Sequence record: ON862890.1
Direction: 5' to 3' (one strand)
Source of the DNA: Escherichia phage A221
DNA length: 64,000 bases
Shown here: positions 1 through 64,000 of the stretch, in pieces
How positions within the stretch are numbered: position 1 is the first letter of the stretch
Layout of the letters: each line of letters starts with the position of its first letter
Program-made: the position numbers and the translations under genes
The notes under the pieces: generated by a model
The model's input: the letters and a program-made list of their open reading frames with translations, nothing else
What the model was told of the DNA's origin: nothing
Database searches by the model: none

Positions 1-14
1 TAGGGGTATTTGAA

Positions 15-3000
15 ATGGCTAATAAACCAACACAGCCTGTTTTCCCTCTCGGTCTGGCGGCTGAAGAGCAGTCTACTTTGGCTGGTGTCCTCAACACGGG
101 TACGATTGAGCATGGACCAGATGCTGTCCTGACTTTACCCGAGGGTAATGCCAGCGCAGGACTCCCGTCTTCCGTTCGCTACAATGCCGACTCCGACGAA
201 TTTGAGGGCTTCTATGAAAATGGTGGATGGTTGCCGCTGGGTGGCGGTGGTATCCGCTGGGAAGTCCTTCCGCATGCCTCTACGGCAACGCTCACTGAAG
301 GGCGAGGCTATCTCATTAATAATACCACAGGGGCATCTACAGTGGTTCTCCCTTCCCCTACGCGTATTGGGGAATCCGTTACTATTTGTGATGCTTATGG
401 GAAATTTGCCACTTACCCATTGACCGTGTCTCCTTCTGGAAATAATTTGTATGGCTCCACTGAAGACATGGCTATAACAACTGATAACGTATCAGCAACG
501 TTCACTTGGTCTGGACCTGAACAAGGTTGGATTATTACATCCGGCGTCGGTCTTGGCCAAGGTCGTGTCTATAGTCGTGAAATCTTTACAAAAATTTTGG
601 CGTCTGAAACAAGTTCTGTCGCTCTCAATACTCCACCAACAATCGTGGACGTGTATGCTGACGGAAAACGTCTTGCGGAATCCAAATATTCACTAGATGG
701 GAATGTAATCACTTTCAGTCCTTCTTTGCCAGCCAGTACAGAACTTCAGGTGATTGAATATACTCCTATTCAATTGGGTAATGGCGGTGGTTCTAGTTCT
801 TCTACGATTACTTGGGTCTATAATGGGGGTTCAGCGATTGGCGGTGAAACCGAAATCACGTTGGACGTCGTTGTTGACGATGTTCCGGCCATTGATATAA
901 ACGGAAGTCGCCAGTATAAAAATCTGGGATTCACATTCGATCCATTAACCAATAAAATCACTCTTGCGCAAGAACTGGAACCAGAGGATGAAGTTGTTGT
1001 AATTATCAATGGAACACCAAACATCTATAATCAAATTGATTATACTTTGCGGGAAGTTGCTCGTGTAACCAATGTTAAAGATACAGAGGTCGTTTATTTT
1101 AGTGTTGGTGCTGCGTTAAGTGGGTATAAAGTTATTTATGACAAGGAGACGCAAAGGGCTTATCCCTTGCCTGCTGATATTGTCCCTGGTACTACTGCTG
1201 TCAGCCTTAGTTCTTCCGCTGTACTTGTGCATTCCGCGGGTTCTGTAGATCTCGGGGAATTGGCTGTATCTCGTGAAGAGTACGTCACATTGTCCGGGTC
1301 ATTTGATACCGGTGTAACAGTTAATACCAAGAATGAACTGGTTGTTTTTACTGACAGCAAGTACCGTTGGGATGGTACATTACCTAAACAAGTCCCAGCA
1401 GGTTCAACGCCTCAGTCTACTGGTGGTATAGGTAAGGGTGCTTGGGTTAGTGTTGTTCGTGGCGTAGTAGTACCACAGCTTAGTGAAGAGTTGAAACGTT
1501 CCTATGCGCGTTCAGGTTTAAACCTAGTAGGGGATTTCAACGCAGGGGCAGTAATTCAGAACGTATCTGAAGCGTTGCTGGATACCCGTACTGGGAAGGT
1601 ATATACGGTAAGTTCCAGTGCTTCTTTCCCCCTGAGTGTTGTATCGGGTACTAACCCTGAGGCCAGTCCTGACTTATATCTAGAGGCCACTGCAATAACT
1701 TCTAAACATTATATAGACCCTACGGATTATGGTATACTCCCAGGTAATACGGCAGCAGTAAACTCTACTCGCCTGAAGGCATTGATTGAACAAGTTAACA
1801 CTTCTGGTGGCATTATCAAATTCCCGGCAGGTACTTACAATGTAGGGGATATTAGTAGTAATTGGAAAACTGTTGGGGTATGGACTAATGCCCTTGCACG
1901 AGGTATAGAAGGTGCCGGCCCGGGATTAACTACCTTAGTAGTATCTGCACCTGCCTCAGGTAATGATATCTTCACAGGAGGCGGTTACTGGATGTCCTTT
2001 AAGGATATCAGCTTTATACTAGATACTTGGGTTCATACTTCGGACTATACAAGCAGTTCGTTCGGCTCTACCGTAAACTTGTTTAATATGCTTACAGTAG
2101 GCTCGCCTAGATTGACGTTAAGTAATGTACGTGCTGTTGGCTTTAATATGGCATTCGGGTTCTGGACTTGGGTATCAGTGATTGAGCACTGTGAGGCCCA
2201 GCAATGCAGGTACGCCTTTGTATTTAATAAAGGTACTAGCATAACAGCTAACTCCCTGTACGCTCAGGATTCATGGTATGCTTATATTATTGGGGCTACT
2301 CCTAGTAATTTTATAACAGATCCTAAATCCGACTCCAGCATGATTCGAGGTGGACTCTACTATAGCACTCTCCAGAACTGTGCTTGCGACAGAACTGTTA
2401 AAGCAGGTTACACCGTAGGCGAGTACGACGGCTCCCTTATCTCATGTGGCTCGGAGATTCCTTATGAAACTGCAGCTAATATTCATAGAGGTATTGTAGA
2501 CTACCCTCCTCTTGTAGATAGTGCAGGTTCTCCGTCTGTTATTACTATGGACAGTAATACTATTATACAGGAAATGCATGTACTTAGCAATCTTACAGTC
2601 TTCCGCACCGGTGCAGGTATAGTTAATATCCGCAGAAATAACCCTACAGTTCATATCCAGGGACTGATTTCCCGGCAAGGTAATGCAGGTGCAGGTGCAG
2701 GGCTTATTAATCTTCTGACTTTCGATAGAGCAGTGACTACGTGCAACGTTACAGTAGATGGTCGTCTGCAGAGCTTGTACGGTCGCAGCATTAGCTTTGG
2801 CGCACTGTATGGAAGTACCGTACAACGTAGGTGGCACGGTGAGGCTGTACTTACATGCGACAGTATCAGTACATACTTAGGATACAATACGCCTCTGATG
2901 AACTTCGGATTCACTAACCATGCTCTCAGAGGTAACGGTAAGCTCAGGTTTGCGTTGACTGGTACAAGCAACGTAGATAGTCGTGCATTAATACACTGCA

Positions 3001-3317
3001 CTATAGGGGACATTGCGTCGCAAGCCAGCTTATATAACTTCCTAGGTACAGTAACTATCCGTGCAGTATATACAGCGGCTTCACCTAATGACCCTAACCT
3101 TACTTTTGCGCAGGCATATGTAAACGGTAATATGAGTTCTGAGGTTTCAGTAGCTATTGAAGACAGTACCCGTAATGCCGGAGGCAAGGATGTGGTTCTG
3201 ACATTCAGTAGTAACAGTGGTGTGTACTTAAGGGCTTACACTGTACAAGCTGAAGTTACTACAGGTGCCCGGTGGGTTGACGGCAGTGCTCCTAAGTATC
3301 TGGCGTGGGTGGAGTAA
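15..3317 (+). CDS. tailspike protein 1 (putative polysaccharide depolymerase, beta-helix type)
   Basis: 1100-aa ORF; ATG at 15 in ggggtatttgaaATG context; N-terminal MANKPTQP module; internal VVYFSVG/GYKVIYDK/QRAY module shared with ORF 6099-8396; C-terminal FPAGTYNVGD pectate-lyase-like signature. Confidence 0.65.
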   Translation: MANKPTQPVFPLGLAAEEQSTLAGVLNTGTIEHGPDAVLTLPEGNASAGLPSSVRYNADSDEFEGFYENGGWLPLGGGGIRWEVLPHASTATLTEGRGYLINNTTGASTVVLPSPTRIGESVTICDAYGKFATYPLTVSPSGNNLYGSTEDMAITTDNVSATFTWSGPEQGWIITSGVGLGQGRVYSREIFTKILASETSSVALNTPPTIVDVYADGKRLAESKYSLDGNVITFSPSLPASTELQVIEYTPIQLGNGGGSSSSTITWVYNGGSAIGGETEITLDVVVDDVPAIDINGSRQYKNLGFTFDPLTNKITLAQELEPEDEVVVIINGTPNIYNQIDYTLREVARVTNVKDTEVVYFSVGAALSGYKVIYDKETQRAYPLPADIVPGTTAVSLSSSAVLVHSAGSVDLGELAVSREEYVTLSGSFDTGVTVNTKNELVVFTDSKYRWDGTLPKQVPAGSTPQSTGGIGKGAWVSVVRGVVVPQLSEELKRSYARSGLNLVGDFNAGAVIQNVSEALLDTRTGKVYTVSSSASFPLSVVSGTNPEASPDLYLEATAITSKHYIDPTDYGILPGNTAAVNSTRLKALIEQVNTSGGIIKFPAGTYNVGDISSNWKTVGVWTNALARGIEGAGPGLTTLVVSAPASGNDIFTGGGYWMSFKDISFILDTWVHTSDYTSSSFGSTVNLFNMLTVGSPRLTLSNVRAVGFNMAFGFWTWVSVIEHCEAQQCRYAFVFNKGTSITANSLYAQDSWYAYIIGATPSNFITDPKSDSSMIRGGLYYSTLQNCACDRTVKAGYTVGEYDGSLISCGSEIPYETAANIHRGIVDYPPLVDSAGSPSVITMDSNTIIQEMHVLSNLTVFRTGAGIVNIRRNNPTVHIQGLISRQGNAGAGAGLINLLTFDRAVTTCNVTVDGRLQSLYGRSISFGALYGSTVQRRWHGEAVLTCDSISTYLGYNTPLMNFGFTNHALRGNGKLRFALTGTSNVDSRALIHCTIGDIASQASLYNFLGTVTIRAVYTAASPNDPNLTFAQAYVNGNMSSEVSVAIEDSTRNAGGKDVVLTFSSNSGVYLRAYTVQAEVTTGARWVDGSAPKYLAWVE

Positions 3318-3437
3318 GCGCAGGAGTAAGTGCACCTGCACTGCACCCCCCTGTACTACCTGATTACGTACAGGCATAGTGTGTGTCCTGAGTGCGCGTG
3401 TAAACGTGTCACTTAAAAATGATATACTCACCTGAGG

Positions 3438-3513
3438 CCCTCCCTCACCCTCAACGCGCCCAATTGCCCCCATAGGGGGGTGGCCTAGGGAAAACATAGG
3501 GGGTGGGGGAGGG
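3438..3513. repeat. C-tract / G-tract imperfect inverted repeat enclosing CCCCC-ata-GGGGG palindrome
   Basis: ccctccctcaccctc (3438-3452) is complementary to gggggtgggggaggg (3499-3513) allowing two G-U pairs; palindrome at 3467-3480 between the arms. Confidence 0.6.
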
Positions 3514-3661
3514 TTTTGTTGTACCTCAAACAATCCTTTATGCAGACTGTTTTAGTCAATCTCGACTTAACTAACCTGAGAAAGTCCCTATGGGAAATGA
3601 ACCAGATAACGTAACTCTAGCTAGACTCGAAGAGAGACTAAGAAACATTTTCGAAAACCAA

Positions 3662-3690
3662 AACCCCGCTCTGGCGGGGTTCTTATTATA
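3662..3690 (+). terminator. intrinsic terminator-like hairpin
   Basis: ACCCCGC-tctg-GCGGGGT stem-loop followed by tcttatt. Confidence 0.55.
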
Positions 3691-3718
3691 TCCATGTTCA
3701 TAAATTTTATTAGTTCAG

Positions 3719-3725
3719 GCTAAAT
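3719..3725 (+). promoter_or_regulatory. late-promoter-like motif CTAAATA(cccc)
   Basis: CTAAATAcccc 38 nt upstream of tailspike 2 start; recurs before seven other genes. Confidence 0.5.
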
Positions 3726-3762
3726 ACCCCATATTGGCAAATCCTCTATGGGGTATCTTCAA

Positions 3763-6051
3763 ATGACCAGAAACGTCGAGAGCATCTTTGGAGCGGTCGT
3801 AACAGCTCCGCACCAGATTCCATACACTTACACAGCAACGGGCGGAGAGAAGTTTATCTCCCTCCCTTTCTACCCTGTCACTGGTATAGTCACAATCAAC
3901 GGTGGTATGCAAGTTCCGTTAGACAACTTTGAAATCGATGGAAATACGTTGAATCTCGGACGCGCATTATCCAAAGGTGACGTTGTGTTCTGTCTGTTTG
4001 ACAAGATTCTGTCTCCAGAAGATTATAAAACCGGGATTCGAATCTATAAGTTTAAGGCTATAGGAGGTGAAACCGAGTTCACTCCTGATTACACATCTTA
4101 TGGAGTCCAATCTCTTTATATCGGTGGTGAGTACAAAACACCCGAAATTGAATATTCCTATGACAGCGCGACAGGGAAAGTGTCTTTGCAAACTGCACTG
4201 ACTGCAGGTGTTTGGGTAGTCGCTGAGATGTCTGTTAAACAACCGAATATCAGTCCGTTGTTTGACCGAAGTATTCAAGAAATCGCCCGTTCAGCTAATG
4301 TAAAAGACTCTGAAGTAATTCTCAGCACTGATACTACTCAGTCCCTCAATGGTAAGAAGGTTGTTTACTCTGTTAATGAACAGAAGTCTTATGGCTTGCC
4401 GTCGTTACCGTCCAATGTCTATATTGGCTCCGTATCCAATGGGCAGTTAACCTATAATCCTGGTCCTATTACAGTCCCTCTAGTTGAAGTGCCTGATTCG
4501 GCTGCCAAGTTGAAGAGTGAACTTGCTGCCAATACTGGGTCAAGTATGATTCATACTAGCTCCGGTGACACTGTTGAAGAATCTCTTGTTAAGTTAAAAG
4601 ACTCTTTCCGATTCGTAACTCCAGAACAGTTCTATGAAAATCATCCAGGGGAAACTGACTGGGCCGTTATGATAAATGAGGCATACGCATATGCTCGTTC
4701 AAATAATAAGAGCGTGTTGCTTGCCAATGACTACAATATATCTTCAAGTGTCATACACTATGATGGTTTGAATGTTTTATGCACAGGTAGAATCATAGCT
4801 TCCCCTTCCGGGAATTACACTTTTACCACTGCGCAAAGTAACACAGAGAACGCTGCTTATATTATTACTACAGAAAATGGAGTGTTTAATAATGCTAAGT
4901 CTGCCTCTGTTACGGGACTAACCTTAACATACACCGCGAACAGAGAGCCTTCCGGCTACACTGACCAGCATATTGCTTCGAAAGGAGTAGTAATTACCGA
5001 CATAGCTAATGTGTATATACGCAATCTACAAACTTTCGGCTTTCTTAACGGTGGGGTTGACGTTGGAGGGGTTTCTGGGAAAGGTTACGAAATAGTAATC
5101 GACAAATGTTTATCATGGATTCACGCATGGGAGGATTCAGAGAAGATCGGTTTCCGTTCTAATGTAACCGATTCAACATTCAAAGATGTAGTAACCGTCG
5201 CTTACGGTATCGGAATTCACGATGTAAAAGGTAGTGGTACAGTTTTTATCAACCCTCACCCGTGGGGTTATCCTGTAACTTCAACCGATTCATCCCAAAA
5301 ATACCCTAATATGCAGTGTAAAATACCGTTTCTCATTTCTGGTAGCGCTTCAACTTTCATTAGGCCTTACGCAGACACTGTGACAAAAATTAACAGTTCA
5401 CTTGGCTCAAGTAGGTCAAACGGTGGTGTAGGGTTTTACATAGAGGGTTGGCGTAATAAGATAATAGCGGGGAATGCGTTGATCCATCCGGAAGACGTAA
5501 ACACAAACATGGCTTTGGTGTATTTTAAAGGAGAGTCTGCCAGAAATGAGATTGAAATTGCAGATGTAATAAATCCATCTAAGTTAATTGTTGAAAGAGC
5601 ATCATACGACTCTGGTCATCAAGATGCATTGTTTACTAACCTTGTTAGGCTCCCTGAGTATATCGCTGGTAATTTAAGCAATCTTACAGGAAGCATATCA
5701 TTCGATGGCGCAGGAATAACTTCTTCCGGCACATATAGTTTACGCAGAGACGGTGAATACATAGACATTTCTTTACTTATTAATGTGACGGCAATTTCCA
5801 GCCCTTCGGGTTCGTTATCCGTTACTCTGCCTCGTGGACTTAAGTGCTATTTTGGGCCTACATCAGAACCAAGCCAGAATTCCTGCTTTGGGAACATCAA
5901 CCAAAGCAACATTGGGGTAATAGCTGTTTTGAACGGCAGCTCTATAGAATTCTTTTATAAAACGGCAAATGGTTCAAGAACCCAAATTAACGCAGCAGGT
6001 GTATCAACTGGCGCTCTTGAGCTATCCATACGTGGTAAGATTAGTAATTAA
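3763..6051 (+). CDS. tailspike protein 2 (putative depolymerase)
   Basis: 767-aa track ORF from 3748; ATG 3763 preferred by ggggtatcttcaaATG context matching gene 1; CTAAATA motif 28 nt upstream; Ser/Thr/Gly/Asn-rich beta-helix-like C-terminal half. Confidence 0.55.
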   Translation: MTRNVESIFGAVVTAPHQIPYTYTATGGEKFISLPFYPVTGIVTINGGMQVPLDNFEIDGNTLNLGRALSKGDVVFCLFDKILSPEDYKTGIRIYKFKAIGGETEFTPDYTSYGVQSLYIGGEYKTPEIEYSYDSATGKVSLQTALTAGVWVVAEMSVKQPNISPLFDRSIQEIARSANVKDSEVILSTDTTQSLNGKKVVYSVNEQKSYGLPSLPSNVYIGSVSNGQLTYNPGPITVPLVEVPDSAAKLKSELAANTGSSMIHTSSGDTVEESLVKLKDSFRFVTPEQFYENHPGETDWAVMINEAYAYARSNNKSVLLANDYNISSSVIHYDGLNVLCTGRIIASPSGNYTFTTAQSNTENAAYIITTENGVFNNAKSASVTGLTLTYTANREPSGYTDQHIASKGVVITDIANVYIRNLQTFGFLNGGVDVGGVSGKGYEIVIDKCLSWIHAWEDSEKIGFRSNVTDSTFKDVVTVAYGIGIHDVKGSGTVFINPHPWGYPVTSTDSSQKYPNMQCKIPFLISGSASTFIRPYADTVTKINSSLGSSRSNGGVGFYIEGWRNKIIAGNALIHPEDVNTNMALVYFKGESARNEIEIADVINPSKLIVERASYDSGHQDALFTNLVRLPEYIAGNLSNLTGSISFDGAGITSSGTYSLRRDGEYIDISLLINVTAISSPSGSLSVTLPRGLKCYFGPTSEPSQNSCFGNINQSNIGVIAVLNGSSIEFFYKTANGSRTQINAAGVSTGALELSIRGKISN

Positions 6052-6056
6052 ACAAT

Positions 6057-6078
6057 CCCCTCTTCGGAGGGGTTTACT
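6057..6078 (+). terminator. intrinsic terminator-like hairpin
   Basis: CCCCTC-ttcg-GAGGGG followed by tttact, just after tailspike 2 stop. Confidence 0.55.
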
Positions 6079-6098
6079 AGAAAAACAAAGAGGTTGTT

Positions 6099-8396
6099 AT
6101 GAACGAAATGTTCTCCCAAGGCGGTAAAGGCTCTACTGGTATTCTTACCAATAAGCAAGCCATTGCTCGTAAGTTTGGTGTTAAGCAGAATGAAGTAGTC
6201 TACTTTTCTGTGGGAGTGGATTTAGGTGGTTACAAAGTTATTTACGATAAGACTACTCAGCGTGCTTATTCATTACCTGTACTTCCGGTAGGAACCACTG
6301 CTGTAAGCCTTAGCAAACAGGCAATCCTGGTTCATTCAGCAGGTACAGTTGATTTGGGTGAACTGGCTGTCACACGTAGGGAATTCGTGTGTTTATCTGA
6401 CTCTTTTGCCACTGGTTTGGTAGTGAATACCAGAAATGAGCTTCTGGTGCATAATGGCATTGGTTATACCTATTTAGGTACTCTACCTGTAACAATTACC
6501 GCAGGAACTAATCCAGTTGACAATGCGGACTGGAAGCCACAGACAGATCCTAATTTACGGGAAGAATTAGCGTCTGACTCCGGCTTCCAGCTGGTTCCGT
6601 CTGTTGAAAAGCAACGATGGCTTTACGCAGGGGATGTGCGTGCTTTTGGAGTTGTCGGTGATGGGTCTGATGAGGCATCTAGTTTACAGTTAGCCATTAA
6701 CTCGGGTAATGTTTTTGTTCCCCCGGGCATGACGGTTTCTCATTCACAAGTTAACATACCAAAAGGTACAATTTTTACTTTCGGTCACGATGCTGGGTTG
6801 ACATCATTGACCGCTAATGCTCTTAATTTTGTCAGCGAGAGCCAATTCAGCTTGCTTTCCCCCGCAGCTTTCGGAGCAACGTCCATCACATTAACATCTG
6901 AGGTGACAGGAACTGGGTATACCCGGGCGTTGATAATACGCACTGAGGACACAAGTGACGCTTGGTATATTGCCAACGCACAGAATCCGGATGTAACCGG
7001 ATACCAAGGCGAATCTTTTTTAATCTCGTCCATATCAGGTGCTACCGTAAATTTAGCAACGGCTTTACCGTGGGACCTAACTACCACCAATTCGGTTATT
7101 TATCTTATAAAAGGCAACGCTACTAAGTTCATCGGGGGAATCTTAAAAAATTCTGCGTCAGGGTCTAGCTACATGTACCAATCTGTGGGGGCTTCGCTTA
7201 TAGAGTTCCATGGTACTGTTTTTGATTATAATGGAAATGGCGGTTCAAGGCATGATAACGCGTACGGTGTGGTGTACCACAACACTACCCATACCGGGCG
7301 TGTCGGAAATGGTAATATATTTTTTGGTTACGGATCTACAGATTGTACTGTTACAGGTACGACCCACATTGGAGGGACTGGTGGGGATGCGCAAATAATA
7401 TCTTATGCTGGCTGCCGTAACATCCGTACATCCCATAACACCCTAAAACCTACGGCCAACAACGGAGGTATATATTTTGGTGCAAAATGCTTCGACTGCA
7501 ACACCCATGCTGATTATATTAAAGGCGGAAAGTATGGGGTTATGGGGGCATTTGGTGCTCAGCGTATTGTTGTGGACTCGCTGGCGGCAGACGATCAAGT
7601 ATCAGGCGTTATCTTTATGGAGCAATGCCAGAACTTTACCATCACAAACCCGTCTATTAGATTCATAAAGACTGGCACTCAAACAACCGCTGCGATATTA
7701 ATTAAGGACTGTGATTATGTGACAGTGGATGCAAATGTCCCTGTAAATACAGGGGCGAACGGGTATATAGTCAGTATGTATAGCGCGCCTGCATACGCCC
7801 TGACAGTTAGAAAAAATATAAACATTACGGTAAAAGGTACTGGCAGTGTATACCTTACTAGCCCTATGACCAATTTCTCGATTAAAGACTGTTTAACATC
7901 TGGCAATATAACAGTTTACTACGCCAATGGTACGTCTACTTACGGCAGGGTTACGCGTAATAGTTGCCGGTTTTTAGTAGCTCAAAGTTTCCAATATTGT
8001 GACATAGATAGTAACACCATTGCGGGGGCTTCTGATTCTGAGGGTATACGCCTCGGTGGTAACTGTAGATGGAACAACGTATATAGAAACAAGGTTAGCG
8101 GGGTTACTACGGCATTCTTCGTTAACTCAGCACCCGCAAATCTATACACGAATGCATTTCATGATGATAACGTAATAGATTACTCAACAGTAACCACCTT
8201 CGTATCATCTCAGACTGGAACCACCACGCCAGTTACTGGAGCTTTAAACCCTGCTCCAGTAAGGAATTTCTTTCTCCCGGCAACAGGTTGGCAGGATAGC
8301 CCTACGGTAAAAAGAACTGTTAGTGGCTGGAGGCATAAAGGCACTACAACAGGCACAGCGTCCGATTGGTTTACTATCCCCTCGCCAGAAGCGTGA
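6099..8396 (+). CDS. tailspike protein 3 (putative depolymerase, pectate-lyase-like)
   Basis: 765 aa; RBS aaagagg; N-terminal module about 60% identical to residues 355-445 of ORF 15-3317; AFGVVGDGSDEASSLQLAINSG motif typical of pectate_lyase_3-type tailspikes. Confidence 0.65.
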   Translation: MNEMFSQGGKGSTGILTNKQAIARKFGVKQNEVVYFSVGVDLGGYKVIYDKTTQRAYSLPVLPVGTTAVSLSKQAILVHSAGTVDLGELAVTRREFVCLSDSFATGLVVNTRNELLVHNGIGYTYLGTLPVTITAGTNPVDNADWKPQTDPNLREELASDSGFQLVPSVEKQRWLYAGDVRAFGVVGDGSDEASSLQLAINSGNVFVPPGMTVSHSQVNIPKGTIFTFGHDAGLTSLTANALNFVSESQFSLLSPAAFGATSITLTSEVTGTGYTRALIIRTEDTSDAWYIANAQNPDVTGYQGESFLISSISGATVNLATALPWDLTTTNSVIYLIKGNATKFIGGILKNSASGSSYMYQSVGASLIEFHGTVFDYNGNGGSRHDNAYGVVYHNTTHTGRVGNGNIFFGYGSTDCTVTGTTHIGGTGGDAQIISYAGCRNIRTSHNTLKPTANNGGIYFGAKCFDCNTHADYIKGGKYGVMGAFGAQRIVVDSLAADDQVSGVIFMEQCQNFTITNPSIRFIKTGTQTTAAILIKDCDYVTVDANVPVNTGANGYIVSMYSAPAYALTVRKNINITVKGTGSVYLTSPMTNFSIKDCLTSGNITVYYANGTSTYGRVTRNSCRFLVAQSFQYCDIDSNTIAGASDSEGIRLGGNCRWNNVYRNKVSGVTTAFFVNSAPANLYTNAFHDDNVIDYSTVTTFVSSQTGTTTPVTGALNPAPVRNFFLPATGWQDSPTVKRTVSGWRHKGTTTGTASDWFTIPSPEA

Positions 8397-8414
8397 CTTA
8401 TAACTGTAAAACTA

Positions 8415-8440
8415 AGACCCCATTTGGGGTCTTTTCTTAT
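8415..8440. terminator. bidirectional terminator-like hairpin
   Basis: AGACCCC-attt-GGGGTCT with T-runs on both strands; after tailspike 3 and at the 3' end of the minus-strand open frame. Confidence 0.55.
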
Positions 8441-8760
8441 ATAGAATTTACTGTTTGCATTACCCTAATTGATACTGCTGTTAAGGTGATTACTTGCCCA
8501 GAGATATTAAACATACCCAATTGAATACCTTCTACCATGAAAGGGTCTGTCGAACCAAGTGTGTAAGTGGCTAATACGTTATCTCTGTTGGCAATGTCTG
8601 TACCCTGTACCTTAACACTAGCATCTGAACCTACTACTGTGGTTCCATTGGTTCGCCTTGTTTGCGTTCTCCATTCCCTGGCTGTACCAGCACCCCTGCA
8701 ATAGTTCCTGAAGAATGCGGAGGTCTCGAATCCATGACCATAACCGCAGAAAGATAATCA
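8437..8760 (-). pseudogene. start-less open frame (about 106 codons), possible decayed or frameshifted gene
   Basis: Minus-strand frame is open stop-to-stop with protein-like translation ...GTTVVGSDASVKVQGTDIANRDNVLATYTLGSTDPFMVEGIQLGMFNISGQVITL... but lacks a start; an ATG-initiated 35-codon frame upstream (8741 to 8634) is offset by one nucleotide. Confidence 0.3.
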
Positions 8761-8785
8761 AAGCCCCTTCGGGCTTATTTCTTTC
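8761..8785 (+). terminator. terminator-like hairpin inside noncoding spacer
   Basis: AAGCCC-cttc-GGGCTT followed by atttctttc, 20 nt before the late promoter motif. Confidence 0.45.
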
Positions 8786-8806
8786 TATTCCTCGGTTGGT
8801 TGTATA

Positions 8807-8813
8807 CTAAATA
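8807..8813 (+). promoter_or_regulatory. late-promoter-like motif CTAAATA
   Basis: tataCTAAATAtctc 35 nt upstream of ATG 8848. Confidence 0.45.
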
Positions 8814-8847
8814 TCTCTATAATGGCACCTATCGATGGAGCATCAAA

Positions 8848-11800
8848 ATGCAAGAAATGAACCTCAACCGCCGCCCATATTGGGATGACTGGAATCCAGA
8901 GAAGCGTTTTTCGCGCATCCTATTCCGTCCGGCACCTATCAAAGTTCAGACGCGTGAACTGAACCAGATGCAGACCATCTTCCAGGATCAACTGGAGAAA
9001 CTTGGCAACCATCTGTTCAAAGACGGTTCAATGGTTATCCCCGGCGGCCTAACGATCACCAACACTGCTGTGTCCATGAAGTTCACTCTGGCTGGTGGTA
9101 GTGAGTTCACTGATCTGGAAGGTATCTCCGAACTCTATGTCCTGGGCAAGGACAACAATGCGAAAGCACGCGTCCTGTCCTTGGAACGTTATCCAGCTGA
9201 GCCAGATACAATGTATGCCATCTTAGAGATGACTGAGAGTGGTAGTTCAGACGGTTTCGAAGCTGGCGACAATCTATATTTCAACACCTATGACGTGAAC
9301 GATAACTTCATCCGTGTCGGCTATGGTGTGGCCGATACTGTTGGCGGTTCGATTGTCGCTCGCATGACAAAGGGTGTTTATTTCGTTCGTGGTATGTTCC
9401 TGGATGTTGAACCAACCACTTTGATCGTAGACAACGCATCGAACTCTACATCTCACCGCATTGGCTTCAAAGTTACAGAAACAATCGTGACCGAAGCAGA
9501 AGATGAAAGTCTGTTCTCCAATGCTCAGGGTACTCCGAACTCTAAAGCCCCTGGTGCGCATCGCCTGCGCGTCGACCTCGTGTTGTCTCGCTACGGTTAT
9601 GATGAAGAAGTGGCCGACTTCGTTGAACTGGCGAAGGTGAAAGACGGTCGCATTCAGTCCATGGTCACCCAGTCAACGTACAACATCCTCGAAGACGCCA
9701 TGGCTCAGCGTACCTATGAGACTAATGGTGACTACAACGTCTCTACTCACCAGATCGACCTGCGCGAACATCTGAAACAGAACAACAACGGCGGCGTTTA
9801 CACTCCGGCTGAAGGTGGTGATGAAAGCAAATTCGTGGCGGTTATGAAGCCAGGCATTTCCTACGTTCGTGGTCGTCGTATCGAAAACCTCGGCGAAGAG
9901 CTGGTCATAATTGACAAAGCCCGTGACACTGATATCCTGAACAACAACCCTGTGGCTGTTTCGACTGGCAACTATCTGGTGTCCAAGAACTCCAAAGGGG
10001 TTCCGGTTGTCTCCCGCACAATCCGCTACAAGTTCCTGAACGCATCCAGCGATGTGCAGGCCACCGCCCTGTTGATTTCGGCAGAGCGCTCTGGTACTGA
10101 ATTCCGTCTGTATATGCGCGACCTTGTTGTGACTGGGGACATGGGTACGGTGACCAAAGTTGCATATGAAGAAAGCGGTACAACGATGTTCTCCTGCGAA
10201 CTGGAGTCCAATCAGTTCAGTCAGAGTTCAGCAATTGACCTGATCTTCCCTCTGCCTGTATTTGGTGTGAAGACTCTAGCACCTACAGGCACCATCGACA
10301 TCAACTACACCGTCCTGCGGTCAAACAAGATCACGTTGAACGCCGCTGGTGCAGGATCAATCTCTGCTCCTCTGGGTTACAGCTTCAGCCCTGAGTTTTC
10401 ACTGTACTCCGCAGCGAAAGCAGACGGCACTGCAGCTCAGTTTGATATCTCTTCGGGACTGTCCCTGGCTGGTACTCCGGTTGGTTCAGCACTGCAGATT
10501 TCCCTGGGCGCGGGGTACGCCAACCAGTCTATCAACCTGTTGGCATTGATGGTCCGCACCACAGCGACGATCAAGACCAAGACTGTTACTGAAGTCACCG
10601 AGACTGTGACGTTTACTGCGGCGGCCAGCGCACAACTTGGGAACCATGATGGTTACAAGCTGATCAGCGTGAAGAACGCAAATGGCGCTGACGTCACCTC
10701 TAACTTCACTCTGGACGGCGGTCAGCGTGATGCTGCATACTACCTTTCTAACCTCATATCGTCCACAGGAGCCATTTCAGGGACGTTCACGGTGGTGTAT
10801 CAGTATTTCGCTCACAGCTCTGGTGATTTCTTCACAGCGGACTCCTATTCGTCCATCAACTACCCAGACATCCCGAACTATGTTTCATCCAGTTCTGGTA
10901 CTGTGTATGGGTTGGCCGACAGTCTGGACTTCCGTCCCAAGATCACCAGCGGAGCGTCTGACACGGACATGGTTCGCCCGAACACCGCGATCATCCTAGA
11001 TGCAGAGTACTATCTACCTCGTATTGATGCTGTGTATCTGGCCGACAACGGTGTGTTCAACGTTGCGCGTGGTGTGAGTTCCAACAACCTGGCTTCCCCT
11101 GCGATCCCAGACAACAGCATGCGCCTGTATGAATTGATGATCCCACCATACACGGCCAACATTGACGACATCCAGATTCGTACTATCGACAACCGCCGCT
11201 ACACGATGCGCGATATCGGTAAACTGGAGACCCGTATCTCCAATGTCGAATATTACACCTCACTGTCTCAGCTGGAATCCTCGGCGATGTCACAACAGGT
11301 GTTCGATCCAATTACTGGCAACCCGCGCTTCAAGAACGGTATCGCAGCAGACCCGTTCAAAGATTTCCGTCTGATCGACGATTTGTCTGCAGACTGGGTG
11401 GGTTCAATCGACACTGACAATGGTCGTCTGCGTCCGTTTGTTCAGCAGAACGCGATTGACCTGACGCCAGTCGGTTGGAACAACGTTCAGGATGGCATGG
11501 TTGTATGCAACTACACCCGTGAGATCTCTGTCCGACAGGACTATGCAACCACGACCATCAACGTGAACCCGTATGCGGTGTTCAACTGGGAAGGATTCCT
11601 GAAACTGAACCCAACTACTGATTACTGGTTTGAGAACTACTATGTTACTCCACGTGTGATCAACGAAACGATCAACACCCGTGGTGCGATCAAAGAAGGT
11701 TCCGTGTATGGCACATGGCGTACTGTGTCCGTGTCTGAGCGTGTGTGGGAACCGCATGGTGCAGGTGGTGTATGGTGGGGCTATCGCTACCGCACGACTG

Positions 11801-13686
11801 TGTCTACCCGTGACGTCACCACGTACACGTACACCGACAAGACGACCACTACCCTGACTGGCGAGCAGATCGTTGAAACGCAGGTAATCCCATACATGCG
11901 CAAAACGAACATCAACTTCGAAGCCACAGGTCTGCGTCCGTTCACTCGTGTGTATCCGTTCTTCTCTGGACGTGATGTGAGCGCGTACTGTACCCCAAAC
12001 GGTGGTGTACTGGGCGGTGCGTTGAACACTGATGCCAACGGCAACATCAAAGGTGTGTTTGCGGTTCCTCAGAACGAGACTATCAAGTTTAACACGGGTG
12101 ACAACGTCTTCCGTCTGACTGACAGTCCTGTGGACAGTAAGTCTGCTGATGATACCCTGACCAATGCTGAGGCTGTTCATAAGTCCTTCGGCAAGAAACA
12201 GGGCATCCAGAAGACTTATGTCAACACCCGCGTCCTGGGATACACTGCAACCAAGTCTACGGAAAACAAAACAGAGACGGTTGAAGTCGCGAAGTGGAAA
12301 GATCCTATCGCCCAGTCCTTTATGGTTGCCACCAATATCGGCGGCGAATACATCGAAGGGATTGAAGTCTTCTTCTCTACCAAGTCCCGTGATATCCCGA
12401 TCACTCTGGAAATCCGCGAGATGAGCAATGGTCTGCCAGCGACGACTGTCGTCACTCGTAAGACTCTGAATCCATCAGAAGTTTCTATCTCCACAGACTC
12501 TTCTGTGCCGACGATGTTCAAGTTTGATTATCCTGTGTATCTGCAGGCACAGACTGAGTTCGCGATTGTTCTCTTGGCCAACACTCAGGACTACAACGCA
12601 TACATCGCAGAGATGGGCAAGAAGAACTTGCTGACCAACGAGTTCATTGCCAAACAGCCGTACACTGGCGTGTTCTTCACATCTTCAAATGGTACGACCT
12701 GGACTCCAAACCAGACTGCCGATATGAAGTTCCGTGTATATCGCTGTAACTTCTCCGCTGGTTCAAACATCGTGACCTTCGATGCTAAAGTCGGTCCGAA
12801 GATCCGTCCTCTGGGTCTGAACACCGTGAAATGCGTCAACGGTTCTTCAACTGTTACTGTGTACGCTCCGGGACATGGCCTGACTGCGGGTGAAAGTGTT
12901 ACTCTGTCTGGGTTGACGGGTGGTTGTGGTTTCACTCCTGAGCAGCTGAACGCTCAACACACTGTGACTGATGCGACGTTCACGACGTTCAAATTCGTTC
13001 TGAGTTCCAACGCCGACTCCGACGGTCAGATTGGTGGTGAAGCGGCTTCTTTCCTAGGCAACTACTTGGTAGACATGTTCTACGCAAGCGTCACCAATTC
13101 AGCCCTGGAAGGATCTGTGTTGAAACTGGAATACCGCTATCGCGATGCGACCTCCAACTCATTCTCTGATTGGGTTGAGTTCGAATCCGATACGGACGTG
13201 TCTCTGCCGACGGAAGGTATCTATCGTCAGGTGGGTGACTTCCAGGTTCGTGCAACCATGACTCGCAACGAGAGTAATGTCTACACGGCTCCAATGATCG
13301 ACGGTGATGATTTCACTATCATCTTCAACACCTACGGTGTGGATCCGTTTGAAGATGTGTTCAGCTATGTGACCAAGGATATCGGATTCGATAACCCTTG
13401 CACCACTCTGAAGCAATACTTCGGCGCGATGCTACCTTCTCAGTCTTCAATGACTGTGCAGGTTAAGCTGCTGCGCGCAGGCCAGGAAATGGATAATGTG
13501 GCATGGGAAACTGTGACACCGACATCCCCTCTGGTCAATGACGGTTCTGCATTCTTCGAATATGAGTATGACAAGACTGTAGACAGCACCAATCCTTTCG
13601 TTGGCCTGAAGATCCGCCTGCTGGTCAGAGGCAACCGCATAGCACCGCCGTCATTCAAAGATTTCCGTTTGATTGCTCTGGCATAA
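8848..13686 (+). CDS. large virion structural protein (putative baseplate/tail-fibre-associated)
   Basis: Track ORF starts with TTG at 8800 across the promoter motif; first ATG with GGAG RBS at 8848 gives 1612 aa; sits in the late structural block after a CTAAATA motif. Confidence 0.5.
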   Translation: MQEMNLNRRPYWDDWNPEKRFSRILFRPAPIKVQTRELNQMQTIFQDQLEKLGNHLFKDGSMVIPGGLTITNTAVSMKFTLAGGSEFTDLEGISELYVLGKDNNAKARVLSLERYPAEPDTMYAILEMTESGSSDGFEAGDNLYFNTYDVNDNFIRVGYGVADTVGGSIVARMTKGVYFVRGMFLDVEPTTLIVDNASNSTSHRIGFKVTETIVTEAEDESLFSNAQGTPNSKAPGAHRLRVDLVLSRYGYDEEVADFVELAKVKDGRIQSMVTQSTYNILEDAMAQRTYETNGDYNVSTHQIDLREHLKQNNNGGVYTPAEGGDESKFVAVMKPGISYVRGRRIENLGEELVIIDKARDTDILNNNPVAVSTGNYLVSKNSKGVPVVSRTIRYKFLNASSDVQATALLISAERSGTEFRLYMRDLVVTGDMGTVTKVAYEESGTTMFSCELESNQFSQSSAIDLIFPLPVFGVKTLAPTGTIDINYTVLRSNKITLNAAGAGSISAPLGYSFSPEFSLYSAAKADGTAAQFDISSGLSLAGTPVGSALQISLGAGYANQSINLLALMVRTTATIKTKTVTEVTETVTFTAAASAQLGNHDGYKLISVKNANGADVTSNFTLDGGQRDAAYYLSNLISSTGAISGTFTVVYQYFAHSSGDFFTADSYSSINYPDIPNYVSSSSGTVYGLADSLDFRPKITSGASDTDMVRPNTAIILDAEYYLPRIDAVYLADNGVFNVARGVSSNNLASPAIPDNSMRLYELMIPPYTANIDDIQIRTIDNRRYTMRDIGKLETRISNVEYYTSLSQLESSAMSQQVFDPITGNPRFKNGIAADPFKDFRLIDDLSADWVGSIDTDNGRLRPFVQQNAIDLTPVGWNNVQDGMVVCNYTREISVRQDYATTTINVNPYAVFNWEGFLKLNPTTDYWFENYYVTPRVINETINTRGAIKEGSVYGTWRTVSVSERVWEPHGAGGVWWGYRYRTTVSTRDVTTYTYTDKTTTTLTGEQIVETQVIPYMRKTNINFEATGLRPFTRVYPFFSGRDVSAYCTPNGGVLGGALNTDANGNIKGVFAVPQNETIKFNTGDNVFRLTDSPVDSKSADDTLTNAEAVHKSFGKKQGIQKTYVNTRVLGYTATKSTENKTETVEVAKWKDPIAQSFMVATNIGGEYIEGIEVFFSTKSRDIPITLEIREMSNGLPATTVVTRKTLNPSEVSISTDSSVPTMFKFDYPVYLQAQTEFAIVLLANTQDYNAYIAEMGKKNLLTNEFIAKQPYTGVFFTSSNGTTWTPNQTADMKFRVYRCNFSAGSNIVTFDAKVGPKIRPLGLNTVKCVNGSSTVTVYAPGHGLTAGESVTLSGLTGGCGFTPEQLNAQHTVTDATFTTFKFVLSSNADSDGQIGGEAASFLGNYLVDMFYASVTNSALEGSVLKLEYRYRDATSNSFSDWVEFESDTDVSLPTEGIYRQVGDFQVRATMTRNESNVYTAPMIDGDDFTIIFNTYGVDPFEDVFSYVTKDIGFDNPCTTLKQYFGAMLPSQSSMTVQVKLLRAGQEMDNVAWETVTPTSPLVNDGSAFFEYEYDKTVDSTNPFVGLKIRLLVRGNRIAPPSFKDFRLIALA

Positions 13687-13735
13687 GTAGTATTAACAAG
13701 GCGGGGTTGCCCCGCCATTAACAGAGGATATTATC

Positions 13736-13984
13736 ATGCGTGGTGTAAAAGTACAAGGGCATGCATCGATGATGAGAAGTAGCTCTTGCCCTGGGGCTAT
13801 CATCTGCACAGACAATGCTGCCGGTTTGGCAGCACTGAACGCTCGTCGAAATCAGGAAGAAAAGGACAGAACTATTGCAGCGCAGGCAGCGCAAATAGAT
13901 CAACTGACAGCGATGGTACAACTCATGGCGGAACACCTCGGGATTGAACTCCCGTCAGGAGGCCAAGATGGCAACCCAAACTGA
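13736..13984 (+). CDS. hypothetical protein
   Basis: 82-aa ORF with ATG and gagga RBS directly after a GGCGGGG/CCCCGCC hairpin; overlaps next gene by 17 nt. Confidence 0.35.
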   Translation: MRGVKVQGHASMMRSSSCPGAIICTDNAAGLAALNARRNQEEKDRTIAAQAAQIDQLTAMVQLMAEHLGIELPSGGQDGNPN

Positions 13985-14306
13985 CACTGTGATCGATGTG
14001 AAAGCGATCCTCACCGGGGTGCTGACGGCGACGATAGTCTCTGTTGGCTCGGTTGTTTGGATGATGGGTAAATTTGAGAATCGCCTTGATGTGGTTGAGC
14101 GTGACTCCAACAAGGTCGACCTAATCCTCACCAAGGTGAACGATATGAATGAGAAGATTGCTGTGTTAAACACAGACGTTAACTACGTCAAGCAGAACGT
14201 TGCTGAGTTGAAACTCAATAGCAACAGTCTATCCGATGACGTTCGCACTTTACGTATCACCGTCGCTGATATCCAGAGCAACAAGGGGAATGGCAATGGC
14301 CGTTAA
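13968..14306 (+). CDS. hypothetical membrane-anchored coiled-coil protein
   Basis: ATG at M9 of track ORF 13944 (codon 1 is TTG); ggagg RBS; predicted N-terminal TM helix (AILTGVLTATIVSVGSVVWMM) followed by heptad-like coiled-coil sequence. Confidence 0.4.
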   Translation: MATQTDTVIDVKAILTGVLTATIVSVGSVVWMMGKFENRLDVVERDSNKVDLILTKVNDMNEKIAVLNTDVNYVKQNVAELKLNSNSLSDDVRTLRITVADIQSNKGNGNGR

Positions 14307-15048
14307 TTCTATTGTTGATCGTAAAGGATTTATGAATTACATTCTCAAGAAATTGGGGGCGCCTGTAATTCAGATCAACCTTGACCCAACGCAAGTTTCG
14401 GATGCTGTAGACGATGCTCTACAGAAGTTTTGGGAGTATCATCGTGATGGCAGTCAGGACGCATTCTTTGTTCACCAGGTGACTGAAGAAACTATCACCA
14501 ACGGTTACATCGAATTCCCCAAAGACATCGACGACGTGGTTGAAGTCATCGTTGGCCCTCCGATTGAATCGATCGGTAACTGGGCAACCCCTCAATGGCA
14601 GATGGCCCAAGCCATGTTGGTACCAAAGGCCGCCCTCGTTTCCATCCGCTTGGTCGACTATGTTTCAATGCAACAGCGTTTGTCTGACATCACCAGTGTG
14701 CTGAACGTGAAGCGCACCTTCGTTTACAAGAAATTCCAGCGCAAACTCTACCCACAATTCGCCCTGACAAAGGACGAGGTGTTGGCGTTCAAATGCTTCC
14801 AGAACATCGACCCAGAGGTTGAGGGTAATGAAGAAGCATGGAATGATATGTGGCTGAAGGCATATGCAACTGCGTTGGTTAAGCGCCGCTGGGCAGAAGT
14901 GCTCAAGAAGGCAAGAGGCATCCGTCTCCCTGGTGGTATCGAGCTGGATGGCGATAGTATGTTCAGTGAGGCTGAAGCGGAGATCGAGCGTTTAGAGGAA
15001 GAATTGCGTACTGGTCAGCAGTACCCTATCGACTTCTACATGGGATAA
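14296..15048 (+). CDS. gp13: neck protein (T4 gp13-like)
   Basis: ILKKLGAPVIQINLDPTQV and C-terminal RLPGGIELDG...EAEIERLEEEL resemble T4 gp13 as remembered; position upstream of gp14/15/16/17-like genes. Confidence 0.65.
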   Translation: MAVNSIVDRKGFMNYILKKLGAPVIQINLDPTQVSDAVDDALQKFWEYHRDGSQDAFFVHQVTEETITNGYIEFPKDIDDVVEVIVGPPIESIGNWATPQWQMAQAMLVPKAALVSIRLVDYVSMQQRLSDITSVLNVKRTFVYKKFQRKLYPQFALTKDEVLAFKCFQNIDPEVEGNEEAWNDMWLKAYATALVKRRWAEVLKKARGIRLPGGIELDGDSMFSEAEAEIERLEEELRTGQQYPIDFYMG

Positions 15049-15053
15049 GGAAA

Positions 15054-15078
15054 GGCGGGATTACCCGCCCTTCTTTTA
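15054..15078 (+). terminator. intrinsic terminator-like hairpin
   Basis: GGCGGG-atta-CCCGCC followed by cttctttt after gp13-like stop. Confidence 0.5.
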
Positions 15079-15288
15079 GATTTTCAAATCCAGGTTTCCG
15101 TCGCCACTACCACGCAGCAGACCGTCTTCTGTCTTGTCTTTGGAGTTCCACCACTCAATGAAGTCTGTGCCATCTACTTCTTTCACCAGACCGACGATGT
15201 CGTAATCACCACCTCCAATCTTGGCGTCCACACAGATGATTCGGACGCGACGACCGCTGCGAACTTCTTTGATGTCTTCCACTTGCAT
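15076..15288 (-). CDS. hypothetical small protein (antisense to the late operon)
   Basis: 70-aa minus-strand ORF with ATG and GAGGA-like RBS, between gp13-like and gp14-like genes; stop abuts the terminator hairpin at 15054-15078. Confidence 0.25.
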   Translation of the reverse strand: MQVEDIKEVRSGRRVRIICVDAKIGGGDYDIVGLVKEVDGTDFIEWWNSKDKTEDGLLRGSGDGNLDLKI

Positions 15289-15317
15289 GAGCTATTCCTC
15301 AAAAGAATAAACTTCGA

Positions 15318-15324
15318 CTAAATA
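15318..15324 (+). promoter_or_regulatory. late-promoter-like motif CTAAATAcc
   Basis: 24 nt upstream of ATG 15348. Confidence 0.5.
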
Positions 15325-15347
15325 CCTTCAAAATTGAGGGTATCGAT

Positions 15348-15998
15348 ATGGCCACTTCTAAATATTTCAACGCCACCAATCACCAAGGCACACAAAAGCT
15401 GATTGAAGATTTGGTACAGGAAATGATTGAGTTGCGCGGGATAGACATCAAGTATATACCCCGTTCCATCGTTGAAAAATTTCCTATCACCAACGATGCT
15501 AACCACAGGTTCGACCAGGCGTTCGACATCGAAGCGTACATGCAGGATTATCAGGGCTTCAACACCCAGATGTGGGAGAAGTTTGGGGGTATCCAATTGC
15601 AAGACGAAGTGACGTTCTCTATCTCGCGCCGCCGATTTGCCGAGGTGATAGGCAACGGTGTTGGGTTTGAACAACAACCTCAGGAAGGTGACCTGATCTA
15701 TCTACCACTGGCGAACAAGATCTTCAAGGTCAACAACCCGAACAACGATGAAGACTTCATGCAATTTGGCAAATGGTATACGTTCTCTCTACCGTGCACG
15801 TTGTTCCAGTACGGCAACGAAAACTTCGATACGGGCGTTCCGGAGATCGACGATATCGACAAACGTCTGTCCATCTTGGACGAAGAGAACGAACCGGACG
15901 TGTACAAGGATTCTTCTCTGCAGACCGACAATGCTTTAGCAGATGATCTTGAGAAGGGGCTTGCAACAGACAATATGAAGATCGACTTTGGAGAATAA
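15348..15998 (+). CDS. putative neck protein (gp14-like by position)
   Basis: 216 aa; CTAAATA motif at 15318; lies between gp13-like and gp15-like genes; no confident motif match by eye. Confidence 0.45.
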   Translation: MATSKYFNATNHQGTQKLIEDLVQEMIELRGIDIKYIPRSIVEKFPITNDANHRFDQAFDIEAYMQDYQGFNTQMWEKFGGIQLQDEVTFSISRRRFAEVIGNGVGFEQQPQEGDLIYLPLANKIFKVNNPNNDEDFMQFGKWYTFSLPCTLFQYGNENFDTGVPEIDDIDKRLSILDEENEPDVYKDSSLQTDNALADDLEKGLATDNMKIDFGE

Positions 15999-16000
15999 TC

Positions 16001-16696
16001 ATGGCCAGACCATTTGAAAATTACTTCTACCATGATTCATTGATGAAATACATCAATCTGTTTGCCACCATTATGTCTGATCTGAAGGTGAACACAGAGC
16101 GTGGTCTTATGGAAGTCCCATTACACATGGCCATCGGGAGACGCAATGACCTCAACAGGAACGTGCCGTCCAACATGCTTCCATTTGCGACTTTCTCTTT
16201 TGGTCAGTTTGAGATCAACAAACAGGTGACGAAGACGTACCACAATCGACAATCGACACCAACAGCAGGGGCGAAGCAGCGAATCCCCCTGATTATCGAT
16301 TTTGAGTACAATATCCGAACCAAGAAATTGGTTGAGATGTTACAGGTGCTAGAGCAGGTTTATTCGGTATTCACTCCCTCTCTAGACTGTGGTATCAAGG
16401 ACAACGATACACTACAGCAAGACCAGAAGATCAAGATCCAACTGGTCAGCCACCAGATGTCCGATAACTGGGAAGGGGATGCTTCTGATTCACCACACGT
16501 CGACTGCTCCTTCATGTTCCAGCTGAGCGGCTTCATCTACGGGTATGACTATTGGGTGGACAACGAGGGAGGCGGGGATCCCAACGGGATCAAAGAGATA
16601 ATTATCGAAATGTCTAATGATTTGAAAACACCGTGGACGGAACTGCCGGAGTGGTTCCGTGTTGACAAAGACGGTGTACATCATCCTGGAGATTGA
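16001..16696 (+). CDS. gp15: tail sheath stabilizer / tail completion protein (T4 gp15-like)
   Basis: 231 aa; N-terminal and central segments resemble T4 gp15 as remembered; synteny gp13-gp14-gp15-gp16-gp17. Confidence 0.6.
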   Translation: MARPFENYFYHDSLMKYINLFATIMSDLKVNTERGLMEVPLHMAIGRRNDLNRNVPSNMLPFATFSFGQFEINKQVTKTYHNRQSTPTAGAKQRIPLIIDFEYNIRTKKLVEMLQVLEQVYSVFTPSLDCGIKDNDTLQQDQKIKIQLVSHQMSDNWEGDASDSPHVDCSFMFQLSGFIYGYDYWVDNEGGGDPNGIKEIIIEMSNDLKTPWTELPEWFRVDKDGVHHPGD

Positions 16697-16698
16697 TT

Positions 16699-17406
16699 AT
16701 GAGTGCTATGTCAGAACGCCTATTATCCACCCTCAGTGCTATCCAAGCGCGGGATGAGGTCGCTCAAGAAGTCATGGAGAAGACCTCGCCTATAGCCGGA
16801 AAAGATTACGATCCGGATACAGGCGAATGGTTGGGTGAAAAGCCTGCGGGGTATGAGCCTGTGGTGTTTCCTCCTTCATTGGACCCAGAAGAGCTGAAGC
16901 CCAAGGAGTCTAAGGTTCCAGACTTCGAAGACACTGATGCCACCACCGACTACAAACGCATCCGTGATACGACTTATGCCATGCAGGAAGCCACGATGTT
17001 CATGATGGGACAGGCAGCCAAACTTGCGACGACGACTGAAGCACCCCGTGCTTTCACAGTCTTCAAAGAGTTGGGTGAACTCATGCGCGGTCTGAACAAA
17101 GACCTGATGGAGAACCAAAAAACTATCAAGGCGGTCACGGGCGACAGAGAGCCACCTCCTGGAGACGAAACAACCGTCGAGGTCACCACGTCCCCTGATG
17201 GCACAACCACGGTCAACGTCGGTAAACAGGCCAGGTCTTCCCGTGATCTACTGAAGACCATCGAAGACGCCCGTAAACGTGCTGAAGAACGTGCTGCAGC
17301 GAAAGCTGCGTCCAAAGGACCTGATCCCGAAGAAGATGTAATCGACGTTCAGGCGGAGCCACAGCCGAAGGAAGAAGGTGAAGACGATGGCGTATCAGAA
17401 GCGTGA
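16699..17406 (+). CDS. gp16: terminase small subunit (T4 gp16-like)
   Basis: Track codon 1 is TTG; ATG at 16699 with ggaga RBS; central DYKRIRD...MQEATMFMMGQAAKLATTTE resembles T4 gp16; directly precedes large terminase. Confidence 0.55.
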   Translation: MSAMSERLLSTLSAIQARDEVAQEVMEKTSPIAGKDYDPDTGEWLGEKPAGYEPVVFPPSLDPEELKPKESKVPDFEDTDATTDYKRIRDTTYAMQEATMFMMGQAAKLATTTEAPRAFTVFKELGELMRGLNKDLMENQKTIKAVTGDREPPPGDETTVEVTTSPDGTTTVNVGKQARSSRDLLKTIEDARKRAEERAAAKAASKGPDPEEDVIDVQAEPQPKEEGEDDGVSEA

Positions 17407-19597
17407 TGTAGAATACGCCCCGCTCAAGACGGGGTTTAAGACAGAAGACGTCAGACTGCGTATGGACCAAACGTTCATGCGCAAGCCGTCTGTGCGTGCA
17501 CCTCGTGTGGAGTTGATGCTAACCGACGAACAAGAATCGGAGTTCGTCGAGTGTGCGATGGACGCCCATTACTTCGCCGCCAACTACTACAAGATCACGA
17601 CCATCGATAAAGGCTTCATCCTCTTTGACATGCACGATTACCAGAAGCAGTTGTTCCATGACTTCCAGGACTATCGATTCAATGCGGTCGTCCAGGCTCG
17701 TCAGTCTGGGAAATGTGTAAAAGGTGACACGCTTGTCACAGTTTACGATACTCTCAGCCAAGAGCAGTTGCTCCTGACCATAGGGGAGCTTCACAGCCGC
17801 TTCGAGGACGTCAACCACGCTTTGCCGCTGAATACCATTGGCAACCATGACAAGTTCGTGGACAGCCGCTTCGGCAAGCGTTACTTTGTGCAATCCGATA
17901 GTGGCTGGGTTCCGGTTATCGCAGCGCATAAGACGAAGAAATATGCGGAATTCGTTATTGTGACTGTTACTGGGCGGCGAATTAACGTGGCCGACGAACA
18001 TATATTCTTCACTCCGGAAATGAAGGAGATATTTGCCAAAGACCTGAATGCTGGGTCATACATCATGACGTCAGAAGGTCCAGAAGAAATCCGTGAGGTT
18101 TGGCAGACTGGTGAGACGCATCACATGTATGACCTACAGGTGAAATCTAGTGATCAGCGCTACTACACCAACGGCTTCCTCAGCCACAACACGACAGTCG
18201 TGGCAGCGTTCCTGCTCTGGTATGCGATGTTCCACTCCGACAAAGAGATCGCAGTACTGGCGAACAAAGAGAAGCAGGCGATTGAAATCCTAGATCGTAT
18301 TCGCAAAGCATATCAAGATTTGCCATTCTTCCTCCAACAGGGTTGTGAGAAGTTCGGTTCCACGCTGATCGAGTTCGAAAACGGATCAAAGATCTACGCC
18401 TATGCGACATCTTCCGACTCCATCCGTGGTCGATCTGTATCTCTCCTGTATGTGGACGAAGTGGCGTTCATTGAAAACGACTTTGAATTCTGGGAGTCTA
18501 CATTCCCGGCGATTGCATCTGCAGAGACTTCACGTTGTATTCTGACCAGTACGCCGAAAGGTCAGCGCGGGTTGTTCTACGACATCGTCACCAAGGCGAA
18601 CCCAGAACATCCACAATACAACGACTTCAAGCTCACAGAGGTCCCATGGTATCGTGTTCCAACGTACACCAAAGATCCAGACTGGGAATCCAAACAAAGG
18701 GCGAAGCTGGGTGATGCACGTTTCGATCAAGAATTCGGTATTAAGTTCCGTGGTTCTGTGGGATCACTGATACCTGCCAAGTGTCTGGACAAGATGACCT
18801 CGAAGCTGTATCAGGAGCCGAACGAGTTCACCAAGATTTATCACGACTACGATCCTAAACGCATCTATATGGGTATCGCAGATACAGGCAAGGGTGTCGA
18901 AGGGGATTATTCTGTGCTGACCATTATCGACATCACAGACTATCCTCACAAGATCGCAGCCAAGTATCGAAATAACACGATACCTCCAATGATGTATGCG
19001 TACACAATCGCCGATATGGGTGAGAAGTATGGAACGTGCCCGATGCTAGTCGAGACTAACAACGACGTGGGTGGTCAGGTAATCACAATTCTATACCAGG
19101 AAATTGAATATCCCGAGATCATATTCACTACAACAGATACCAAGGGTACAGGCAAGAGAATCGGTGGTCGCCGCCCTGAGCCTGGTATCAATACCAACAA
19201 GAAGGTGCGCACAAACGGCTGCGCCAACCTGAAAGCCCTGATTGAACGTGAAATGCTGGTGATAGATGACCAGGACACGATAGATGAACTCAGTACATTC
19301 GTATGGACTGGGACAAGGTATGAAGCCGATGATGGTTGTCATGATGACTGTGTAATGCCCCTCGTGTTGTATGCATGGGCGGTGAAACAAGAATGGTTTA
19401 GTGATCTCACCAATTCAAATATCTCTGCGGACATGAGAGGACGGTTGTCTGCGATGGAAGAATCACAGATGCTACCATTTGGGGGTATGATGACGACGCC
19501 AGATCCTCACTCTGTGGAGAACATCCCAGGGTTCGGTGGAATTCAGGTTTATGATGAACGCTCTGGTATGTCTATGGAAGAATGGCTGAGACGGTGA
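17387..19597 (+). CDS. gp17: terminase large subunit (T4 gp17-like), intein-containing
   Basis: DYQKQLFHDF...ARQSGK[intein]TTVVAAFLLW...IEFENGSKIYAYATSSDSIRGRSVSLLYVDEVAF matches T4 gp17 ATPase around an interrupted Walker A; track start 17378 is GTG, ATG at 17387. Confidence 0.9.
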   Translation: MAYQKRDVEYAPLKTGFKTEDVRLRMDQTFMRKPSVRAPRVELMLTDEQESEFVECAMDAHYFAANYYKITTIDKGFILFDMHDYQKQLFHDFQDYRFNAVVQARQSGKCVKGDTLVTVYDTLSQEQLLLTIGELHSRFEDVNHALPLNTIGNHDKFVDSRFGKRYFVQSDSGWVPVIAAHKTKKYAEFVIVTVTGRRINVADEHIFFTPEMKEIFAKDLNAGSYIMTSEGPEEIREVWQTGETHHMYDLQVKSSDQRYYTNGFLSHNTTVVAAFLLWYAMFHSDKEIAVLANKEKQAIEILDRIRKAYQDLPFFLQQGCEKFGSTLIEFENGSKIYAYATSSDSIRGRSVSLLYVDEVAFIENDFEFWESTFPAIASAETSRCILTSTPKGQRGLFYDIVTKANPEHPQYNDFKLTEVPWYRVPTYTKDPDWESKQRAKLGDARFDQEFGIKFRGSVGSLIPAKCLDKMTSKLYQEPNEFTKIYHDYDPKRIYMGIADTGKGVEGDYSVLTIIDITDYPHKIAAKYRNNTIPPMMYAYTIADMGEKYGTCPMLVETNNDVGGQVITILYQEIEYPEIIFTTTDTKGTGKRIGGRRPEPGINTNKKVRTNGCANLKALIEREMLVIDDQDTIDELSTFVWTGTRYEADDGCHDDCVMPLVLYAWAVKQEWFSDLTNSNISADMRGRLSAMEESQMLPFGGMMTTPDPHSVENIPGFGGIQVYDERSGMSMEEWLRR
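17714..18190 (+). other. mini-intein (159 aa) inserted in the terminase Walker A P-loop
   Basis: Insert begins CVKGDTLVTV, ends ...TNGFLSHN, followed by Thr; flanking sequence reconstitutes QSGK-TT P-loop; no endonuclease domain evident. Confidence 0.75.
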
Positions 19598-19600
19598 TCA

Positions 19601-19607
19601 CTAAATA
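19601..19607 (+). promoter_or_regulatory. late-promoter-like motif CTAAATA
   Basis: Immediately after terminase stop, 43 nt upstream of sheath ATG 19650. Confidence 0.5.
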
Positions 19608-19649
19608 TCTTTCAAATTGAGCGAAACTCTACAGAGAAGGAATAAGATT

Positions 19650-21545
19650 ATGGCAACTCAAAGCTTCAGCGTTGCGCCGTCCGTACAGTGGACTGAGCGT
19701 GATGCCACGCTTCAGACGTCTCCATCCGTTGTTGTTCAGGGTGCGACTGTCGGCAAATTCCAATGGGGTGAAGCAGAACTCCCTGTGTTGGTCACTGGTG
19801 GCGAAACTGGTCTGGTGAAGAAATTCTTCAAGCCAAACGATGCAACTGCCACCGACTTCTTAGTGATTGCTGACTTCCTGTCTTACAGCTCTGTTGCATG
19901 GGTGACCCGTGTGGTCGGTCCGGCGGCACGCAACGCTGTAACCAAAGGTCAGACTGCAATCCTTATCCGCAACAAATTAGACTTCGAAACTGCGTCCCCA
20001 TCTGCGTCTATTACCTGGACAGGCCGCTATGCTGGCTCTCTGGGTAACGACATTGCTGTGAACATCTGTGATGCTGCGCTGTTCCCGACCTGGGAATTCC
20101 GTAACAACTTCGCATATGCTCCACAGGATGGCGAGTACCATATCGCCATCGTTGACAAAGTAGGTCGCATCACCGACTCTTCTGGCGCTGTTAGTCAGGT
20201 TGACCGTATCTCTGTATCCGGTACTGCCACCGCTGCTGGTTCCATCTCTGTTGCTGGTGAAGCCGTGGCGTACACTGACGCTGACACTCCGGCGACTCTG
20301 GCGACAAAGATCGGAACCGCGCTGACGTCTCTGTCTGAAGTGTATTCTTCTGTTGTCGTGAAGTCCAACACCGTCACCGTCACTCACAAAGCAATCGGTC
20401 CTCAGGCTGCGACTGCGATTGTTCCAGACGCGAATGGTATGACTGCTACCGCTGCCGTCACCACTGTTGGTGCTTCCGGTACGATCATCGAGAAGTATGA
20501 ACTGGTGCAGACCGCTCAGGGTTCTAAGAAATCTGATGGATCCAATGCGTACTTCAAAGACGTGATCAACGGCACCTCAAATTGGGTGTACACCTTCGCC
20601 ACTACCCTGGCTGCTGGTGTCATTGAACTCGAAGGTGGTGTAGACGATTACACTGGGAACCGTGTTGCGGCTATCCAGGCACTGAACAACGCCGAAGCGT
20701 ATGATGCCAAGCCAGTGTTCGGTTTCTGTGAAGAACTGATTGAGCAGCAGGCACTGATCGACCTGTCCACTGAGCGTAAAGACACAGTGTCCTTCGTGTC
20801 TCCTCTTCGCGATACGGTCGTCGGAAACCGTGGCCGTGAGATGGATGATGTTGTGGCCTGGCGTGAAAGCCTTGTTCGCGACTCCTCCTACTTCTTCATG
20901 GATGACAACTGGGCGTATGTGTACGACAAGTACAACGACAAAATGCGTTGGATTCCGGCTTGTGGCGGCACCGCAGGTGTTTGGGCGCGAAGCATTGAAA
21001 TCGCGGGTATCTACAAGTCTCCAGCGTTCCACAACCGTGGTAAATACAACAACTATAATCGAATGGCGTGGTCTGCGTCTTCTGATGAGCGTGCTGTGTT
21101 GTATCGCAACCAGATCAACAGCATCGTCACCTTCTCCAACGAAGGCATCGTGTTGTACGGCGACAAGACTGGCCTGACCCGCCCATCTGCGTTCGACCGC
21201 ATCAACGTTCGTGGTCTGTTCATTATGGCAGAGCAGAACATCGCAGCCATCGCCAAATACTACCTTGGTGAAAACAACGATGCATTCACTCGTGGGTTGT
21301 TCAGCAACGCTGTCCGCCCATATATCCGCCAGTTGGCCAACATGGGCGCGATCTATGACGGGATGGTGAAGTGTGACGAGGACAACAACACCGCTGATGT
21401 TATCGCTGCGAACCAGATGGTCGCGGGTATCTGGCTGAAACCAGAATACTCCATCAACTGGGTGTATCTGGACTTTGCTGCGGTACGTCCGGACATGGAG
21501 TTCAGCGAGATCGAAACTGGCGGTGGCATCGTAGCCGCTTCCTGA
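19650..21545 (+). CDS. gp18: tail sheath protein (T4 gp18-like)
   Basis: N-terminal VQGATVGKFQWGEAELPVLV matches the gp18 GKFQWG signature; ATG 19650 (track start 19617 is TTG); CTAAATA at 19601. Confidence 0.8.
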   Translation: MATQSFSVAPSVQWTERDATLQTSPSVVVQGATVGKFQWGEAELPVLVTGGETGLVKKFFKPNDATATDFLVIADFLSYSSVAWVTRVVGPAARNAVTKGQTAILIRNKLDFETASPSASITWTGRYAGSLGNDIAVNICDAALFPTWEFRNNFAYAPQDGEYHIAIVDKVGRITDSSGAVSQVDRISVSGTATAAGSISVAGEAVAYTDADTPATLATKIGTALTSLSEVYSSVVVKSNTVTVTHKAIGPQAATAIVPDANGMTATAAVTTVGASGTIIEKYELVQTAQGSKKSDGSNAYFKDVINGTSNWVYTFATTLAAGVIELEGGVDDYTGNRVAAIQALNNAEAYDAKPVFGFCEELIEQQALIDLSTERKDTVSFVSPLRDTVVGNRGREMDDVVAWRESLVRDSSYFFMDDNWAYVYDKYNDKMRWIPACGGTAGVWARSIEIAGIYKSPAFHNRGKYNNYNRMAWSASSDERAVLYRNQINSIVTFSNEGIVLYGDKTGLTRPSAFDRINVRGLFIMAEQNIAAIAKYYLGENNDAFTRGLFSNAVRPYIRQLANMGAIYDGMVKCDEDNNTADVIAANQMVAGIWLKPEYSINWVYLDFAAVRPDMEFSEIETGGGIVAAS

Positions 21546-21553
21546 TAAACAAA

Positions 21554-21581
21554 CCCCGCTTCGGCGGGGTTTTAAATTTTT
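21554..21581 (+). terminator. intrinsic terminator
   Basis: CCCCGC-ttcg-GCGGGG followed by ttttaaattttt after sheath gene. Confidence 0.65.
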
Positions 21582-21612
21582 CCCAGATTATTTTATTGAA
21601 TTACTTTACTTC

Positions 21613-21632
21613 TTCAATAACTCACGTATAAT
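21613..21632 (+). promoter_or_regulatory. TTCAATAA-N6-TATAAT promoter-like element
   Basis: cttcaataactcacgtataattc upstream of gene 21681; same box recurs at about 31835, 32095, 33094, 33116, 44591, 51063 and 56769. Confidence 0.4.
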
Positions 21633-21680
21633 TCTAAACATAAGCAGTACGACACCAACTTGAAACGAAGGAACTATATC

Positions 21681-22037
21681 ATGACCAAGACCGAAATTAA
21701 CGCTATCCTGAAAGAAATCGGCCTCTGTAACCTGAAACGCCGCATCAATCCTTACCAGCCTGCAAAGCCAGTACGCGACAGTCAGGGAAAGATGATAAAA
21801 GGGATCTACTGTGCAGATGTTGGTCCAATGACGGTGACCAGTCCACACATTGACAGATTTAACGCTATTGTTGGGGAGTTTTGTGGTAAGGTTCTGGGTA
21901 AACTAGCTAATGATTTATGCTCCCCAGATACCAAAGTTGTAGCTTTCGGGAGCCACCTCGTCACCTTCCACCTCACCAGCTTCCGTGCCCACGGTGATTA
22001 TTATGTGTATTATGCTCAGGTTGGCATTCGCAAATAG
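21681..22037 (+). CDS. hypothetical protein
   Basis: 118 aa; ATG at M8 of track ORF (codon 1 TTG); RBS gaaggaa; preceded by TTCAATAA-N6-TATAAT element; followed by bidirectional terminator. Confidence 0.4.
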   Translation: MTKTEINAILKEIGLCNLKRRINPYQPAKPVRDSQGKMIKGIYCADVGPMTVTSPHIDRFNAIVGEFCGKVLGKLANDLCSPDTKVVAFGSHLVTFHLTSFRAHGDYYVYYAQVGIRK

Positions 22038-22044
22038 TAGTTTA

Positions 22045-22070
22045 CCCCGCTGAGGCGGGGTTTTAGTTTT
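22045..22070. terminator. bidirectional terminator between convergent genes
   Basis: CCCCGC-tgag-GCGGGG followed by ttttagtttt; between gene 21681-22037 (+) and endonuclease gene (-). Confidence 0.6.
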
Positions 22071-23847
22071 CCAGTTCATACCGGATAAGACCACACCCCC
22101 AGATACGCCCCAACCCGGCTTCTATCGCCAGCATATCCTCTGTTTTACCTTCTACATCGTATCCAAGTTTAAGGAATTTCTCTTTCCTGAAATTGAATTT
22201 GTGTATACGTGAGCCATAGCCCGGAGTCACATATTTGTAATCAGGGGGAAGGATTTCCTTTTCAACAAATCCGTTATTCAGGTAAACATTTTTCAGACGA
22301 CTGACAACACAACGATCACCAAAAGAATATACTGTCTCACCCCGATGTCGAGCGATATAATATTTCAGCAAGCGTGAGAATGCGCCATGACAATTGTTAG
22401 AAGCAAATCTCACCAATTCAATACCATGCGTCCGTTTGGTAAACAACATCACCGCCTGGATATTCCCAGTTTTGTCTACAAGGTGTATATAATCTGTCGC
22501 CACCACACCACCTTGTATATGGAATCGGTCGAGAAAGTCCTTGGACGTCCTATAGGAGCCTTCTAAAATGATATGTTGGCGAGCGTATGACAATGGTTTC
22601 CCTATCCCCAATTTTGCTTTAAGGAGTGATTTAACCACTTCCCGTTTGTCACGCCACTCATCTTCCCAGATATGGATTAATTGAATACCCTGGGCTTCAC
22701 AGTACATGGTCTTTTCAAGATGGTAGTCTTTGTATCGATGTTTCTCTGTATGCCAGTACAAGCCGTTAAATTCTATTGCCAACTTATGTTCTGGGCAGTA
22801 TATGTCTATCTGGCGTGTGGTCACCCTTCCGTCGAACATTTTACCTCTGAGGACGGAGAAATTACCAGATTCGCATATAACACCCAATGAATCCAGGTAT
22901 GAACATATTTCTATTTCTGGCTGCGTTTGGCTTTGGCTGCTGGGGTACGTGAAAGAGTTCCTATATTCTTCAGAAGAGAAATAGTGAGGTACGCCGTATT
23001 TTTCTTTTGAAATGATCCTGGTATTGACCTGGCTTCTATCCCATATAGCCTTTACCTTCAACGGATAATCAACCCCATATTTTAAGACGCATGTTTTCTT
23101 TCTCTTTTCTATAATGGAATTGAGGAACATTGGATGATCCACACCATAGATCTTCCTCCAAGTCTCAATCACCCTTTCCCTCACTTCTGGCATTTTCATG
23201 ACGTGTGATACGCCATAGCGTTCCATGACGGAAGCAGCCACTCTGTCCTTTATAACATCAGACTTCATAGGGTGGTCGACCCCATATTTCTTAAGGACAG
23301 TTTCCCGCGACTTTTGTTTTACTTCTTCCAGTTGGAATGTGTTGGCTACGCCATATTTCTCTGATATGGCGTTTTCTAGGTTGACCCGTTCTGAGCCTCC
23401 CGCCTTCATTGATTTTCGTTGGCATTCTTCGGAACAAAACTTTTTGTATCTGGGTGGTTGGGCTTCCATTTCTAAGCCAACGTCAGCACCGCAAGTGACA
23501 CACTGCGACTTCGGAATATCGTACAGCCAAGCAGTTATCGCTTGTGGTTCTTCTAATAGGTCGTTGTGTGACACCACGTATCCAACAACATCAACCCCAG
23601 TATGGGCCGTGAGTAGGGGATGAGAGATAAGTTTGTAGTTCAACGAACCATCTTTCTTCCTGAGTTTACTATCAACCCAAGAGCGGCATTCGGTTTCGGT
23701 CGTCGGGATGTTATCCAACAAACCCGGATTGCGTTTCATCGTTCCCAGCATGAATGATTTACATTCGTCACTACAATACAACGCAGCCTTCCTGGTTGGG
23801 GTGAACGGTTTGTGGCAGCATGAACAATTTTTATCGGGGAATGGCAT
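22063..23847 (-). CDS. putative homing endonuclease, Hef-like (zinc ribbons + KYGV repeats + PD-(D/E)XK-like nuclease domain)
   Basis: Minus strand; ATG at 23847 with GAGGA RBS (track codon 1 is GTG); CxxC pairs; six imperfect repeats with core KYGVxHPM; EFNGLYWHTE...IHIWEDEW restriction-endonuclease-like motif; paralog of 29838-31826. Confidence 0.65.
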   Translation of the reverse strand: MPFPDKNCSCCHKPFTPTRKAALYCSDECKSFMLGTMKRNPGLLDNIPTTETECRSWVDSKLRKKDGSLNYKLISHPLLTAHTGVDVVGYVVSHNDLLEEPQAITAWLYDIPKSQCVTCGADVGLEMEAQPPRYKKFCSEECQRKSMKAGGSERVNLENAISEKYGVANTFQLEEVKQKSRETVLKKYGVDHPMKSDVIKDRVAASVMERYGVSHVMKMPEVRERVIETWRKIYGVDHPMFLNSIIEKRKKTCVLKYGVDYPLKVKAIWDRSQVNTRIISKEKYGVPHYFSSEEYRNSFTYPSSQSQTQPEIEICSYLDSLGVICESGNFSVLRGKMFDGRVTTRQIDIYCPEHKLAIEFNGLYWHTEKHRYKDYHLEKTMYCEAQGIQLIHIWEDEWRDKREVVKSLLKAKLGIGKPLSYARQHIILEGSYRTSKDFLDRFHIQGGVVATDYIHLVDKTGNIQAVMLFTKRTHGIELVRFASNNCHGAFSRLLKYYIARHRGETVYSFGDRCVVSRLKNVYLNNGFVEKEILPPDYKYVTPGYGSRIHKFNFRKEKFLKLGYDVEGKTEDMLAIEAGLGRIWGCGLIRYELEN

Positions 23848-23895
23848 AATAAATATCCTCACTTTGGAGTATTTTAACCCCCATTTATTTCAAAA

Positions 23896-23902
23896 CTAAA
23901 TA
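23896..23902 (+). promoter_or_regulatory. late-promoter-like motif CTAAATA
   Basis: 27 nt upstream of tail tube ATG 23929. Confidence 0.5.
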
Positions 23903-23928
23903 TTTACACTATTCAGAGGAGAACGACC

Positions 23929-24462
23929 ATGGCTACAGTTAATGAATTCAGAGCAGCTATGTCACGCGGGGGCGGCGTTCAGCGCCAACACCGTTGGCGT
24001 GTGACTGTTAACTTCCCTTCCTTCGTGGCTGGAAGCGATACCATCCGTGATGTTTCGCTGTTGGCGGTGACCACAAATACCCCAACAGGCCAGCTCGGGG
24101 AAATACTCGTCCCATGGGGTGGTCGTGAACTTCCATTCCCAGGTGACCGCCGCTTTGAAGCGCTGCCTGTGACGTTCATCAACGTCGTGGACAACGCTCC
24201 GTACAACGCATTCGAAGTCTGGCAGCAGTACATCAACGGCAGCAACAACAACCGTGCGTCTGCTAACCCAGATGATTATTTCCGTGATGTAATCATGGAA
24301 CTGTTGGATGCGAATGACAACGTCACCAAGACCTGGACCCTTCAGGGCACCTGGCCTCAGAACCTCGGTCAGCTGGAACTGGACATGTCTGCAATGGACT
24401 CTTATACTCAGTTCACTGTTGACCTGCGTTACTTCCAGGCCATCTCAGACAAGTCTCTCTAA
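23929..24462 (+). CDS. gp19: tail tube protein (T4 gp19-like)
   Basis: 177 aa; LPVTFINVVDNAPYNAFEVWQ and C-terminal LQGTWPQNLGQLELDMSAMDSYTQFTVDLRYF resemble T4 gp19; CTAAATA at 23896. Confidence 0.75.
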   Translation: MATVNEFRAAMSRGGGVQRQHRWRVTVNFPSFVAGSDTIRDVSLLAVTTNTPTGQLGEILVPWGGRELPFPGDRRFEALPVTFINVVDNAPYNAFEVWQQYINGSNNNRASANPDDYFRDVIMELLDANDNVTKTWTLQGTWPQNLGQLELDMSAMDSYTQFTVDLRYFQAISDKSL

Positions 24463-24528
24463 TGTCCTCAGTGCTGGGGGATCTTTATTCCCCCTCACTA
24501 ATTACAAGAAAATGTTGAGGACTTAATC

Positions 24529-26223
24529 ATGGCATTCGGTAATGGTGCATTCGGAAATGGGTTCTTCGGCCTGTTCGGTAGAGGCGGCAAAGTAGAAGCG
24601 CCGATTGATACTGACAAGATGGTCACGAACCAAGAAGAGAAGTTGCTTTCAAAAGCGACTGTTGTTGCGCTGGACGATTCTCAGGATGGTTCCATCATCC
24701 TCCAGGGCGGCGCGAACACATTCAATTTCGTTGGTGTTGAGAATGAGTTGCTCAACGTCAAACAGCTGGTCGAAGAGTACCAATCTATGGCTCAGCAGCC
24801 TGAGATTCGTAAGGCTGTGGATATCATTGTCAACGACGTCGTCACTTGTGAAGAGGAAGAGACTCCTGTAACCATCAACCTGGAAAAGGTAGATGGCATC
24901 ACAGACGAAGTCAAAGAGAAGATCACTGACGCATTCAAAGAGATCATGCATCTCCTTGACTTTGACAACACAGCGTATCAGAAGATCCGCAAATGGTATA
25001 TTGAAGGCCGTCAGGCATTCCACGTTGTAGTGGACCCGAAGAACAAGAAAGCGGGTATCGCCAAACTCATCATGATGGACTCACGCTGTATCCGTCCTGT
25101 ATACATCGTTCAAAAGGCGATGCGCGACGGTATCGAAGTCATCAATGACGTAAAACTTCAATACTACTACAACCCGAACTACAACCGCAACCAATTCACT
25201 GGCCAGTCCGGTACGTCTCAGAACTTCCAACCGTCACAGCAAGAGCTGGTGTTTGATGATGAGAGCATAGTGTATCTGGACAGTGGTGAAGAGCCTCTGG
25301 CGAATGGGGTTGTACCAAGCCTGCTGAACCCAGCTATCCGTCCCCTGAACAACCTTGTTACAACTGAAGATGCAACGGTGATCTATGCGATCACACGTGC
25401 TCCTGAGAAGCGAGCGTTCTATCTCGACGTGGGTACGCTGGGTAAGAAGTCGGCCGAAGAATACATGCAAGCCATGATGGGCAAATTCAAGAACCGCCTG
25501 GCGTATGATCGCACCACTGGTAAGGTGGCTGGTAACACTCATTTGATGGGTATCGCTGAGGACTACTGGCTACCACGTCGCGAAGGGCAGAACGCAACCG
25601 AGATCTCCAACGTAGGCGGTGGTGATCAACTGGGTCAAATGGATCATGTGGTATACTTCCGAGAGAAGCTCTACGAGGCTCTGATGATCCCTAAGAGCCG
25701 CCTGCAAGAGGAAGGTTCCATCAACATCGGTGGTTCCAATCTTGCTGAAATCACACAGGAAGAACTGCGCTTCAACAAGTTCTGTGCGAGCCTGCGCCGT
25801 CGTTATTCTTCTGGTATATTCCTGGAACTTCTGCGCCGTCAACTGATATTGAAAGGCATTACAGATCAGGCTGACTGGAATGAGAAGATCAAGCCGTTCG
25901 TCAAGTTCGAATTCACTTCTGACAGCTTCATCCGTGAACAACAAGAGAACGAAATCTTGTCACAGCGTATGGCGGCTCTCGGTCAGATCGAACCATATAT
26001 CGGCACTCTCTTCTCTATCGATTTTGCTCAACGCAATTTGCTGCGTATGTCCGATGAAGACATCAAAGACCAGCAAGAGAAAATCGCGAAAGAGAAGAAA
26101 GAAGGCAAATACCCTGAAGTGCAGGCAGATGAGTCCGGCGGCTTCGGCAGCGGGGAAGTCAGTCCACTGAAATTCAGACCTAACGTCATCCCAGCGACTA
26201 ATCCTCCTGGTGGTGAAGAATAA
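24529..26223 (+). CDS. gp20: portal protein (T4 gp20-like)
   Basis: 564 aa; QKIRKWYIEGRQAFHVVVDPKNKKAGIAKL and IYAITRAPEKRAFYLDVG resemble T4 gp20; position between tube and protease. Confidence 0.8.
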   Translation: MAFGNGAFGNGFFGLFGRGGKVEAPIDTDKMVTNQEEKLLSKATVVALDDSQDGSIILQGGANTFNFVGVENELLNVKQLVEEYQSMAQQPEIRKAVDIIVNDVVTCEEEETPVTINLEKVDGITDEVKEKITDAFKEIMHLLDFDNTAYQKIRKWYIEGRQAFHVVVDPKNKKAGIAKLIMMDSRCIRPVYIVQKAMRDGIEVINDVKLQYYYNPNYNRNQFTGQSGTSQNFQPSQQELVFDDESIVYLDSGEEPLANGVVPSLLNPAIRPLNNLVTTEDATVIYAITRAPEKRAFYLDVGTLGKKSAEEYMQAMMGKFKNRLAYDRTTGKVAGNTHLMGIAEDYWLPRREGQNATEISNVGGGDQLGQMDHVVYFREKLYEALMIPKSRLQEEGSINIGGSNLAEITQEELRFNKFCASLRRRYSSGIFLELLRRQLILKGITDQADWNEKIKPFVKFEFTSDSFIREQQENEILSQRMAALGQIEPYIGTLFSIDFAQRNLLRMSDEDIKDQQEKIAKEKKEGKYPEVQADESGGFGSGEVSPLKFRPNVIPATNPPGGEE

Positions 26224-26260
26224 TTCGACTAAGTATAGAAAACATTTAGAGGATATGAAC

Positions 26261-26431
26261 ATGGCTGCTATCGATCTGGTAAAAGCAATCATCGCTGGTG
26301 ATACTGATGCCGCTGCTGCTGAATGCGAAATGGAGCTGTCCGCTCGCGCCCAAGAACTGGTCCAGCAGGGTACTGAATATGTCTTGAACTCCCTGAGCCA
26401 AGACATGGGTCCTTTCGGCGACGACCAGTAA
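26261..26431 (+). CDS. small acidic head-associated protein (gp67-like by position)
   Basis: Track ORF 26210 starts at GTG inside portal gene; ATG 26261 with agagga RBS gives 56 aa; position between portal and protease. Confidence 0.3.
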   Translation: MAAIDLVKAIIAGDTDAAAAECEMELSARAQELVQQGTEYVLNSLSQDMGPFGDDQ

Positions 26432-26443
26432 GAGGAATGTATC

Positions 26444-26749
26444 ATGGAAATCGAAGAAGTTGCAACGTTCGCTGATTTCCTGGCTTCCCGCATGGATGAG
26501 CAGAAAGTCATTGACAAGGTGAACGCAAAAGGCAAACGCCGTCGCCGTCTGCAGTGTGCTCCTGGTTTCAAACTGTCTGCGGATGGTTCCCGTTGTGAGG
26601 TGATGGTCGCCAGTGAGCGCCGTACTCGCAAGCTGGGCAACCGCAAGGCGATCCGAGCCAAGAAACGCATGGGTATGGGATACCAACGCAAAATCGAGCG
26701 TCGTAAGAAAAAAGCAATGAAGTTCCGTCGTATGATGGGACTGAGTTAA
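26444..26749 (+). CDS. highly basic small protein (prohead core/internal protein-like by position)
   Basis: 101 aa; Arg/Lys-rich C-terminus; strong RBS; located in head morphogenesis block. Confidence 0.4.
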   Translation: MEIEEVATFADFLASRMDEQKVIDKVNAKGKRRRRLQCAPGFKLSADGSRCEVMVASERRTRKLGNRKAIRAKKRMGMGYQRKIERRKKKAMKFRRMMGLS

Positions 26750-26756
26750 GGAGCGA

Positions 26757-27425
26757 ATGATGAAACTGTTGCGTGAGATCACTGCGATAGGGAAAGACCT
26801 TCAGATTGGTGAAGCGGCCACGGCTACTGGCGGCAGAGCCATGTACATCGAAGGTCCATTCGTGATGTGTAACCAGGTGAACCGTAATGGTCGCAACTAC
26901 GATCTCCAAAAGGTGGGTATCCCTGCTGTCGAAGCATACGACAAAGAGTATATCCAGGATCGTCGTGCAATCGGTGAACTCAAGCATCCGGATTATCCTT
27001 TCCCCGATATCGAACACGCTGCACTCAAAACCGAATCTTTGCGCTGGGAAGGCACCAACGCTATCGGTCGAGCGCGGATCCTGAATACACCGAAAGGTCA
27101 GATCATTCGTGCTCTGGCTGAAGCAGACTTCAACCTGGCCGTGTCTACACGTGGCCTTGGTGAGACCAAGTCAGTGAACGGCTATGATGACGTTCAACCC
27201 GGCTTTATGCTCACTGCTGTTGATGCAGTCGACCGTCCTTCTGGACAAGTTTGTTATGTAAAGGCTGTGAGCGAATCTGTGGAATGGCAGCTTGATGAAT
27301 CTTCAGGAATTTGGGTTCCTAAGGACATTAAGGGGCATGTGGTCGATTCATTGGTGAAAACCAATATTCAGTTAGAAGACGACTTCCTGCGCCGCCTCGA
27401 TATCGCATTGAAACATCTGGGCTGA
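26757..27425 (+). CDS. gp21: prohead core protease (T4 gp21-like)
   Basis: 222 aa; MYIEGPFVMCNQVNRNGRNYD and GELKHPDYP segments resemble gp21-family proteases; synteny portal-protease-scaffold-capsid. Confidence 0.7.
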   Translation: MMKLLREITAIGKDLQIGEAATATGGRAMYIEGPFVMCNQVNRNGRNYDLQKVGIPAVEAYDKEYIQDRRAIGELKHPDYPFPDIEHAALKTESLRWEGTNAIGRARILNTPKGQIIRALAEADFNLAVSTRGLGETKSVNGYDDVQPGFMLTAVDAVDRPSGQVCYVKAVSESVEWQLDESSGIWVPKDIKGHVVDSLVKTNIQLEDDFLRRLDIALKHLG

Positions 27426-27436
27426 ATTCAGCCTCA

Positions 27437-27443
27437 CTAAATA
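27437..27443 (+). promoter_or_regulatory. late-promoter-like motif CTAAATAc
   Basis: 28 nt upstream of scaffold ATG 27471; followed by CTGAA/TTCAG inverted repeat. Confidence 0.5.
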
Positions 27444-27470
27444 CTGAAAATCGTTCAGAAGGAAACAATC

Positions 27471-28319
27471 ATGAAACCTGAATTGCAAAAACTGTTTGAG
27501 GGCGTTAACGGCCTCAGCACCGACTTCCTGGATAAAGTGTCTGGTCTGCTGGAATCTAAAGTAGAAGCCGCTCGCCTGACCGCTATTCAAGAAACCGAAA
27601 ATGCTGCCAATATTGAGCGCCTGCGTCTGGTTGAAGCTCATCAGGCTGAGATTGCTCAGCTGAAAGAGTCTCACTTGATGGAAATCGCGACCAAAGTCGA
27701 TGGCTTCCTGAATGCTGTTGTAGAAGAGTGGGCTAACAAGAACGCTCCTGCTATCGACGCTCAGATCAAACGTGAAGCGGCTGAAAATCTGCTGACTGGC
27801 CTGACTGGTGTTCTGAAAGAAGCTGGTATTAACTTTGCCACCGACGAAAACGGCCAGATCGCTGCGCTGACTGCCCGCCTGGCCGAAGCAGAACAACGTG
27901 CTGCGATTGCCGAAAGCGAAAACCGTCAAATCAAAGAAGCCGCGAATGCGACTCTGCGTGACTCTGTGATCGCCCGTGTCTGTGAAGGTATGGTCGACAC
28001 CAAGAAAGCAACGGTTGTCAATCTGCTGGAAGCTGTGCAGTTCACCACCGAAAGCGAATTCGCTTCCCGCGTACACACCTTCCGCAACCTGGTAGAAGGT
28101 AAGTCCGTGAAGAAAGAAGGTGATGACGATGACGATGACTTCCAGGACAAAGTCGGCGGTAAAGACGGCGATGACGACAACAAAGATGTTAAAGCCGAAG
28201 GCAAAAAGCCTAAGAAAGAAGACGATGAAGACGATGAAGATGAAACAGACAAAGAGCTGAAAGAATCTATCAAGCGTCAGTTGGCCGACTATAATCGTCG
28301 CTTCGGCATCAACGGCTAA
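27471..28319 (+). CDS. gp22: prohead scaffold protein (T4 gp22-like)
   Basis: 282 aa, alanine/glutamate-rich coiled-coil composition with acidic Asp-rich C-terminal tract; immediately upstream of capsid gene; CTAAATA at 27437. Confidence 0.6.
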   Translation: MKPELQKLFEGVNGLSTDFLDKVSGLLESKVEAARLTAIQETENAANIERLRLVEAHQAEIAQLKESHLMEIATKVDGFLNAVVEEWANKNAPAIDAQIKREAAENLLTGLTGVLKEAGINFATDENGQIAALTARLAEAEQRAAIAESENRQIKEAANATLRDSVIARVCEGMVDTKKATVVNLLEAVQFTTESEFASRVHTFRNLVEGKSVKKEGDDDDDDFQDKVGGKDGDDDNKDVKAEGKKPKKEDDEDDEDETDKELKESIKRQLADYNRRFGING

Positions 28320-28410
28320 TTTTAGCAGCCACAGCCCTCGAAAGGGGGCTTGATTTTGAACTACTAAGTAATTTCAACTTAACTGAATATCAATGTAAGG
28401 AATGACCATC

Positions 28411-29733
28411 ATGGCTAAGAAACTTGTTACCGAACAAATGCGCGAGCAGTGGCTGCCAGTTCTTCAGAAAGAATCTGAAAGTATCCAGCCGCTTTCTGCC
28501 GAAAACGTTGCCGTCCGTCTGCTGCAAAACCAGGCTGAGTGGAACGCCAAAAACCTGGGCGAATCCGACGCTCCTGGCTCCGTGAACGCCTCTGTGGGCA
28601 AATGGCAGCCAGTCCTGATCGACATGGCCAAACGTCTGGCTCCGGTCAACATCGCGATGGACTTCTTCGGTGTTCAGCCGCTGTCTGGTCCTGACGGTCA
28701 GATCTTCGCACTGCGTGCTCGCCAGGGCGTTGCAGACGGCTCCAACACTGCCCAGTCCCGCGCTGAGCTGTTCATGAACGAAGCCAACTCCGGTTACTCC
28801 GGTGACGATACTGCACAGGCTGGCGACCCATCTGGCTTCTCCCAGACTGAGATCGAAGGTTCCGGCGCTGCTACCACCACCATCGGTAAAGGCATGTCAA
28901 CTTCCGACGCTGAACTGCTGGGCACCACCACCAACCCATGGGCACGTGTTGGTATCACCGTTCAGAAAGCAACCGTGACTGCGAAGTCTCGCGGCCTGTA
29001 CGCTGACTACAGCCACGAACTGCGCCAGGACATGATGGCGATCCACGGCGAAGACGTTGACAGCATCCTGTCCGACGTGATGGTAACTGAAATTCAGGCA
29101 GAGATGAACCGTGAGTTTATCCGCACCATGAACTTCAGCGCAGTACGCTTCAAAAAATTCGGCACCAACGGTATCGTAGACATCTCCACTGACATCTCCG
29201 GTCGTTGGGCGCTGGAAAAATGGAAGTACATGACTTTCATGCTGGAAGTTGAAGCGAACGGCATCGGTGTTGACACCCGTCGTGGTAAAGGCAACCGTGT
29301 TCTGTGCTCCCCGAACGTAGCATCCGCTCTGGCGATGTCCGGCATGCTGGATTATGCTCCGGCGCTGCAGGAAAACACCAAGCTGGCGATTGATCCGACT
29401 GGTCAGACCTTCGCTGGTGTGCTGTCGAACGGTATGCGTGTATACATTGACCCGTATGCAGTAGCAGAATACATCACCCTGGCATACAAAGGTGCAACCG
29501 CGCTGGATGCTGGTATCTTCTTCGCACCATACGTGCCGCTGGAAATGTACCGCACCCAGGGTGAAACCACCTTCGCACCACGCATGGCGTTTAAAACCCG
29601 CTACGGCATCTGTGCTAACCCATTCGTTCAGATCCCAGCGAACCAGGATCCACAGGTCTATGTGACTGCGGATGGTATCGCCAAGGACACCAACGTGTAT
29701 TTCCGTAAAGGGCTGATCAAAGGCCTGTTCTAA
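28411..29733 (+). CDS. gp23: major capsid protein (T4 gp23-like)
   Basis: MDFFGVQPLSGPDGQIFALRARQG matches the gp23 FDICGVQPMNSPTGQVFALRA region; ATG 28411 preferred (aagga RBS) over in-frame ATG 28402. Confidence 0.9.
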   Translation: MAKKLVTEQMREQWLPVLQKESESIQPLSAENVAVRLLQNQAEWNAKNLGESDAPGSVNASVGKWQPVLIDMAKRLAPVNIAMDFFGVQPLSGPDGQIFALRARQGVADGSNTAQSRAELFMNEANSGYSGDDTAQAGDPSGFSQTEIEGSGAATTTIGKGMSTSDAELLGTTTNPWARVGITVQKATVTAKSRGLYADYSHELRQDMMAIHGEDVDSILSDVMVTEIQAEMNREFIRTMNFSAVRFKKFGTNGIVDISTDISGRWALEKWKYMTFMLEVEANGIGVDTRRGKGNRVLCSPNVASALAMSGMLDYAPALQENTKLAIDPTGQTFAGVLSNGMRVYIDPYAVAEYITLAYKGATALDAGIFFAPYVPLEMYRTQGETTFAPRMAFKTRYGICANPFVQIPANQDPQVYVTADGIAKDTNVYFRKGLIKGLF

Positions 29734-29761
29734 TCGAACAGTTGTCCTTAACCCTGACAAA

Positions 29762-29789
29762 CCCCGCCAACGTGCGGGGTTTTCTTTTG
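29762..29789 (+). terminator. intrinsic terminator after capsid gene
   Basis: CCCCGC-caacgt-GCGGGG followed by ttttcttttg. Confidence 0.65.
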
Positions 29790-29802
29790 AAACAAACCAG
29801 CA

Positions 29803-29808
29803 TATAAT
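29803..29808 (+). promoter_or_regulatory. TATAAT -10-like box upstream of Hef-like endonuclease gene
   Basis: catataattctaaa downstream of capsid terminator, 30 nt before ATG 29838; similar tataattctaaa follows the TTCAATAA box at 21627. Confidence 0.35.
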
Positions 29809-29837
29809 TCTAAAATAATAATAGGTAGGATTAGATC

Positions 29838-31826
29838 ATGATTCATATATGCCGGACATGCAAAACCTCATTCGTCAATGCCCAGTCAAAGGCCGTCTAC
29901 TGTAGTGTTGATTGCAGAACCTTTTACCAAACAGTTGGTATCAAATTCTCCCCAGAGTTAATGTCGGACGCCAAATTTATTCAAACTGAAGATGACTACA
30001 AAGACTTCATCCGTGAATATTTCTATATGAAGAATGGCAACCTGAATTACCAACTACTATCTTCACCCCTGTTGTCATCTTACCTTGGCGTAGACCCCCT
30101 CAAATATGCCAACCAGCACAACTCTGAAGAATCCGTGAACACCCGTGTATTGGTCTGGTTACACGACGTCAAACCAACACCTTGTATCACCTGCGGTGCT
30201 AGAACTTCTGTCGAGATTAAGAAGTCTATCCCATCCTACCGGAAATATTGTTCGGAGGAATGCTATGCCCAATCAATGAAGTTGGGTGGTGAAGCCCGTA
30301 AAGTCTTGGACAAGACAATACTGGACAAATATGGCGTGGAAAACGTGTTCCAGGATGAATCCATAAAAGGGAAGGCACGGTTGACCATGCTGCAGCGTTT
30401 CGGCGTAGAACACATTATGCAGTCTGAAGAGGGGCGGCAGCTATTCAGAGATTCCGTTATGGAAAAATATGGGGTTGAGCACCCGATGCAGTTGGAAGAG
30501 ATCAAACGGCGCGCATGGGATACCCTCGGTGCTCGGTCTTGGTATGCTACTTCAGAAGGTAAAGCTGCGCGGGAGAAGGCATTTGGTGGATACCAAGGCG
30601 GTCATCCGATGCGTGACAGGGGTGTTATAGAGAAGATAATCTCAAACAATCTCAAGCGGTATGGTGTTGAATGGCCTGCTCAAGACCCTGTTATCAAAGC
30701 TAAAGTTGTAGACACCATGTTGGAAAAATATGGTGTGTCCCACCCATTACAAATACCAGAAGTGAAAGCCAGAGTCAAACAAAGTCACCAAACAAAGTAC
30801 GGTAGATTCTATTTCAATAGACATGAGGTTATGTTATTGGCTTCGGAACGTTCTAAAGAGACATGTGTTAGAAAATATGGTGTACCATATGCGTTGCAGA
30901 ACAAATCCATGTGGGAACACATTACGTCATCCCTTAATTCGAAATCAAAACCAGAAATAGAAATATCTGATTGGCTCACTTCAATGGGGGTTGCCCACAA
31001 ATGCTCCGACTTCACCCTCCTAAACAATATGAATTGCCAGGACGGTGGAACTCGACGCCAGATAGACATCTATTGCCCAGAACACAAACTGGCAATAGAA
31101 TTTAATGGCCTGTATTGGCACAGTGAGATACACAAATATCGCCGTTATCATCTCGAAAAGACAGAGGCATGTGAAGCACAAGGCGTTCAGCTGATACACA
31201 TCTGGGAAGATGAGTGGCATAACAACCCAGAGATCGTGAAAGGGTTGCTGGCTGCCAAACTCGGGATCAAGAAGCCATCCGGGTACGCCCGTCAGTGTTA
31301 TGTAGAGGAAGGTAAGAAGTCGGATATTCTAGAACTCCTGGCCTCTCAACACATACAGGGCACCATTCATTCGGCCACGCATTACCTTCTCCTCAGAGAT
31401 AAGAGAGACAACCGGGTTCGGGCTGTCATGACCTTTATCAAACGTGTGGTGAAGGGGGAACAGTGTATGGAACTTACGAGGTTTGCCTCCGACGGCATTC
31501 ACGGGGCGTTCTCTAAACTGCTGGCGTACTACAAGGAACATCTCTGGGATGGCGTGAAGACTTTCTCCTTTGGCGATAGGTGTGTTGTTAGTCGGTTGTC
31601 CAACATTTATCTTTCTCACGGGTTCGTCGAGGAAGAAATACAAGACCCGGATTACAAATATCACAAACCAGGGACTCTCATGCGGGAGCACAAGTTTGGA
31701 TTCAGAAAGGCAGACTTTGCTCGCATGGGCTATGGCGTAGAAGGTAAGACAGAAGATCAGTTAGCAACCGAAGCCGGGCTGGTCAGGATTTGGAATTGTG
31801 GACTGATCAAATATGTCTTGAACTAA
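29838..31826 (+). CDS. putative homing endonuclease, Hef-like (paralog of 22063-23847)
   Basis: 662 aa; N-terminal CxxC zinc ribbons; seven KYGVxHPMQ-type repeats; EFNGLYWHSE...IHIWEDEW nuclease motif; C-terminal about 200 aa clearly homologous to the minus-strand copy; own TATAAT-like box at about 29803. Confidence 0.65.
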   Translation: MIHICRTCKTSFVNAQSKAVYCSVDCRTFYQTVGIKFSPELMSDAKFIQTEDDYKDFIREYFYMKNGNLNYQLLSSPLLSSYLGVDPLKYANQHNSEESVNTRVLVWLHDVKPTPCITCGARTSVEIKKSIPSYRKYCSEECYAQSMKLGGEARKVLDKTILDKYGVENVFQDESIKGKARLTMLQRFGVEHIMQSEEGRQLFRDSVMEKYGVEHPMQLEEIKRRAWDTLGARSWYATSEGKAAREKAFGGYQGGHPMRDRGVIEKIISNNLKRYGVEWPAQDPVIKAKVVDTMLEKYGVSHPLQIPEVKARVKQSHQTKYGRFYFNRHEVMLLASERSKETCVRKYGVPYALQNKSMWEHITSSLNSKSKPEIEISDWLTSMGVAHKCSDFTLLNNMNCQDGGTRRQIDIYCPEHKLAIEFNGLYWHSEIHKYRRYHLEKTEACEAQGVQLIHIWEDEWHNNPEIVKGLLAAKLGIKKPSGYARQCYVEEGKKSDILELLASQHIQGTIHSATHYLLLRDKRDNRVRAVMTFIKRVVKGEQCMELTRFASDGIHGAFSKLLAYYKEHLWDGVKTFSFGDRCVVSRLSNIYLSHGFVEEEIQDPDYKYHKPGTLMREHKFGFRKADFARMGYGVEGKTEDQLATEAGLVRIWNCGLIKYVLN

Positions 31827-31830
31827 AAGA

Positions 31831-31870
31831 ACATTTCAATAACGGGGCGAGAGGTATTATTGCCCTCTCT
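31831..31870 (+). repeat. TTCAATAA-hairpin cassette, copy 1
   Basis: tttcaataacggggcgagaggtattattgccc, about 90% identical to copy at 32091-32130. Confidence 0.7.
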
Positions 31871-31889
31871 ATTAATCGAGGAAATCACA

Positions 31890-32090
31890 ATGAGCCTGAA
31901 AGAAGATTCTGTAAACACCACAGTCGCCAACTCCACTTTCCGTGAGTGGCACGACGTATTATGCAAAGTCGCGAAAAGCCAGGGCGGTTCAGCCGCCGAC
32001 GCCGACGCCTGGCGTGATGATTACGAAGCAGGCAAGACCCCTCGCCAGTCTTGGGAAGATGAATGGGGTTGGGAAGAACAAGAAGGATAA
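31890..32090 (+). CDS. hypothetical acidic small protein
   Basis: ATG at M11 of track ORF (codon 1 TTG); gagga RBS; preceded by TTCAATAA-hairpin cassette. Confidence 0.35.
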   Translation: MSLKEDSVNTTVANSTFREWHDVLCKVAKSQGGSAADADAWRDDYEAGKTPRQSWEDEWGWEEQEG

Positions 32091-32130
32091 CAGTTTCAAT
32101 AACGGGGCGAGAGGTATTATTGCCCCGTCT
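32091..32130 (+). repeat. TTCAATAA-hairpin cassette, copy 2
   Basis: tttcaataacggggcgagaggtattattgccccgt with perfect ACGGGGC/GCCCCGT stem. Confidence 0.7.
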
Positions 32131-32150
32131 ACTTATCCGAGGGTTGTACC

Positions 32151-32375
32151 ATGTACTTGAAAAAGATCGTGAAGAAGCCGAAAGCCGGTGTTGCCGAGGT
32201 GTGCCTCATCGAGGTTTACGTTGATTCTTGTAACAATGAGCAGTGTTACTTCATGGTCGAGACGATGGTGTATGTTCCAGCCTCTCACCTGAACCGTGAT
32301 TTCGTCACAACCGAAAATGTCGTCCGCTGGGAGATTGCAACGCAGTCCGATATCGACGAACACAACATTCTTTGA
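32151..32375 (+). CDS. hypothetical protein
   Basis: 74 aa; ATG start; preceded by second copy of the TTCAATAA-hairpin cassette. Confidence 0.35.
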   Translation: MYLKKIVKKPKAGVAEVCLIEVYVDSCNNEQCYFMVETMVYVPASHLNRDFVTTENVVRWEIATQSDIDEHNIL

Positions 32376-32392
32376 AAGGAAGGATCTATATC

Positions 32393-32836
32393 ATGTGTGA
32401 TAAGAATTTCATTTTCATTAGTCCCGCCAAGAAACAGTTCTTCCGTAGCTCCGTTGGGGACAAGGTGGAAGGTTTCCGTAAATTCAAAGATTATCGCCTG
32501 GCATGCGGTGATGTTGATTTTCAGAGCTTCGACAATGATCGCCAGGATTTGAACGATGAGGGTTGGACAGAAGTTCCATCCCCACAGTTTATCGATGTCA
32601 AGCTGTACTACATGAAGGACAGTGGGAAGTATTATTCAGAGGGTGTGATCAAAATCAACCGTGGGGAGGCCGAGGCCGAACCTGCTAAGTCCTGGATGGA
32701 GACTGTGGATAAAATCCGCTATCTGCTCGACTCAGGCAATTTGCCTGGTTTGGTTAAAGGTGCCCGGTACGAGGTCTTCGTGACCGGAGAAGGGCATCCA
32801 GGTGGTTATCCACAACTGTTCCGCATTAACAACTGA
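32393..32836 (+). CDS. hypothetical protein
   Basis: ATG at M8 of track ORF (codon 1 TTG); RBS gaaaggaagg; 147 aa. Confidence 0.4.
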   Translation: MCDKNFIFISPAKKQFFRSSVGDKVEGFRKFKDYRLACGDVDFQSFDNDRQDLNDEGWTEVPSPQFIDVKLYYMKDSGKYYSEGVIKINRGEAEAEPAKSWMETVDKIRYLLDSGNLPGLVKGARYEVFVTGEGHPGGYPQLFRINN

Positions 32837-32844
32837 GGTCAAAC

Positions 32845-33081
32845 ATGATTATCAAAAAGATCGGCGCAAGTCCTCTCACTGGTACTATATTCCAGGGCAG
32901 GTTGAACACCAAAACCAGCATGTGGGTTGGTGAGAAGACCGACGTGACAGATGACTGTGTGGCAGCTGTAGCCGAACACTTGCGTCACATCAAGAAAGAC
33001 TATTGCTTCCCAACGACGGATGGTAAGTTTCTGGTGCTGAGCGCCGAGGTTCACGACACCCTTCCTGATCGCTTCAAATAA
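32845..33081 (+). CDS. hypothetical protein
   Basis: 78 aa; ATG with gagg RBS; tightly packed after previous gene. Confidence 0.4.
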   Translation: MIIKKIGASPLTGTIFQGRLNTKTSMWVGEKTDVTDDCVAAVAEHLRHIKKDYCFPTTDGKFLVLSAEVHDTLPDRFK

Positions 33082-33093
33082 ATTTTAAATTTA

Positions 33094-33180
33094 TTCAATA
33101 AACGGGGTTTAATTCTTCAATAAACCCCGTATACTTCATTCCATAAGCAGCACAACACTGACTTGAAATGAAGGAACTAT
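33094..33180 (+). repeat. dispersed repeat related to 21612-21677, with ACGGGGTTTA/TAAACCCCGT hairpin
   Basis: cttcaataa...cataagcag...acttgaaatgaaggaactat shares about 80% identity over about 66 bp with the leader of gene 21681. Confidence 0.55.
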
Positions 33181-33282
33181 CACCACTCTCGTTACAAAGT
33201 AACATTGCAGCAATTTGTTCTAAACCTTTGAACAGGGTATGTTAACCACATACCCTATCCCCTACAAATAGAGGACTTTATC

Positions 33283-33603
33283 ATGGCTAACAGCATCCCG
33301 ATTTTAGAAGCGGTCGTAAAAGAGAACCCTCGTGCGCGCAAACCACGTCGCCGCCTGACCACCAAGCTGGATCTTCTGAAACAGAAGTTCGGCGACCACA
33401 GTGTGTTCACTCGCATTCGAAATGCAATAAAGGAAGGGCGAACTGAGCTGGAGCTATATCGACCGAACGGTTCGACACGCGCGTATCAGACCACTGACGG
33501 CTTACTGGAACTGATCCGCCTGAGCGGGATGACGATCGAACCTCGTTCGTCAGGTACTCCTCTGTGCTCCCTGTACGTAATCGGCAATCTTGGGGCGCTG
33601 TGA
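33283..33603 (+). CDS. hypothetical basic protein
   Basis: 106 aa; ATG with agagga RBS; Arg/Lys-rich N-terminus. Confidence 0.4.
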   Translation: MANSIPILEAVVKENPRARKPRRRLTTKLDLLKQKFGDHSVFTRIRNAIKEGRTELELYRPNGSTRAYQTTDGLLELIRLSGMTIEPRSSGTPLCSLYVIGNLGAL

Positions 33604-33607
33604 TTCT

Positions 33608-34030
33608 ATGAAGAAGTATATCGTTCTCATTACGGGTTCCCGCTCAATCACCGAGCGGGATAAGGTATTCGCCAAGCTGGACGAACTCTTGGATCCTCGT
33701 GAGGTCTATACACTGATTGAGGGTGAAGCCTCTGGTGTAGACAAGATTTGCCGTGATTGGGCTGAAATCAATTATGTTCATATCACTCCTATGCCAATAC
33801 CTCCGAGCTATTATGAAAAGTATGGGAAAGGGATGGGCAACAAACGCAATCAGGACATGTTAGACAAGGCATTGGATCTCGTCAGACAGACCAAGCTGGA
33901 AGTGTATCCGATTGCGATGTGGGATGGTTCGTCCACTGGCACCCTGGACATGATCAACCGTTGCAAGAAAGCTGGCCTCCCTGTGGATATCACTCTAATG
34001 GGTAAGCCGAAGACCAAGCGCCTTTTGTAA
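33608..34030 (+). CDS. SLOG-superfamily protein (DUF2493-like), putative nucleotide-binding
   Basis: IVLITGSRSI...EGEASGVDKICRDWA...GKGMGNKRNQDML matches the remembered DUF2493 pattern ITGSR / GxASGxD / G..RN..M. Confidence 0.5.
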   Translation: MKKYIVLITGSRSITERDKVFAKLDELLDPREVYTLIEGEASGVDKICRDWAEINYVHITPMPIPPSYYEKYGKGMGNKRNQDMLDKALDLVRQTKLEVYPIAMWDGSSTGTLDMINRCKKAGLPVDITLMGKPKTKRLL

Positions 34031-34070
34031 CATACCATAAATAATTGAATACACACAGCGGAGATACATC

Positions 34071-34241
34071 ATGTTTGTCGTCATCAATCTGTTCTGTTAT
34101 ATCTTCACGGCGTACTTCTTGGGCGCGGTAGGGATCGAGACCTACAATGACCTGAAGGATGGGGAATACGCCAACCGAATGGTTTATGTCAAGAAGTTTG
34201 TTCGTAAGTTCTGGTCCAACTTCGTTTACAAACTACCATGA
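34071..34241 (+). CDS. small hydrophobic protein (56 aa)
   Basis: Not in track (under 60 aa); ATG with ggaga RBS; translation MFVVINLFCYIFTAYFLGAVGI... indicates one TM helix. Confidence 0.3.
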   Translation: MFVVINLFCYIFTAYFLGAVGIETYNDLKDGEYANRMVYVKKFVRKFWSNFVYKLP

Positions 34242-34244
34242 TCC

Positions 34245-34251
34245 CTAAATA
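34245..34251 (+). promoter_or_regulatory. late-promoter-like motif CTAAATAccccc
   Basis: 29 nt upstream of ATG 34280; 5' arm of AAATACCCCC/GGGGGTATTT inverted repeat. Confidence 0.5.
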
Positions 34252-34279
34252 CCCCCATCATCCATGGGGGTATTTTCTT

Positions 34280-35008
34280 ATGAACGCACAGATCTATGAC
34301 GCCCTATCACAGGGCAACGCCTTTACCAATCCTCTCCCGTCCCTCAGCAGCGCCTCACAGGGGTTAATCACCAGTGGTAAGGCGACTACAGCGTCACTGG
34401 CTAACACCGGAAATGCGCAGATTCAGGAAGCGCTGACGGCAGGTGGGTTGACTACAGCCAAACTCAACGAATCTACAGCAATGTTCAACTCAGCCAACAA
34501 CAGCATCACTACTTTGAACAACTATGGCGACCAGTCAGTGAAAGAGGCATATTCCCGCATCGGTACATCTGTGTCGTATAAGTCCGCCCTGAAGTCTATA
34601 GGTCGAGAACCGAACAACTGTGATCTGATCAATAATGCATTTGGGGTTATTCAGAACCTCGGCAAACAGTGGATCAACACCATGCAAAGTGTTCTCACAA
34701 CTATCACAAACAAGATGAATGAGCTGGCTGAGTTGGTAGCTCAGGGCGTCGGTGCTGGTCTTGATGCTATTCAGGCACTGGCTGCTGAAGTTACTCAAGC
34801 CATCGACACCGCTGTCGCATCAGTAGCCTCTATTGCTCAGGACATCACGAACGGTATTGCAGCAGAGTTAGCCCATATCCAAGACATGGTTGGTAAGTGT
34901 CTTAACTTCTCTTTTGCCAACGTGATCTCAGAGTGGGCGAAAGATATCTGCGCCGGAGGTGTCATCAACAGCATTGGTTCCGATAATCTGAAGAACGCAC
35001 TGAAGTAA
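34280..35008 (+). CDS. hypothetical protein (Ser/Thr/Ala-rich, possible minor virion protein)
   Basis: ATG at M15 of track ORF 34238, downstream of CTAAATA motif at 34245 and in gggggtattttcttATG context. Confidence 0.45.
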   Translation: MNAQIYDALSQGNAFTNPLPSLSSASQGLITSGKATTASLANTGNAQIQEALTAGGLTTAKLNESTAMFNSANNSITTLNNYGDQSVKEAYSRIGTSVSYKSALKSIGREPNNCDLINNAFGVIQNLGKQWINTMQSVLTTITNKMNELAELVAQGVGAGLDAIQALAAEVTQAIDTAVASVASIAQDITNGIAAELAHIQDMVGKCLNFSFANVISEWAKDICAGGVINSIGSDNLKNALK

Positions 35009-35416
35009 TCAGTGCTCCCGCGCCGGAAGAACTCCCACTGGTTCGATGCCATCCAACAGCAGGGAGTTCACACCCACATTACTCAGTCTGATCAAGATCG
35101 TTCCCCCTGGGTTAACTTCAAAGATACTCATCCCATTTCCAACCGCGTCGTTGTTAACGAACACGCCCTGAGTTGCGATTCGTACTGGTTTATCTGTGTC
35201 ATTCATGATCTTGAACGTCACGATTATATCCGATGTTGTACCCAGTCGTCCAACCATGCGTTGCTTCAGCTTGGCGTAGAATGATGGATTAAAGGTGATA
35301 ATGATGCTGTTGTTCTGAGAGTAATAAATACTTGCTGAAATGTATGGTATCTTCCCTTCATCGCCATGCCGCAGGAGAGGAATTGTGGTCTTCCAGTATG
35401 GCTTGAGGGTGCTCAT
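35009..35416 (-). CDS. hypothetical protein
   Basis: Minus-strand ORF; the C-terminal 135 codons look protein-like; start uncertain (ATG 35416, 35488 or further); stop codon abuts stop of plus gene 34280-35008. Confidence 0.3.
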   Translation of the reverse strand: MSTLKPYWKTTIPLLRHGDEGKIPYISASIYYSQNNSIIITFNPSFYAKLKQRMVGRLGTTSDIIVTFKIMNDTDKPVRIATQGVFVNNDAVGNGMSIFEVNPGGTILIRLSNVGVNSLLLDGIEPVGVLPAREH

Positions 35417-35687
35417 GTTCTCATCAAAGCAACCTAAAGGTACGAGTTTCTGGAAGGGCTGGAACTCTTGCACGATGATGTCCAGCATACCCTTGTCACA
35501 AGTAGGAACGCTGGCCGACAACGTCACAGGTACAGTGCGCACTTCTGGGTTCCAGAATTCGGAAACAGAAATTATTGGCGTGACAAAGATGCGACAGCTC
35601 GTAAACAAGAGCATCGAGCATGCCAACAACAATCTACTGATCCCGCGCATCAGGGTCACAACATATCTCCACAGCAAAGGTGCTATT

Positions 35688-36200
35688 ATGTCCAACGTAC
35701 AATTCAAGAACGAAAACCCTAATTTCGCGGCGTCCGATAAGTGGCGTCTGACTATCGGAGACCTTATACTCCTAACCCGTAACATACACGACTTCAGTAT
35801 ACCAGGAGTGTACTCCGAAGGCATCGATGGTCCGTCTCCTGGTGACGTGTTGGTTTCTATACCTTCAGAGCGTTTAACCTATGACCCCGTAGTATTTACT
35901 TTCGTTATAGACGAGGACTGGAAATCATGGTTACAGATCCACCAATGGATTACCAGCAACGTCGGCAAGGATTTGCCTGTCAGCAAGGACATTACCATTG
36001 AATTGCTGGATAACCTCAACCGACCGATTGGCCTCACTCTCGTGCTGGAGGAAGCCCGCCCGACTGCTTTGGACAACGTACTGGTGGACGTAGACGCGGC
36101 TGTACCTCAGCTGGTGACGACAGTGACCTTCAAGTTCCAACAGCTGGTTCCACTATCTGGTGGGAAGGCGATTGATTCTAATCCGCAAAATGCGGTATAA
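35688..36200 (+). CDS. hypothetical protein
   Basis: ATG at M117 of track ORF 35340 with aaaggtg RBS; upstream part of track ORF overlaps divergent minus gene. Confidence 0.4.
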   Translation: MSNVQFKNENPNFAASDKWRLTIGDLILLTRNIHDFSIPGVYSEGIDGPSPGDVLVSIPSERLTYDPVVFTFVIDEDWKSWLQIHQWITSNVGKDLPVSKDITIELLDNLNRPIGLTLVLEEARPTALDNVLVDVDAAVPQLVTTVTFKFQQLVPLSGGKAIDSNPQNAV

Positions 36201-36230
36201 TTCTATGACATTGACAAGCTGGGATATTTT

Positions 36231-36683
36231 ATGAAAGAACAACTACAGACAATGGCTACCGAGGACATCATGAACGAACTGGAGCCGCTGATCACAGTGG
36301 ACCCAGAAGACATGAACCTTGACCAGATCTCACTGAAAATCGGGCGCTCTTGGATGGCTGTGCAGCGGCATTATCTGCGCGAGGGGCGTTATCTTGAATT
36401 TCTCAACGGGCGCTTCCGCCAGATCGATCTCTATCTGCGCCGCTACTATGCAGGGGAGTTACCCCCTAACATCTACGCAGAGCGCCCCCTGAAGGTTCGC
36501 CCCCTGAAGTCTGACCTAGATACATGGGTCAAAGCGGACGATGACTATGTGGAGTTGTCTGTTCTGTTACAAGAACAAAAAGCAAAAGTCAAGTTCATAG
36601 AGACTTGTTTGGATCGCCTAAACAAACTGGGATACGAAGTGAAAAATGCTATTGAGTGGAGAAAATATATTGATGGTGTATAA
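36231..36683 (+). CDS. putative recombination mediator (UvsY-like)
   Basis: 150 aa; YYAG and C-terminal LGYEVKNAIEWR segments resemble T4 UvsY as remembered; lies next to UvsW-like helicase as in T4. Confidence 0.4.
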   Translation: MKEQLQTMATEDIMNELEPLITVDPEDMNLDQISLKIGRSWMAVQRHYLREGRYLEFLNGRFRQIDLYLRRYYAGELPPNIYAERPLKVRPLKSDLDTWVKADDDYVELSVLLQEQKAKVKFIETCLDRLNKLGYEVKNAIEWRKYIDGV

Positions 36684-36698
36684 CGAGGATCACACATA

Positions 36699-37445
36699 AT
36701 GGCATCTCTCCAGGATCTACGCAAGCTGAATGACTTCGAAAACCGTCATTACACATTTCAGCAATACGAACTTCCTCATAAGGAACTGGAGTGTGTTACG
36801 ACGGAGAATGGTCGTCATTACGTTTCACCGTCTGGTGTAAAACTGACATCCGTCACGACTATGCTGGGGCGCACTGGAGATCATGAATGGCTTGAGTCTT
36901 GGAGGAAGAAGCTGGGCGCAGAGGCCGCTGACCTTGAGACCATGCGCTGTGCTGACCGAGGGGAGAAGCTGCACCTTGCGTGTGAACTGTATCTAAAGAA
37001 CCGCCCAATGAAAGAAGTGTTGGAAGCGGCTGGCGAATACATGTTCATGTTCAAGCAGCTGTTCCCTTACCTGAACAAGATGACAAAGATCTATGCTCAG
37101 GAGATCCCATTATATAGTGAGGTGCTTGGTCTTGCAGGTCGTGTAGACCTTATCGGGGTTTATGAGGGTAAACCTGCTGTCATCGACTTCAAGACATCGA
37201 ACACCATGAAGACGCGGGGCATGATCGAGGATTACAGTATCCAGCTGTGCTTATATTCGGTCATGTTCCAGCAGATGTTCGGCGTCAAGATCACCCGCCT
37301 CATCAACGTGATTGCCAACGAGTCTTCCCCTCTACCAACCGTCATTGAGTTCAACCGTGATGACATTCTGACAAAGATGTTTGAGCGTGTTCGTCTGTAT
37401 CATCGCATGGATAAAGAACAAAACGGAGTCTGGCCGGATCACTAA
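36699..37445 (+). CDS. PD-(D/E)XK-family nuclease (putative exonuclease)
   Basis: 248 aa; GRVDLIGVYEGKPAVIDFKTS contains a D...D-x-K signature typical of the restriction-endonuclease-like fold. Confidence 0.5.
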   Translation: MASLQDLRKLNDFENRHYTFQQYELPHKELECVTTENGRHYVSPSGVKLTSVTTMLGRTGDHEWLESWRKKLGAEAADLETMRCADRGEKLHLACELYLKNRPMKEVLEAAGEYMFMFKQLFPYLNKMTKIYAQEIPLYSEVLGLAGRVDLIGVYEGKPAVIDFKTSNTMKTRGMIEDYSIQLCLYSVMFQQMFGVKITRLINVIANESSPLPTVIEFNRDDILTKMFERVRLYHRMDKEQNGVWPDH

Positions 37446-37448
37446 ATA
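37442..37448 (+). promoter_or_regulatory. late-promoter-like motif CTAAATAcccc
   Basis: Overlaps TAA stop of upstream gene; 26 nt upstream of UvsW-like ATG 37474. Confidence 0.5.
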
Positions 37449-37473
37449 CCCCATAATCCTTGGGAGATTTTGT

Positions 37474-38982
37474 ATGGCAGACATTCAGATTGTTAAGGTT
37501 AACGAAGTCCGCATGCGTTGCATCGCAGATCTTTCTATCAGGGAAGAACTTAATGACTACTTCAAATTCGAAGACCCGAACTTCGTTCCCAACCCCTTCT
37601 CTAAATGGGACGGGGTTGTCCGCCTATTTACCAAGTCATCTGGTCTAATCGATATCGGTCTGCTGTTTGAGGTATTTAAGTTCTGTAAGAACAACGGATA
37701 CACCATTGAACTGGATCCGGCACTGAAGTACATTCAGGACATCCCAGATGAAGAAATCCGTGAATTCATCGACAGTCTGCATCCAAAGATCCGTACCGAA
37801 AATCACGAATATATCGATGCCGAGACTCGTGACTACCAGTATGACACCATCGCCAAGGCTATGCGTCAAACCAGATGCGTCTGTGAACTGGCTACGAGTG
37901 CCGGTAAGTCCTTTATTCTGTATGTCATGGCGCGGTACTACAGGCGGCGCAGAGAAGCTCTCGAAAGTCCTCTGAAGACGCTTATCGTGGTGCCGTCAAT
38001 CCACTTAGTCACTCAGCTGTACGACAACTTCGAAGAGTATGCGCATGGCAGTGATTGGAAGCCCGTTGTTAACACCCAGCTGATTTTTGAGGGCGCGACA
38101 AAGGAGATCAGCAAACCAATCGTCATCAGTACATGGCAAGGCATTCAAGATCAGCCGAAGGAATGGTTCCACCAGTTCGGTGATATCGTGGTGGATGAAG
38201 TGCACACCTCCAAGTCTGAGAAACTGTCTTACATCCTAAACAACTGCATCTATGCCGACCAGCGCCTGGGGGTTACAGGTACGCTGGCGAATACCAAAGT
38301 TGCCGGGCTTCAGGTGGTGGCTCACTTCGGGGCGTACCATAAGATCATCACGGCTCGCGATCTCATCAATCTCGGGTACGCCACTGACATCAAAGTGAAG
38401 ATGATTCAGCTGAAGCACACTCCGGCGGATGCTGTTGGTCTGGACGGGGATTATTCCAAGGAAATAGAATACCTCATTACACACCAGTCCCGCAACGAAC
38501 TGATCGCCAAGATGGCACTGAATCTGAAAGGAAACGTGGCCATCATGTTCGAGCGTATTGATGGTCACATGATGGTCGTGTATGATATGCTGAGCGCAGT
38601 CAAGCCCAACGTGTTTGTCATCAACGGGGAAGTGAAGATCGAAGACCGCCGCCGCATACAGAAAGCGATGGAGGATGGAGAGGACATCACCCTGTTGGCA
38701 TCATACGGGACAATGCAGCAGGGAGTGTCGATCAAGAAGCTACACCACCTTGTACTGGCACACCCGAGCAAGTCATATATCCGCGTCATACAGACATTGG
38801 GTCGTCTGATGCGTCAGCACTCCTCTAAGGACGTCGCGTGGATATGGGACTTAGTGGATGATGCATCGTACAACGCCAGCACGAACCACGCTCTTAGGCA
38901 CTCTCACGAGCGTTACAAGTTTTACCTGGCAGAGCGCCACCCTGTGGAATTCATGAAGGTGGCGCTGGGTAATCACGATTAA
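37474..38982 (+). CDS. uvsW: DNA helicase (T4 UvsW-like, SF2)
   Basis: ATG at M32 of track ORF (codon 1 TTG); ELATSAGKS Walker A, VVDEVH motif II; overall resemblance to UvsW; CTAAATA at 37442 overlapping upstream stop codon. Confidence 0.75.
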   Translation: MADIQIVKVNEVRMRCIADLSIREELNDYFKFEDPNFVPNPFSKWDGVVRLFTKSSGLIDIGLLFEVFKFCKNNGYTIELDPALKYIQDIPDEEIREFIDSLHPKIRTENHEYIDAETRDYQYDTIAKAMRQTRCVCELATSAGKSFILYVMARYYRRRREALESPLKTLIVVPSIHLVTQLYDNFEEYAHGSDWKPVVNTQLIFEGATKEISKPIVISTWQGIQDQPKEWFHQFGDIVVDEVHTSKSEKLSYILNNCIYADQRLGVTGTLANTKVAGLQVVAHFGAYHKIITARDLINLGYATDIKVKMIQLKHTPADAVGLDGDYSKEIEYLITHQSRNELIAKMALNLKGNVAIMFERIDGHMMVVYDMLSAVKPNVFVINGEVKIEDRRRIQKAMEDGEDITLLASYGTMQQGVSIKKLHHLVLAHPSKSYIRVIQTLGRLMRQHSSKDVAWIWDLVDDASYNASTNHALRHSHERYKFYLAERHPVEFMKVALGNHD

Positions 38983-39350
38983 TCTTGATTCACATAGGCG
39001 GGGGTGGCCTCGCCTTCATCAGTTACTACACCGAACAATTTGTCCAGAGAAGCCAGACATTGTGAGTTCAGGTGTTCACTGATCGTATCCTTCAGCATTT
39101 GTTCGCTACCCAATTTGAATGGCAGAACCTTCGCTTCGATGCCGTTTTCAAACGTCACAACGCCAACATACAGACCAACTTTCAGGCCTGTCATCAAGCC
39201 AAGGGGGACAAATCGCGGCTCCGATGGTAAGTGCTTGTCTGACGCCAGCTGTGTCAGATAAACTGGGGTGCCTGTGATAAATTGACCTGTGGTGAGGTTG
39301 GCGTCTGGCTTACTACACCCGACTGCGTATAATCCTACGAACTGTTTCAT
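38979..39350 (-). CDS. hypothetical protein
   Basis: 123-aa minus-strand ORF with ATG and gagag RBS, diverging from the AT-rich iteron region. Confidence 0.4.
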   Translation of the reverse strand: MKQFVGLYAVGCSKPDANLTTGQFITGTPVYLTQLASDKHLPSEPRFVPLGLMTGLKVGLYVGVVTFENGIEAKVLPFKLGSEQMLKDTISEHLNSQCLASLDKLFGVVTDEGEATPAYVNQD

Positions 39351-39533
39351 ATATTACTCTCGTGTGTTGGTTAACATGACATACATATTATTTCGCGTGC
39401 ATGTTTAGACCAAATAAATTATTTTTGCTGTTGAATAAAAACTGCTTTCTTGTTGAACAATGGCGTGGTATTATACGAGTTGTGAGCGTTAGCGAACAAC
39501 GAGTATTTGTTTTATGAGCGAAGCGAATAGGAT

Positions 39534-39598
39534 TAATAAAGATTATTATCTTTAATAAAGGTTATTATCTTTAATAAAGGTTATTATCTTTAATAAAG
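39534..39598. repeat. tandem direct repeat, about 3.4 copies of a 19-bp unit
   Basis: taataaag(a/g)ttattatctt repeated head-to-tail in the 380-bp AT-rich divergent intergenic region. Confidence 0.85.
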
Positions 39599-39601
39599 TC
39601 C

Positions 39602-39622
39602 ATAAATGCCGAAGGCATTTAT
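39602..39622. repeat. perfect 9-bp inverted repeat (palindrome)
   Basis: ATAAATGCC-gaa-GGCATTTAT immediately after the tandem array. Confidence 0.8.
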
Positions 39623-39731
39623 TAATAACGCGTAGCGCAATTTGCCACTTGTTCTATAAGCAAAACACAGCGATACTAGATTGCGTCAAACATGACTTGA
39701 ACCCCCCACTATATTTTGAGGATACATACAA

Positions 39732-40400
39732 ATGCAAGAGATCACTCTCTCCGAACGTACACTTCAGTTGCTGGCCAACTTTGAGACCATCAACCCATCT
39801 ATCGTTCTGACACCGGGCAAGATGCTGCGCAGTATTAATGATTCTTCTACTGTGATCGCCGTGGCGCAGATCGAAGAAGACTTCCCGTTTGAGTTCCCGA
39901 TTCTGGACCTGACCAAACTTCTGGCCATCCAGCGCCTACCTTCCTTCAAAGGTGCCAAAGCCGAATTCCATCAGGACTACATCCTGTTGAAAGGCGAAAG
40001 TTCTCAGCTGCAATTCTGGCGTTCTGCTAAAGAACTCACTGTTGTTCCGGCTGACACCATTGAACTACCGTCTGTCGACTTTGAAGCGATCATCACTCCA
40101 GAGAAGATGAAAGAACTGACCCGCGCCTGTTCTACCCTCGGACACAAGACTGTGCGCCTGGTTGCTCAGGGTGGCAAAACTCGCCTGGTTGCAACCACCA
40201 CTACCCTGGACAACTCCAACAACTACACTGTTGAGCTGGGTGAAACCGCGCTGCCGGACTTCGTAATGCCGCTGGATGTTGCCAACCTGAAAATGATCGA
40301 AGGCAACTACACTCTGCGTGCATGTGCTGATCTACAGATGGTGAACTTCCAATCATCCGACGCGACGATCAATTACTTCGTCGGCGCACAGATTGAGTAA
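39732..40400 (+). CDS. gp45: sliding clamp (T4 gp45-like)
   Basis: 222 aa; N-terminal LQLLANFETINPSIVL resembles gp45 LLKNFATINSGIML; followed by gp44/gp62/regA-like genes in T4 order. Confidence 0.8.
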   Translation: MQEITLSERTLQLLANFETINPSIVLTPGKMLRSINDSSTVIAVAQIEEDFPFEFPILDLTKLLAIQRLPSFKGAKAEFHQDYILLKGESSQLQFWRSAKELTVVPADTIELPSVDFEAIITPEKMKELTRACSTLGHKTVRLVAQGGKTRLVATTTTLDNSNNYTVELGETALPDFVMPLDVANLKMIEGNYTLRACADLQMVNFQSSDATINYFVGAQIE

Positions 40401-40481
40401 TCAATCTCCAGCCTGATGCTATAATGTGTGGGCGGGGGCGTTCCCCGCCTATTTGAAATGATTCTTCTACACGAGGCTGAA

Positions 40482-41471
40482 ATGTCTAATATCACAATTG
40501 TAAAAGACCAGTACGCTTGGGAAAACCGCTTCCGCCCTGACAACCTGGACGAGATTATCATCCCTCAAGACGTCCGCGCTAAAATCCATGGCTACATCAC
40601 CAGCGGTAACGGCAACATCCCGTCTATGCTGTTTTACTCCCCTCAGCCTGGTACTGGCAAGACCACTTCTGCTTTGGCCGTGTGTAATGAAATCGGTTGT
40701 AAGCAACCACTGATGATCAACGCATCCCTGGACAACAGCATTGACGTTATCCGTGACCGCGTGATTCAGTACTCTACTGGTGTGAGCGTATTCGGTGGCC
40801 GCAAAGTCGTTATCCTCGACGAAGTAGAGCGTCTGTCTATGGCGGCACAGGAGTCGCTGAAGGGTATTGTGGAGAAGGTCTCCAAGAACTGTTCATTCAT
40901 CCTGACCACCAACGCCAAGCAACGTGTGAACGAACCTCTGCGCTCTCGTTGCCGTGAAATCGACTTTATCTGGAATGAGACCGAGGCTGATGAGGTCAAA
41001 CTTCAGTTCATGCGCCGCTGTGCTGAAATCCTTCGCAGCGAAGGTGTTGAGTATGACCCTCCTGTGTTGGCTGCTATTGTCAAGCGCCATTTCCCTGATA
41101 ACCGCCGCATCATGGGTGTTCTACAGGATAACGTCACCACTTACGGCAAGATCGACGAACGTGCACTGGCTGTGTTAAAATCGGCCGATATGGGCATGTT
41201 GGTGAATATGTTGAAGGATAATGACTGGGCTGGGATGAAGCAGTGGGTGACCGACAACCAGAACTATATCACTGAAGACTTCTATTCCCGCTTCTTCCAG
41301 TTCTGTGTACCACAGGATAAAGAGAAGCAAATGTTGGTTCAGAATGAGTCTATCCCTGATCTGGTATGCGTGTGTGGTCAGTCTCAGATTGAACACCGTC
41401 AAGTCGGCGATGTCTGGCTGCATGCTGTGTTTTTCCTGACCAATGTCATGCTCAACATCAAGTGGAAGTGA
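40482..41471 (+). CDS. gp44: clamp loader large subunit (T4 gp44-like, AAA+)
   Basis: ENRFRPDNLDEIIIP...SPQPGTGKTT Walker A; VVILDEVERL Walker B; ATG 40482 fits gp44 N-terminal spacing (track start 40428 inside hairpin). Confidence 0.85.
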   Translation: MSNITIVKDQYAWENRFRPDNLDEIIIPQDVRAKIHGYITSGNGNIPSMLFYSPQPGTGKTTSALAVCNEIGCKQPLMINASLDNSIDVIRDRVIQYSTGVSVFGGRKVVILDEVERLSMAAQESLKGIVEKVSKNCSFILTTNAKQRVNEPLRSRCREIDFIWNETEADEVKLQFMRRCAEILRSEGVEYDPPVLAAIVKRHFPDNRRIMGVLQDNVTTYGKIDERALAVLKSADMGMLVNMLKDNDWAGMKQWVTDNQNYITEDFYSRFFQFCVPQDKEKQMLVQNESIPDLVCVCGQSQIEHRQVGDVWLHAVFFLTNVMLNIKWK

Positions 41472-41475
41472 TATT

Positions 41476-41898
41476 ATGGCCGCCCTTGGATTGTTCGATT
41501 ACCTGGCTGCTCTGAACAGCAGCAAAGAAAACCTTTTGCGGTCTGATGACCCAGAAGTGTTGAAAGGATTCGACCCGTTTATGACGCGGCGTGGTTTAGC
41601 TCAGAGCAAAGACACTCTAGTGGCTGCGCAACAGATGAATAAGCTACATGCTATCACTCCATGGATGCAATGGTCATATGCCTTTTACACCATTCCGGCT
41701 CGGAAACGCTACGACAAATGGTCTAAGAAAGGTCCGATTGATCCTGACGTGAAGTTACTCTCAGAGTACTTCTACATCAGCATGGAGAAGGCATCGGAGT
41801 ACGTCCGTTTCTTGCCGAAGGAAGTCCTGGCCGAGATACGCGAGAAGATGAGACGCACTGAGCTGAACGCCAAAGCGAAACCGCGCAAGGCTAAATAG
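41476..41898 (+). CDS. gp62: clamp loader small subunit (T4 gp62-like)
   Basis: PARKRYDKWSK resembles gp62 PRGKRYGKWAK; position after gp44; ATG 41476 with ggaag RBS preferred over 41443. Confidence 0.6.
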   Translation: MAALGLFDYLAALNSSKENLLRSDDPEVLKGFDPFMTRRGLAQSKDTLVAAQQMNKLHAITPWMQWSYAFYTIPARKRYDKWSKKGPIDPDVKLLSEYFYISMEKASEYVRFLPKEVLAEIREKMRRTELNAKAKPRKAK

Positions 41899-41927
41899 TT
41901 CAAACTATTGTAAAAGGGGAATGAGTC

Positions 41928-42392
41928 ATGGCGCGTAATACGCTAGACATATTGAATATTTCAGCAGTCAACGATGAGGCCAGCATCGTTGATTGTATGG
42001 TTGAAGTTCAATTGAACCAAGATCGGCCAGGTATATTCCTGGGGATCAAGGAAACACTGAGTCGAATTGGGGTAAACACGCGCCAAGAGCCGAATACTCT
42101 GTATCAGACTTGCCATATTCTTCATAAGTGTGGCAAGTATTATATCGTCCACTTTAAGCATCTATTTATGCTGGACGGGCATTACAACGGATTTAACCGC
42201 GAAGATGTCCTGAGGATGAACCGAATCATCAAACTGCTGGAGCAGTGGAACATGGTGAAGGTCATTCATCCTGAACAGGTCACCGAAGCAGCCGATATGT
42301 CTCGCATTAAAGTGGTTAAACACGATCAGGTTCCTGAATGGAAACTGGTTCCAAAATACATCATCCGGCCTACGAAGGCAAAAAGCGAATAA
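41928..42392 (+). CDS. regA: translational repressor RegA
   Basis: IKETLSRIGVN...LYQTCHILHKCGKYYIVHFKHLFMLDG and PEWKLVPKYIIR match T4 RegA signature segments. Confidence 0.8.
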   Translation: MARNTLDILNISAVNDEASIVDCMVEVQLNQDRPGIFLGIKETLSRIGVNTRQEPNTLYQTCHILHKCGKYYIVHFKHLFMLDGHYNGFNREDVLRMNRIIKLLEQWNMVKVIHPEQVTEAADMSRIKVVKHDQVPEWKLVPKYIIRPTKAKSE

Positions 42393-42408
42393 CTGGAGTC
42401 GCTAAATC

Positions 42409-43281
42409 ATGACAACTACATTTTCCAAGAACGTGAATCTGAATCTGGCTTTCGGTAATGCAAAGGGCGACGTCACATCGCCCGACTTTGGTAAGATCCG
42501 CAATCAGGCGAAACTGGTGCTGGAAGAAACCCGTGAACTGCTGGAAGCGGCGTATTTCGACCACGAGGTGAAAATTGAGTTCACTGCATCTCCGCGAGTC
42601 CTGAAAGAACCCGTTGTTGTCGACATCAAAGACATTATGCGCCAGATCATGGATGCCCAGGGCGACATCACAACAGTCAACGACGGTGTGGCTCATATTG
42701 CTGGTTTCGACGGTGACGAATGTCTACAGCGCGTGTATGCCTCTAACATGAGCAAGTTCATCCGTAATGAAGGTGAAGTTGTGCCAGCACTGGATTACTA
42801 CTACAACAAAGGATTCCCACGCGAAAGTCTGCGCATCGAAGGGGAATTCCCTCAGGTGTGCATCAAAGTGGTAGACACCATCACTGTCGACGGCAAAGAG
42901 TACCCGGCTGGCAAGTTCCTGAAGAACATGGCAACCTTCAAAGAGCCTGACTTCTCTGATATGTTGACCGTCGAGCCTAAGCGCCAGATCACCGAAATCA
43001 TTCTGACGGGCACGGCCATTCCAGGCCAGCTCGGATGCAACGAACACGCTGGTGTTGCCTTCGCTCCGTTCGATTTTATTGACGAGATCATGGGATACAC
43101 CAAGATGGGCTTTCAGGCGTTCTCTGGCGAAACAGTCGAGAGCTACATTCCCGTGTTTGTTTTCAATGAAGACAACTTCCCAACTCTGCCGTTGATCTGG
43201 GGTGAATGGAAAGCCAACGTCCGTATCTATGTGGCCAGCCCAGTGCAATCATCTATCACCCAACTGACCCGTATCGATTAA
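42409..43281 (+). CDS. hypothetical protein (DNA-metabolism neighbourhood)
   Basis: 290 aa; N-terminal LVLEETRELLEAAY is a weak ExxE hint toward a MazG-like NTP pyrophosphatase, unconfirmed; followed by a terminator. Confidence 0.4.
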   Translation: MTTTFSKNVNLNLAFGNAKGDVTSPDFGKIRNQAKLVLEETRELLEAAYFDHEVKIEFTASPRVLKEPVVVDIKDIMRQIMDAQGDITTVNDGVAHIAGFDGDECLQRVYASNMSKFIRNEGEVVPALDYYYNKGFPRESLRIEGEFPQVCIKVVDTITVDGKEYPAGKFLKNMATFKEPDFSDMLTVEPKRQITEIILTGTAIPGQLGCNEHAGVAFAPFDFIDEIMGYTKMGFQAFSGETVESYIPVFVFNEDNFPTLPLIWGEWKANVRIYVASPVQSSITQLTRID

Positions 43282-43304
43282 GATATACAGTTATTCACTA
43301 AACA

Positions 43305-43332
43305 ACAGAGGCTATAATGGCCTCTGTTTTCG
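43305..43332 (+). terminator. intrinsic terminator-like hairpin
   Basis: ACAGAGGC-tataatg-GCCTCTGT followed by tttcgtatt. Confidence 0.55.
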
Positions 43333-43349
43333 TATTCTAAGAGGATACC

Positions 43350-44570
43350 ATGAAAGATAAAGCCCTAGACGTCCCGTACTGCGGTGTCCGTGAAGAAAAG
43401 ATAAAGTCGGCCAAACCGGTTCTCAGTCCGACCCATACCAGCCTGTCTTACGAATGGATGCGCGATCGTTATCAGATCCACGTCAAGAAGGACGTCCAGC
43501 GCCTTCCTGCTCCTTGGACTGATAATCCCATATTACGGCAGGTCAAGTTCTGTAACGTCCGGAGAGAGCACGACAGGCAGTCTCTCAACCTGATCAACAA
43601 CATCGTCAACAACGATGCTCTGGGTATGGCCGACAAGATGTTCAACTGCGTGATGTTTCGCATGTTCAACCTCTGGGATCCAATCCAGGCTATCGGCGGC
43701 GCGATGACGATCAAAGAATTCGCCGAGATCAACCTCGATGCAACCCGCGAACGACTTCAGAAGTTCGAGGCCGACGGCGGTAAGGTATTCACCAATGCCT
43801 TCAACACGGGCGGCCTGAAGCAATGCCTGGCTTTCCCTGAGCTGGTTGTCAACCACAAGGAGCAGCGCTTCGGTGGGATGATGGTGAATCTGATCTGTAA
43901 AGATGGTTCAACCCAGAACATGGATTATAAAGAAGCCAAGGCGATAGCCGAAGCAGAACCGGACTTCTACACCATCGAAGGTTGGGAACCGTACATGCCA
44001 ATGCGTGTCATCCGCTCCCTGAAGGCATTCGTCAACAAGTATCCAAATTACTTCCATGACCTGCTGCGCCTTGGTACTCCTTTGGAAGTATACCAGCGCA
44101 TGTATGACGACATCGAAGGGCTTGGTCCATTCCTGGCCTATCAGATCTGGGTAGACTTCACTTACATTCCTGAATATCCTTTCAGTGAGAACCACTTCAC
44201 GGTTGCTGGACCAGGCTGTCGCGCAGGGATCGACCTGATGTTCCAGGACAAAGATGGCATGACGCATGAAGAATGCATCTTCTGGTTGCGGGACAATCAG
44301 GACGCGGTTTATGGCCCTCTTGGGTATAACAGGGAAGAATTTTGGTCTGCGGAAGAGCCTTGGGATCAGTGTATGAATGTGATGAGCATCGAGAATATGG
44401 CATGTGAATTGTCGAAATATACTCGTTGTGTAGAGGCCATACAGCAAGGTAAAAAACCGCGCGGGAAGGTTGGATATGACGGCGGTGGGGAATACAAAAA
44501 GCGCTGTGATGAAGTCGTGCTCAAACGTGGTTCCGTCAATTTGCTGGACCGTTTGAAGAAACCTGAATAA
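43350..44570 (+). CDS. hypothetical protein (DNA-metabolism neighbourhood)
   Basis: 406 aa; no catalytic motif confidently recognised; flanked by hairpin terminators on both sides. Confidence 0.4.
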   Translation: MKDKALDVPYCGVREEKIKSAKPVLSPTHTSLSYEWMRDRYQIHVKKDVQRLPAPWTDNPILRQVKFCNVRREHDRQSLNLINNIVNNDALGMADKMFNCVMFRMFNLWDPIQAIGGAMTIKEFAEINLDATRERLQKFEADGGKVFTNAFNTGGLKQCLAFPELVVNHKEQRFGGMMVNLICKDGSTQNMDYKEAKAIAEAEPDFYTIEGWEPYMPMRVIRSLKAFVNKYPNYFHDLLRLGTPLEVYQRMYDDIEGLGPFLAYQIWVDFTYIPEYPFSENHFTVAGPGCRAGIDLMFQDKDGMTHEECIFWLRDNQDAVYGPLGYNREEFWSAEEPWDQCMNVMSIENMACELSKYTRCVEAIQQGKKPRGKVGYDGGGEYKKRCDEVVLKRGSVNLLDRLKKPE

Positions 44571-44590
44571 AGATTCCCTTTACTTCGTTC

Positions 44591-44620
44591 TTCAATAACT
44601 CAATCCAGCGTATATTGACC
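44591..44620 (+). promoter_or_regulatory. TTCAATAA box with TATATTGACC
   Basis: ttcaataactcaatccagcgtatattgacc upstream of gene 44685. Confidence 0.35.
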
Positions 44621-44684
44621 TCACTTAAACGAAGCGCCCTGGCAAACGGGGCGCACATTTGAACTGAAACAGGAAGATTACATC

Positions 44685-46703
44685 ATGTCAGATTTTAAGC
44701 CCTTCGCAGTAGCTGTCAACAATAACGTGCTGGCCATGTCAGCAACTGGTCTGTTCATGACCAACATCGATAAAGATGCTCTGTGGGATCTGTATCTGTC
44801 TTCTTTCCCTGCTGGCACTAACCCGCTTTATCGTGAGCGTACCGAGCACGACTGCACCTGCTGTAAACAATTCATCCGTAACATCGGCGGTGTGGTCACC
44901 ATCGACTCCGACCTGAACGTGATCTCTATTTGGGATAACATTCAGCTGGGTAACGAATACGACGTTGTCGCTGCGGCGCTGTCAGCGTATGTTAAGCAGC
45001 ACGCAATCGTCGACGTGTACTTCAACGACACCAAGAAAGTTGGTGTTGAGTCGAATCACGAAATGAAAGACGGTATTGTCCGCACCTACAACCACTTCCA
45101 CACCGACCTGCTGGGCAGCTATGTTCTGCGGGCAGATACCATCGCTTCTAAGAAGGGTGAAATCCGCCAGGCGATTGAAGTGTTTGAGCGCGGCCTGCGT
45201 GAACTGTCTCTGGAATCGGCTGAAATCGTTCTTGAATTGATTGACCAGAATTCTCTGTATCGCGGTGAAGAGCACAAAGAGGCAGTGCAGGCGTTCGTGG
45301 TGAACAAGACCCTGTACGAACAAACTGCAGAAGAGAAACGCGCTCTGTGGGCTTGGCGCACTGGCTACCGTGCAAACGGTCATACCCCTCACGGCATTCG
45401 TAATACCGTGATTGGCTCTCTGCTGGTAGACCTCAATGAAGGCCGGGATCTGGAAACCGCCGTGAAGTCCTTTGAAGCCAAAGTCGCTCCGACGAACTAC
45501 AAGCGCCCAACCGCGCTGGTCACGAAGTCGATGATTGAAAACGCGCAGAAAGAAGTCGAAGCGCTGGGTCTGACTGATTCACTGGGTCGCCGTTATGCCG
45601 TGTATGACGATCTGACCATCAACAACGTTCTGTTCGCCGATCTGGCAGCTCAGAAGAAGATGGACCCGTTTGCTCAGCTGGCGTCTGAAGTGAAGACTCC
45701 GACCAAGTCCCTGGACAAGGTTGAAGAGATCACGATCGACGACTTCCTGACCAACGTGTTGCCAAAGGCGCATTCCCTGGAAGTACTGGTTGAAAACTCT
45801 CACATTGGCAACCTGATGTCCCTGATCGCTCCGGCTACCGCAGGCGCTCCTAACCTGTTCAAGTGGAACAACGGCTTCAGCTGGTCTTACAATGGCGAAG
45901 TGGCCGACTCTATCAAAGAGCGCGTAAAGACCGCAGGCGGCAATGTCGACAGTTTCCTCCGTGTGTCACTGGCTTGGCATAACAACGACGACCTGGATCT
46001 GAGCATGAACGATCCTCTTCACAACCACGTGTATTATCACAACCGTCGTTCGACAACTGGCGCAACTCTGGACATCGACATGAACGGTATGGACGGCATT
46101 GATCCAAACCGCCGTCCGGTGGAGAACATCTTCTTCAGCGATGAACGCAAGCTGCGTGATGGTCTGTACGAGTTCTATGTCACTAACTTCAGCCAGCGTG
46201 AAACCTGTGATATGGGATTCGAAATCGAAGTTGAATACAAAGGCCAGACCAAGCGTTTTTCGCATCCTGGCCTGAAGCACAAAGATCGCACTCTGGCTGT
46301 TGTGATTGATGTCCGCGCTGGACAAGTGGTAGACATCCGTTCTACCCTGAAAGACGACGCTCGCTCTCAGGAAATCTGGGGCATCAAGACCTCCGTCTTC
46401 CAGAAGGTACAGCTGGTTCTGAACTCACCAAACCATTGGGACGGCGAGCAGACTGGCAACAAGCACGTGTTCTTCATCCTGGAAGGTTGTGCTAACCCTG
46501 TCGGCACCCGTGGTTTCTATAACGAATATCTGAAGCCGGAACTTGATAAACACCGCAAGGTTTTTGAAATGTTAGGTGGTAAGATTAAAGTACAGCCAAG
46601 CACTGAGCAGCTGTCCGGTCTGGGCTTCTCTACCACCCAACGCAACCACGTGTTCGTGAAGGTGAGCGGCTCGTTCAACCGCACTGTGAAAGTTGTGTTC
46701 TAA
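44685..46703 (+). CDS. hypothetical protein with N-terminal Cys cluster
   Basis: 672 aa; HDCTCCKQF cysteine cluster; no P-loop; preceded by TTCAATAA-N12-TATATTGACC element and hairpin. Confidence 0.4.
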   Translation: MSDFKPFAVAVNNNVLAMSATGLFMTNIDKDALWDLYLSSFPAGTNPLYRERTEHDCTCCKQFIRNIGGVVTIDSDLNVISIWDNIQLGNEYDVVAAALSAYVKQHAIVDVYFNDTKKVGVESNHEMKDGIVRTYNHFHTDLLGSYVLRADTIASKKGEIRQAIEVFERGLRELSLESAEIVLELIDQNSLYRGEEHKEAVQAFVVNKTLYEQTAEEKRALWAWRTGYRANGHTPHGIRNTVIGSLLVDLNEGRDLETAVKSFEAKVAPTNYKRPTALVTKSMIENAQKEVEALGLTDSLGRRYAVYDDLTINNVLFADLAAQKKMDPFAQLASEVKTPTKSLDKVEEITIDDFLTNVLPKAHSLEVLVENSHIGNLMSLIAPATAGAPNLFKWNNGFSWSYNGEVADSIKERVKTAGGNVDSFLRVSLAWHNNDDLDLSMNDPLHNHVYYHNRRSTTGATLDIDMNGMDGIDPNRRPVENIFFSDERKLRDGLYEFYVTNFSQRETCDMGFEIEVEYKGQTKRFSHPGLKHKDRTLAVVIDVRAGQVVDIRSTLKDDARSQEIWGIKTSVFQKVQLVLNSPNHWDGEQTGNKHVFFILEGCANPVGTRGFYNEYLKPELDKHRKVFEMLGGKIKVQPSTEQLSGLGFSTTQRNHVFVKVSGSFNRTVKVVF

Positions 46704-46747
46704 ACCTGATTTGAAATTGTAACCCATTCATCATTGAGGATAGTAAA

Positions 46748-47119
46748 ATGTTTGATAAAGCAACCCGTATGAAACTGCGCTTCGAGTCTAACAAAGGTCT
46801 GCTGTCTGTTGAGCAGGTCTGGGACCTGAGCCTGACTGCCCTGAACGAAATGGCGAAAGGTCTGAGCCGTCAGGTGAAAGCAGCAGAAACCGATGAAGAA
46901 GATTTCATTGGCACCAAAAGCAACGTTGACTCCGAACTGCAGCTGCGCTTCGACGTTGTCAAGCACATCATCGGCGTTAAGCTGAAAGAACGTGACGACA
47001 GCAGAGACGCGGCAGAGCGTAAGGCGAACAACCAGATTATCCTGGAGCTGATCCAGCGTAAGAAACAGCAAGAGCTGGAAAGCAAATCTGTTGAAGAACT
47101 GGAAGCGCTGCTGAAATAA
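46748..47119 (+). CDS. hypothetical acidic coiled-coil protein
   Basis: 123 aa; ATG start; followed by CCCCGC/GCGGGG terminator. Confidence 0.4.
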   Translation: MFDKATRMKLRFESNKGLLSVEQVWDLSLTALNEMAKGLSRQVKAAETDEEDFIGTKSNVDSELQLRFDVVKHIIGVKLKERDDSRDAAERKANNQIILELIQRKKQQELESKSVEELEALLK

Positions 47120-47143
47120 CCCTGTTGGCCTCGGCCTGAGCAA

Positions 47144-47169
47144 CCCCGCCATGTGCGGGGTTTCTTTTG
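47144..47169 (+). terminator. intrinsic terminator
   Basis: CCCCGC-catgt-GCGGGG followed by tttcttttgg. Confidence 0.6.
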
Positions 47170-47179
47170 GACAAAGAAT

Positions 47180-47590
47180 ATGAAACCTGTTATATGTGAT
47201 TACTGCGGCCTCCCAGCCGAATTCGTCGGTGGTGATGTTCTCTACCCTCATCGCCCTGACCTCCGCAATCTGAAGTTCTGGGTGTGCACTCCATGTGATG
47301 CCCGTGTCGGTTGCCATACCCATGGCGACGGCAGACAACCTTTGGGAAGGATGGCGAATGCCGCTCTCCGTGCTGCTAAGCAGGAAGCCCATAGATCGTT
47401 TGACCCATTGTGGAAAAGCGGAGAGAGGAGCAGGAGCGACGCTTATAGTTGGCTGGCGCATAAGCTGGGGATAAAGAAGCGTGAGTGTCATATTGGCTTG
47501 TTCGATATCGACATGTGCCGTAAAGTAGTTGTTGTCTGTCAACAATACGAGGCACATATCAATGTCAAAGGAAATACAAGAAGCGTTTGA
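47180..47590 (+). CDS. zinc-ribbon protein (DUF3268-like)
   Basis: ATG at M10 of track ORF (codon 1 GTG inside terminator stem); CDYCG...CTPCDARVGCH cysteine pattern. Confidence 0.4.
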   Translation: MKPVICDYCGLPAEFVGGDVLYPHRPDLRNLKFWVCTPCDARVGCHTHGDGRQPLGRMANAALRAAKQEAHRSFDPLWKSGERSRSDAYSWLAHKLGIKKRECHIGLFDIDMCRKVVVVCQQYEAHINVKGNTRSV

Positions 47591-47867
47591 GAATCTAACT
47601 CAGGCGCTCACCAACTGCAACCGTCTCAACTATTGCAACGACCCATTGCAAAAGCTGAAGTCCCTGGTAGAATCAGAACTGGCTAAACTGGCCGAATACA
47701 ACGCCATCCAAGAAGACGTGGCGTTCATGTCGGACACGGTCGTAGACACCCTTCCGCGCGAAGTGTACAATGTCTTGGGCCGCATCACAAAGGTGGGTTT
47801 CCGTGAACCACAAGACGCCAAACCCACCCCCGAAATTCTTACATCCATCGTTGACTCGTTTAAGTGA
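47562..47867 (+). CDS. hypothetical protein
   Basis: ATG at M12 of track ORF 47529; gagg RBS; begins MSKEI like the next gene. Confidence 0.35.
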   Translation: MSKEIQEAFENLTQALTNCNRLNYCNDPLQKLKSLVESELAKLAEYNAIQEDVAFMSDTVVDTLPREVYNVLGRITKVGFREPQDAKPTPEILTSIVDSFK

Positions 47868-47873
47868 GACGCC

Positions 47874-48107
47874 ATGTCTAAAGAGATTATCTTTACCGGG
47901 GCGGCGCTTGACACCATGTATGCCCTGTACAATCGTGGTCCACTGAGCATTGGCGATATCCCGTCTAAGTCAGGTCTGGACTTCCTGTTACGACATAAGC
48001 TGGTTGTGGCTGTGGTGGTCAGGGGTGAAACGCAATACGCCGGGTCGATGGCCATGGCTTCCCACTACAAACGTCAGACATGGAAGGGTGCTTCCTCCAA
48101 ATCCTGA
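47874..48107 (+). CDS. hypothetical protein
   Basis: 77 aa; ATG start; begins MSKEI. Confidence 0.35.
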   Translation: MSKEIIFTGAALDTMYALYNRGPLSIGDIPSKSGLDFLLRHKLVVAVVVRGETQYAGSMAMASHYKRQTWKGASSKS

Positions 48108-48261
48108 GTTTGTCAAAACCTTTTCAATATCAATAACGTCCAGTGTAAATGCTGGGCGTTTCAATTAACTCTTCGCAGTATAATATGCCATGACTAACAA
48201 ACAGAGGCCTGGCCCATGTCCGTGAAATACCTGGTGTTACTGAAGTGAAGGTCGACTAACC

Positions 48262-48432
48262 ATGACAGAACCATTCAAGAAAGCTGGTCTAGACACCATC
48301 GACCTCAGCTTTAAACCGAGCGAAACGCTGATGAGTCAGATTGAACTCAATCGCGACTTCCTTGAATATATGCTGGTCAAGCCGGAAGGTGAGGCCGAAG
48401 ACAACCCTGAAGAAGGCAATAACGATGATTGA
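48262..48432 (+). CDS. small acidic protein (56 aa), translationally coupled to vWA gene
   Basis: Not in track; hand translation MTEPFKKAGLDTIDLSF...EGNNDD; stop TGA overlaps vWA start in ATGATTGA arrangement. Confidence 0.3.
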   Translation: MTEPFKKAGLDTIDLSFKPSETLMSQIELNRDFLEYMLVKPEGEAEDNPEEGNNDD

Positions 48433-50626
48433 ATCATTAGAATTTAAGAATGCGGTTGCGACTGCTGCCCCGTCCAACCATGTAATCGTTGTAGACATTT
48501 CTGGCTCTATGTACCGTGCACTCCCTGAAGTCCGTAAGCATCTGAAGGAGAACCTGCCTTCCCTGGTGAAACCGGAAGACACTGTGAGTGTTCTATACTT
48601 CTCATCTCGTGGCGACTTTGGCACTGTGTTCGCTGGTCGCCAGGTTAGTGCTGCGTCTGACCTGAGCGAGCTGAACAAACTGATCGACCGCTTCCTACAA
48701 CCATCTGGCTGTACTGGTTTTGTTGAGCCGTTGAAACTGGCGATGGACACTGCTCGTGGCCTGAAGAAGCCTGGCTATGTCAACAACCTGGCGTTCATGA
48801 CTGACGGGTATGACAACTGCTGGCGTACCAACGAAATTCTACTGGTTGCTGAGACCCTGCCATTTGCTTTCGATAACATTACATTTATCGAATATGGCTG
48901 GTACTGTAACCGCGAACTGCTGGCGCAGATGGCCGAACGCTCTGGTGCTACTCACGTGTTTGCCGAAGGTCAGACCGAATACCAGACCGAGCTGGAAAAC
49001 GTGCTGAAGTCATCAGTGCCGAAGGTGGTTGTTGATGTGCCTCTGTTATACACCCATGCTATCTATGTTGAAAACGGCGTAGCAACTGTTCTGGCGGTAC
49101 AGCCGGATGAAGACCATCCTATCGGCCACGTGAGCATCCCTGAGAGCGTCACCAAGCTGTGGGTTGTAAACCCTAACATGATCGACCAGATGGATAGCCT
49201 GACGGACATCCAGGCGGCATACGTGCTGGCGTTCTACGGCGTACACATCATGGACGCGGACCTGGTGTGGGCTGCACTGAAGAAAACGGGTGACGTTCGC
49301 TTCATCAAACAGTACAGCAACTGCTTCACCAAGCAGGACTACTCCAACATCAAGAACGATCTGGTTCAGGCGATTGTTGACGACCAGCTGCGCGGCGTTG
49401 ACGGTATTGACTATGACCTGGTTCCAGCTGAAGATGCGACCACCGTCGTTGATGTGCTGACGTACCTGGCTGAAGCTGGTGTGCCTGTTGCTACCAAGCA
49501 TCCGATGTTCTCCTATAAGAGCATCGGGCGCGGTACTGTGCAGAAAACCGACGACACCGAAGACAAGCTGGCAGAACAGATCGCGAATGCTCAGTCCAAA
49601 GAAGAGCGTAAAGCCCTGGCTCTCAAGCTGGCAGAGCACGAAGAGTGGAACCCGACGTTCGAACCTACCAACGACCTGGGTGTTGTGCCAATCAGCGATT
49701 TGGTCTATAACTCCGAGCGCCCGAACATCAGTGTGCGTACAATTCAACACGGTACTGTGGCTGTGCCTGAATTCGCACAGAAGAAGTTTGGCCTGCCTGA
49801 AGAACTGGATACTTTCCAGTGGCGCAACTACACCATCGTCAAAGACGGTATCATTAACGTGAAGACTCTGCCGTTCAAGGCTGATATCGAAGTTGTACAG
49901 AAGCTGATCGAAATGGGTGTCCACGTGTTTGGTGGTCCGGAAGTGTTCATCCTGAACCTGGAAAGCGTACCGCTGGTCAACCGCGCCATGGTCAAAAACA
50001 TCAGTGCTGCTCAGTTCTTTGCGGATAATGTCCGTCTGGAAGCCCTGAAAGGCAAGCAGAAGGTGCTGAAGTTCTATCGAGACGCCCTGGTTGGTAAGGG
50101 CAACGCCAAAGGCCTGGCAGTACAGTACGGCGCTGAGGCGGCCGAGTTCCTGTCCTCCTACGGCATCCGCGATTACGGCTTCTCACCGAAGACTGAGACC
50201 AAAGAGTCTACCGACTTCTACATGAGCCGTGAGCTGAACGTGAAGATCGCTGGCGCTTCTTCTCTACCGTCTATCGCAGCGGTACAGAAGAAGATTGCCG
50301 AGAACAAGAAACTCAATGCTGGTGACTTGTTCATCGCCAATGCGCTGAAGGAGTACGAAGCATTCGTGAAGTCTCCTATGATCACTGCCGTGCCTGAAGC
50401 CTTACAGAAACAGCTGATCGAAAACTGGATCGACGCTGCTGCCAAGGCGGCCATCACCGAAGTCCGTGCCCTGAACAAGACACTGTCTAAAGTGGTGTAT
50501 GGTATCGTTGCTGGCCACGGCTGGTTCACCGACCTCGACCTGGAAGAGTCCACCATGGAAGTTGAAGTGGATGGCGTGAAGTACAAGGTCACTGCCGAAC
50601 TGACAGAGAAAGAAATCAAAATCTAA
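48425..50626 (+). CDS. von Willebrand factor A (vWA) domain protein
   Basis: ATG at M29 of track ORF (codon 1 TTG); VVDISGSM MIDAS motif (DxSxS) and downstream MTDGYDN; about 500-aa C-terminal extension of unknown function. Confidence 0.6.
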   Translation: MIESLEFKNAVATAAPSNHVIVVDISGSMYRALPEVRKHLKENLPSLVKPEDTVSVLYFSSRGDFGTVFAGRQVSAASDLSELNKLIDRFLQPSGCTGFVEPLKLAMDTARGLKKPGYVNNLAFMTDGYDNCWRTNEILLVAETLPFAFDNITFIEYGWYCNRELLAQMAERSGATHVFAEGQTEYQTELENVLKSSVPKVVVDVPLLYTHAIYVENGVATVLAVQPDEDHPIGHVSIPESVTKLWVVNPNMIDQMDSLTDIQAAYVLAFYGVHIMDADLVWAALKKTGDVRFIKQYSNCFTKQDYSNIKNDLVQAIVDDQLRGVDGIDYDLVPAEDATTVVDVLTYLAEAGVPVATKHPMFSYKSIGRGTVQKTDDTEDKLAEQIANAQSKEERKALALKLAEHEEWNPTFEPTNDLGVVPISDLVYNSERPNISVRTIQHGTVAVPEFAQKKFGLPEELDTFQWRNYTIVKDGIINVKTLPFKADIEVVQKLIEMGVHVFGGPEVFILNLESVPLVNRAMVKNISAAQFFADNVRLEALKGKQKVLKFYRDALVGKGNAKGLAVQYGAEAAEFLSSYGIRDYGFSPKTETKESTDFYMSRELNVKIAGASSLPSIAAVQKKIAENKKLNAGDLFIANALKEYEAFVKSPMITAVPEALQKQLIENWIDAAAKAAITEVRALNKTLSKVVYGIVAGHGWFTDLDLEESTMEVEVDGVKYKVTAELTEKEIKI

Positions 50627-50633
50627 TCCAACG

Positions 50634-50658
50634 GGCGGGGCAACCCGCCTTTCTTTGG
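50634..50658 (+). terminator. intrinsic terminator after vWA gene
   Basis: GGCGGG-gcaa-CCCGCC followed by tttctttggg. Confidence 0.6.
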
Positions 50659-50668
50659 GAGAAGTAGC

Positions 50669-50992
50669 ATGAGCAGTAAACCAACATATGTTGAAGTCAT
50701 GCGTCATCTGGCTCAGTACGCCACCGACAATCTGAATATGGATCTGTGGCGTGACGATGACAAGCGCAAATTGCTGGACGACGTGGCATCTCAGAACGAG
50801 GACGCCCTGGACAAGCTGGCTGGCCTCCGTACCAAGAAAGACCTCGGTGGTGACGAACTGGATGCCATCGAAATCGTAATGGAACTAGAAGAAGAGTTTC
50901 AGGTCGAAATCGACGACGGGTGGCTAGGTAGTAAAGGCGATGACCCGACCATGGGTGAACTCGCTGAACTCGTGGTTGCCCTGCGCAAATAA
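50669..50992 (+). CDS. acyl-carrier-protein-like protein lacking the phosphopantetheine-attachment serine
   Basis: DLGGDELDAIEIVMELEEEFQVEIDD aligns with E. coli ACP [26 protein letters not shown], with Glu replacing the conserved Ser; own RBS; terminator hairpins on both sides. Confidence 0.6.
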   Translation: MSSKPTYVEVMRHLAQYATDNLNMDLWRDDDKRKLLDDVASQNEDALDKLAGLRTKKDLGGDELDAIEIVMELEEEFQVEIDDGWLGSKGDDPTMGELAELVVALRK

Positions 50993-50998
50993 CAGAAG

Positions 50999-51027
50999 TC
51001 CCCAACAAACGTTGGGGATTTTTACTT
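50999..51027 (+). terminator. intrinsic terminator after ACP-like gene
   Basis: TCCCCAAC-aaac-GTTGGGGA followed by tttttactttt. Confidence 0.6.
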
Positions 51028-51114
51028 TTAGGGGTTTACTTCCTCTAAGGAATGTCCTATTATTCAATAACTGGCGAACGATGGGTTCACCGGGTTGAAA
51101 GGTAAGATTATATC

Positions 51115-51354
51115 ATGAAGAACAAAATGGTCGAAACTTCAGTAGAGATTGATCGCAATTGGGGATTGCTCCGCGCTAAAGGGTTCCGTCGTGTGTATGC
51201 GACCAAAGAAGTCTACGCACAGCGCCGTGACGTTATCATCAGCAAGAAAGGCAAAGAGTGGGTTGCTGAAGAAGTTGATGTCGAGACAGGCATCGTAGGA
51301 AAGGTAAAGGCCAAGGCCGTGATCCTCTTCGCTCTTCTGAAGCACATCAGTTAA
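51115..51354 (+). CDS. hypothetical protein
   Basis: 79 aa; ATG with gaaaggtaag RBS; preceded by TTCAATAA box. Confidence 0.4.
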   Translation: MKNKMVETSVEIDRNWGLLRAKGFRRVYATKEVYAQRRDVIISKKGKEWVAEEVDVETGIVGKVKAKAVILFALLKHIS

Positions 51355-51413
51355 TTCTATAACTTTGGGCGGGGTATGATTACCCCGTCTATTTGAAACC
51401 AAGAGACTATATC

Positions 51414-51788
51414 ATGAAAAAGTTAATCCTCGCTGTTGCCCTGCTGGGCGCTTCCTTTGCTGCTGTTTCCGCCCCTCCTGTCATCACCGGAGTGTCTACC
51501 AACGGTGTTTATGCTTTCAAGGCGTATGGCCAAGACCTCGTTCTGTATAAGAACGGGAAGATGATTGAGCGCTGCGTATCAGACGACGTGAATCGTGGGA
51601 TCGACAATCAGGGTAGCCCATACGTCCTGGACATCTATTCCTGCTCCAACGGGACGAAGTCCTTTGGCGTCAAGACCTTTGGCAACGTCGCCGACGGTGG
51701 CTGGGGCTTCATGTTCGAAACCCGCAACCACCACCCGGTCAAGACCATGCAAGAAGAGTTCTTGATCTCTGTCGGGGGTACGTTATGA
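51414..51788 (+). CDS. putative secreted protein (signal peptide)
   Basis: ATG at M8 of track ORF (codon 1 TTG); MKKLILAVALLGASFAAVSAPP is a signal-peptide-like N-terminus with AxA-type cleavage site. Confidence 0.45.
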   Translation: MKKLILAVALLGASFAAVSAPPVITGVSTNGVYAFKAYGQDLVLYKNGKMIERCVSDDVNRGIDNQGSPYVLDIYSCSNGTKSFGVKTFGNVADGGWGFMFETRNHHPVKTMQEEFLISVGGTL

Positions 51789-52072
51789 CACCATCAGAGA
51801 GAAGTTCTATCAAGGAGATGATCAGAGACAAGGCGTGTGTTGGTCATACTCAGTCAGAGAACATCTTGCGCCTGATGGTAATAAAGAACGATATCGATAA
51901 CAGCCGATTCCAATCAGCGCTCTACGGGCTTCTCGAGTTCGTTCTCCGCCAGGCTGATCTTGGTCCTGTCGGTACTCTTGATGATCTAATCAAGCTGTTG
52001 AACACGGGCGGGGAAACTTTCGACACCGCTCGTATCCTGATTGACGGTGGACCTGAAGAAGACGAGGTATAA
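51785..52072 (+). CDS. hypothetical protein
   Basis: 95 aa; ATG overlapping upstream stop (ATGA). Confidence 0.35.
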   Translation: MTPSERSSIKEMIRDKACVGHTQSENILRLMVIKNDIDNSRFQSALYGLLEFVLRQADLGPVGTLDDLIKLLNTGGETFDTARILIDGGPEEDEV

Positions 52073-52264
52073 TTTGGATAAAGAATTGGTTTGGGAAATT
52101 GTGAAGGGTGTCCTAGTAATAATCGCGGTGGTTTTCATCTTGGGTGGGAACTTCTTCTATTGGTTATTCCGATCCGACCAGAAACGTCGCGAACGCAAGG
52201 AGAAAGAGAGAAAGGATCGATGGATGCGCTAACTAAGGGATAACCCTATATCCCGAGGTGTGTC

Positions 52265-52714
52265 ATGTTCCTTACATCTTTTATTGACTGGTTGAACATC
52301 ATTAACGGCCTGAGGATTCCTGTTGGGAACCTCGGGCTTTCTCGTTCTTCTATGCCGCAAATCGATGCCGACAAACAAGAAGATTTTCACAAATATCTTG
52401 AAGACAACGGCGTGTCCATAGATGCTGTGCAAGTGCCCATCAAAATGCTTCGTCTCACCCAGAACGAAATCAACAAGATGAAGGTCTGGAAGATCATGAA
52501 GAACATCAGAAATAAGAAACCTATGGGTCGAGTTTGGGTGTCTTCTGACAATTACGTTGTTGACGGTTCTCACCGATTTGTCGCTGCGTTGAACATGGAC
52601 GGCAAACAGCGCATGAAGGTCTACAAAGTTGATTTGCCAGCGATGGAATTTGTTAAACTCGCTAAACAGTTTCAGGGTGTGCGATACAGAACGGTCTCAG
52701 ATTCGAGATACTAA
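52265..52714 (+). CDS. ParB-like nuclease domain protein
   Basis: 149 aa; VVDGSHRFVAA matches the ParB/Srx DGxHR motif. Confidence 0.5.
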   Translation: MFLTSFIDWLNIINGLRIPVGNLGLSRSSMPQIDADKQEDFHKYLEDNGVSIDAVQVPIKMLRLTQNEINKMKVWKIMKNIRNKKPMGRVWVSSDNYVVDGSHRFVAALNMDGKQRMKVYKVDLPAMEFVKLAKQFQGVRYRTVSDSRY

Positions 52715-52715
52715 T

Positions 52716-53549
52716 ATGGACGTCTATTCAGAACTTATCGAAATAGGAGCGAAACGTCATTTCGTAAACAAATATCTTTCGCTCATTTCTTCTTTTAGTC
52801 ATTACCAAGGCGTCGGGGAGAAGCATCACATATTACCTGTGGCATTGTTCCCCGAATATGCCACGGAATACGAAAACATCGTCAAACTGCCTCATAGGGT
52901 TCATTATATTGCCCATGTGTGTCTTGCTCTTGCGTTACCAGGTTCATGTATGGTAAATGCGATTATGATTTTGAAGCGGTTAGATAGTAGAGTCAACTCA
53001 CACCTGTTTGCGAAAATGCGCAAGAGATTCGCCGAAAGGCTTTCTGTGGTGAATGCAGGGGAAAATAATCCCATGTATGGCAAGAAGAGATCCCAGAAGG
53101 CAAAGAAAAAGACCTCGGAGTCTCTTAGAAATTTTTATAAATCTAAAAGAAAAGAAGATCCAGATTTAAAAGAATTTTTCTCGGAAAGGAATTCTAAAAT
53201 AAAACGGGGAAAAGATCACCATTCTTATGGGAATAAATTGACCAATAATCTTACTCCAGAACAAGAACGATGTAGAATAGAATCGGTCACCAAGACTTCC
53301 CGTGAAACCATGCCCTGGGAGAAGCCAAGATGGAAACCAGAAAGGGACAAATGGTGGTGTTGGGCTGCACATATACACTATCACATATTGAAAGGTAAGA
53401 CGAGAGGGGAAGCCCTGAAACAAGTATTCGGTTCCAATGACGCAGAAATTTGGGCACAGGTTCGGCCAATTATTCTACGGTTGGATAACGGTTGGGACCC
53501 TTTAACTTGCGAAAAATGGGTTAATCGTTATGGGGTGGAATACCAGTAA
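52716..53549 (+). CDS. HNH homing endonuclease with NUMOD3-like motifs
   Basis: ATG at M30 of track ORF; HHILPVALFPEYATEYENIVKLPHRVHYIAH HNH core; two NPMYGKK / HHSYGNK NUMOD3-like repeats; starts 1 nt after ParB-like gene stop. Confidence 0.75.
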   Translation: MDVYSELIEIGAKRHFVNKYLSLISSFSHYQGVGEKHHILPVALFPEYATEYENIVKLPHRVHYIAHVCLALALPGSCMVNAIMILKRLDSRVNSHLFAKMRKRFAERLSVVNAGENNPMYGKKRSQKAKKKTSESLRNFYKSKRKEDPDLKEFFSERNSKIKRGKDHHSYGNKLTNNLTPEQERCRIESVTKTSRETMPWEKPRWKPERDKWWCWAAHIHYHILKGKTRGEALKQVFGSNDAEIWAQVRPIILRLDNGWDPLTCEKWVNRYGVEYQ

Positions 53550-53643
53550 ACCACCCGTTTCTGAATACGATAGTTTATTGAATCCCTTTACTCATCATGG
53601 TGAGCCGCCTATCATTTCATCCAATGAAATAAGGAGAATCACC

Positions 53644-54330
53644 ATGAAACGTTTAATCCTCGGGGTTGTGCTGGCTGGTCTGGCATTACCCGCCGCTACC
53701 AAGCTGAACTCCACAGGTGATAAACTGTGGTCCGACCTTTCCTATTGTGCTGGGTTCTCCCAGGCGGTTGCCATCGACAAGTCTGGTTCCATAGAGAACT
53801 TCGCTGAACTCTGGAACACAGGCAACGTCTCCACCGCTGTCGTCAATGCCGGAATTGAGTTCAACCGTTACAAACAGGGAGCCTATAACCTCAAGGGCTA
53901 CCTCAATGACGAAGAATTTAACCGTGGAGGCATGGAGGCTGGCGATTTGATCATGACTGGGCGTATGGGCACCCAAGGCCGAATGACAGTCAGACAGTGC
54001 CGTTCGCTCCCTTCTCCGGCATTACAGAAGGGGGTGCAGATAGGCCGCCGCCACCTGAACCTTATCAACGATGGCAACCAGTGCGTCAAAGTATTCGAAT
54101 ACAGCGCTACGCAGACCTCTGATCGCGTCCTGAAGAAGGAATGGCGCACCCGCGCTCTTGGTCTCAGGGCATGGTTGGTGGAGAACGATTATTACTTTGA
54201 AGACAGGGTTCAGAACGGTCTGAAAGACCTGGCCACGAATCTGAGCGTGAACCTTGATGATCCTCGCATGTCGCGCGAACTCCAGCAGACTCGTGTTGAC
54301 TGCGACAATATGATGAAGGAGAACGAGTGA
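53644..54330 (+). CDS. putative secreted/periplasmic protein
   Basis: ATG at M39 of track ORF with aaggag RBS; N-terminal MKRLILGVVLAGLALPAATK hydrophobic signal; 228 aa. Confidence 0.45.
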   Translation: MKRLILGVVLAGLALPAATKLNSTGDKLWSDLSYCAGFSQAVAIDKSGSIENFAELWNTGNVSTAVVNAGIEFNRYKQGAYNLKGYLNDEEFNRGGMEAGDLIMTGRMGTQGRMTVRQCRSLPSPALQKGVQIGRRHLNLINDGNQCVKVFEYSATQTSDRVLKKEWRTRALGLRAWLVENDYYFEDRVQNGLKDLATNLSVNLDDPRMSRELQQTRVDCDNMMKENE

Positions 54331-54656
54331 TGAAATGTAAAATCCTGCTCTTGTTGGTACTGATAGCCGGGTGTGTAAATGCCGCGCCACCGTCTAAACT
54401 GAACACATGTGTGGCATGGATGGAGACGTATCAGCAGTTCCACCCAGATGACAAAGACACATCTATCCTCCTGTCCGACTTCGAGGGGGAGCTGAAGCGC
54501 CTTGATCTGTTCAGTGTTGATCAGATAGAGAATGCGCTGGATCTTCCCATGATGCTGACTGCGGCTGATAACAGTCCACAAACGAAGAAAGACCTGATGT
54601 ATTGCCGGGGAATTGCCCAGGACTTTGTCGGATTTCAAAATAAAGTTTCGGGTTAA
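54330..54656 (+). CDS. putative lipoprotein
   Basis: ATG overlapping upstream TGA (gtgATGa); aaggag RBS; MKCKILLLLVLIAGCVNA with lipobox L-I-A-G-C. Confidence 0.5.
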   Translation: MKCKILLLLVLIAGCVNAAPPSKLNTCVAWMETYQQFHPDDKDTSILLSDFEGELKRLDLFSVDQIENALDLPMMLTAADNSPQTKKDLMYCRGIAQDFVGFQNKVSG

Positions 54657-54695
54657 AATTTAGCCCTACATTGTGAACTGAAGGAATACACTGTG

Positions 54696-55562
54696 ATGCT
54701 CCTGACCAAAACAATCGCTGCGGCGATTATCGAAAAGAATAAGGCTTTTGCCCCCAACGCAGCCAAAGTTATGTTGGTACACGAAGACGCTCGCGTGATC
54801 TTCGCCGAGAAGTTCGAGATGGGCGCGAAGTTCTGGTATGCCGACAACTTACGTGAGAGCAAACTTCAGGGTATCATCCACAAACTGACTCTGGTCGCCA
54901 AGCGTAATGACCAGGGTGACTGGGTCGGCGTTTCTGACTTCAGTACGAAGATCACCCCAAAGGCTCCGCTTTCTCGTCAAGAGCGCATTCTACAAGCCCA
55001 GGAAAAGCTGCGTGCGGCTCGGAGTACTCCAAAGGCGAAACCAGATGCAAGCCCTGTCATCAAGCCAGCGGTTGTTCCTAAGTCCAAATACCTCCCTCCC
55101 GTGAGTCAAAAGGCTGTGGAGCAATTGGTTGAGAAGCGCAAGGGTGACGTTGTGATGAAGTCTGACTCTTCAGTGGAGCCGTTCAAGCCGGATCCAGCAG
55201 AAGTACAGGCACTAGCAGAAAAGGTAAAGAATTCACAATTCATTTCCCTGCGTGAACTTGAACCGCCTACTCGCCGTCGTGTCGCCAACGAGCTGTTTGT
55301 GTCGTTCAGGTCGGATGGCAAGATCGTCCTGTGCAAAGCCCTGCGCGATGCAATCCCTTGGACAACTCTGAACATGATGGTCACTCGCGACTTCAAGCGT
55401 TTTGGTATCATGCAAGGCAAGGACTACAACGTCAACCAGAGCGGGACTTATGTTAATCGCGCCATGTGCGACAAATTGACCTTCCCAGAAGACACCGGAA
55501 CGATCCGTGTCGTTCTGAATTGGGATGACAATCTGAACATGTATGTTGGCGATTTCCAATAA
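54696..55562 (+). CDS. hypothetical protein
   Basis: ATG one codon after track GTG start; gaagga RBS; 288 aa. Confidence 0.4.
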   Translation: MLLTKTIAAAIIEKNKAFAPNAAKVMLVHEDARVIFAEKFEMGAKFWYADNLRESKLQGIIHKLTLVAKRNDQGDWVGVSDFSTKITPKAPLSRQERILQAQEKLRAARSTPKAKPDASPVIKPAVVPKSKYLPPVSQKAVEQLVEKRKGDVVMKSDSSVEPFKPDPAEVQALAEKVKNSQFISLRELEPPTRRRVANELFVSFRSDGKIVLCKALRDAIPWTTLNMMVTRDFKRFGIMQGKDYNVNQSGTYVNRAMCDKLTFPEDTGTIRVVLNWDDNLNMYVGDFQ

Positions 55563-55618
55563 TCAATAACCTCGGGCGGCTTATCATAAAGCTGCCCTTT
55601 CATTTGAGTGACTATATC

Positions 55619-56281
55619 ATGGAAAAACTTTATTCTATTATCGTCGGTCCTGATCCTGACGGATTATTCTTCGCCCCGTTGTCTTATATTGCCCACGCCC
55701 GTATCGGTAGCTATTACGCATATTGCACACGTGGCCACGACGGTTCCAATATCCTCCATTATAGCCGCCTGAACGATTTCCTGGCACTTCAACCAGAAGA
55801 TGTTGTGCTGGCGCGTCGCGTGTTCATCGACTTCAACGCGATGCACAACAACGAAATCGACGCTCGCTATCATGCCATGCGTTCTATGGAAGGGGGAGAC
55901 TGCATTTATCGTATCGACCATTTTAGTGAGTTTACCGAATGTATTGATTGGTTTATCTCTGATAAAGTGATGGGTGAAAGAATCGTCACAACTCCGTGGG
56001 CGCATGCGGAACAACTTCGTGTGTCTACCGATGCGTACAAAGAAGTCGAAAATCTGTGCAACAAGTTCCGCATCTCGGTGGCCTGTAATCAAGACCTGGG
56101 CGAAGAGATACAATGGACAGCTGAGTCTCCTCATTTCAGTGGCCTGGTGATGACGGCCGAAACCCGTTCCCGTGCTGTTGTCCAGTTAGTACTCTGGGCG
56201 TTCTACCAGCGCACCCCGTTCTCATACATGGGGCAGAAAGAGATTGATGAACTCCTGAAGTCTCATGCGGTGGAGGTGTAA
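55619..56281 (+). CDS. hypothetical protein
   Basis: ATG at M6 of track ORF (codon 1 TTG); 220 aa. Confidence 0.4.
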   Translation: MEKLYSIIVGPDPDGLFFAPLSYIAHARIGSYYAYCTRGHDGSNILHYSRLNDFLALQPEDVVLARRVFIDFNAMHNNEIDARYHAMRSMEGGDCIYRIDHFSEFTECIDWFISDKVMGERIVTTPWAHAEQLRVSTDAYKEVENLCNKFRISVACNQDLGEEIQWTAESPHFSGLVMTAETRSRAVVQLVLWAFYQRTPFSYMGQKEIDELLKSHAVEV

Positions 56282-56282
56282 T

Positions 56283-56723
56283 ATGGCTGGCGTATGGTGT
56301 GATGTCTTGCTGGTTCGTTACAGCGTAAATGGGGGTGCCCAAGTTCGTTCCGCCTTCTATCCAGTACCGTTCTCCTCTGGTGGCCTTACAGCTCAGAGGG
56401 TGTTAAGTATCGAAGCAGAACTGAACGCGAAGACATATATCGGCGATACACAAGTGTTGGGATACGATCTTCTGAACGAAATGTTGATCGATGAAGATAA
56501 GGTAGAAACCATTATTGTTAGCCGTCAAGAAATGGAGGTCTTGATGAAACTGGAAGGCACCGAAAAGACTGAAGTTCAAACGGTGTCTGTGCCTGTCGCA
56601 CCAACACAGGAACACCTTGATGCCATTGCTGGATTATTCACGCATGGATTTTGTGATGATCGCATGGCTCGTGGTATCTATGCCGCCGCACTGGGCGTTG
56701 AGAAACAAACGGAGCAAATATGA
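56283..56723 (+). CDS. hypothetical protein
   Basis: ATG at M7 of track ORF with strong ggaggtg RBS; 146 aa. Confidence 0.4.
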   Translation: MAGVWCDVLLVRYSVNGGAQVRSAFYPVPFSSGGLTAQRVLSIEAELNAKTYIGDTQVLGYDLLNEMLIDEDKVETIIVSRQEMEVLMKLEGTEKTEVQTVSVPVAPTQEHLDAIAGLFTHGFCDDRMARGIYAAALGVEKQTEQI

Positions 56724-56848
56724 GCACAAAGACTGTAATCGTGGTGAAAGGCTATTAATTCCGCTTTATTCAATAAAATTTGTTAGTTAAACTGTAGTCC
56801 TCTTGTAGTGAACATGAAAGTAAACATTAACCCAACGGAGAAATCCAG

Positions 56849-57127
56849 ATGAATCGTACTGAATTTGTTGCCCACATTGCTTCGACCCAGAATATCACCA
56901 AAGGCGAAGCGGAGAAAGTAGTGGCATCCTTTATCGACGGTGTTAAAACTGCAGTTGCTGCAGGCGCATCTGTACAGCTGGTCGGCTTCGGTGCGTTCGA
57001 AGTGAAACACCAAGAAGCGCGTGAAGGCCGCAACCCTCTGAACGGCCAGACCATTCAGATTGCGGCGAAAAACGTTGTGAAATTCAAAGTGGGCGAAGGT
57101 CTGAAGAACGCTGCCAACGGCAAGTAA
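56849..57127 (+). CDS. HU/IHF-family histone-like DNA-binding protein
   Basis: 92 aa; MNRTEFVAHIA...VQLVGFGAFEVKHQEAREGRNPLNGQTIQIAAKNVVKFKVG matches the HU fold signature GFGxFxV...R.GRNP.TG; followed by strong terminator. Confidence 0.8.
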   Translation: MNRTEFVAHIASTQNITKGEAEKVVASFIDGVKTAVAAGASVQLVGFGAFEVKHQEAREGRNPLNGQTIQIAAKNVVKFKVGEGLKNAANGK

Positions 57128-57179
57128 TTCTATCTGACGCGCGGCCAGGCTCTGCAATCAGGGCATGGCAAAAGAGAAA

Positions 57180-57208
57180 GCCGGAGCATTGTACTCCGGC
57201 TTTTTCGT
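57180..57208 (+). terminator. intrinsic terminator after HU-like gene
   Basis: GCCGGAG-cattgta-CTCCGGC followed by tttttcgttc. Confidence 0.65.
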
Positions 57209-57255
57209 TCTTGGGGATCGGGTAAACTATAGGCGAATCCCATAGGAGGAAGAAA

Positions 57256-58974
57256 GTGACAGCATTCAACCAATATACCAAGGCGCTTGACGGCGTCGGA
57301 CCAGTCAGCATAGACCGCATCAAGTCTCTTGCCACTGAGTTCTTCCCGTATGACACCGCCAACCCCGGCCAGATGGAATGCATCGTTGAAGCCATTGATG
57401 CCCTTGTGAATAAGAAATTCAAACACGTGATCATCGAGGCTCCGACTGGTGTAGGTAAATCCCTCATCGGCACTACCATCCATAATGTGCTTCGCCATTT
57501 GGTTCTTGAGCACAACCCGTATGGTCAGTTCCGCACGTCTATCACGACGCCGACCAAAGGTTTACAGGATCAGTATGCAGCAGAGAAAGCCGTGGCGATA
57601 GATATCCTGAAGGGCAAGAAGAACTACCGTTGCCACATCAGTCCCGACCTATACTACAACGCCATTCAGTGCCGTATGGCATGCCGTGATGGCCACTGTA
57701 GTAAGAATCGTTGCCCATATGTTCAGGCGCGTCGACAGTGGACCGACGTCTCCTCCCTGCGCTGCACCAACGCCGCCATGATGGTGGAGATGTGCACGAC
57801 GATCTGTATGAAGCCGGAAAACCGCGCCGATATGCTGATCCTTGACGAGTGTCATAAGATGCCCTCTACGCTGCTAGAGCATACTATCATGGAATACAAC
57901 ATAAAGGCTGTGGAAGGGTTGCTTACGATCCCCGAGGGAGTGCCTATCGTGGAGACCATCAAGGATATCATCATCCGCACAGAGAACTATGAATTGGGCA
58001 AGCTGTATTCCCTGTCTGGTGAGATGCATGCGATATTTGATGAACTGCACGGCAAGGTTGAAGCCCTGTTGGAAACTCTTGAGGAACTGGTAGAGGACGA
58101 GCGCCTGACTGAAGCCCAGGTGATGAAGCTGTCTGATATTATTGATACTCTTCACAACCTCAGCGACTACTGTGGTATCATGGGGCAGACCAACGCCAGC
58201 ACTTTCATCGTACAGGAGAAGGACAAGGGTATGATTCAGTTCAAGCCTGTCATCGCCTCTGATGTATCCCAGTTCGGCCTGTTCCGCAAGGGTGACTACC
58301 ACGTCCACATGTCGGCTACCATTTGTGGGATTGACTCGTACGCCCGGTCACTGGGTATCCGCGAGGGTGAGTACCACAAGATACAGATCGGCAACCCTAT
58401 CCCGATTGAGAACCGGAAAGTCAACTACATGCCCATCATGAAGATGACAGCGAACATGGGTGACTACGAGATGAAGAAGCTGGCTGAATACGTGGATGAA
58501 ATTATCGCGTTCCACCCTGGGCAGTCTGGCATCATTCACACAGTCAGTTATGACCGCGCCCTGGCTCTACAAAAGTTCAGTAAGTACCGGAATATGATTC
58601 ACGTTCCTCGTACTCGTAAGGCTCTGATGGACATCATGGAACACGCGTTCAGGACGAAGACACCTTGTGTCATCGCCAGTCCGGCCATGGAAGAGGGGTA
58701 TGACTTCAAAGGCGATTATAGTCGATTTCAGATCTTGATCAAGGTGCCATATGATTACCTTGGTGATCCTCTGGTGGCCCACGTCAACAGTGTGGACCCA
58801 TCGGCGTACTTCAGGATGGCGGTACTGCGTATCGTTCAGATGTGTGGGCGTTCGGTCAGGGGTGTGAATGACTGGGCTGCGACGTACATCCTTGATTCTT
58901 CTTTTGAATCACTGATGATGCGCAACCCAGAGTTCTTCCCCGCTTGGTTCACTGATGCCGTGTTTGAGGTTTAG
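57256..58974 (+). CDS. DinG/XPD-like Fe-S helicase (SF2, DEAH-type)
   Basis: GTG start with aggagga RBS (first in-frame ATG is 39 codons in); IIEAPTGVGKSL Walker A; ILDECHKM motif II; Cys cluster CHISPDLYYNAIQCRMACRDGHC between them. Confidence 0.7.
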   Translation: MTAFNQYTKALDGVGPVSIDRIKSLATEFFPYDTANPGQMECIVEAIDALVNKKFKHVIIEAPTGVGKSLIGTTIHNVLRHLVLEHNPYGQFRTSITTPTKGLQDQYAAEKAVAIDILKGKKNYRCHISPDLYYNAIQCRMACRDGHCSKNRCPYVQARRQWTDVSSLRCTNAAMMVEMCTTICMKPENRADMLILDECHKMPSTLLEHTIMEYNIKAVEGLLTIPEGVPIVETIKDIIIRTENYELGKLYSLSGEMHAIFDELHGKVEALLETLEELVEDERLTEAQVMKLSDIIDTLHNLSDYCGIMGQTNASTFIVQEKDKGMIQFKPVIASDVSQFGLFRKGDYHVHMSATICGIDSYARSLGIREGEYHKIQIGNPIPIENRKVNYMPIMKMTANMGDYEMKKLAEYVDEIIAFHPGQSGIIHTVSYDRALALQKFSKYRNMIHVPRTRKALMDIMEHAFRTKTPCVIASPAMEEGYDFKGDYSRFQILIKVPYDYLGDPLVAHVNSVDPSAYFRMAVLRIVQMCGRSVRGVNDWAATYILDSSFESLMMRNPEFFPAWFTDAVFEV

Positions 58975-59738
58975 TAACCCGCAACGAAGGACAGATGGCA
59001 CTTGACATTCGGTTCCAACGACGTCACAGAAACCGTCATATTGTCCGTATCTTGGCTGAAGTCAATGGTGGCGAGAGGTTTGGTCTGAATATGGTTGTAG
59101 ACACTGTAGATCAGATCCTCGCCACGATACCCTACCTTCCCGTCGGTGTCTTGCCAATGACCCAGTGTCTCATCGTAGACATGCACTCTGAACTCGATCA
59201 TATGGAAGAGTGCCTTGGGGATGTCCTTGAGTACGCTGGTGCCAACCACGGGAATTTCTATGCTGGAATCATTGGAGTTCCCTTCATAGACCGAAGCCCA
59301 TGCAAAGGTAGGATCACCCCCAGCAACAGGGGTTCGCTTCCAGTATTGGAATTCTGGGTTGCCCGAAGCGTTCTTCTGAAGTAGAATGACCTCACCACCT
59401 TTGAAGTTCGAGGTATCGATGTCGCCTCGCTGAAGTTCATCTGCTGGAGATCCAATAAATTTCCAGCCTTCGCGATCCAGTAAAGACTTATAATAGTCGG
59501 TGAACACGTTGCTGTCTTCTGCATCGTTGATGGCATCTTTGAGACCTTGGCCTGTCACCATCTCGTTGAGCTTCAACCACATGTTCTTGACAGCAGAAGC
59601 TGCTGCGACTTGTCCAGCAGTCCCACCTGCAGCATAATCATAGATGATATCTTCTGACTTGATAGCATCATAGATAGAGAGGAGCAATTGCTCAATCTGC
59701 GGGGCGGTGAGACTGAAACGATATGCGCGGGGTGCCAT
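58971..59738 (-). CDS. hypothetical protein
   Basis: Minus strand; ATG at 59738 with aagagg RBS (track start 59897 would overlap the RNase H start); 255 aa. Confidence 0.4.
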   Translation of the reverse strand: MAPRAYRFSLTAPQIEQLLLSIYDAIKSEDIIYDYAAGGTAGQVAAASAVKNMWLKLNEMVTGQGLKDAINDAEDSNVFTDYYKSLLDREGWKFIGSPADELQRGDIDTSNFKGGEVILLQKNASGNPEFQYWKRTPVAGGDPTFAWASVYEGNSNDSSIEIPVVGTSVLKDIPKALFHMIEFRVHVYDETLGHWQDTDGKVGYRGEDLIYSVYNHIQTKPLATIDFSQDTDNMTVSVTSLEPNVKCHLSFVAGY

Positions 59739-59783
59739 AGTTTCATTCCTCTTTCTATAAAACCAGTTTGGGATATTTATATC

Positions 59784-60311
59784 ATGATAGAAATTTATTC
59801 TGACGGGGGTTCTAACCCGAAGACCAACCAGGCCGCAGGATGGGCATTTGTCATCAGGCCAATAACGGGTATGCAATGGAAGGTGTTCTTCGGTCATCTA
59901 CCTCCCCCGTCCACTAACAATATCGCCGAGTTGTTGGGTGTGACCAACGCATTGAAGCTACTGTGGGCATTCTCAGGAAAGGGTGAGCGCAGAATACCAA
60001 AGGCAACAATTTGGTCTGACAGCCAATATGCTATCAAGAGCGTCACCGAATGGCGAGCGAAGTGGGAGTATCAGGGTTTCCCAGAAAAGAACGTTGAACT
60101 CATCAAAGATCTGTTCAGAATCTATGATCTCGTTTGTTCAATTTGTGATGTTGAACTAAAATGGGTTAAGGGTCATGCGGGGCACGAAGGCAACGAACTT
60201 GCCGATGACTGGGCCACAGCAGCCAAAAACGACAGCAACTTCCTGATTGAGAATGACAAGATCTCGGTGAAGAAGGTTGTTGGATCTTTTGATGAATTTA
60301 TCGGTATCTGA
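59784..60311 (+). CDS. rnhA: ribonuclease HI (bacterial RnhA type)
   Basis: ATG at M33 of track ORF; IYSDGG, NNIAELLG, IWSDSQY, KWVKGHAGHEGNELAD match RNase HI catalytic motifs. Confidence 0.8.
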   Translation: MIEIYSDGGSNPKTNQAAGWAFVIRPITGMQWKVFFGHLPPPSTNNIAELLGVTNALKLLWAFSGKGERRIPKATIWSDSQYAIKSVTEWRAKWEYQGFPEKNVELIKDLFRIYDLVCSICDVELKWVKGHAGHEGNELADDWATAAKNDSNFLIENDKISVKKVVGSFDEFIGI

Positions 60312-60322
60312 GGGATTTCATA

Positions 60323-61114
60323 ATGGGAATGAACTTCGTGGACAGAGGGGAGAATGTCGTCAAATATTTCACAGACGAAGATAACGAGCGTGTCATCAGT
60401 ATCCTTCGTGATTGGATCCCTGCTCGTAAGAAGGCTCTGGCTGAAGGCACCAGGCTTCCAAAGATCCCCAACTATGTTGCTCTACAGGTCCAGCGCATCA
60501 TCACCAAGATGAGCACCCGCTACAACTATCGCGACTATCCCTTCCGTGAAGACATGGTCTCTGAAGCAATAGTCAACATCTTGCGCTACCTCCACACATT
60601 TGACGTCGAACACATTGGAAAGAAAGGGAAGATCAACTTCTTCTCTTGGGTGACAATGTGTGCTGATCGATCATTCGCTCGTAAACTGAATATCGAAGAA
60701 GAGCACACGTACATTAAATTGCGCTCATTTGAAGAGGCGGGTGGGTTCGCAGGCCTGGCAGACGATCCCGACTTCCAACAAGAGGTCTTTGTTGATGCTA
60801 CAGGAATTGGCATGGACTTCCGTGAACGTATCGGCAACTTTGAGAACAAAAAGGACGCTCAAAGGCAGAAGGAGCGAGAGAAGGTGGAGGCAGCTCGTCT
60901 CGCAGAATCGAATAAAAAGATTGCGAAAGGCATACTTCAATACATGGCGCAGGCTAAGAATACGGTAACAGCGCAGGCCGAAGACAATTCAGATCAAGAC
61001 TTCGGCAAAACCCAATTCAATCTGGAAGATGATATCTGTGCGATGGAACCAGATTGGGAAGCCCTCAAACAAAGATTAGAAGAACGGGAGAAAAAGAACA
61101 ATGGCGATTGCTAA
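60323..61114 (+). CDS. gp55: late-transcription sigma factor (T4 gp55-like)
   Basis: YVALQVQRIITKMSTRYNYRDYPFREDMVSEAIVNILRYLHTFD parallels the T4 gp55 region as remembered; precedes gp47/gp46 as in T4. Confidence 0.65.
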   Translation: MGMNFVDRGENVVKYFTDEDNERVISILRDWIPARKKALAEGTRLPKIPNYVALQVQRIITKMSTRYNYRDYPFREDMVSEAIVNILRYLHTFDVEHIGKKGKINFFSWVTMCADRSFARKLNIEEEHTYIKLRSFEEAGGFAGLADDPDFQQEVFVDATGIGMDFRERIGNFENKKDAQRQKEREKVEAARLAESNKKIAKGILQYMAQAKNTVTAQAEDNSDQDFGKTQFNLEDDICAMEPDWEALKQRLEEREKKNNGDC

Positions 61115-62216
61115 AATTGGCGATCTGCATATCGGGAGCCGTAATGGTTCTCGATACGTTCGCGACTTCATCAAGAACTATCTCATCAATTATTTCATTC
61201 CTGAACTTGCCGACTCTGATATCAAAGAGGTCTGGCAGTTCGGTGATACGTTTGATGTCCGCAAATTCATGTACGGGCGCGACAAAGACTGGCTGAAGGA
61301 TGAACTCACCCCTGCGTTGAAAGCGGCTGGTATCAAGTGGAATGGCATCGTGGGCAACCATGACATCACCCTGGAAGAGTCCAACCGCATCAACTGGCCA
61401 TCCTACCTGAACGAACTCGACCCGGATGTGTACTGCTATTACAGCGAACCGACCGAAGTGATGATCGAGGGTGTCAAGACTCTGCTGCTGCCTTGGATCA
61501 ACAAGGAGAACTATGATGCGTCTATTAAAGCGATACAAGATACAGACGCCGAGTACTGTTTTGCGCATCTGGAGCTGGCGGGGTTCAAAATGTATCAGTC
61601 TTCTACTTGTGATCACGGTCAGATCGACGTTGCTCTGCTTTCCAAGTTTACCAGGGTCGACACGGGGCATTTCCATACCCGTTCGATGGAAGGTAACATT
61701 CAATATATTGGGACTCCATATCACCTGAACTGGGAAGACTACAAAGACGGCACCAACCGTGGCTTCTATGTGGACGACATGCGTGGTGGTGAGATCTTTA
61801 TCCCGAACGCCGAGCACCAGACGCTGTTCCGCTATGTGGAATATGATTACACCAAGTTGTCCTCTGATGAAGAAGGTAATTGGATCGACCCGGAATGGTT
61901 GAACACAGGCTTGGGTATTGAAGGGCAAATTGTTAAGGTTATTGTACAGAACCGTGACAATGCTAAGCATTATGAAAAGTTCTGTGATGCGATGAAGCGA
62001 TGCAAGTGTATTGACTACAACTTCATCGACCGGACGATTACTGTTGCTGCCGAGAAGGTTGAGGTCACCGAAGAGATGGTGGCGACCGATGCGGTGGAAG
62101 TCCTGAAGAAGGATATCCGCGCAGGGAACAACATTCAGCGCCCCGACAACGTCTGTAAACTAGCAGAGCACTTCTATAATGCTGCCCAACAACGCCTGAA
62201 CAAACTGGATGCATAA
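61101..62216 (+). CDS. gp47: recombination endonuclease subunit (T4 gp47-like, SbcD/Mre11)
   Basis: GDLHIG, GDTFDV, GNHD, GHFH phosphoesterase motifs in Mre11/SbcD order. Confidence 0.8.
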   Translation: MAIAKIGDLHIGSRNGSRYVRDFIKNYLINYFIPELADSDIKEVWQFGDTFDVRKFMYGRDKDWLKDELTPALKAAGIKWNGIVGNHDITLEESNRINWPSYLNELDPDVYCYYSEPTEVMIEGVKTLLLPWINKENYDASIKAIQDTDAEYCFAHLELAGFKMYQSSTCDHGQIDVALLSKFTRVDTGHFHTRSMEGNIQYIGTPYHLNWEDYKDGTNRGFYVDDMRGGEIFIPNAEHQTLFRYVEYDYTKLSSDEEGNWIDPEWLNTGLGIEGQIVKVIVQNRDNAKHYEKFCDAMKRCKCIDYNFIDRTITVAAEKVEVTEEMVATDAVEVLKKDIRAGNNIQRPDNVCKLAEHFYNAAQQRLNKLDA

Positions 62217-62217
62217 C

Positions 62218-64000
62218 ATGACTCAGAGCACAGATATCTTGACCAAATTTGGTAATCTTTTGAAGGAAGCCGACGCCCCGGTCGAGGTTGAAGTCCCATT
62301 TGAAGTGCGTAACGTTGTTACACACAAACTGACCTTCCGTAAAGGCCGCGCCAAGAACTTCCGCTCCATCGGCAATCAGTTCATGGAGATTGATTATCAG
62401 CGCAACCCGGCCACCCTTGTCACGTCTGATGACAACGGCGCGGGTAAATCCACGATGCTGGTATGGCTGCTGTTTTTCGTACTGTACAACGACACATACA
62501 GCAAGAAGGAGAAGAAGGCAGGCCTGGTTAACTCACAGAGCCGCAAGGAATGTGTGGGTGAGGTAGAGTTTGCCTGCCGTGGTAGCGAATGGAAGGTTCG
62601 CCGTGGCATTAAACCTGACTTTGTTGAAGTCTACCAGATGGTGGACGGCAAGTGGTTGCAGATCGATAACGAAGCAGCCAAAGCCGACATGAACAAGTAC
62701 ATCGTGAATCTCATCGGTGTAGACCAGAAGATGTTTGAGAACTCTCTGGTGCTGGGTAAAGAGAAGTTCATTCCGTTCACGGAGATGTACACAGCCGACC
62801 GCCGCGCGATGGTGGAGACTATCTGGGACTTGGGCTTCTTCAGCCTGATGAACGAAGATGTCAAGGCCGCCATCAAAAGGACAAATGCAACTCTGGACTC
62901 TATATCTAACGAATGCGCACTGAAGGTTGTTGACCACACCAACAAGAAGACGCAGCTTCAGCAGATCGAGCAATCCAACGCCCTGATCCAACAGCAGTCG
63001 GCCGATATCCTTGTACAGCAACAGGAAGCCCTGAATTCCTTGGATGCCGACATCGCCGCCCAGAATGAAGAGCGCACCCGCCTCACGGCTGTGGAGTTTG
63101 AAGCCACCCAGGAAATGAAGACGGTGGAAAGCCGCCTGCATGATGAATCCATGGTAGAGATCGAGGCTGTCAAGAAAGACTTTGATACCAAGATCCAGGC
63201 GGTGAAGGACGCCGCGCAGGACAAGGCTGACGATTATGAGCGCATCGAAGTGTCTACTGCGGAGCATGATCTTCAGGTCTTGCGTGACCGCGCCTTTACA
63301 GTGGCCGAACGCAAGAACACCCTGCTCACCGAGCGCAACACAAACCTGGACGCCCTGAACGCTGCTATCCAGCGCCGTCAACAGGGTGAGAACTTCCGTA
63401 TCAAGTTCCAGACCGAAATGGATGGCCACCAGTCGGCTATCAAGCGCTTCCACGACATGGGGACTTGCCCAACATGTACCCAACTGGTGTCCGACGATAC
63501 CAAGGCGCGTATTGAAAGCGAGTACAATCCTCAGATCCAGGAACTACAGTCGAAGTTAGATCAACTGGACAAAGTTACCGCCGATATCAATGTCCTGATC
63601 GATGATCACAAGGCTCAGGACGATAAGTTGGTTGCTGACATTGCTGTGTTGGACGCTGAACTGGACGCCATGCGCAAGCAGGCCGACGAAATCGTTGACA
63701 ATATCAAGCAGCTACGCCGTGATATTCAAGGGTTCCATGATGCTGCCACGATTGAGTGTAATTCGCTGAACCGTGAATGCCAACAGAAGATCCTTGACAT
63801 CCGTAAGGCACTGAACGTTCGTTTTGAAGACATCACTGCTTCACTGCAACAGACGCGAGAGAATGCCGTCAGCGGGATTAAAGCCGTCGATGATAAGATC
63901 GCCGAGCTGAAAGCCCGTCGTGCTCCTCTCGTGGCGTCTATTGCCGATCTGGAGCGTAAACTGGCTGTACAGCCAACACCTACCACCGACCTAGAGAACT
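62218..64000 (+). CDS. gp46: recombination ATPase subunit (T4 gp46-like, SbcC/Rad50), 3' partial
   Basis: Not in track (no stop inside window); hand translation from ATG 62218 gives MTQSTDILTKFGNLLKE... with Walker A SDDNGAGKSTML in the first 80 codons; start overlaps gp47 stop (TAACATG). Confidence 0.6.
   Translation, partial: MTQSTDILTKFGNLLKEADAPVEVEVPFEVRNVVTHKLTFRKGRAKNFRSIGNQFMEIDYQRNPATLVTSDDNGAGKSTMLVWLLFFVLYNDTYSKKEKKAGLVNSQSRKECVGEVEFACRGSEWKVRRGIKPDFVEVYQMVDGKWLQIDNEAAKADMNKYIVNLIGVDQKMFENSLVLGKEKFIPFTEMYTADRRAMVETIWDLGFFSLMNEDVKAAIKRTNATLDSISNECALKVVDHTNKKTQLQQIEQSNALIQQQSADILVQQQEALNSLDADIAAQNEERTRLTAVEFEATQEMKTVESRLHDESMVEIEAVKKDFDTKIQAVKDAAQDKADDYERIEVSTAEHDLQVLRDRAFTVAERKNTLLTERNTNLDALNAAIQRRQQGENFRIKFQTEMDGHQSAIKRFHDMGTCPTCTQLVSDDTKARIESEYNPQIQELQSKLDQLDKVTADINVLIDDHKAQDDKLVADIAVLDAELDAMRKQADEIVDNIKQLRRDIQGFHDAATIECNSLNRECQQKILDIRKALNVRFEDITASLQQTRENAVSGIKAVDDKIAELKARRAPLVASIADLERKLAVQPTPTTDLEN

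Follow-up and report, generated by a model that had tools for sequence, protein, structure and literature searches.

The window, a stretch of 64,000 nucleotides from Escherichia phage A221 (ON862890.1), carries at 50669-50992 on the plus strand a gene for a 107 amino acid protein that resembles acyl carrier proteins (ACPs). It is located directly downstream of a co-oriented gene for a vWA-domain protein and is flanked by a hairpin on either side. The features of the locus are:

48425-50626, plus strand: gene for the vWA protein (733 aa; Pfam VWA) with an intact MIDAS (D24, S26, S28, T97, D127), directly upstream of the ACP-like gene and co-oriented
50633-50657, plus strand: upstream hairpin GGGCGGG-GCAA-CCCGCC followed by TTTCTTT, terminator-like or attenuating, 7 nt after the vWA stop codon (scan and RNA folding)
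50657-50664, plus strand: Shine-Dalgarno sequence GGGAGAAG, read from the sequence, 4 nt before the ATG of the ACP-like gene
50669-50992, plus strand: ACP-like coding sequence, 107 aa, ATG start, stop codon TAA at 50990-50992
50738-50818, plus strand: variable family-specific insertion, residues ~24-50, with predicted helices at 30-40 and 44-51 (AlphaFold2 model, L-INS-i alignment)
50840-50917, plus strand: helix II (the recognition helix) and acidic turn, residues 58-83, DLGGDELDAIEIVMELEEEFQVEIDD, 17/27 identical to E. coli AcpP
50855-50857, plus strand: codon GAA for Glu63, in the column of the AcpP phosphopantetheine-attachment residue Ser36 (alignments)
50921-50950, plus strand: conserved loop W-x-G-x-x-G-D-D-P-T after helix II, residues 85-94 (family alignment)
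50996-51030, plus strand: downstream hairpin AAGTCCCCAAC-AAAC-GTTGGGGATTT followed by a T-run; the inverted repeat spans 50996-51021 (RNA folding)

A nucleotide comparison of positions 48300-52800 matched 278 phage records. The closest is Enterobacter phage fGh-Ecl02 (97.4% identity), Escherichia phages ZQ1, YX22 and RPN242 are 96-97% identical, and the next-best matches are Salmonella, Shigella, Klebsiella, Dickeya and Serratia phages of the family Ackermannviridae. Nucleotide identity thus places the window in an Ackermannviridae phage. The region is syntenic with the phages Maynard and pertopsoe, where the ACP-like gene is likewise found directly 3′ of the vWA gene and is surrounded by genes for replication and nucleotide metabolism. 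About 6 kb upstream of the ACP-like gene, at 43350-44570 on the plus strand, lies a gene for a 5-hmdU DNA kinase of the thymidine hypermodification pathway (PF18723 helical domain, E 3.4e-81); nothing was found that connects it with the ACP-like gene. On the other side, a 277 aa ORF at 52716-53549 on the plus strand (306 aa from an upstream TTG) contains a NUMOD3 motif (Pfam 6.8e-9). Its GC content is 41% versus 49% for the window, and nucleotide homology to most other Ackermannviridae ends at about 52700. This ORF is probably a homing-endonuclease insertion after the ParB-like 149 aa gene.

An earlier note on this DNA had described a 107 aa ORF containing the peptide DLGGDELDAIEIVMELEEEFQVEIDD, with 17 of 26 residues identical to E. 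coli ACP. The ORF was found again at 50669-50992 on the plus strand and the recount likewise gave 17/26, while BLASTP against E. coli AcpP aligned residues 57-83 with AcpP residues 31-57 (17/27 identical, E 5e-9). The match to ACP is beyond chance, because the Pfam PP-binding score (PF00550, 26.0 bits, E 1.1e-5) lies above the gathering cutoff of 20.8 and about 60 solved ACPs were matched by sequence (E 5e-6 to 3e-3, best 5.5e-6). The NCBIfam ACP equivalogs gave 17-35 bits against cutoffs of 66-106. Over its whole length the protein is 28% identical to AcpP. Across all family members, 10-18 of the 27 positions of the helix II region are identical to E. coli AcpP, and outside helix II the divergence is almost complete. 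Invariant in the family within this region are D62, L64, D65, I67, E68, E74, E76 and D83, and E75 is nearly so (at least 90%). D62, L64, D65, E68, E74 and D83 correspond to D35, L37, D38, E41, E47 and D56 of AcpP, and the acidic recognition surface of helix II (D35, D38, E41, E47, E48 and D56 in AcpP) is present in the phage protein. The two proteins share the helix II pattern D-x-L-D-x-[VI]-E-x-x-M-x-L-E-E-E-F and a strong acidity, with a pI of 4.26 for the phage protein (27 Asp and Glu versus 13 Lys and Arg) and of 4.05 for AcpP. In the databases the gene is named acyl carrier protein and belongs to PHROG 4154.

The stem of the upstream hairpin spans 50633-50650; the wider fold has a folding energy of −17.6 kcal/mol, and the hairpin is annotated as a terminator in phage Maynard. 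In the 18 nt between this stem and the ATG of the ACP-like gene no promoter-like site was found, nor was a T4-type late promoter (TATAAATA) detected near the gene. The ACP-like gene is therefore probably transcribed by read-through from the upstream vWA gene, and the upstream hairpin would be either a leaky terminator or a processing or stability element. In the minimum-energy fold of 50627-50668 (plus strand) the stem is lengthened by pairing of UCCAA (50627-50631) with UUGGG (50655-50659). The lengthened stem overlaps the first bases of the Shine-Dalgarno sequence and could couple translation to the state of the hairpin. The downstream hairpin stands out in the shuffling analysis (−18.5 kcal/mol, z −4.2, none of 200 shuffles as stable) and is the probable end of the vWA/ACP-like transcription unit; a sigma70-like site follows at 51035-51063, before the next gene. 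No Ackermannviridae transcriptome was found in the literature.

The ACP-like gene is present in 271 phage records versus 278 that share the region, which is essentially every member of the Ackermannviridae, and it recurs in diverged relatives. At 52.2%, its GC content is practically that of the vWA gene (52.4%); the window has 48.7 ± 4.0%. The earlier note had called the gene insulated by terminators on both sides, like a moron. The flanking hairpins are indeed there, but the comparison with a moron does not hold, since the gene has no promoter of its own, its composition does not deviate and its presence is not patchy. By its distribution it is a core gene of the family.

According to the same note, the serine of the DSL motif is replaced by Glu, so that no prosthetic group can be carried. 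Both statements are borne out: Glu63 occupies the Ser36 column, and the attachment serine is absent from every relative examined. In 30 aligned homologs with 55-97% identity this column contains Glu, except for two with Asp, and all 41 cluster representatives have Glu or Asp. Among 19 full-length Ackermannviridae loci from IMG/VR the residue is Glu, or in eight of them Asp encoded by GAT (L009-L013, L015, L020, L021). Seven full-length relatives with 34-50% identity, retrieved by a search of 1.84 billion representatives, read D-[ED]-L, the distant relatives P0042-P0049 have E or D and never S, and the homologs of Erwinia phage Bue1 and Serratia phage 3M read DEL. Altogether, no serine was found at the attachment position in any of these sequences, down to about 35% identity. 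The motif of the A221 protein, DLGGDELD, contains neither Ser nor Thr. In 12 family members the codon at this position is GAA, GAG or GAT, and pairwise dN/dS values of the gene are 0.04-0.38 (unsaturated pairs), which points to purifying selection.

In Bue1 (vB_EamM-Bue1, MG973030; L091, ~6315-6612) the ACP-like ORF of about 99 aa, with the sequence AMDELDYIEF, is located directly downstream of the vWA gene and is unannotated, with no gene in the gene table of the contig. Serratia phage 3M has a 90 aa ACP-like gene about 0.9 kb downstream of its vWA gene.

The AlphaFold2 model of the ACP-like protein is of moderate confidence (pLDDT 75, pTM 0.66) and has helices at residues 7-21, 30-40, 44-51, 66-77, 83-88 and 95-106. 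Structure comparison with the ACP four-helix fold, a check proposed by the earlier note, supported this fold: the top Foldseek matches of the model are all ACPs (TM 0.6-0.7, normalised to the target). The model thus shows a predicted four-helix ACP fold. The 40 aa N-terminal extension described before was replaced by a different picture. In an L-INS-i alignment with insertion-less relatives and AcpP, residues 7-21 pair with ACP helix I, and an insertion between helix I and the loop preceding helix II is therefore the best reading of the 27 extra residues. This segment (residues ~24-50) is the most variable and indel-prone part of the family alignment. In the loop after helix II, W85, G87, D91, D92, P93 and T94 are invariant in 30 Ackermannviridae sequences. 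A related DDP/DDxT motif occurs in the nearest short relatives (P0053-P0061), serine-containing and serine-less ones alike. Since the nearest serine-containing relatives, P0058 and P0061, share the DDxT loop, the sequences suggest that an ACP with this loop came first, followed by the loss of the serine and last by the insertion.

The recognition face is kept and loading is impossible, which makes a binding mimic the simplest reading. We therefore favour the view that the protein is a host-directed, permanently unmodifiable ACP mimic, and give it somewhat less than an even chance. The gene would be expressed last in its unit with the vWA gene, via read-through of the hairpin. Its product would work purely by binding, with helix II docking onto a host protein whose normal partner is AcpP. 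The carboxylate of Glu or Asp would prevent host AcpS from turning the protein into a real carrier; it could also supply negative charge in place of the phosphodiester of holo-ACP, or meet an active-site or bound metal. The insertion and the W..GDDPT loop would add affinity or specificity for one target, and as a result an ACP-dependent host process would be inhibited or redirected during infection.

Such an effect has a counterpart in the host. According to a review (PMC3896788) that summarises Keating, Carey and Cronan (1995), overproduced ACP, the apo more than the holo form, inhibits glycerol-3-phosphate acyltransferase and stops growth of E. coli. An ACP free of its prosthetic group thus inhibits an ACP-dependent enzyme (PlsB), and an obligate apo-ACP can by analogy act against the host; the E. 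coli case differs in that the inhibitor is the host's own protein, artificially overproduced and with an unmodified Ser, whereas the phage protein carries Glu. MukB is bound and activated by apo-AcpP as well as by holo-AcpP (PMC8602292). With about 100 μM, or 86,000-358,000 copies per cell (PMC8602292), AcpP is so abundant that simple stoichiometric competition would be difficult. A decoy would thus have to bind far more tightly, perhaps with the help of the insertion and the W..GDDPT loop, or act on a target that meets little competing ligand. SpoT, according to the review, does not bind apo-ACP (PMC3896788). Not every ACP client is therefore a candidate. All ACPs conserve helix II, in part because the structure requires it, and its retention is thus weak evidence for a host target specifically. 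Neither a functional study of the ACP-like protein nor a host partner was found in the literature, and the same holds for earlier reports of serine-less ACP-like binding proteins in phages.

A phage-internal role fits equally well with a core gene that is located in a region of replication genes and is co-transcribed with the vWA gene, so the vWA protein has to be considered as a partner. The PHROG 2426 match of its gene starts at residue 29 of the ORF counted from a TTG; this listed start (48341) is probably an error, and M29 at 48425 agrees with the homologs. D24, S26, S28, T97 and D127 of the MIDAS are invariant in 43 vWA homologs, down to 34% identity. In Foldseek, the AlphaFold2 model (pLDDT 86.5) matched vWA plus beta-sandwich proteins (4fx5, ArnB, Sec23/24); beyond these domains, about 400 residues are without a clear structural match. 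The model thus bore out the vWA plus beta-sandwich architecture but pointed to no functional connection. The vWA family reaches well outside the Ackermannviridae, into T4-like phages. Neither the vWA protein nor the ACP-like protein matched a PADLOC defence model.

The ligand residue coordinated by a MIDAS is typically Glu or Asp. The ACP-like protein could thus be a subunit or ligand of the vWA protein in a phage-specific complex, with the Glu or Asp at the tip of helix II entering the MIDAS in the style of an integrin I-domain; we consider this explanation possible though doubtful. It is in line with the invariant MIDAS, with the status as a core gene, which fits a phage-internal function, and with the fact that exactly Glu or Asp is tolerated at the Ser position, as expected of a metal-coordinating carboxylate. 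In the model this residue is placed at the N-terminus of helix II as an exposed acidic candidate ligand. The two genes are adjacent, co-oriented and probably co-transcribed; the adjacency is kept not only in Maynard and pertopsoe but also in the diverged loci L083, L084 and Bue1 (directly downstream), and the genes lie close together in 3M (~0.9 kb). However, the whole region is syntenic in the Ackermannviridae, so this adjacency is not independent evidence. Outside the family no co-occurrence was found within 4 kb around the vWA gene in four phage loci: homologs with 34-50% identity in JC221, Thanatos-1, L089 and L090 lack an ACP-like gene there. The vWA protein thus does not need the ACP-like protein. 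Conversely, the serine-less ACP-like genes of two other viral contigs (L037, L085) have no vWA neighbour.

The acidic helical bundle might also serve in some other non-carrier role, as a nucleic-acid mimic, as a metal-stabilised scaffold or as a chaperone or assembly factor of some phage protein distinct from the vWA protein, with the likeness to ACP reflecting ancestry only. The strong acidity would suit such a role, and so would the insertion and the W..GDDPT loop, which have no counterpart in AcpP. Additionally, a virion-proteomics table lists the ACP-like protein of a Vi01-like phage with one peptide in the virion preparation (PMC10892097). We regard this explanation as unlikely, since the most conserved residues are those used by ACPs for partner recognition and no new surface is apparent, and a single peptide is trace-level evidence. 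The charge is nothing special either, because AcpP is equally acidic; it is inherited.

That the protein is a true carrier after all, with the modification on another residue or with an unconventional carboxylate chemistry, is very improbable. Fold and helix II are intact and the databases call the gene acyl carrier protein, but DLGGDELD offers no hydroxyl residue, and the NCBIfam ACP equivalog score is far below its cutoff (34.6 versus 70.45). To our knowledge, all carrier proteins use the conserved serine (PF00550). These phages also lack genes for a phosphopantetheinyl transferase, an acyl-ACP synthetase or an FAS, PKS or NRPS: tblastn searches with E. coli AcpS and B. subtilis Sfp detected a transferase of neither type in any Ackermannviridae record, and no fatty-acid, polyketide or NRPS genes are present among the annotated neighbours of the ACP-like gene in Maynard and pertopsoe. 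The host does have AcpS, but the ACP-like protein offers no serine to modify. Without the attachment serine it is therefore not a conventional phosphopantetheinylated carrier, and, as far as can be judged from the sequence, a carrier function is ruled out.

That the gene is a captured ACP gene in decay and without function, or that the Glu is a sequencing error, is hardly credible: loss of a catalytic residue is typical of pseudo-enzymes heading for loss, yet here the synonymous sites are saturated while dN/dS is 0.04-0.38, about 271 phage genomes keep the gene at full length, as do relatives with as little as about 35% identity, and the same substitution is reached through three different codons. 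The earlier note had itself named a sequencing error as a possible objection; both error and pseudogene are ruled out by the conservation, the codons and the dN/dS values.

The favoured reading, an unmodifiable ACP mimic, can be compared with serine-less ACP-like proteins from elsewhere. DEL-type ACP-like genes are rare in cellular reference genomes, with 63 loci in 185,579 species (strict pattern), and DSL is present in 47 of the 80 IMG/VR loci recovered with the family profile. An Ala variant, DLKGDALD, was found at 12 loci on IMG/VR contigs, and Glu variants that are independent of the Ackermannviridae occur in L044, L045 and, with P0057, in the phage contig L085 (IMG/VR). The viral ACP-like proteins of the L036-L053 group in IMG/VR are 79-80 aa long and have Ala at the serine position (DLKGDALDAIELVMRLEEEF); in L037 such a gene (5923-6162) directly follows a MazG-like gene. 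Among the neighbours of the serine-less genes in L085 and L037, MazG and HNH were the only informative Pfam domains.

Replacement of the serine by Glu or Asp was also seen in ACP-like proteins of metagenomic and bacterial origin (P0196, P0199, P0201, P0218, P0231, P0263, P0074, P0076, P0077, P0089, P0134); the metagenomic ones read DEL or DDL. Several of these proteins begin with a sequence that resembles a signal peptide or lipobox; in others two or three domains are arranged in tandem, most but not all of them serine-less.

The occurrence of serine-less phage ACP-like proteins outside the Ackermannviridae suggests a recurring viral strategy. Going further, serine-less ACP look-alikes could form a recurrent class of viral host-takeover proteins, fixed independently in at least three unrelated phage groups (Glu/Asp in the Ackermannviridae, Glu of the L085 type, Ala in DLKGDALD), all of which keep the recognition helix and, as unmodifiable mimics of holo- or apo-ACP, would block or take over a single node of the host ACP hub. 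We offer this generalisation as a speculation that is rather doubtful at present. Candidate nodes could be PlsB, AcpS/AcpH, the lipid A acyltransferases, MukB and the ISC machinery, and in the Ackermannviridae the mimic might act together with the vWA protein of the same transcription unit, through its MIDAS.

Known systems differ in how closely they resemble the phage protein. From E. coli AcpP the phage family is set apart by the Glu or Asp in place of Ser, the insertion of ~27 aa, the W..GDDPT loop and the lack of PPTase and FAS genes, and judged by its residues the phage protein cannot be a holo- or acyl-ACP. The mACP of Plasmodium falciparum has lost its serine and works as a binding subunit of Isd11-Nfs1 (PMC8547962). 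It is the clearest precedent for a non-carrier, an ACP fold without the phosphopantetheine serine, which in the phage is conserved under selection. It differs in being eukaryotic and organellar, whereas the phage protein has a carboxylate as replacement and a bacterial host. In Plasmodium mACP the serine is replaced by the hydrophobic Phe113, which stands in for the acyl-pantetheine in the pocket of the LYR protein. Serine-containing phage ACPs (PHROG 5934, e.g., of the Pseudomonas jumbo phage HRDY3), filed under auxiliary metabolic/host takeover, are likewise stand-alone ACP folds encoded by phages; in contrast to PHROG 4154 of the Ackermannviridae, which never has the serine, they keep it, and PPTases of the host or phage can presumably load them. 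The mitochondrial ACP-like subunits of Tetrahymena complex IV (7w5z_AC) and T. brucei mt-SAF32 (6sga_Fc) differ in their eukaryotic origin and in their place within large complexes of membranes or ribosomes. The phage protein belongs with the serine-less ACP-like binding proteins, and by analogy with these a binding role is proposed for it.

The annotation acyl carrier protein, routinely given to this gene, implies a metabolic carrier role that is ruled out by the sequence. Phage therapy and biocontrol make wide use of Ackermannviridae such as Vi01, CBA120, Limestone and related Klebsiella phages, whose core genes mostly lack a known function. If the protein is indeed an ACP mimic, these phages would have a factor aimed at ACP, which is among the most connected bacterial proteins. 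It might then also be of use as a natural probe of ACP-dependent enzymes, which are targets of antibiotics, or as a scaffold for their inhibitors.

What the first reader, a model, noticed from the sequence alone, without database searches (positions are those of the whole stretch)
53644..54656. Signal-peptide protein followed by an overlapping lipoprotein gene, a spanin-like or exclusion-like pair
A 228-aa protein with an N-terminal hydrophobic signal is followed by a 108-aa lipoprotein (lipobox LIAGC) whose ATG overlaps the upstream TGA. The arrangement resembles separated i-spanin/o-spanin pairs or periplasmic superinfection-exclusion pairs, although the first protein is not obviously coiled-coil. 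A third secreted protein lies nearby at 51414-51788, and no holin or endolysin was recognised in the window.
Basis: partly seen in the sequence, partly recalled or inferred. Interest (0 to 1): 0.45.

Follow-up and report, generated by a model that had tools for sequence, protein, structure and literature searches.

The report
Exported phage protein pair, doubtful spanin
Two overlapping genes of a Vi01-like (Kuttervirus) phage encode proteins exported to the periplasm; public records already call them a spanin pair, but comparison with relatives suggests that label is probably wrong and their real role is unknown.

Summary
A 228-aa ORF (53644-54330) with an N-terminal hydrophobic signal ends in TGATG, which starts a 108-aa ORF (54330-54656) carrying a canonical lipobox, LIAG|C. 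The window is a Kuttervirus (Ackermannviridae) genome. The same pair is already annotated i-spanin/o-spanin in Salmonella phage Marshall and listed in the SpaninDB of Kongari et al. 2018. So neither the feature nor the spanin idea is new.

The spanin reading does not survive comparison.
- The lipobox cysteine is present in about 7 of 48 homologue clusters. All others have plain AxA signal-peptidase-I sites.
- The 228-aa family has 12-16-residue hydrophobic cores followed by AxA, like cleaved signal peptides and unlike 19-20-residue spanin anchors.
- The small protein models confidently as a compact five-helix bundle with no structural relatives.
- No coiled coil is predicted in the larger protein, and there is no homology to any characterised spanin.
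- SpaninDB flags the entry "too long", accepted on the student annotator's word, and lists near-identical or orthologous phages as spanin-less.

Best reading: a translationally coupled, strongly conserved pair of Sec-exported, disulfide-bonded periplasmic proteins, lipid-tethered only in this clade. I guess an exclusion or envelope-protection role, which is untested. Interest is low to moderate.

The parts
53631..53636 (+). Shine-Dalgarno AAGGAG for gene A
   Evidence: Read directly. The same RBS is annotated in Marshall.
53644..54330 (+). Gene A, 228 aa. Exported protein of phrog_4260 (unknown function). Four cysteines (C35, C119, C147, C220): invariant among close relatives, two invariant and two nearly invariant once distant homologues are added. 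Annotated 'i-spanin' in phage Marshall.
   Evidence: dN/dS is 0.04-0.07.
53644..53700 (+). Predicted Sec signal peptide of A (about residues 1-19): MKR, a 12-residue h-region LILGVVLAGLAL, then P-A-A-T. Relatives have AAA|K, ASA|K or AHA|G here.
   Evidence: Alignments. Distant homologues have AWS|E, ASA|A, ANA|G and VHA|R. Hydrophobic runs are 12-16 aa, against 19-20 aa in lambda Rz and T4 PseT.3. SignalP was not available, so the cleavage is inferred.
54317..54322 (+). Shine-Dalgarno AAGGAG for gene B, embedded in the last codons of A (MMKENE). Implies translational coupling.
   Evidence: Read directly. The upstream sequence gaaggagaa(c/t)ga is conserved in all the related loci listed.
54330..54656 (+). 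Gene B, 108 aa. Exported small helical protein of phrog_3843 (labelled 'Rz-like spanin'). Invariant C27 and C92.
   Evidence: The AlphaFold2 model has pLDDT 84, with means of 90-96 per ten-residue block across residues 21-100, and five helices.
54330..54374 (+). Signal peptide of B with lipobox L-I-A-G-C (Cys15 codon at 54372-54374). It is immediately followed by a signal-peptidase-I type site, VNA|AP.
   Evidence: Read directly. The lipobox is present in only 6-7 canonical clusters of 48, and one close relative has LMAGS.
50633..50650 (+). Terminator-like hairpin upstream of the gene block that contains the pair
   Evidence: A terminator is annotated at the equivalent place in Marshall.
55574..55597 (+). 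Terminator-like hairpin after the gene downstream of B. Probable 3' end of the transcription unit.
54696..55562 (+). Syntenic downstream gene, 288 aa, phrog_3828 (unknown function), no export signal noted. Same block in the Kuttervirus-, Limestonevirus- and Klebsiella-type loci; not detected downstream of B in the phiMAM1-type loci. Fast-evolving.

Best explanation
Genes A and B form a translationally coupled two-gene module that is core to Ackermannviridae. It encodes two Sec-exported, disulfide-stabilised periplasmic proteins. It is not a membrane-spanning spanin.

Proposed topology:
- A's N-terminus is a cleavable signal peptide. Cleavage would release a soluble protein of about 209 aa and near-neutral charge. 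It appears to have two domains, with one conserved cysteine pair falling in each half.
- B is an acidic five-helix bundle of about 90 aa, with conserved cysteines near its first and last helices.
- In most of the family B is released by signal peptidase I. In the window's clade (Marshall, Maynard, PC3 and P46FS4-like phages) a Cys has arisen in the signal peptide. B is then probably lipidated and tethered by a linker of about 12 residues. The likely site is the outer membrane, because residue +2 is Val.
- That tether is an accessory, clade-specific feature, comparable to the lipidated (MliC) versus soluble (PliC) forms of periplasmic lysozyme inhibitors (from general knowledge).

Proposed function: the two products most likely act together in the periplasm as a binding or blocking complex on an envelope or incoming-phage target. 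I favour a protective or superinfection-exclusion role analogous to, but not homologous with, T4 Spackle.

What is shown: gene structure, coupling, conservation, type of export signals, B's predicted fold, and absence of homology to anything characterised.

What is inferred: signal cleavage, disulfides, A-B complex formation, lipidation in this clade, and the function.
For: 1. Lipobox Cys15 of B is absent from most relatives.
- Of 37 clusters, 30 lack it. Those 30 hold 155 of 205 member sequences.
- All 11 more distant clusters but one (P0076, ISSC) lack it.
- They end instead in VYA|AP, AYA|AP, VLA|AP, VMA|TP, ALA|VP, AQA|AG or ASA|QP.
- A close relative has LMAGS.

2. The A family has short hydrophobic cores.
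- Apolar runs are 12-16 aa and the Kyte-Doolittle 19-residue maximum is 1.29-1.71.
- Lambda Rz has 20 aa and 2.63. T4 PseT.3 has 19 aa and 2.24.
- AxA-type sites follow in all members.

3. Cysteines are conserved in even numbers: C27 and C92 are invariant in B, and four cysteines in A are invariant or nearly so even at 33-37% identity. This fits folded proteins in an oxidising compartment.

4. B models as a compact helical bundle, with block-mean pLDDT of 90 or more over residues 21-100. It has no significant structural neighbour in the PDB or in BFVD outside its own family.

5. The pair is tightly linked. The genes overlap by 1 or 4 nt, and B's Shine-Dalgarno lies inside A in all the loci listed. 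The pairing holds down to 34% identity.

6. Purifying selection is strong.

7. T4 Spackle is annotated as periplasmic in the T4 record, and I recall it as a soluble protein. It shows the same layout: a signal peptide with a lipobox-like LASC followed by AMA|G, one Cys soon after the cleavage site, and one Cys 16 residues from the C-terminus.

8. Mature A (pI 6.8) and B (pI 4.4) are not cationic, so they are not disruptin-like.
Against: - No signal-peptide, lipoprotein or transmembrane predictor could be run. The window's own A is the least clear case: Thr at -1 and a hydrophobicity score of 1.71, just above the classical 1.6 threshold.
- The A model was poor (pLDDT 44), so its fold is unknown.
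- No A-B complex prediction was possible.
- Ackermannviridae otherwise have no recognised outer-membrane disruption gene. A core, constrained envelope-targeted pair remains a candidate for that job.
Confidence: 0.5

Rival explanations
1. It is a genuine but atypical separated two-component spanin, at least in the Marshall/PC3/window clade. A stays anchored in the inner membrane by an uncleaved signal-anchor. Lipidated B sits in the outer membrane. The two bridge the periplasm and fuse or disrupt the membranes at the end of lysis.
For: - The window's B has a perfect lipobox with Val at +2.
- A has an N-terminal hydrophobic segment that a transmembrane predictor would plausibly call a helix; SpaninDB assigns its first 22 residues to the anchor.
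- The adjacent, overlapping genes resemble T4 pseT.3/pseT.2.
- The pair is annotated as a spanin in GenBank and SpaninDB.
- Kutterviruses have no other spanin candidate.
- B is one of only two lipobox ORFs in the window.
- The T4 spanin genes also sit in an early-gene region away from the holin and endolysin genes.
Against: - The lipobox is missing in roughly 85% of homologue clusters and in all deep-branching genera.
- A is halved in phiMAM1- and Bue1-type phages, with the pairing intact.
- A's hydrophobic segment is signal-peptide length with AxA sites.
- B is a compact bundle rather than an extended or proline-rich chain: 4.6% Pro, against 18% in Rz1.
- No coiled coils are predicted.
- At 300 residues this is the longest periplasmic span of all 528 SpaninDB entries, and both proteins are singleton families. 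[quoted passage not shown]'.
- The same paper lists Maynard (99% identical B), Vi01, CBA120, SFP10, AG3 and a Dickeya relative as spanin-less.
- There is no Pfam match to any family, including the spanin families.
Confidence: 0.15
2. It is a periplasmic regulator of lysis timing, that is, an antiholin-like sensor for the lysis inhibition seen in CBA120. In this reading it is functionally analogous to T4 RI, or to the periplasmic domain of holin T.
For: - CBA120 shows T4-like lysis inhibition at high multiplicity of infection. Its authors could identify no holin or antiholin (PMC3184105).
- From my own recollection, not checked here, T4 RI is a small helical periplasmic protein of about 97 aa and holin T is about 218 aa. 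A (228 aa) and B (108 aa) have similar sizes.
- The pair is lineage-restricted, as a partner of a lineage-specific holin would be.
Against: - A lacks the cytoplasmic N-terminal domain and full-length transmembrane helix of a T-type holin.
- The holin annotated in Marshall is a 53-aa two-helix protein with no periplasmic domain to bind.
- There is no positive evidence.
Confidence: 0.12
3. It has some other periplasmic role unrelated to exclusion or lysis. Examples are modulating host envelope physiology, or acting as a chaperone or partner for other phage-exported proteins of the same gene block.
For: - The block also encodes a secreted 124-aa protein and a small one-helix membrane protein.
- The pair has no informative homologues at all.
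Against: Those neighbours are not conserved across the family, whereas A-B is. There is nothing specific in favour.
Confidence: 0.13

Closest known systems
Separated two-component spanins (T4 PseT.3/PseT.2; functional class of lambda Rz/Rz1)
   Same: - Two adjacent, overlapping genes.
- The first protein has an N-terminal hydrophobic segment. In this clade the second has a lipobox.
- Periplasmic cysteines are present.
- The genes lie away from the holin and endolysin genes, in a replication-gene region as in T4.
   Different: - The lipobox is not conserved in orthologues.
- The hydrophobic segment is signal-peptide-like (12-16 aa plus AxA).
- There is no coiled coil.
- B is a compact globular bundle.
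- The combined periplasmic length of 300 aa is the extreme of SpaninDB.
- There is no sequence homology to spanins.
- Orthologous phages are classed as spanin-less by the SpaninDB authors.
T4 Spackle (Sp), periplasmic superinfection-exclusion protein that inhibits the tail lysozyme
   Same: - A small helical exported protein of a T4-related myovirus.
- The signal peptide carries a lipobox-like motif followed by an AxA site.
- One Cys lies just after the cleavage site and one lies 16 residues from the C-terminus.
- The gene sits among replication genes.
   Different: - No detectable sequence similarity (hhalign probability 0.9%), and Spackle is not among the best structural matches.
- Spackle acts alone, whereas B is always paired with A.
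- The Kuttervirus hub protein carries a CHAP/NlpC-P60 domain rather than a lysozyme (PMC3184105).
MliC/PliC-type periplasmic inhibitors (lipidated and soluble forms of one family)
   Same: This family is a precedent for one periplasmic binding protein existing with or without a lipid anchor, as seen for B (from general knowledge).
   Different: There is no homology. Those are beta-barrel proteins, whereas B is all-helical.
Lipoprotein superinfection-exclusion factors (T5 Llp, phi80/N15 Cor)
   Same: In this clade B is a small phage lipoprotein candidate, probably expressed other than from a late promoter.
   Different: In those factors the lipid anchor is integral to function. Here it is missing in most family members. 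No homology was found.

Membership tests
Two-component spanin (i-spanin + o-spanin) | o-spanin is an outer-membrane lipoprotein (lipobox Cys, no Asp at +2): in the window's own protein | tested here: met
   The sequence reads MKCKILLLLVLIAG|CVN, with a canonical I-A-G-C and Val at +2. A regex scan recovers it. LipoP was not available.
Two-component spanin (i-spanin + o-spanin) | The lipoprotein signal is conserved in orthologues, as expected if lipid anchoring is essential to function | tested here: not met
   Only 6 canonical plus 1 doubtful of 37 clusters have it, and 1 (ISSC) of 11 more distant clusters. It is absent in CBA120/Vi01-type, Limestonevirus, Klebsiella, phiMAM1 and Bue1 types and in two deep metagenomic lineages. 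One close relative has Cys replaced by Ser.
Two-component spanin (i-spanin + o-spanin) | i-spanin has an N-terminal transmembrane anchor (type II, uncleaved) | tested here: inconclusive
   Across the family the apolar runs are 12-16 aa and are followed by AxA sites. Hydrophobicity scores are 1.29-1.71, against 2.24-2.63 for PseT.3 and Rz. That looks like a cleavable signal peptide. The window's own copy is borderline (1.71, Thr at -1). SignalP and DeepTMHMM could not be run.
Two-component spanin (i-spanin + o-spanin) | Extended periplasmic domains: helical or coiled-coil i-spanin, and a short, often proline-rich and poorly structured o-spanin | tested here: not met
   B is a compact five-helix bundle with block-mean pLDDT of 90 or more. 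It is 4.6% Pro, against 18.3% in Rz1. The SpaninDB tables give A 0 coiled coils and 35% helix, and B 56% helix. The A model is too poor to add anything.
Two-component spanin (i-spanin + o-spanin) | Sequence homology to an experimentally characterised spanin family | tested here: not met
   There are no Pfam or NCBIfam hits at E <= 0.1. The only 'spanin' label comes from phrog_3843, and every homologue of B found in three independent searches (tblastn of phage records, protein clusters, structure library) is from an Ackermannviridae phage or from unnamed metagenome clusters with no other attribution. Both proteins are SpaninDB singletons.
Two-component spanin (i-spanin + o-spanin) | Adjacent, overlapping or embedded gene architecture | tested here: met
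   The genes share a TGATG 1-nt overlap. The overlap is 1 or 4 nt in relatives.
Two-component spanin (i-spanin + o-spanin) | Required for outer-membrane disruption (complements lambda Rz/Rz1; spherical-cell phenotype when absent) | not testable with these tools
   No experimental report was found in the searchable literature.
T4 Spackle-like periplasmic exclusion protein | Small Sec-exported helical periplasmic protein with a conserved cysteine pair | tested here: met
   B has a signal peptide, five helices, and invariant C27 and C92. Its layout parallels that of Sp.
T4 Spackle-like periplasmic exclusion protein | Homology (sequence or fold) to Spackle | tested here: not met
T4 Spackle-like periplasmic exclusion protein | Binds and inhibits the tail-hub peptidoglycan hydrolase, or blocks superinfection | not testable with these tools
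   This needs binding and plating assays.
T4 RI / holin T lysis-inhibition pair | Fold or sequence similarity to RI or T. T-type holin topology (cytoplasmic N-domain plus a full transmembrane helix) | tested here: not met
   No structural match was found. Only MKR precedes the 12-residue h-region of A.

The most novel reading that the evidence does not exclude
The A-B pair is a new, lineage-specific periplasmic effector of Ackermannviridae with an orphan fold. One version: it is a two-protein inhibitor of the family's unusual CHAP/NlpC-P60 tail-hub hydrolase, a non-homologous Spackle analogue that gives superinfection exclusion. Another version: it is the missing periplasmic component of their unexplained lysis inhibition, or of anchor-independent outer-membrane disruption.
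Probability: 0.25. Interest if true: 0.6.

Novelty: already known. Interest (0 to 1): 0.27.

Why it matters
The practical value is curation. RefSeq and PHROG propagate the label 'Rz-like spanin' or 'i-spanin' to this family across Ackermannviridae records, including proteins that have no lipobox at all, such as CBA120 orf133 and the Bue1, phiMAM1 and Klebsiella phage homologues. The label traces back to one undergraduate-course annotation, which the SpaninDB curators themselves flagged as doubtful.

If the label is wrong, two things follow:
- Ackermannviridae remain without any known outer-membrane disruption function.
- The mechanism of lysis inhibition in CBA120 also remains open.

These phages are widely used in Salmonella and E. 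coli O157 biocontrol. The pair is core, strongly constrained and periplasmic, so it is a reasonable first target for deletion and complementation experiments. By itself the finding is an ordinary exported gene pair of unknown function.

Tried and rejected
- Family and profile searches gave nothing beyond the pair's own PHROG families. This covers Pfam, NCBIfam and PADLOC scans of both proteins and their neighbours, and profile searches of both families against PDB sequences.
- AlphaFold2 of A on a shallow alignment gave pLDDT 44. I judged it unusable and did not use it for fold search.
- Two hhalign tests were negative. B versus A, testing whether B is a paralogue of an A domain, gave only signal-peptide-level similarity at 32% probability. 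B versus T4 Spackle gave nothing.
- Expression timing did not discriminate.
  - I derived the family's late-promoter-like motif, CTAAATA[CT], 22-45 nt upstream of structural genes.
  - No copy lies anywhere near the pair, nor in the homologous 14 kb of Marshall.
  - The annotated Marshall holin and endolysin also lack it, and the T4 spanin genes sit in an early-gene region.
  - The sigma-70-like match upstream of A (53587-53615, 9 of 12) is no better than chance.
- A literature search for Ackermannviridae transcriptomics or lysis genetics found nothing relevant.
- Minus-strand stop-free stretches of 101-148 aa occur over A-B in all relatives. Synonymous sites of the plus-strand frames are saturated, so an antisense protein would not be conserved. 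I rejected these as genes.
- I considered and rejected A as a T-type holin, because its hydrophobic segment is short, poorly conserved and followed by AxA. I also rejected a disruptin-like cationic peptide role, because both mature proteins are neutral or acidic.
Full report
**What is in the sequence**

Gene A runs from ATG 53644 to TGA 54328-54330 and encodes 228 aa. An AAGGAG lies 7 nt upstream of its start. Gene B starts at ATG 54330-54332, which shares one base with A's stop codon (TGATG), and encodes 108 aa ending at 54656. B's AAGGAG lies inside A's last codons.

A begins MKRLILGVVLAGLALPAATK. B begins MKCKILLLLVLIAGCVNAAPP, so it carries a canonical lipobox, I-A-G-C. The other points in the finding also hold:
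- A third secreted protein is encoded at 51414-51788.
- The window has no homologue of the holin or endolysin annotated in the closest well-annotated relative. It ends inside the gp46-like nuclease gene.

**Where the window comes from and what is already recorded**

The region is 97-98% identical to Escherichia phages PC3 and PH4 and to Salmonella phages Marshall and Maynard. These are Kutterviruses of the family Ackermannviridae (Vi01-like).

- In Marshall the two genes are annotated i-spanin (Marshall_94) and o-spanin (Marshall_95).
- RefSeq and PHROG propagate 'Rz-like spanin' (phrog_3843) to B's family. A's family, phrog_4260, is 'unknown function'.
- The pair is an entry in the SpaninDB of Kongari et al. 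2018 (PMC6139136), classed as a 'separated' spanin.

Neither the feature nor the hypothesis is new.

**How good that annotation is**

Kongari et al. state that spanins were called from membrane-localisation signals and adjacency, not from homology or experiment. Their own tables mark the Marshall pair as an outlier:
- It has the longest combined periplasmic length of all 528 systems, at 300 residues.
- A has zero predicted coiled coils and 35% helix. B has 56% helix.
- Both proteins are singleton families, flagged 'Too long?'.
[quoted passage not shown] '.

The same paper lists Vi01, CBA120, PhaxI, ECML-4, SFP10, SJ2, SJ3, AG3, a Dickeya relative and Maynard as spanin-less. Yet Maynard's B is 99% identical to the window's, and all of these phages carry the orthologous pair. 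I found no experimental test of these genes.

**Comparative test of the o-spanin requirement**

B's family is confined to Ackermannviridae. It appears in 281 phage records and 48 protein clusters, with nothing identifiably from outside the family.

The lipobox cysteine occurs only in three places: the Marshall/Maynard/PC3/window clade, a P46FS4-like relative (LLMAGC), and one further cluster (ISSC). One very close relative has LMAGS instead.

All other members have ordinary signal-peptidase-I signals ending just before the conserved (A/T/V)P-x-S/N-x-LN-x-C. These include the CBA120/Vi01/Det7/SFP10 type, Limestonevirus, Klebsiella Taipeivirus-like phages, phiMAM1, Bue1 and two deep metagenomic lineages. 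Examples are VMA|TP, VLA|AP, AYA|AP, ALA|VP, AQA|AG and ASA|QP.

The window's own protein keeps such a site (VNA|AP) directly after the Cys. By parsimony the lipobox is derived and dispensable for the family's conserved function. That is incompatible with an o-spanin, whose lipid anchor is its defining feature.

**Comparative test of the i-spanin requirement**

A's family is even narrower. Only 10 hits appeared among 1.84 billion representative proteins.

Every member has a short n-region, an apolar run of 12-16 residues, a helix-breaking Pro or polar residues, and then an AxA-type site. Examples are AAA|K, ASA|K, AHA|G, AWS|E, ASA|A, ANA|G and VHA|R.

The Kyte-Doolittle 19-residue maxima are 1.29-1.71. 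Lambda Rz scores 2.63 with a 20-residue run, and T4 PseT.3 scores 2.24 with a 19-residue run. This is the profile of a cleaved Sec signal peptide. A transmembrane-helix predictor such as TMHMM, as I recall, often miscalls such peptides as helices.

The window's own copy is the least clear, with Thr at -1 and a score of 1.71. I could not run SignalP, so I rate this test as strongly suggestive rather than closed.

In phiMAM1- and Bue1-type phages A is only 126 or 165 aa, corresponding to the N-terminal domain. It still overlaps B by 4 nt. A protein that must bridge half the periplasm would not be expected to tolerate this.

**Structure and chemistry**

- B models confidently (mean pLDDT 84, with block means of 90-96 over residues 21-100) as a compact five-helix bundle.
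- Invariant C27 and C92 sit near the first and last helices. A has four conserved cysteines, 35/119 and 147/220, one pair per half.
- Even numbers of conserved cysteines fit intramolecular disulfides in folded periplasmic proteins. The pairing itself is my inference.
- A's model was poor (pLDDT 44) and I did not use it.
- Mature A is near neutral and B is acidic, so neither resembles a cationic disruptin.
- Pfam, NCBIfam, PADLOC and PDB-sequence profile searches found nothing.

**Genes, selection and context**

- Both genes are under strong purifying selection. A has dN/dS of 0.04-0.07. B has pN of 0.12-0.14 with saturated synonymous sites.
- The order ParB-like gene, A, B, 288-aa gene holds in the 19 Kuttervirus-, Limestonevirus- and Klebsiella-type loci examined. 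The phiMAM1-type loci keep the ParB-like gene, A and B only.
- The A-B overlap, with B's ribosome-binding site inside A, holds down to 34% identity. This argues for coupled, roughly stoichiometric synthesis and probably a complex.
- The block is bracketed by terminator-like hairpins at 50633-50650 and 55574-55597.
- I recovered the family's late-promoter-like motif, CTAAATA[CT], 22-45 nt upstream of the tail sheath, tail tube, prohead core and other genes.
- No copy of that motif lies within 16 kb of the pair. However, the annotated Marshall holin and endolysin lack it too, and the T4 spanin genes sit among early genes. Timing therefore does not discriminate between readings.
- In Marshall the annotated holin and endolysin lie about 10 kb and 20 kb downstream of the pair.

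**Most likely mechanism**

What is shown is a coupled, conserved pair of exported proteins. What I infer is the following:
- Both signal peptides are removed, giving a soluble A of about 209 aa and a B of about 90 aa.
- The two associate in the periplasm.
- In the window's clade B is additionally lipid-tethered, probably to the outer membrane because residue +2 is Val.

Families of periplasmic binding proteins are known to switch between soluble and lipidated forms. MliC and PliC are an example (from general knowledge).

T4 Spackle offers a close architectural analogy. It has a lipobox-like LASC inside its signal peptide followed by AMA|G, a Cys shortly after the cleavage site, and a Cys 16 residues from the C-terminus. 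It is a small periplasmic protein encoded among replication genes. There is no homology between Spackle and B.

I therefore favour a periplasmic binding or blocking function such as superinfection exclusion or protection from lysis-from-without. My probabilities are about 0.8 that the pair is not a canonical spanin, and about 0.3 for the specific exclusion role.

The rivals are:
- an atypical spanin, at least in this clade (0.15);
- a periplasmic lysis-timing or lysis-inhibition component (0.12), suggested by the unexplained lysis inhibition of CBA120;
- some other periplasmic role (0.13).

**Verdict**

The spanin interpretation is already in the databases but rests on weak provenance and fails the comparative tests. 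The exclusion-like alternative fits the topology but is unproven. The feature is an already catalogued, lineage-restricted pair of exported proteins of unknown function. It matters mainly as a correction to a widely propagated annotation, and as a reminder that the outer-membrane step of lysis in Ackermannviridae is still unexplained.

Noticed in passing
window 52713-53549 (+): A NUMOD3-motif homing endonuclease (Pfam PF07460, E = 7e-9) is inserted between the ParB-like gene and gene A. It is absent at this site in Marshall and in most of the related viral contigs examined. The same enzyme sits at exactly this site in two other contigs: L007 (99% identity) and L018 (74%). This intergenic spot is therefore a recurrent homing site.
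   Followed up: partly
window 3720, 8807, 15318, 19601, 23896, 27437, 34245, 37442 (+): The motif CTAAATA[CT] lies 22-45 nt upstream of the start codons of the tail sheath, tail tube, prohead core, gp14-like, a 1612-aa structural gene and a helicase gene. The full 11-mer CTAAATACCCC occurs three times exactly. It is probably the family's late promoter, the counterpart of T4 TATAAATA. The 2011 CBA120 paper said this sequence had not been identified.
   Followed up: partly
window 35009-35659 (-): This is the second and only other credible lipobox ORF in the window: MRGISRLLLACSMLLFTSC..., about 213-216 aa, equivalent to Marshall_69 'putative conserved lipoprotein'. It has no C-terminal transmembrane helix, so it is not a unimolecular spanin. 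I did not examine whether an adjacent type II membrane protein exists.
   Followed up: no
window 52074-52232 (+): A small (about 52 aa) single-helix membrane protein with a very basic C-terminal tail (RSDQKRRERKEKERKDRWMR). It belongs to phrog_14464 and matches Marshall_92. It is holin-like in outline but is present in only some relatives.
   Followed up: no
window 54330-54656 versus 53644-54330: B's synonymous divergence from CBA120-type phages is saturated (pS about 0.9-1.0). A's divergence for the same phage pairs is lower (pS about 0.6). The window's B allele is 94% identical to that of a P46FS4-like phage but only about 70% identical to those of other Kutterviruses. This suggests allele exchange (mosaicism) at B.
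   Followed up: partly
L029 2759-3052 (-) (T4 gene sp): The T4 Spackle signal peptide contains a canonical-looking lipobox (L-A-S-C) ahead of its AMA|G cleavage site. The T4 record annotates Spackle as periplasmic, and I recall it as a soluble protein. This is a caution against calling phage lipoproteins from the motif alone.
   Followed up: partly
L028 3454-4233 and about 5174 onward (Erwinia phage Bue1): In Bue1 the gene after B is annotated 'lipoprotein' (LLAGC signal). In a related metagenomic contig (L030), a 263-aa gene two genes after B has a precomputed Band_7 hit. In Bue1 a gene annotated 'superinfection exclusion' follows. So other envelope-directed genes lie near the pair in a distant genus.
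   Followed up: no
window 48422-50626 (+): A large (734 aa) protein with an N-terminal von Willebrand factor A domain lies upstream of the block. It is conserved in position even in the most distant relatives (740 aa in L030).
   Followed up: no
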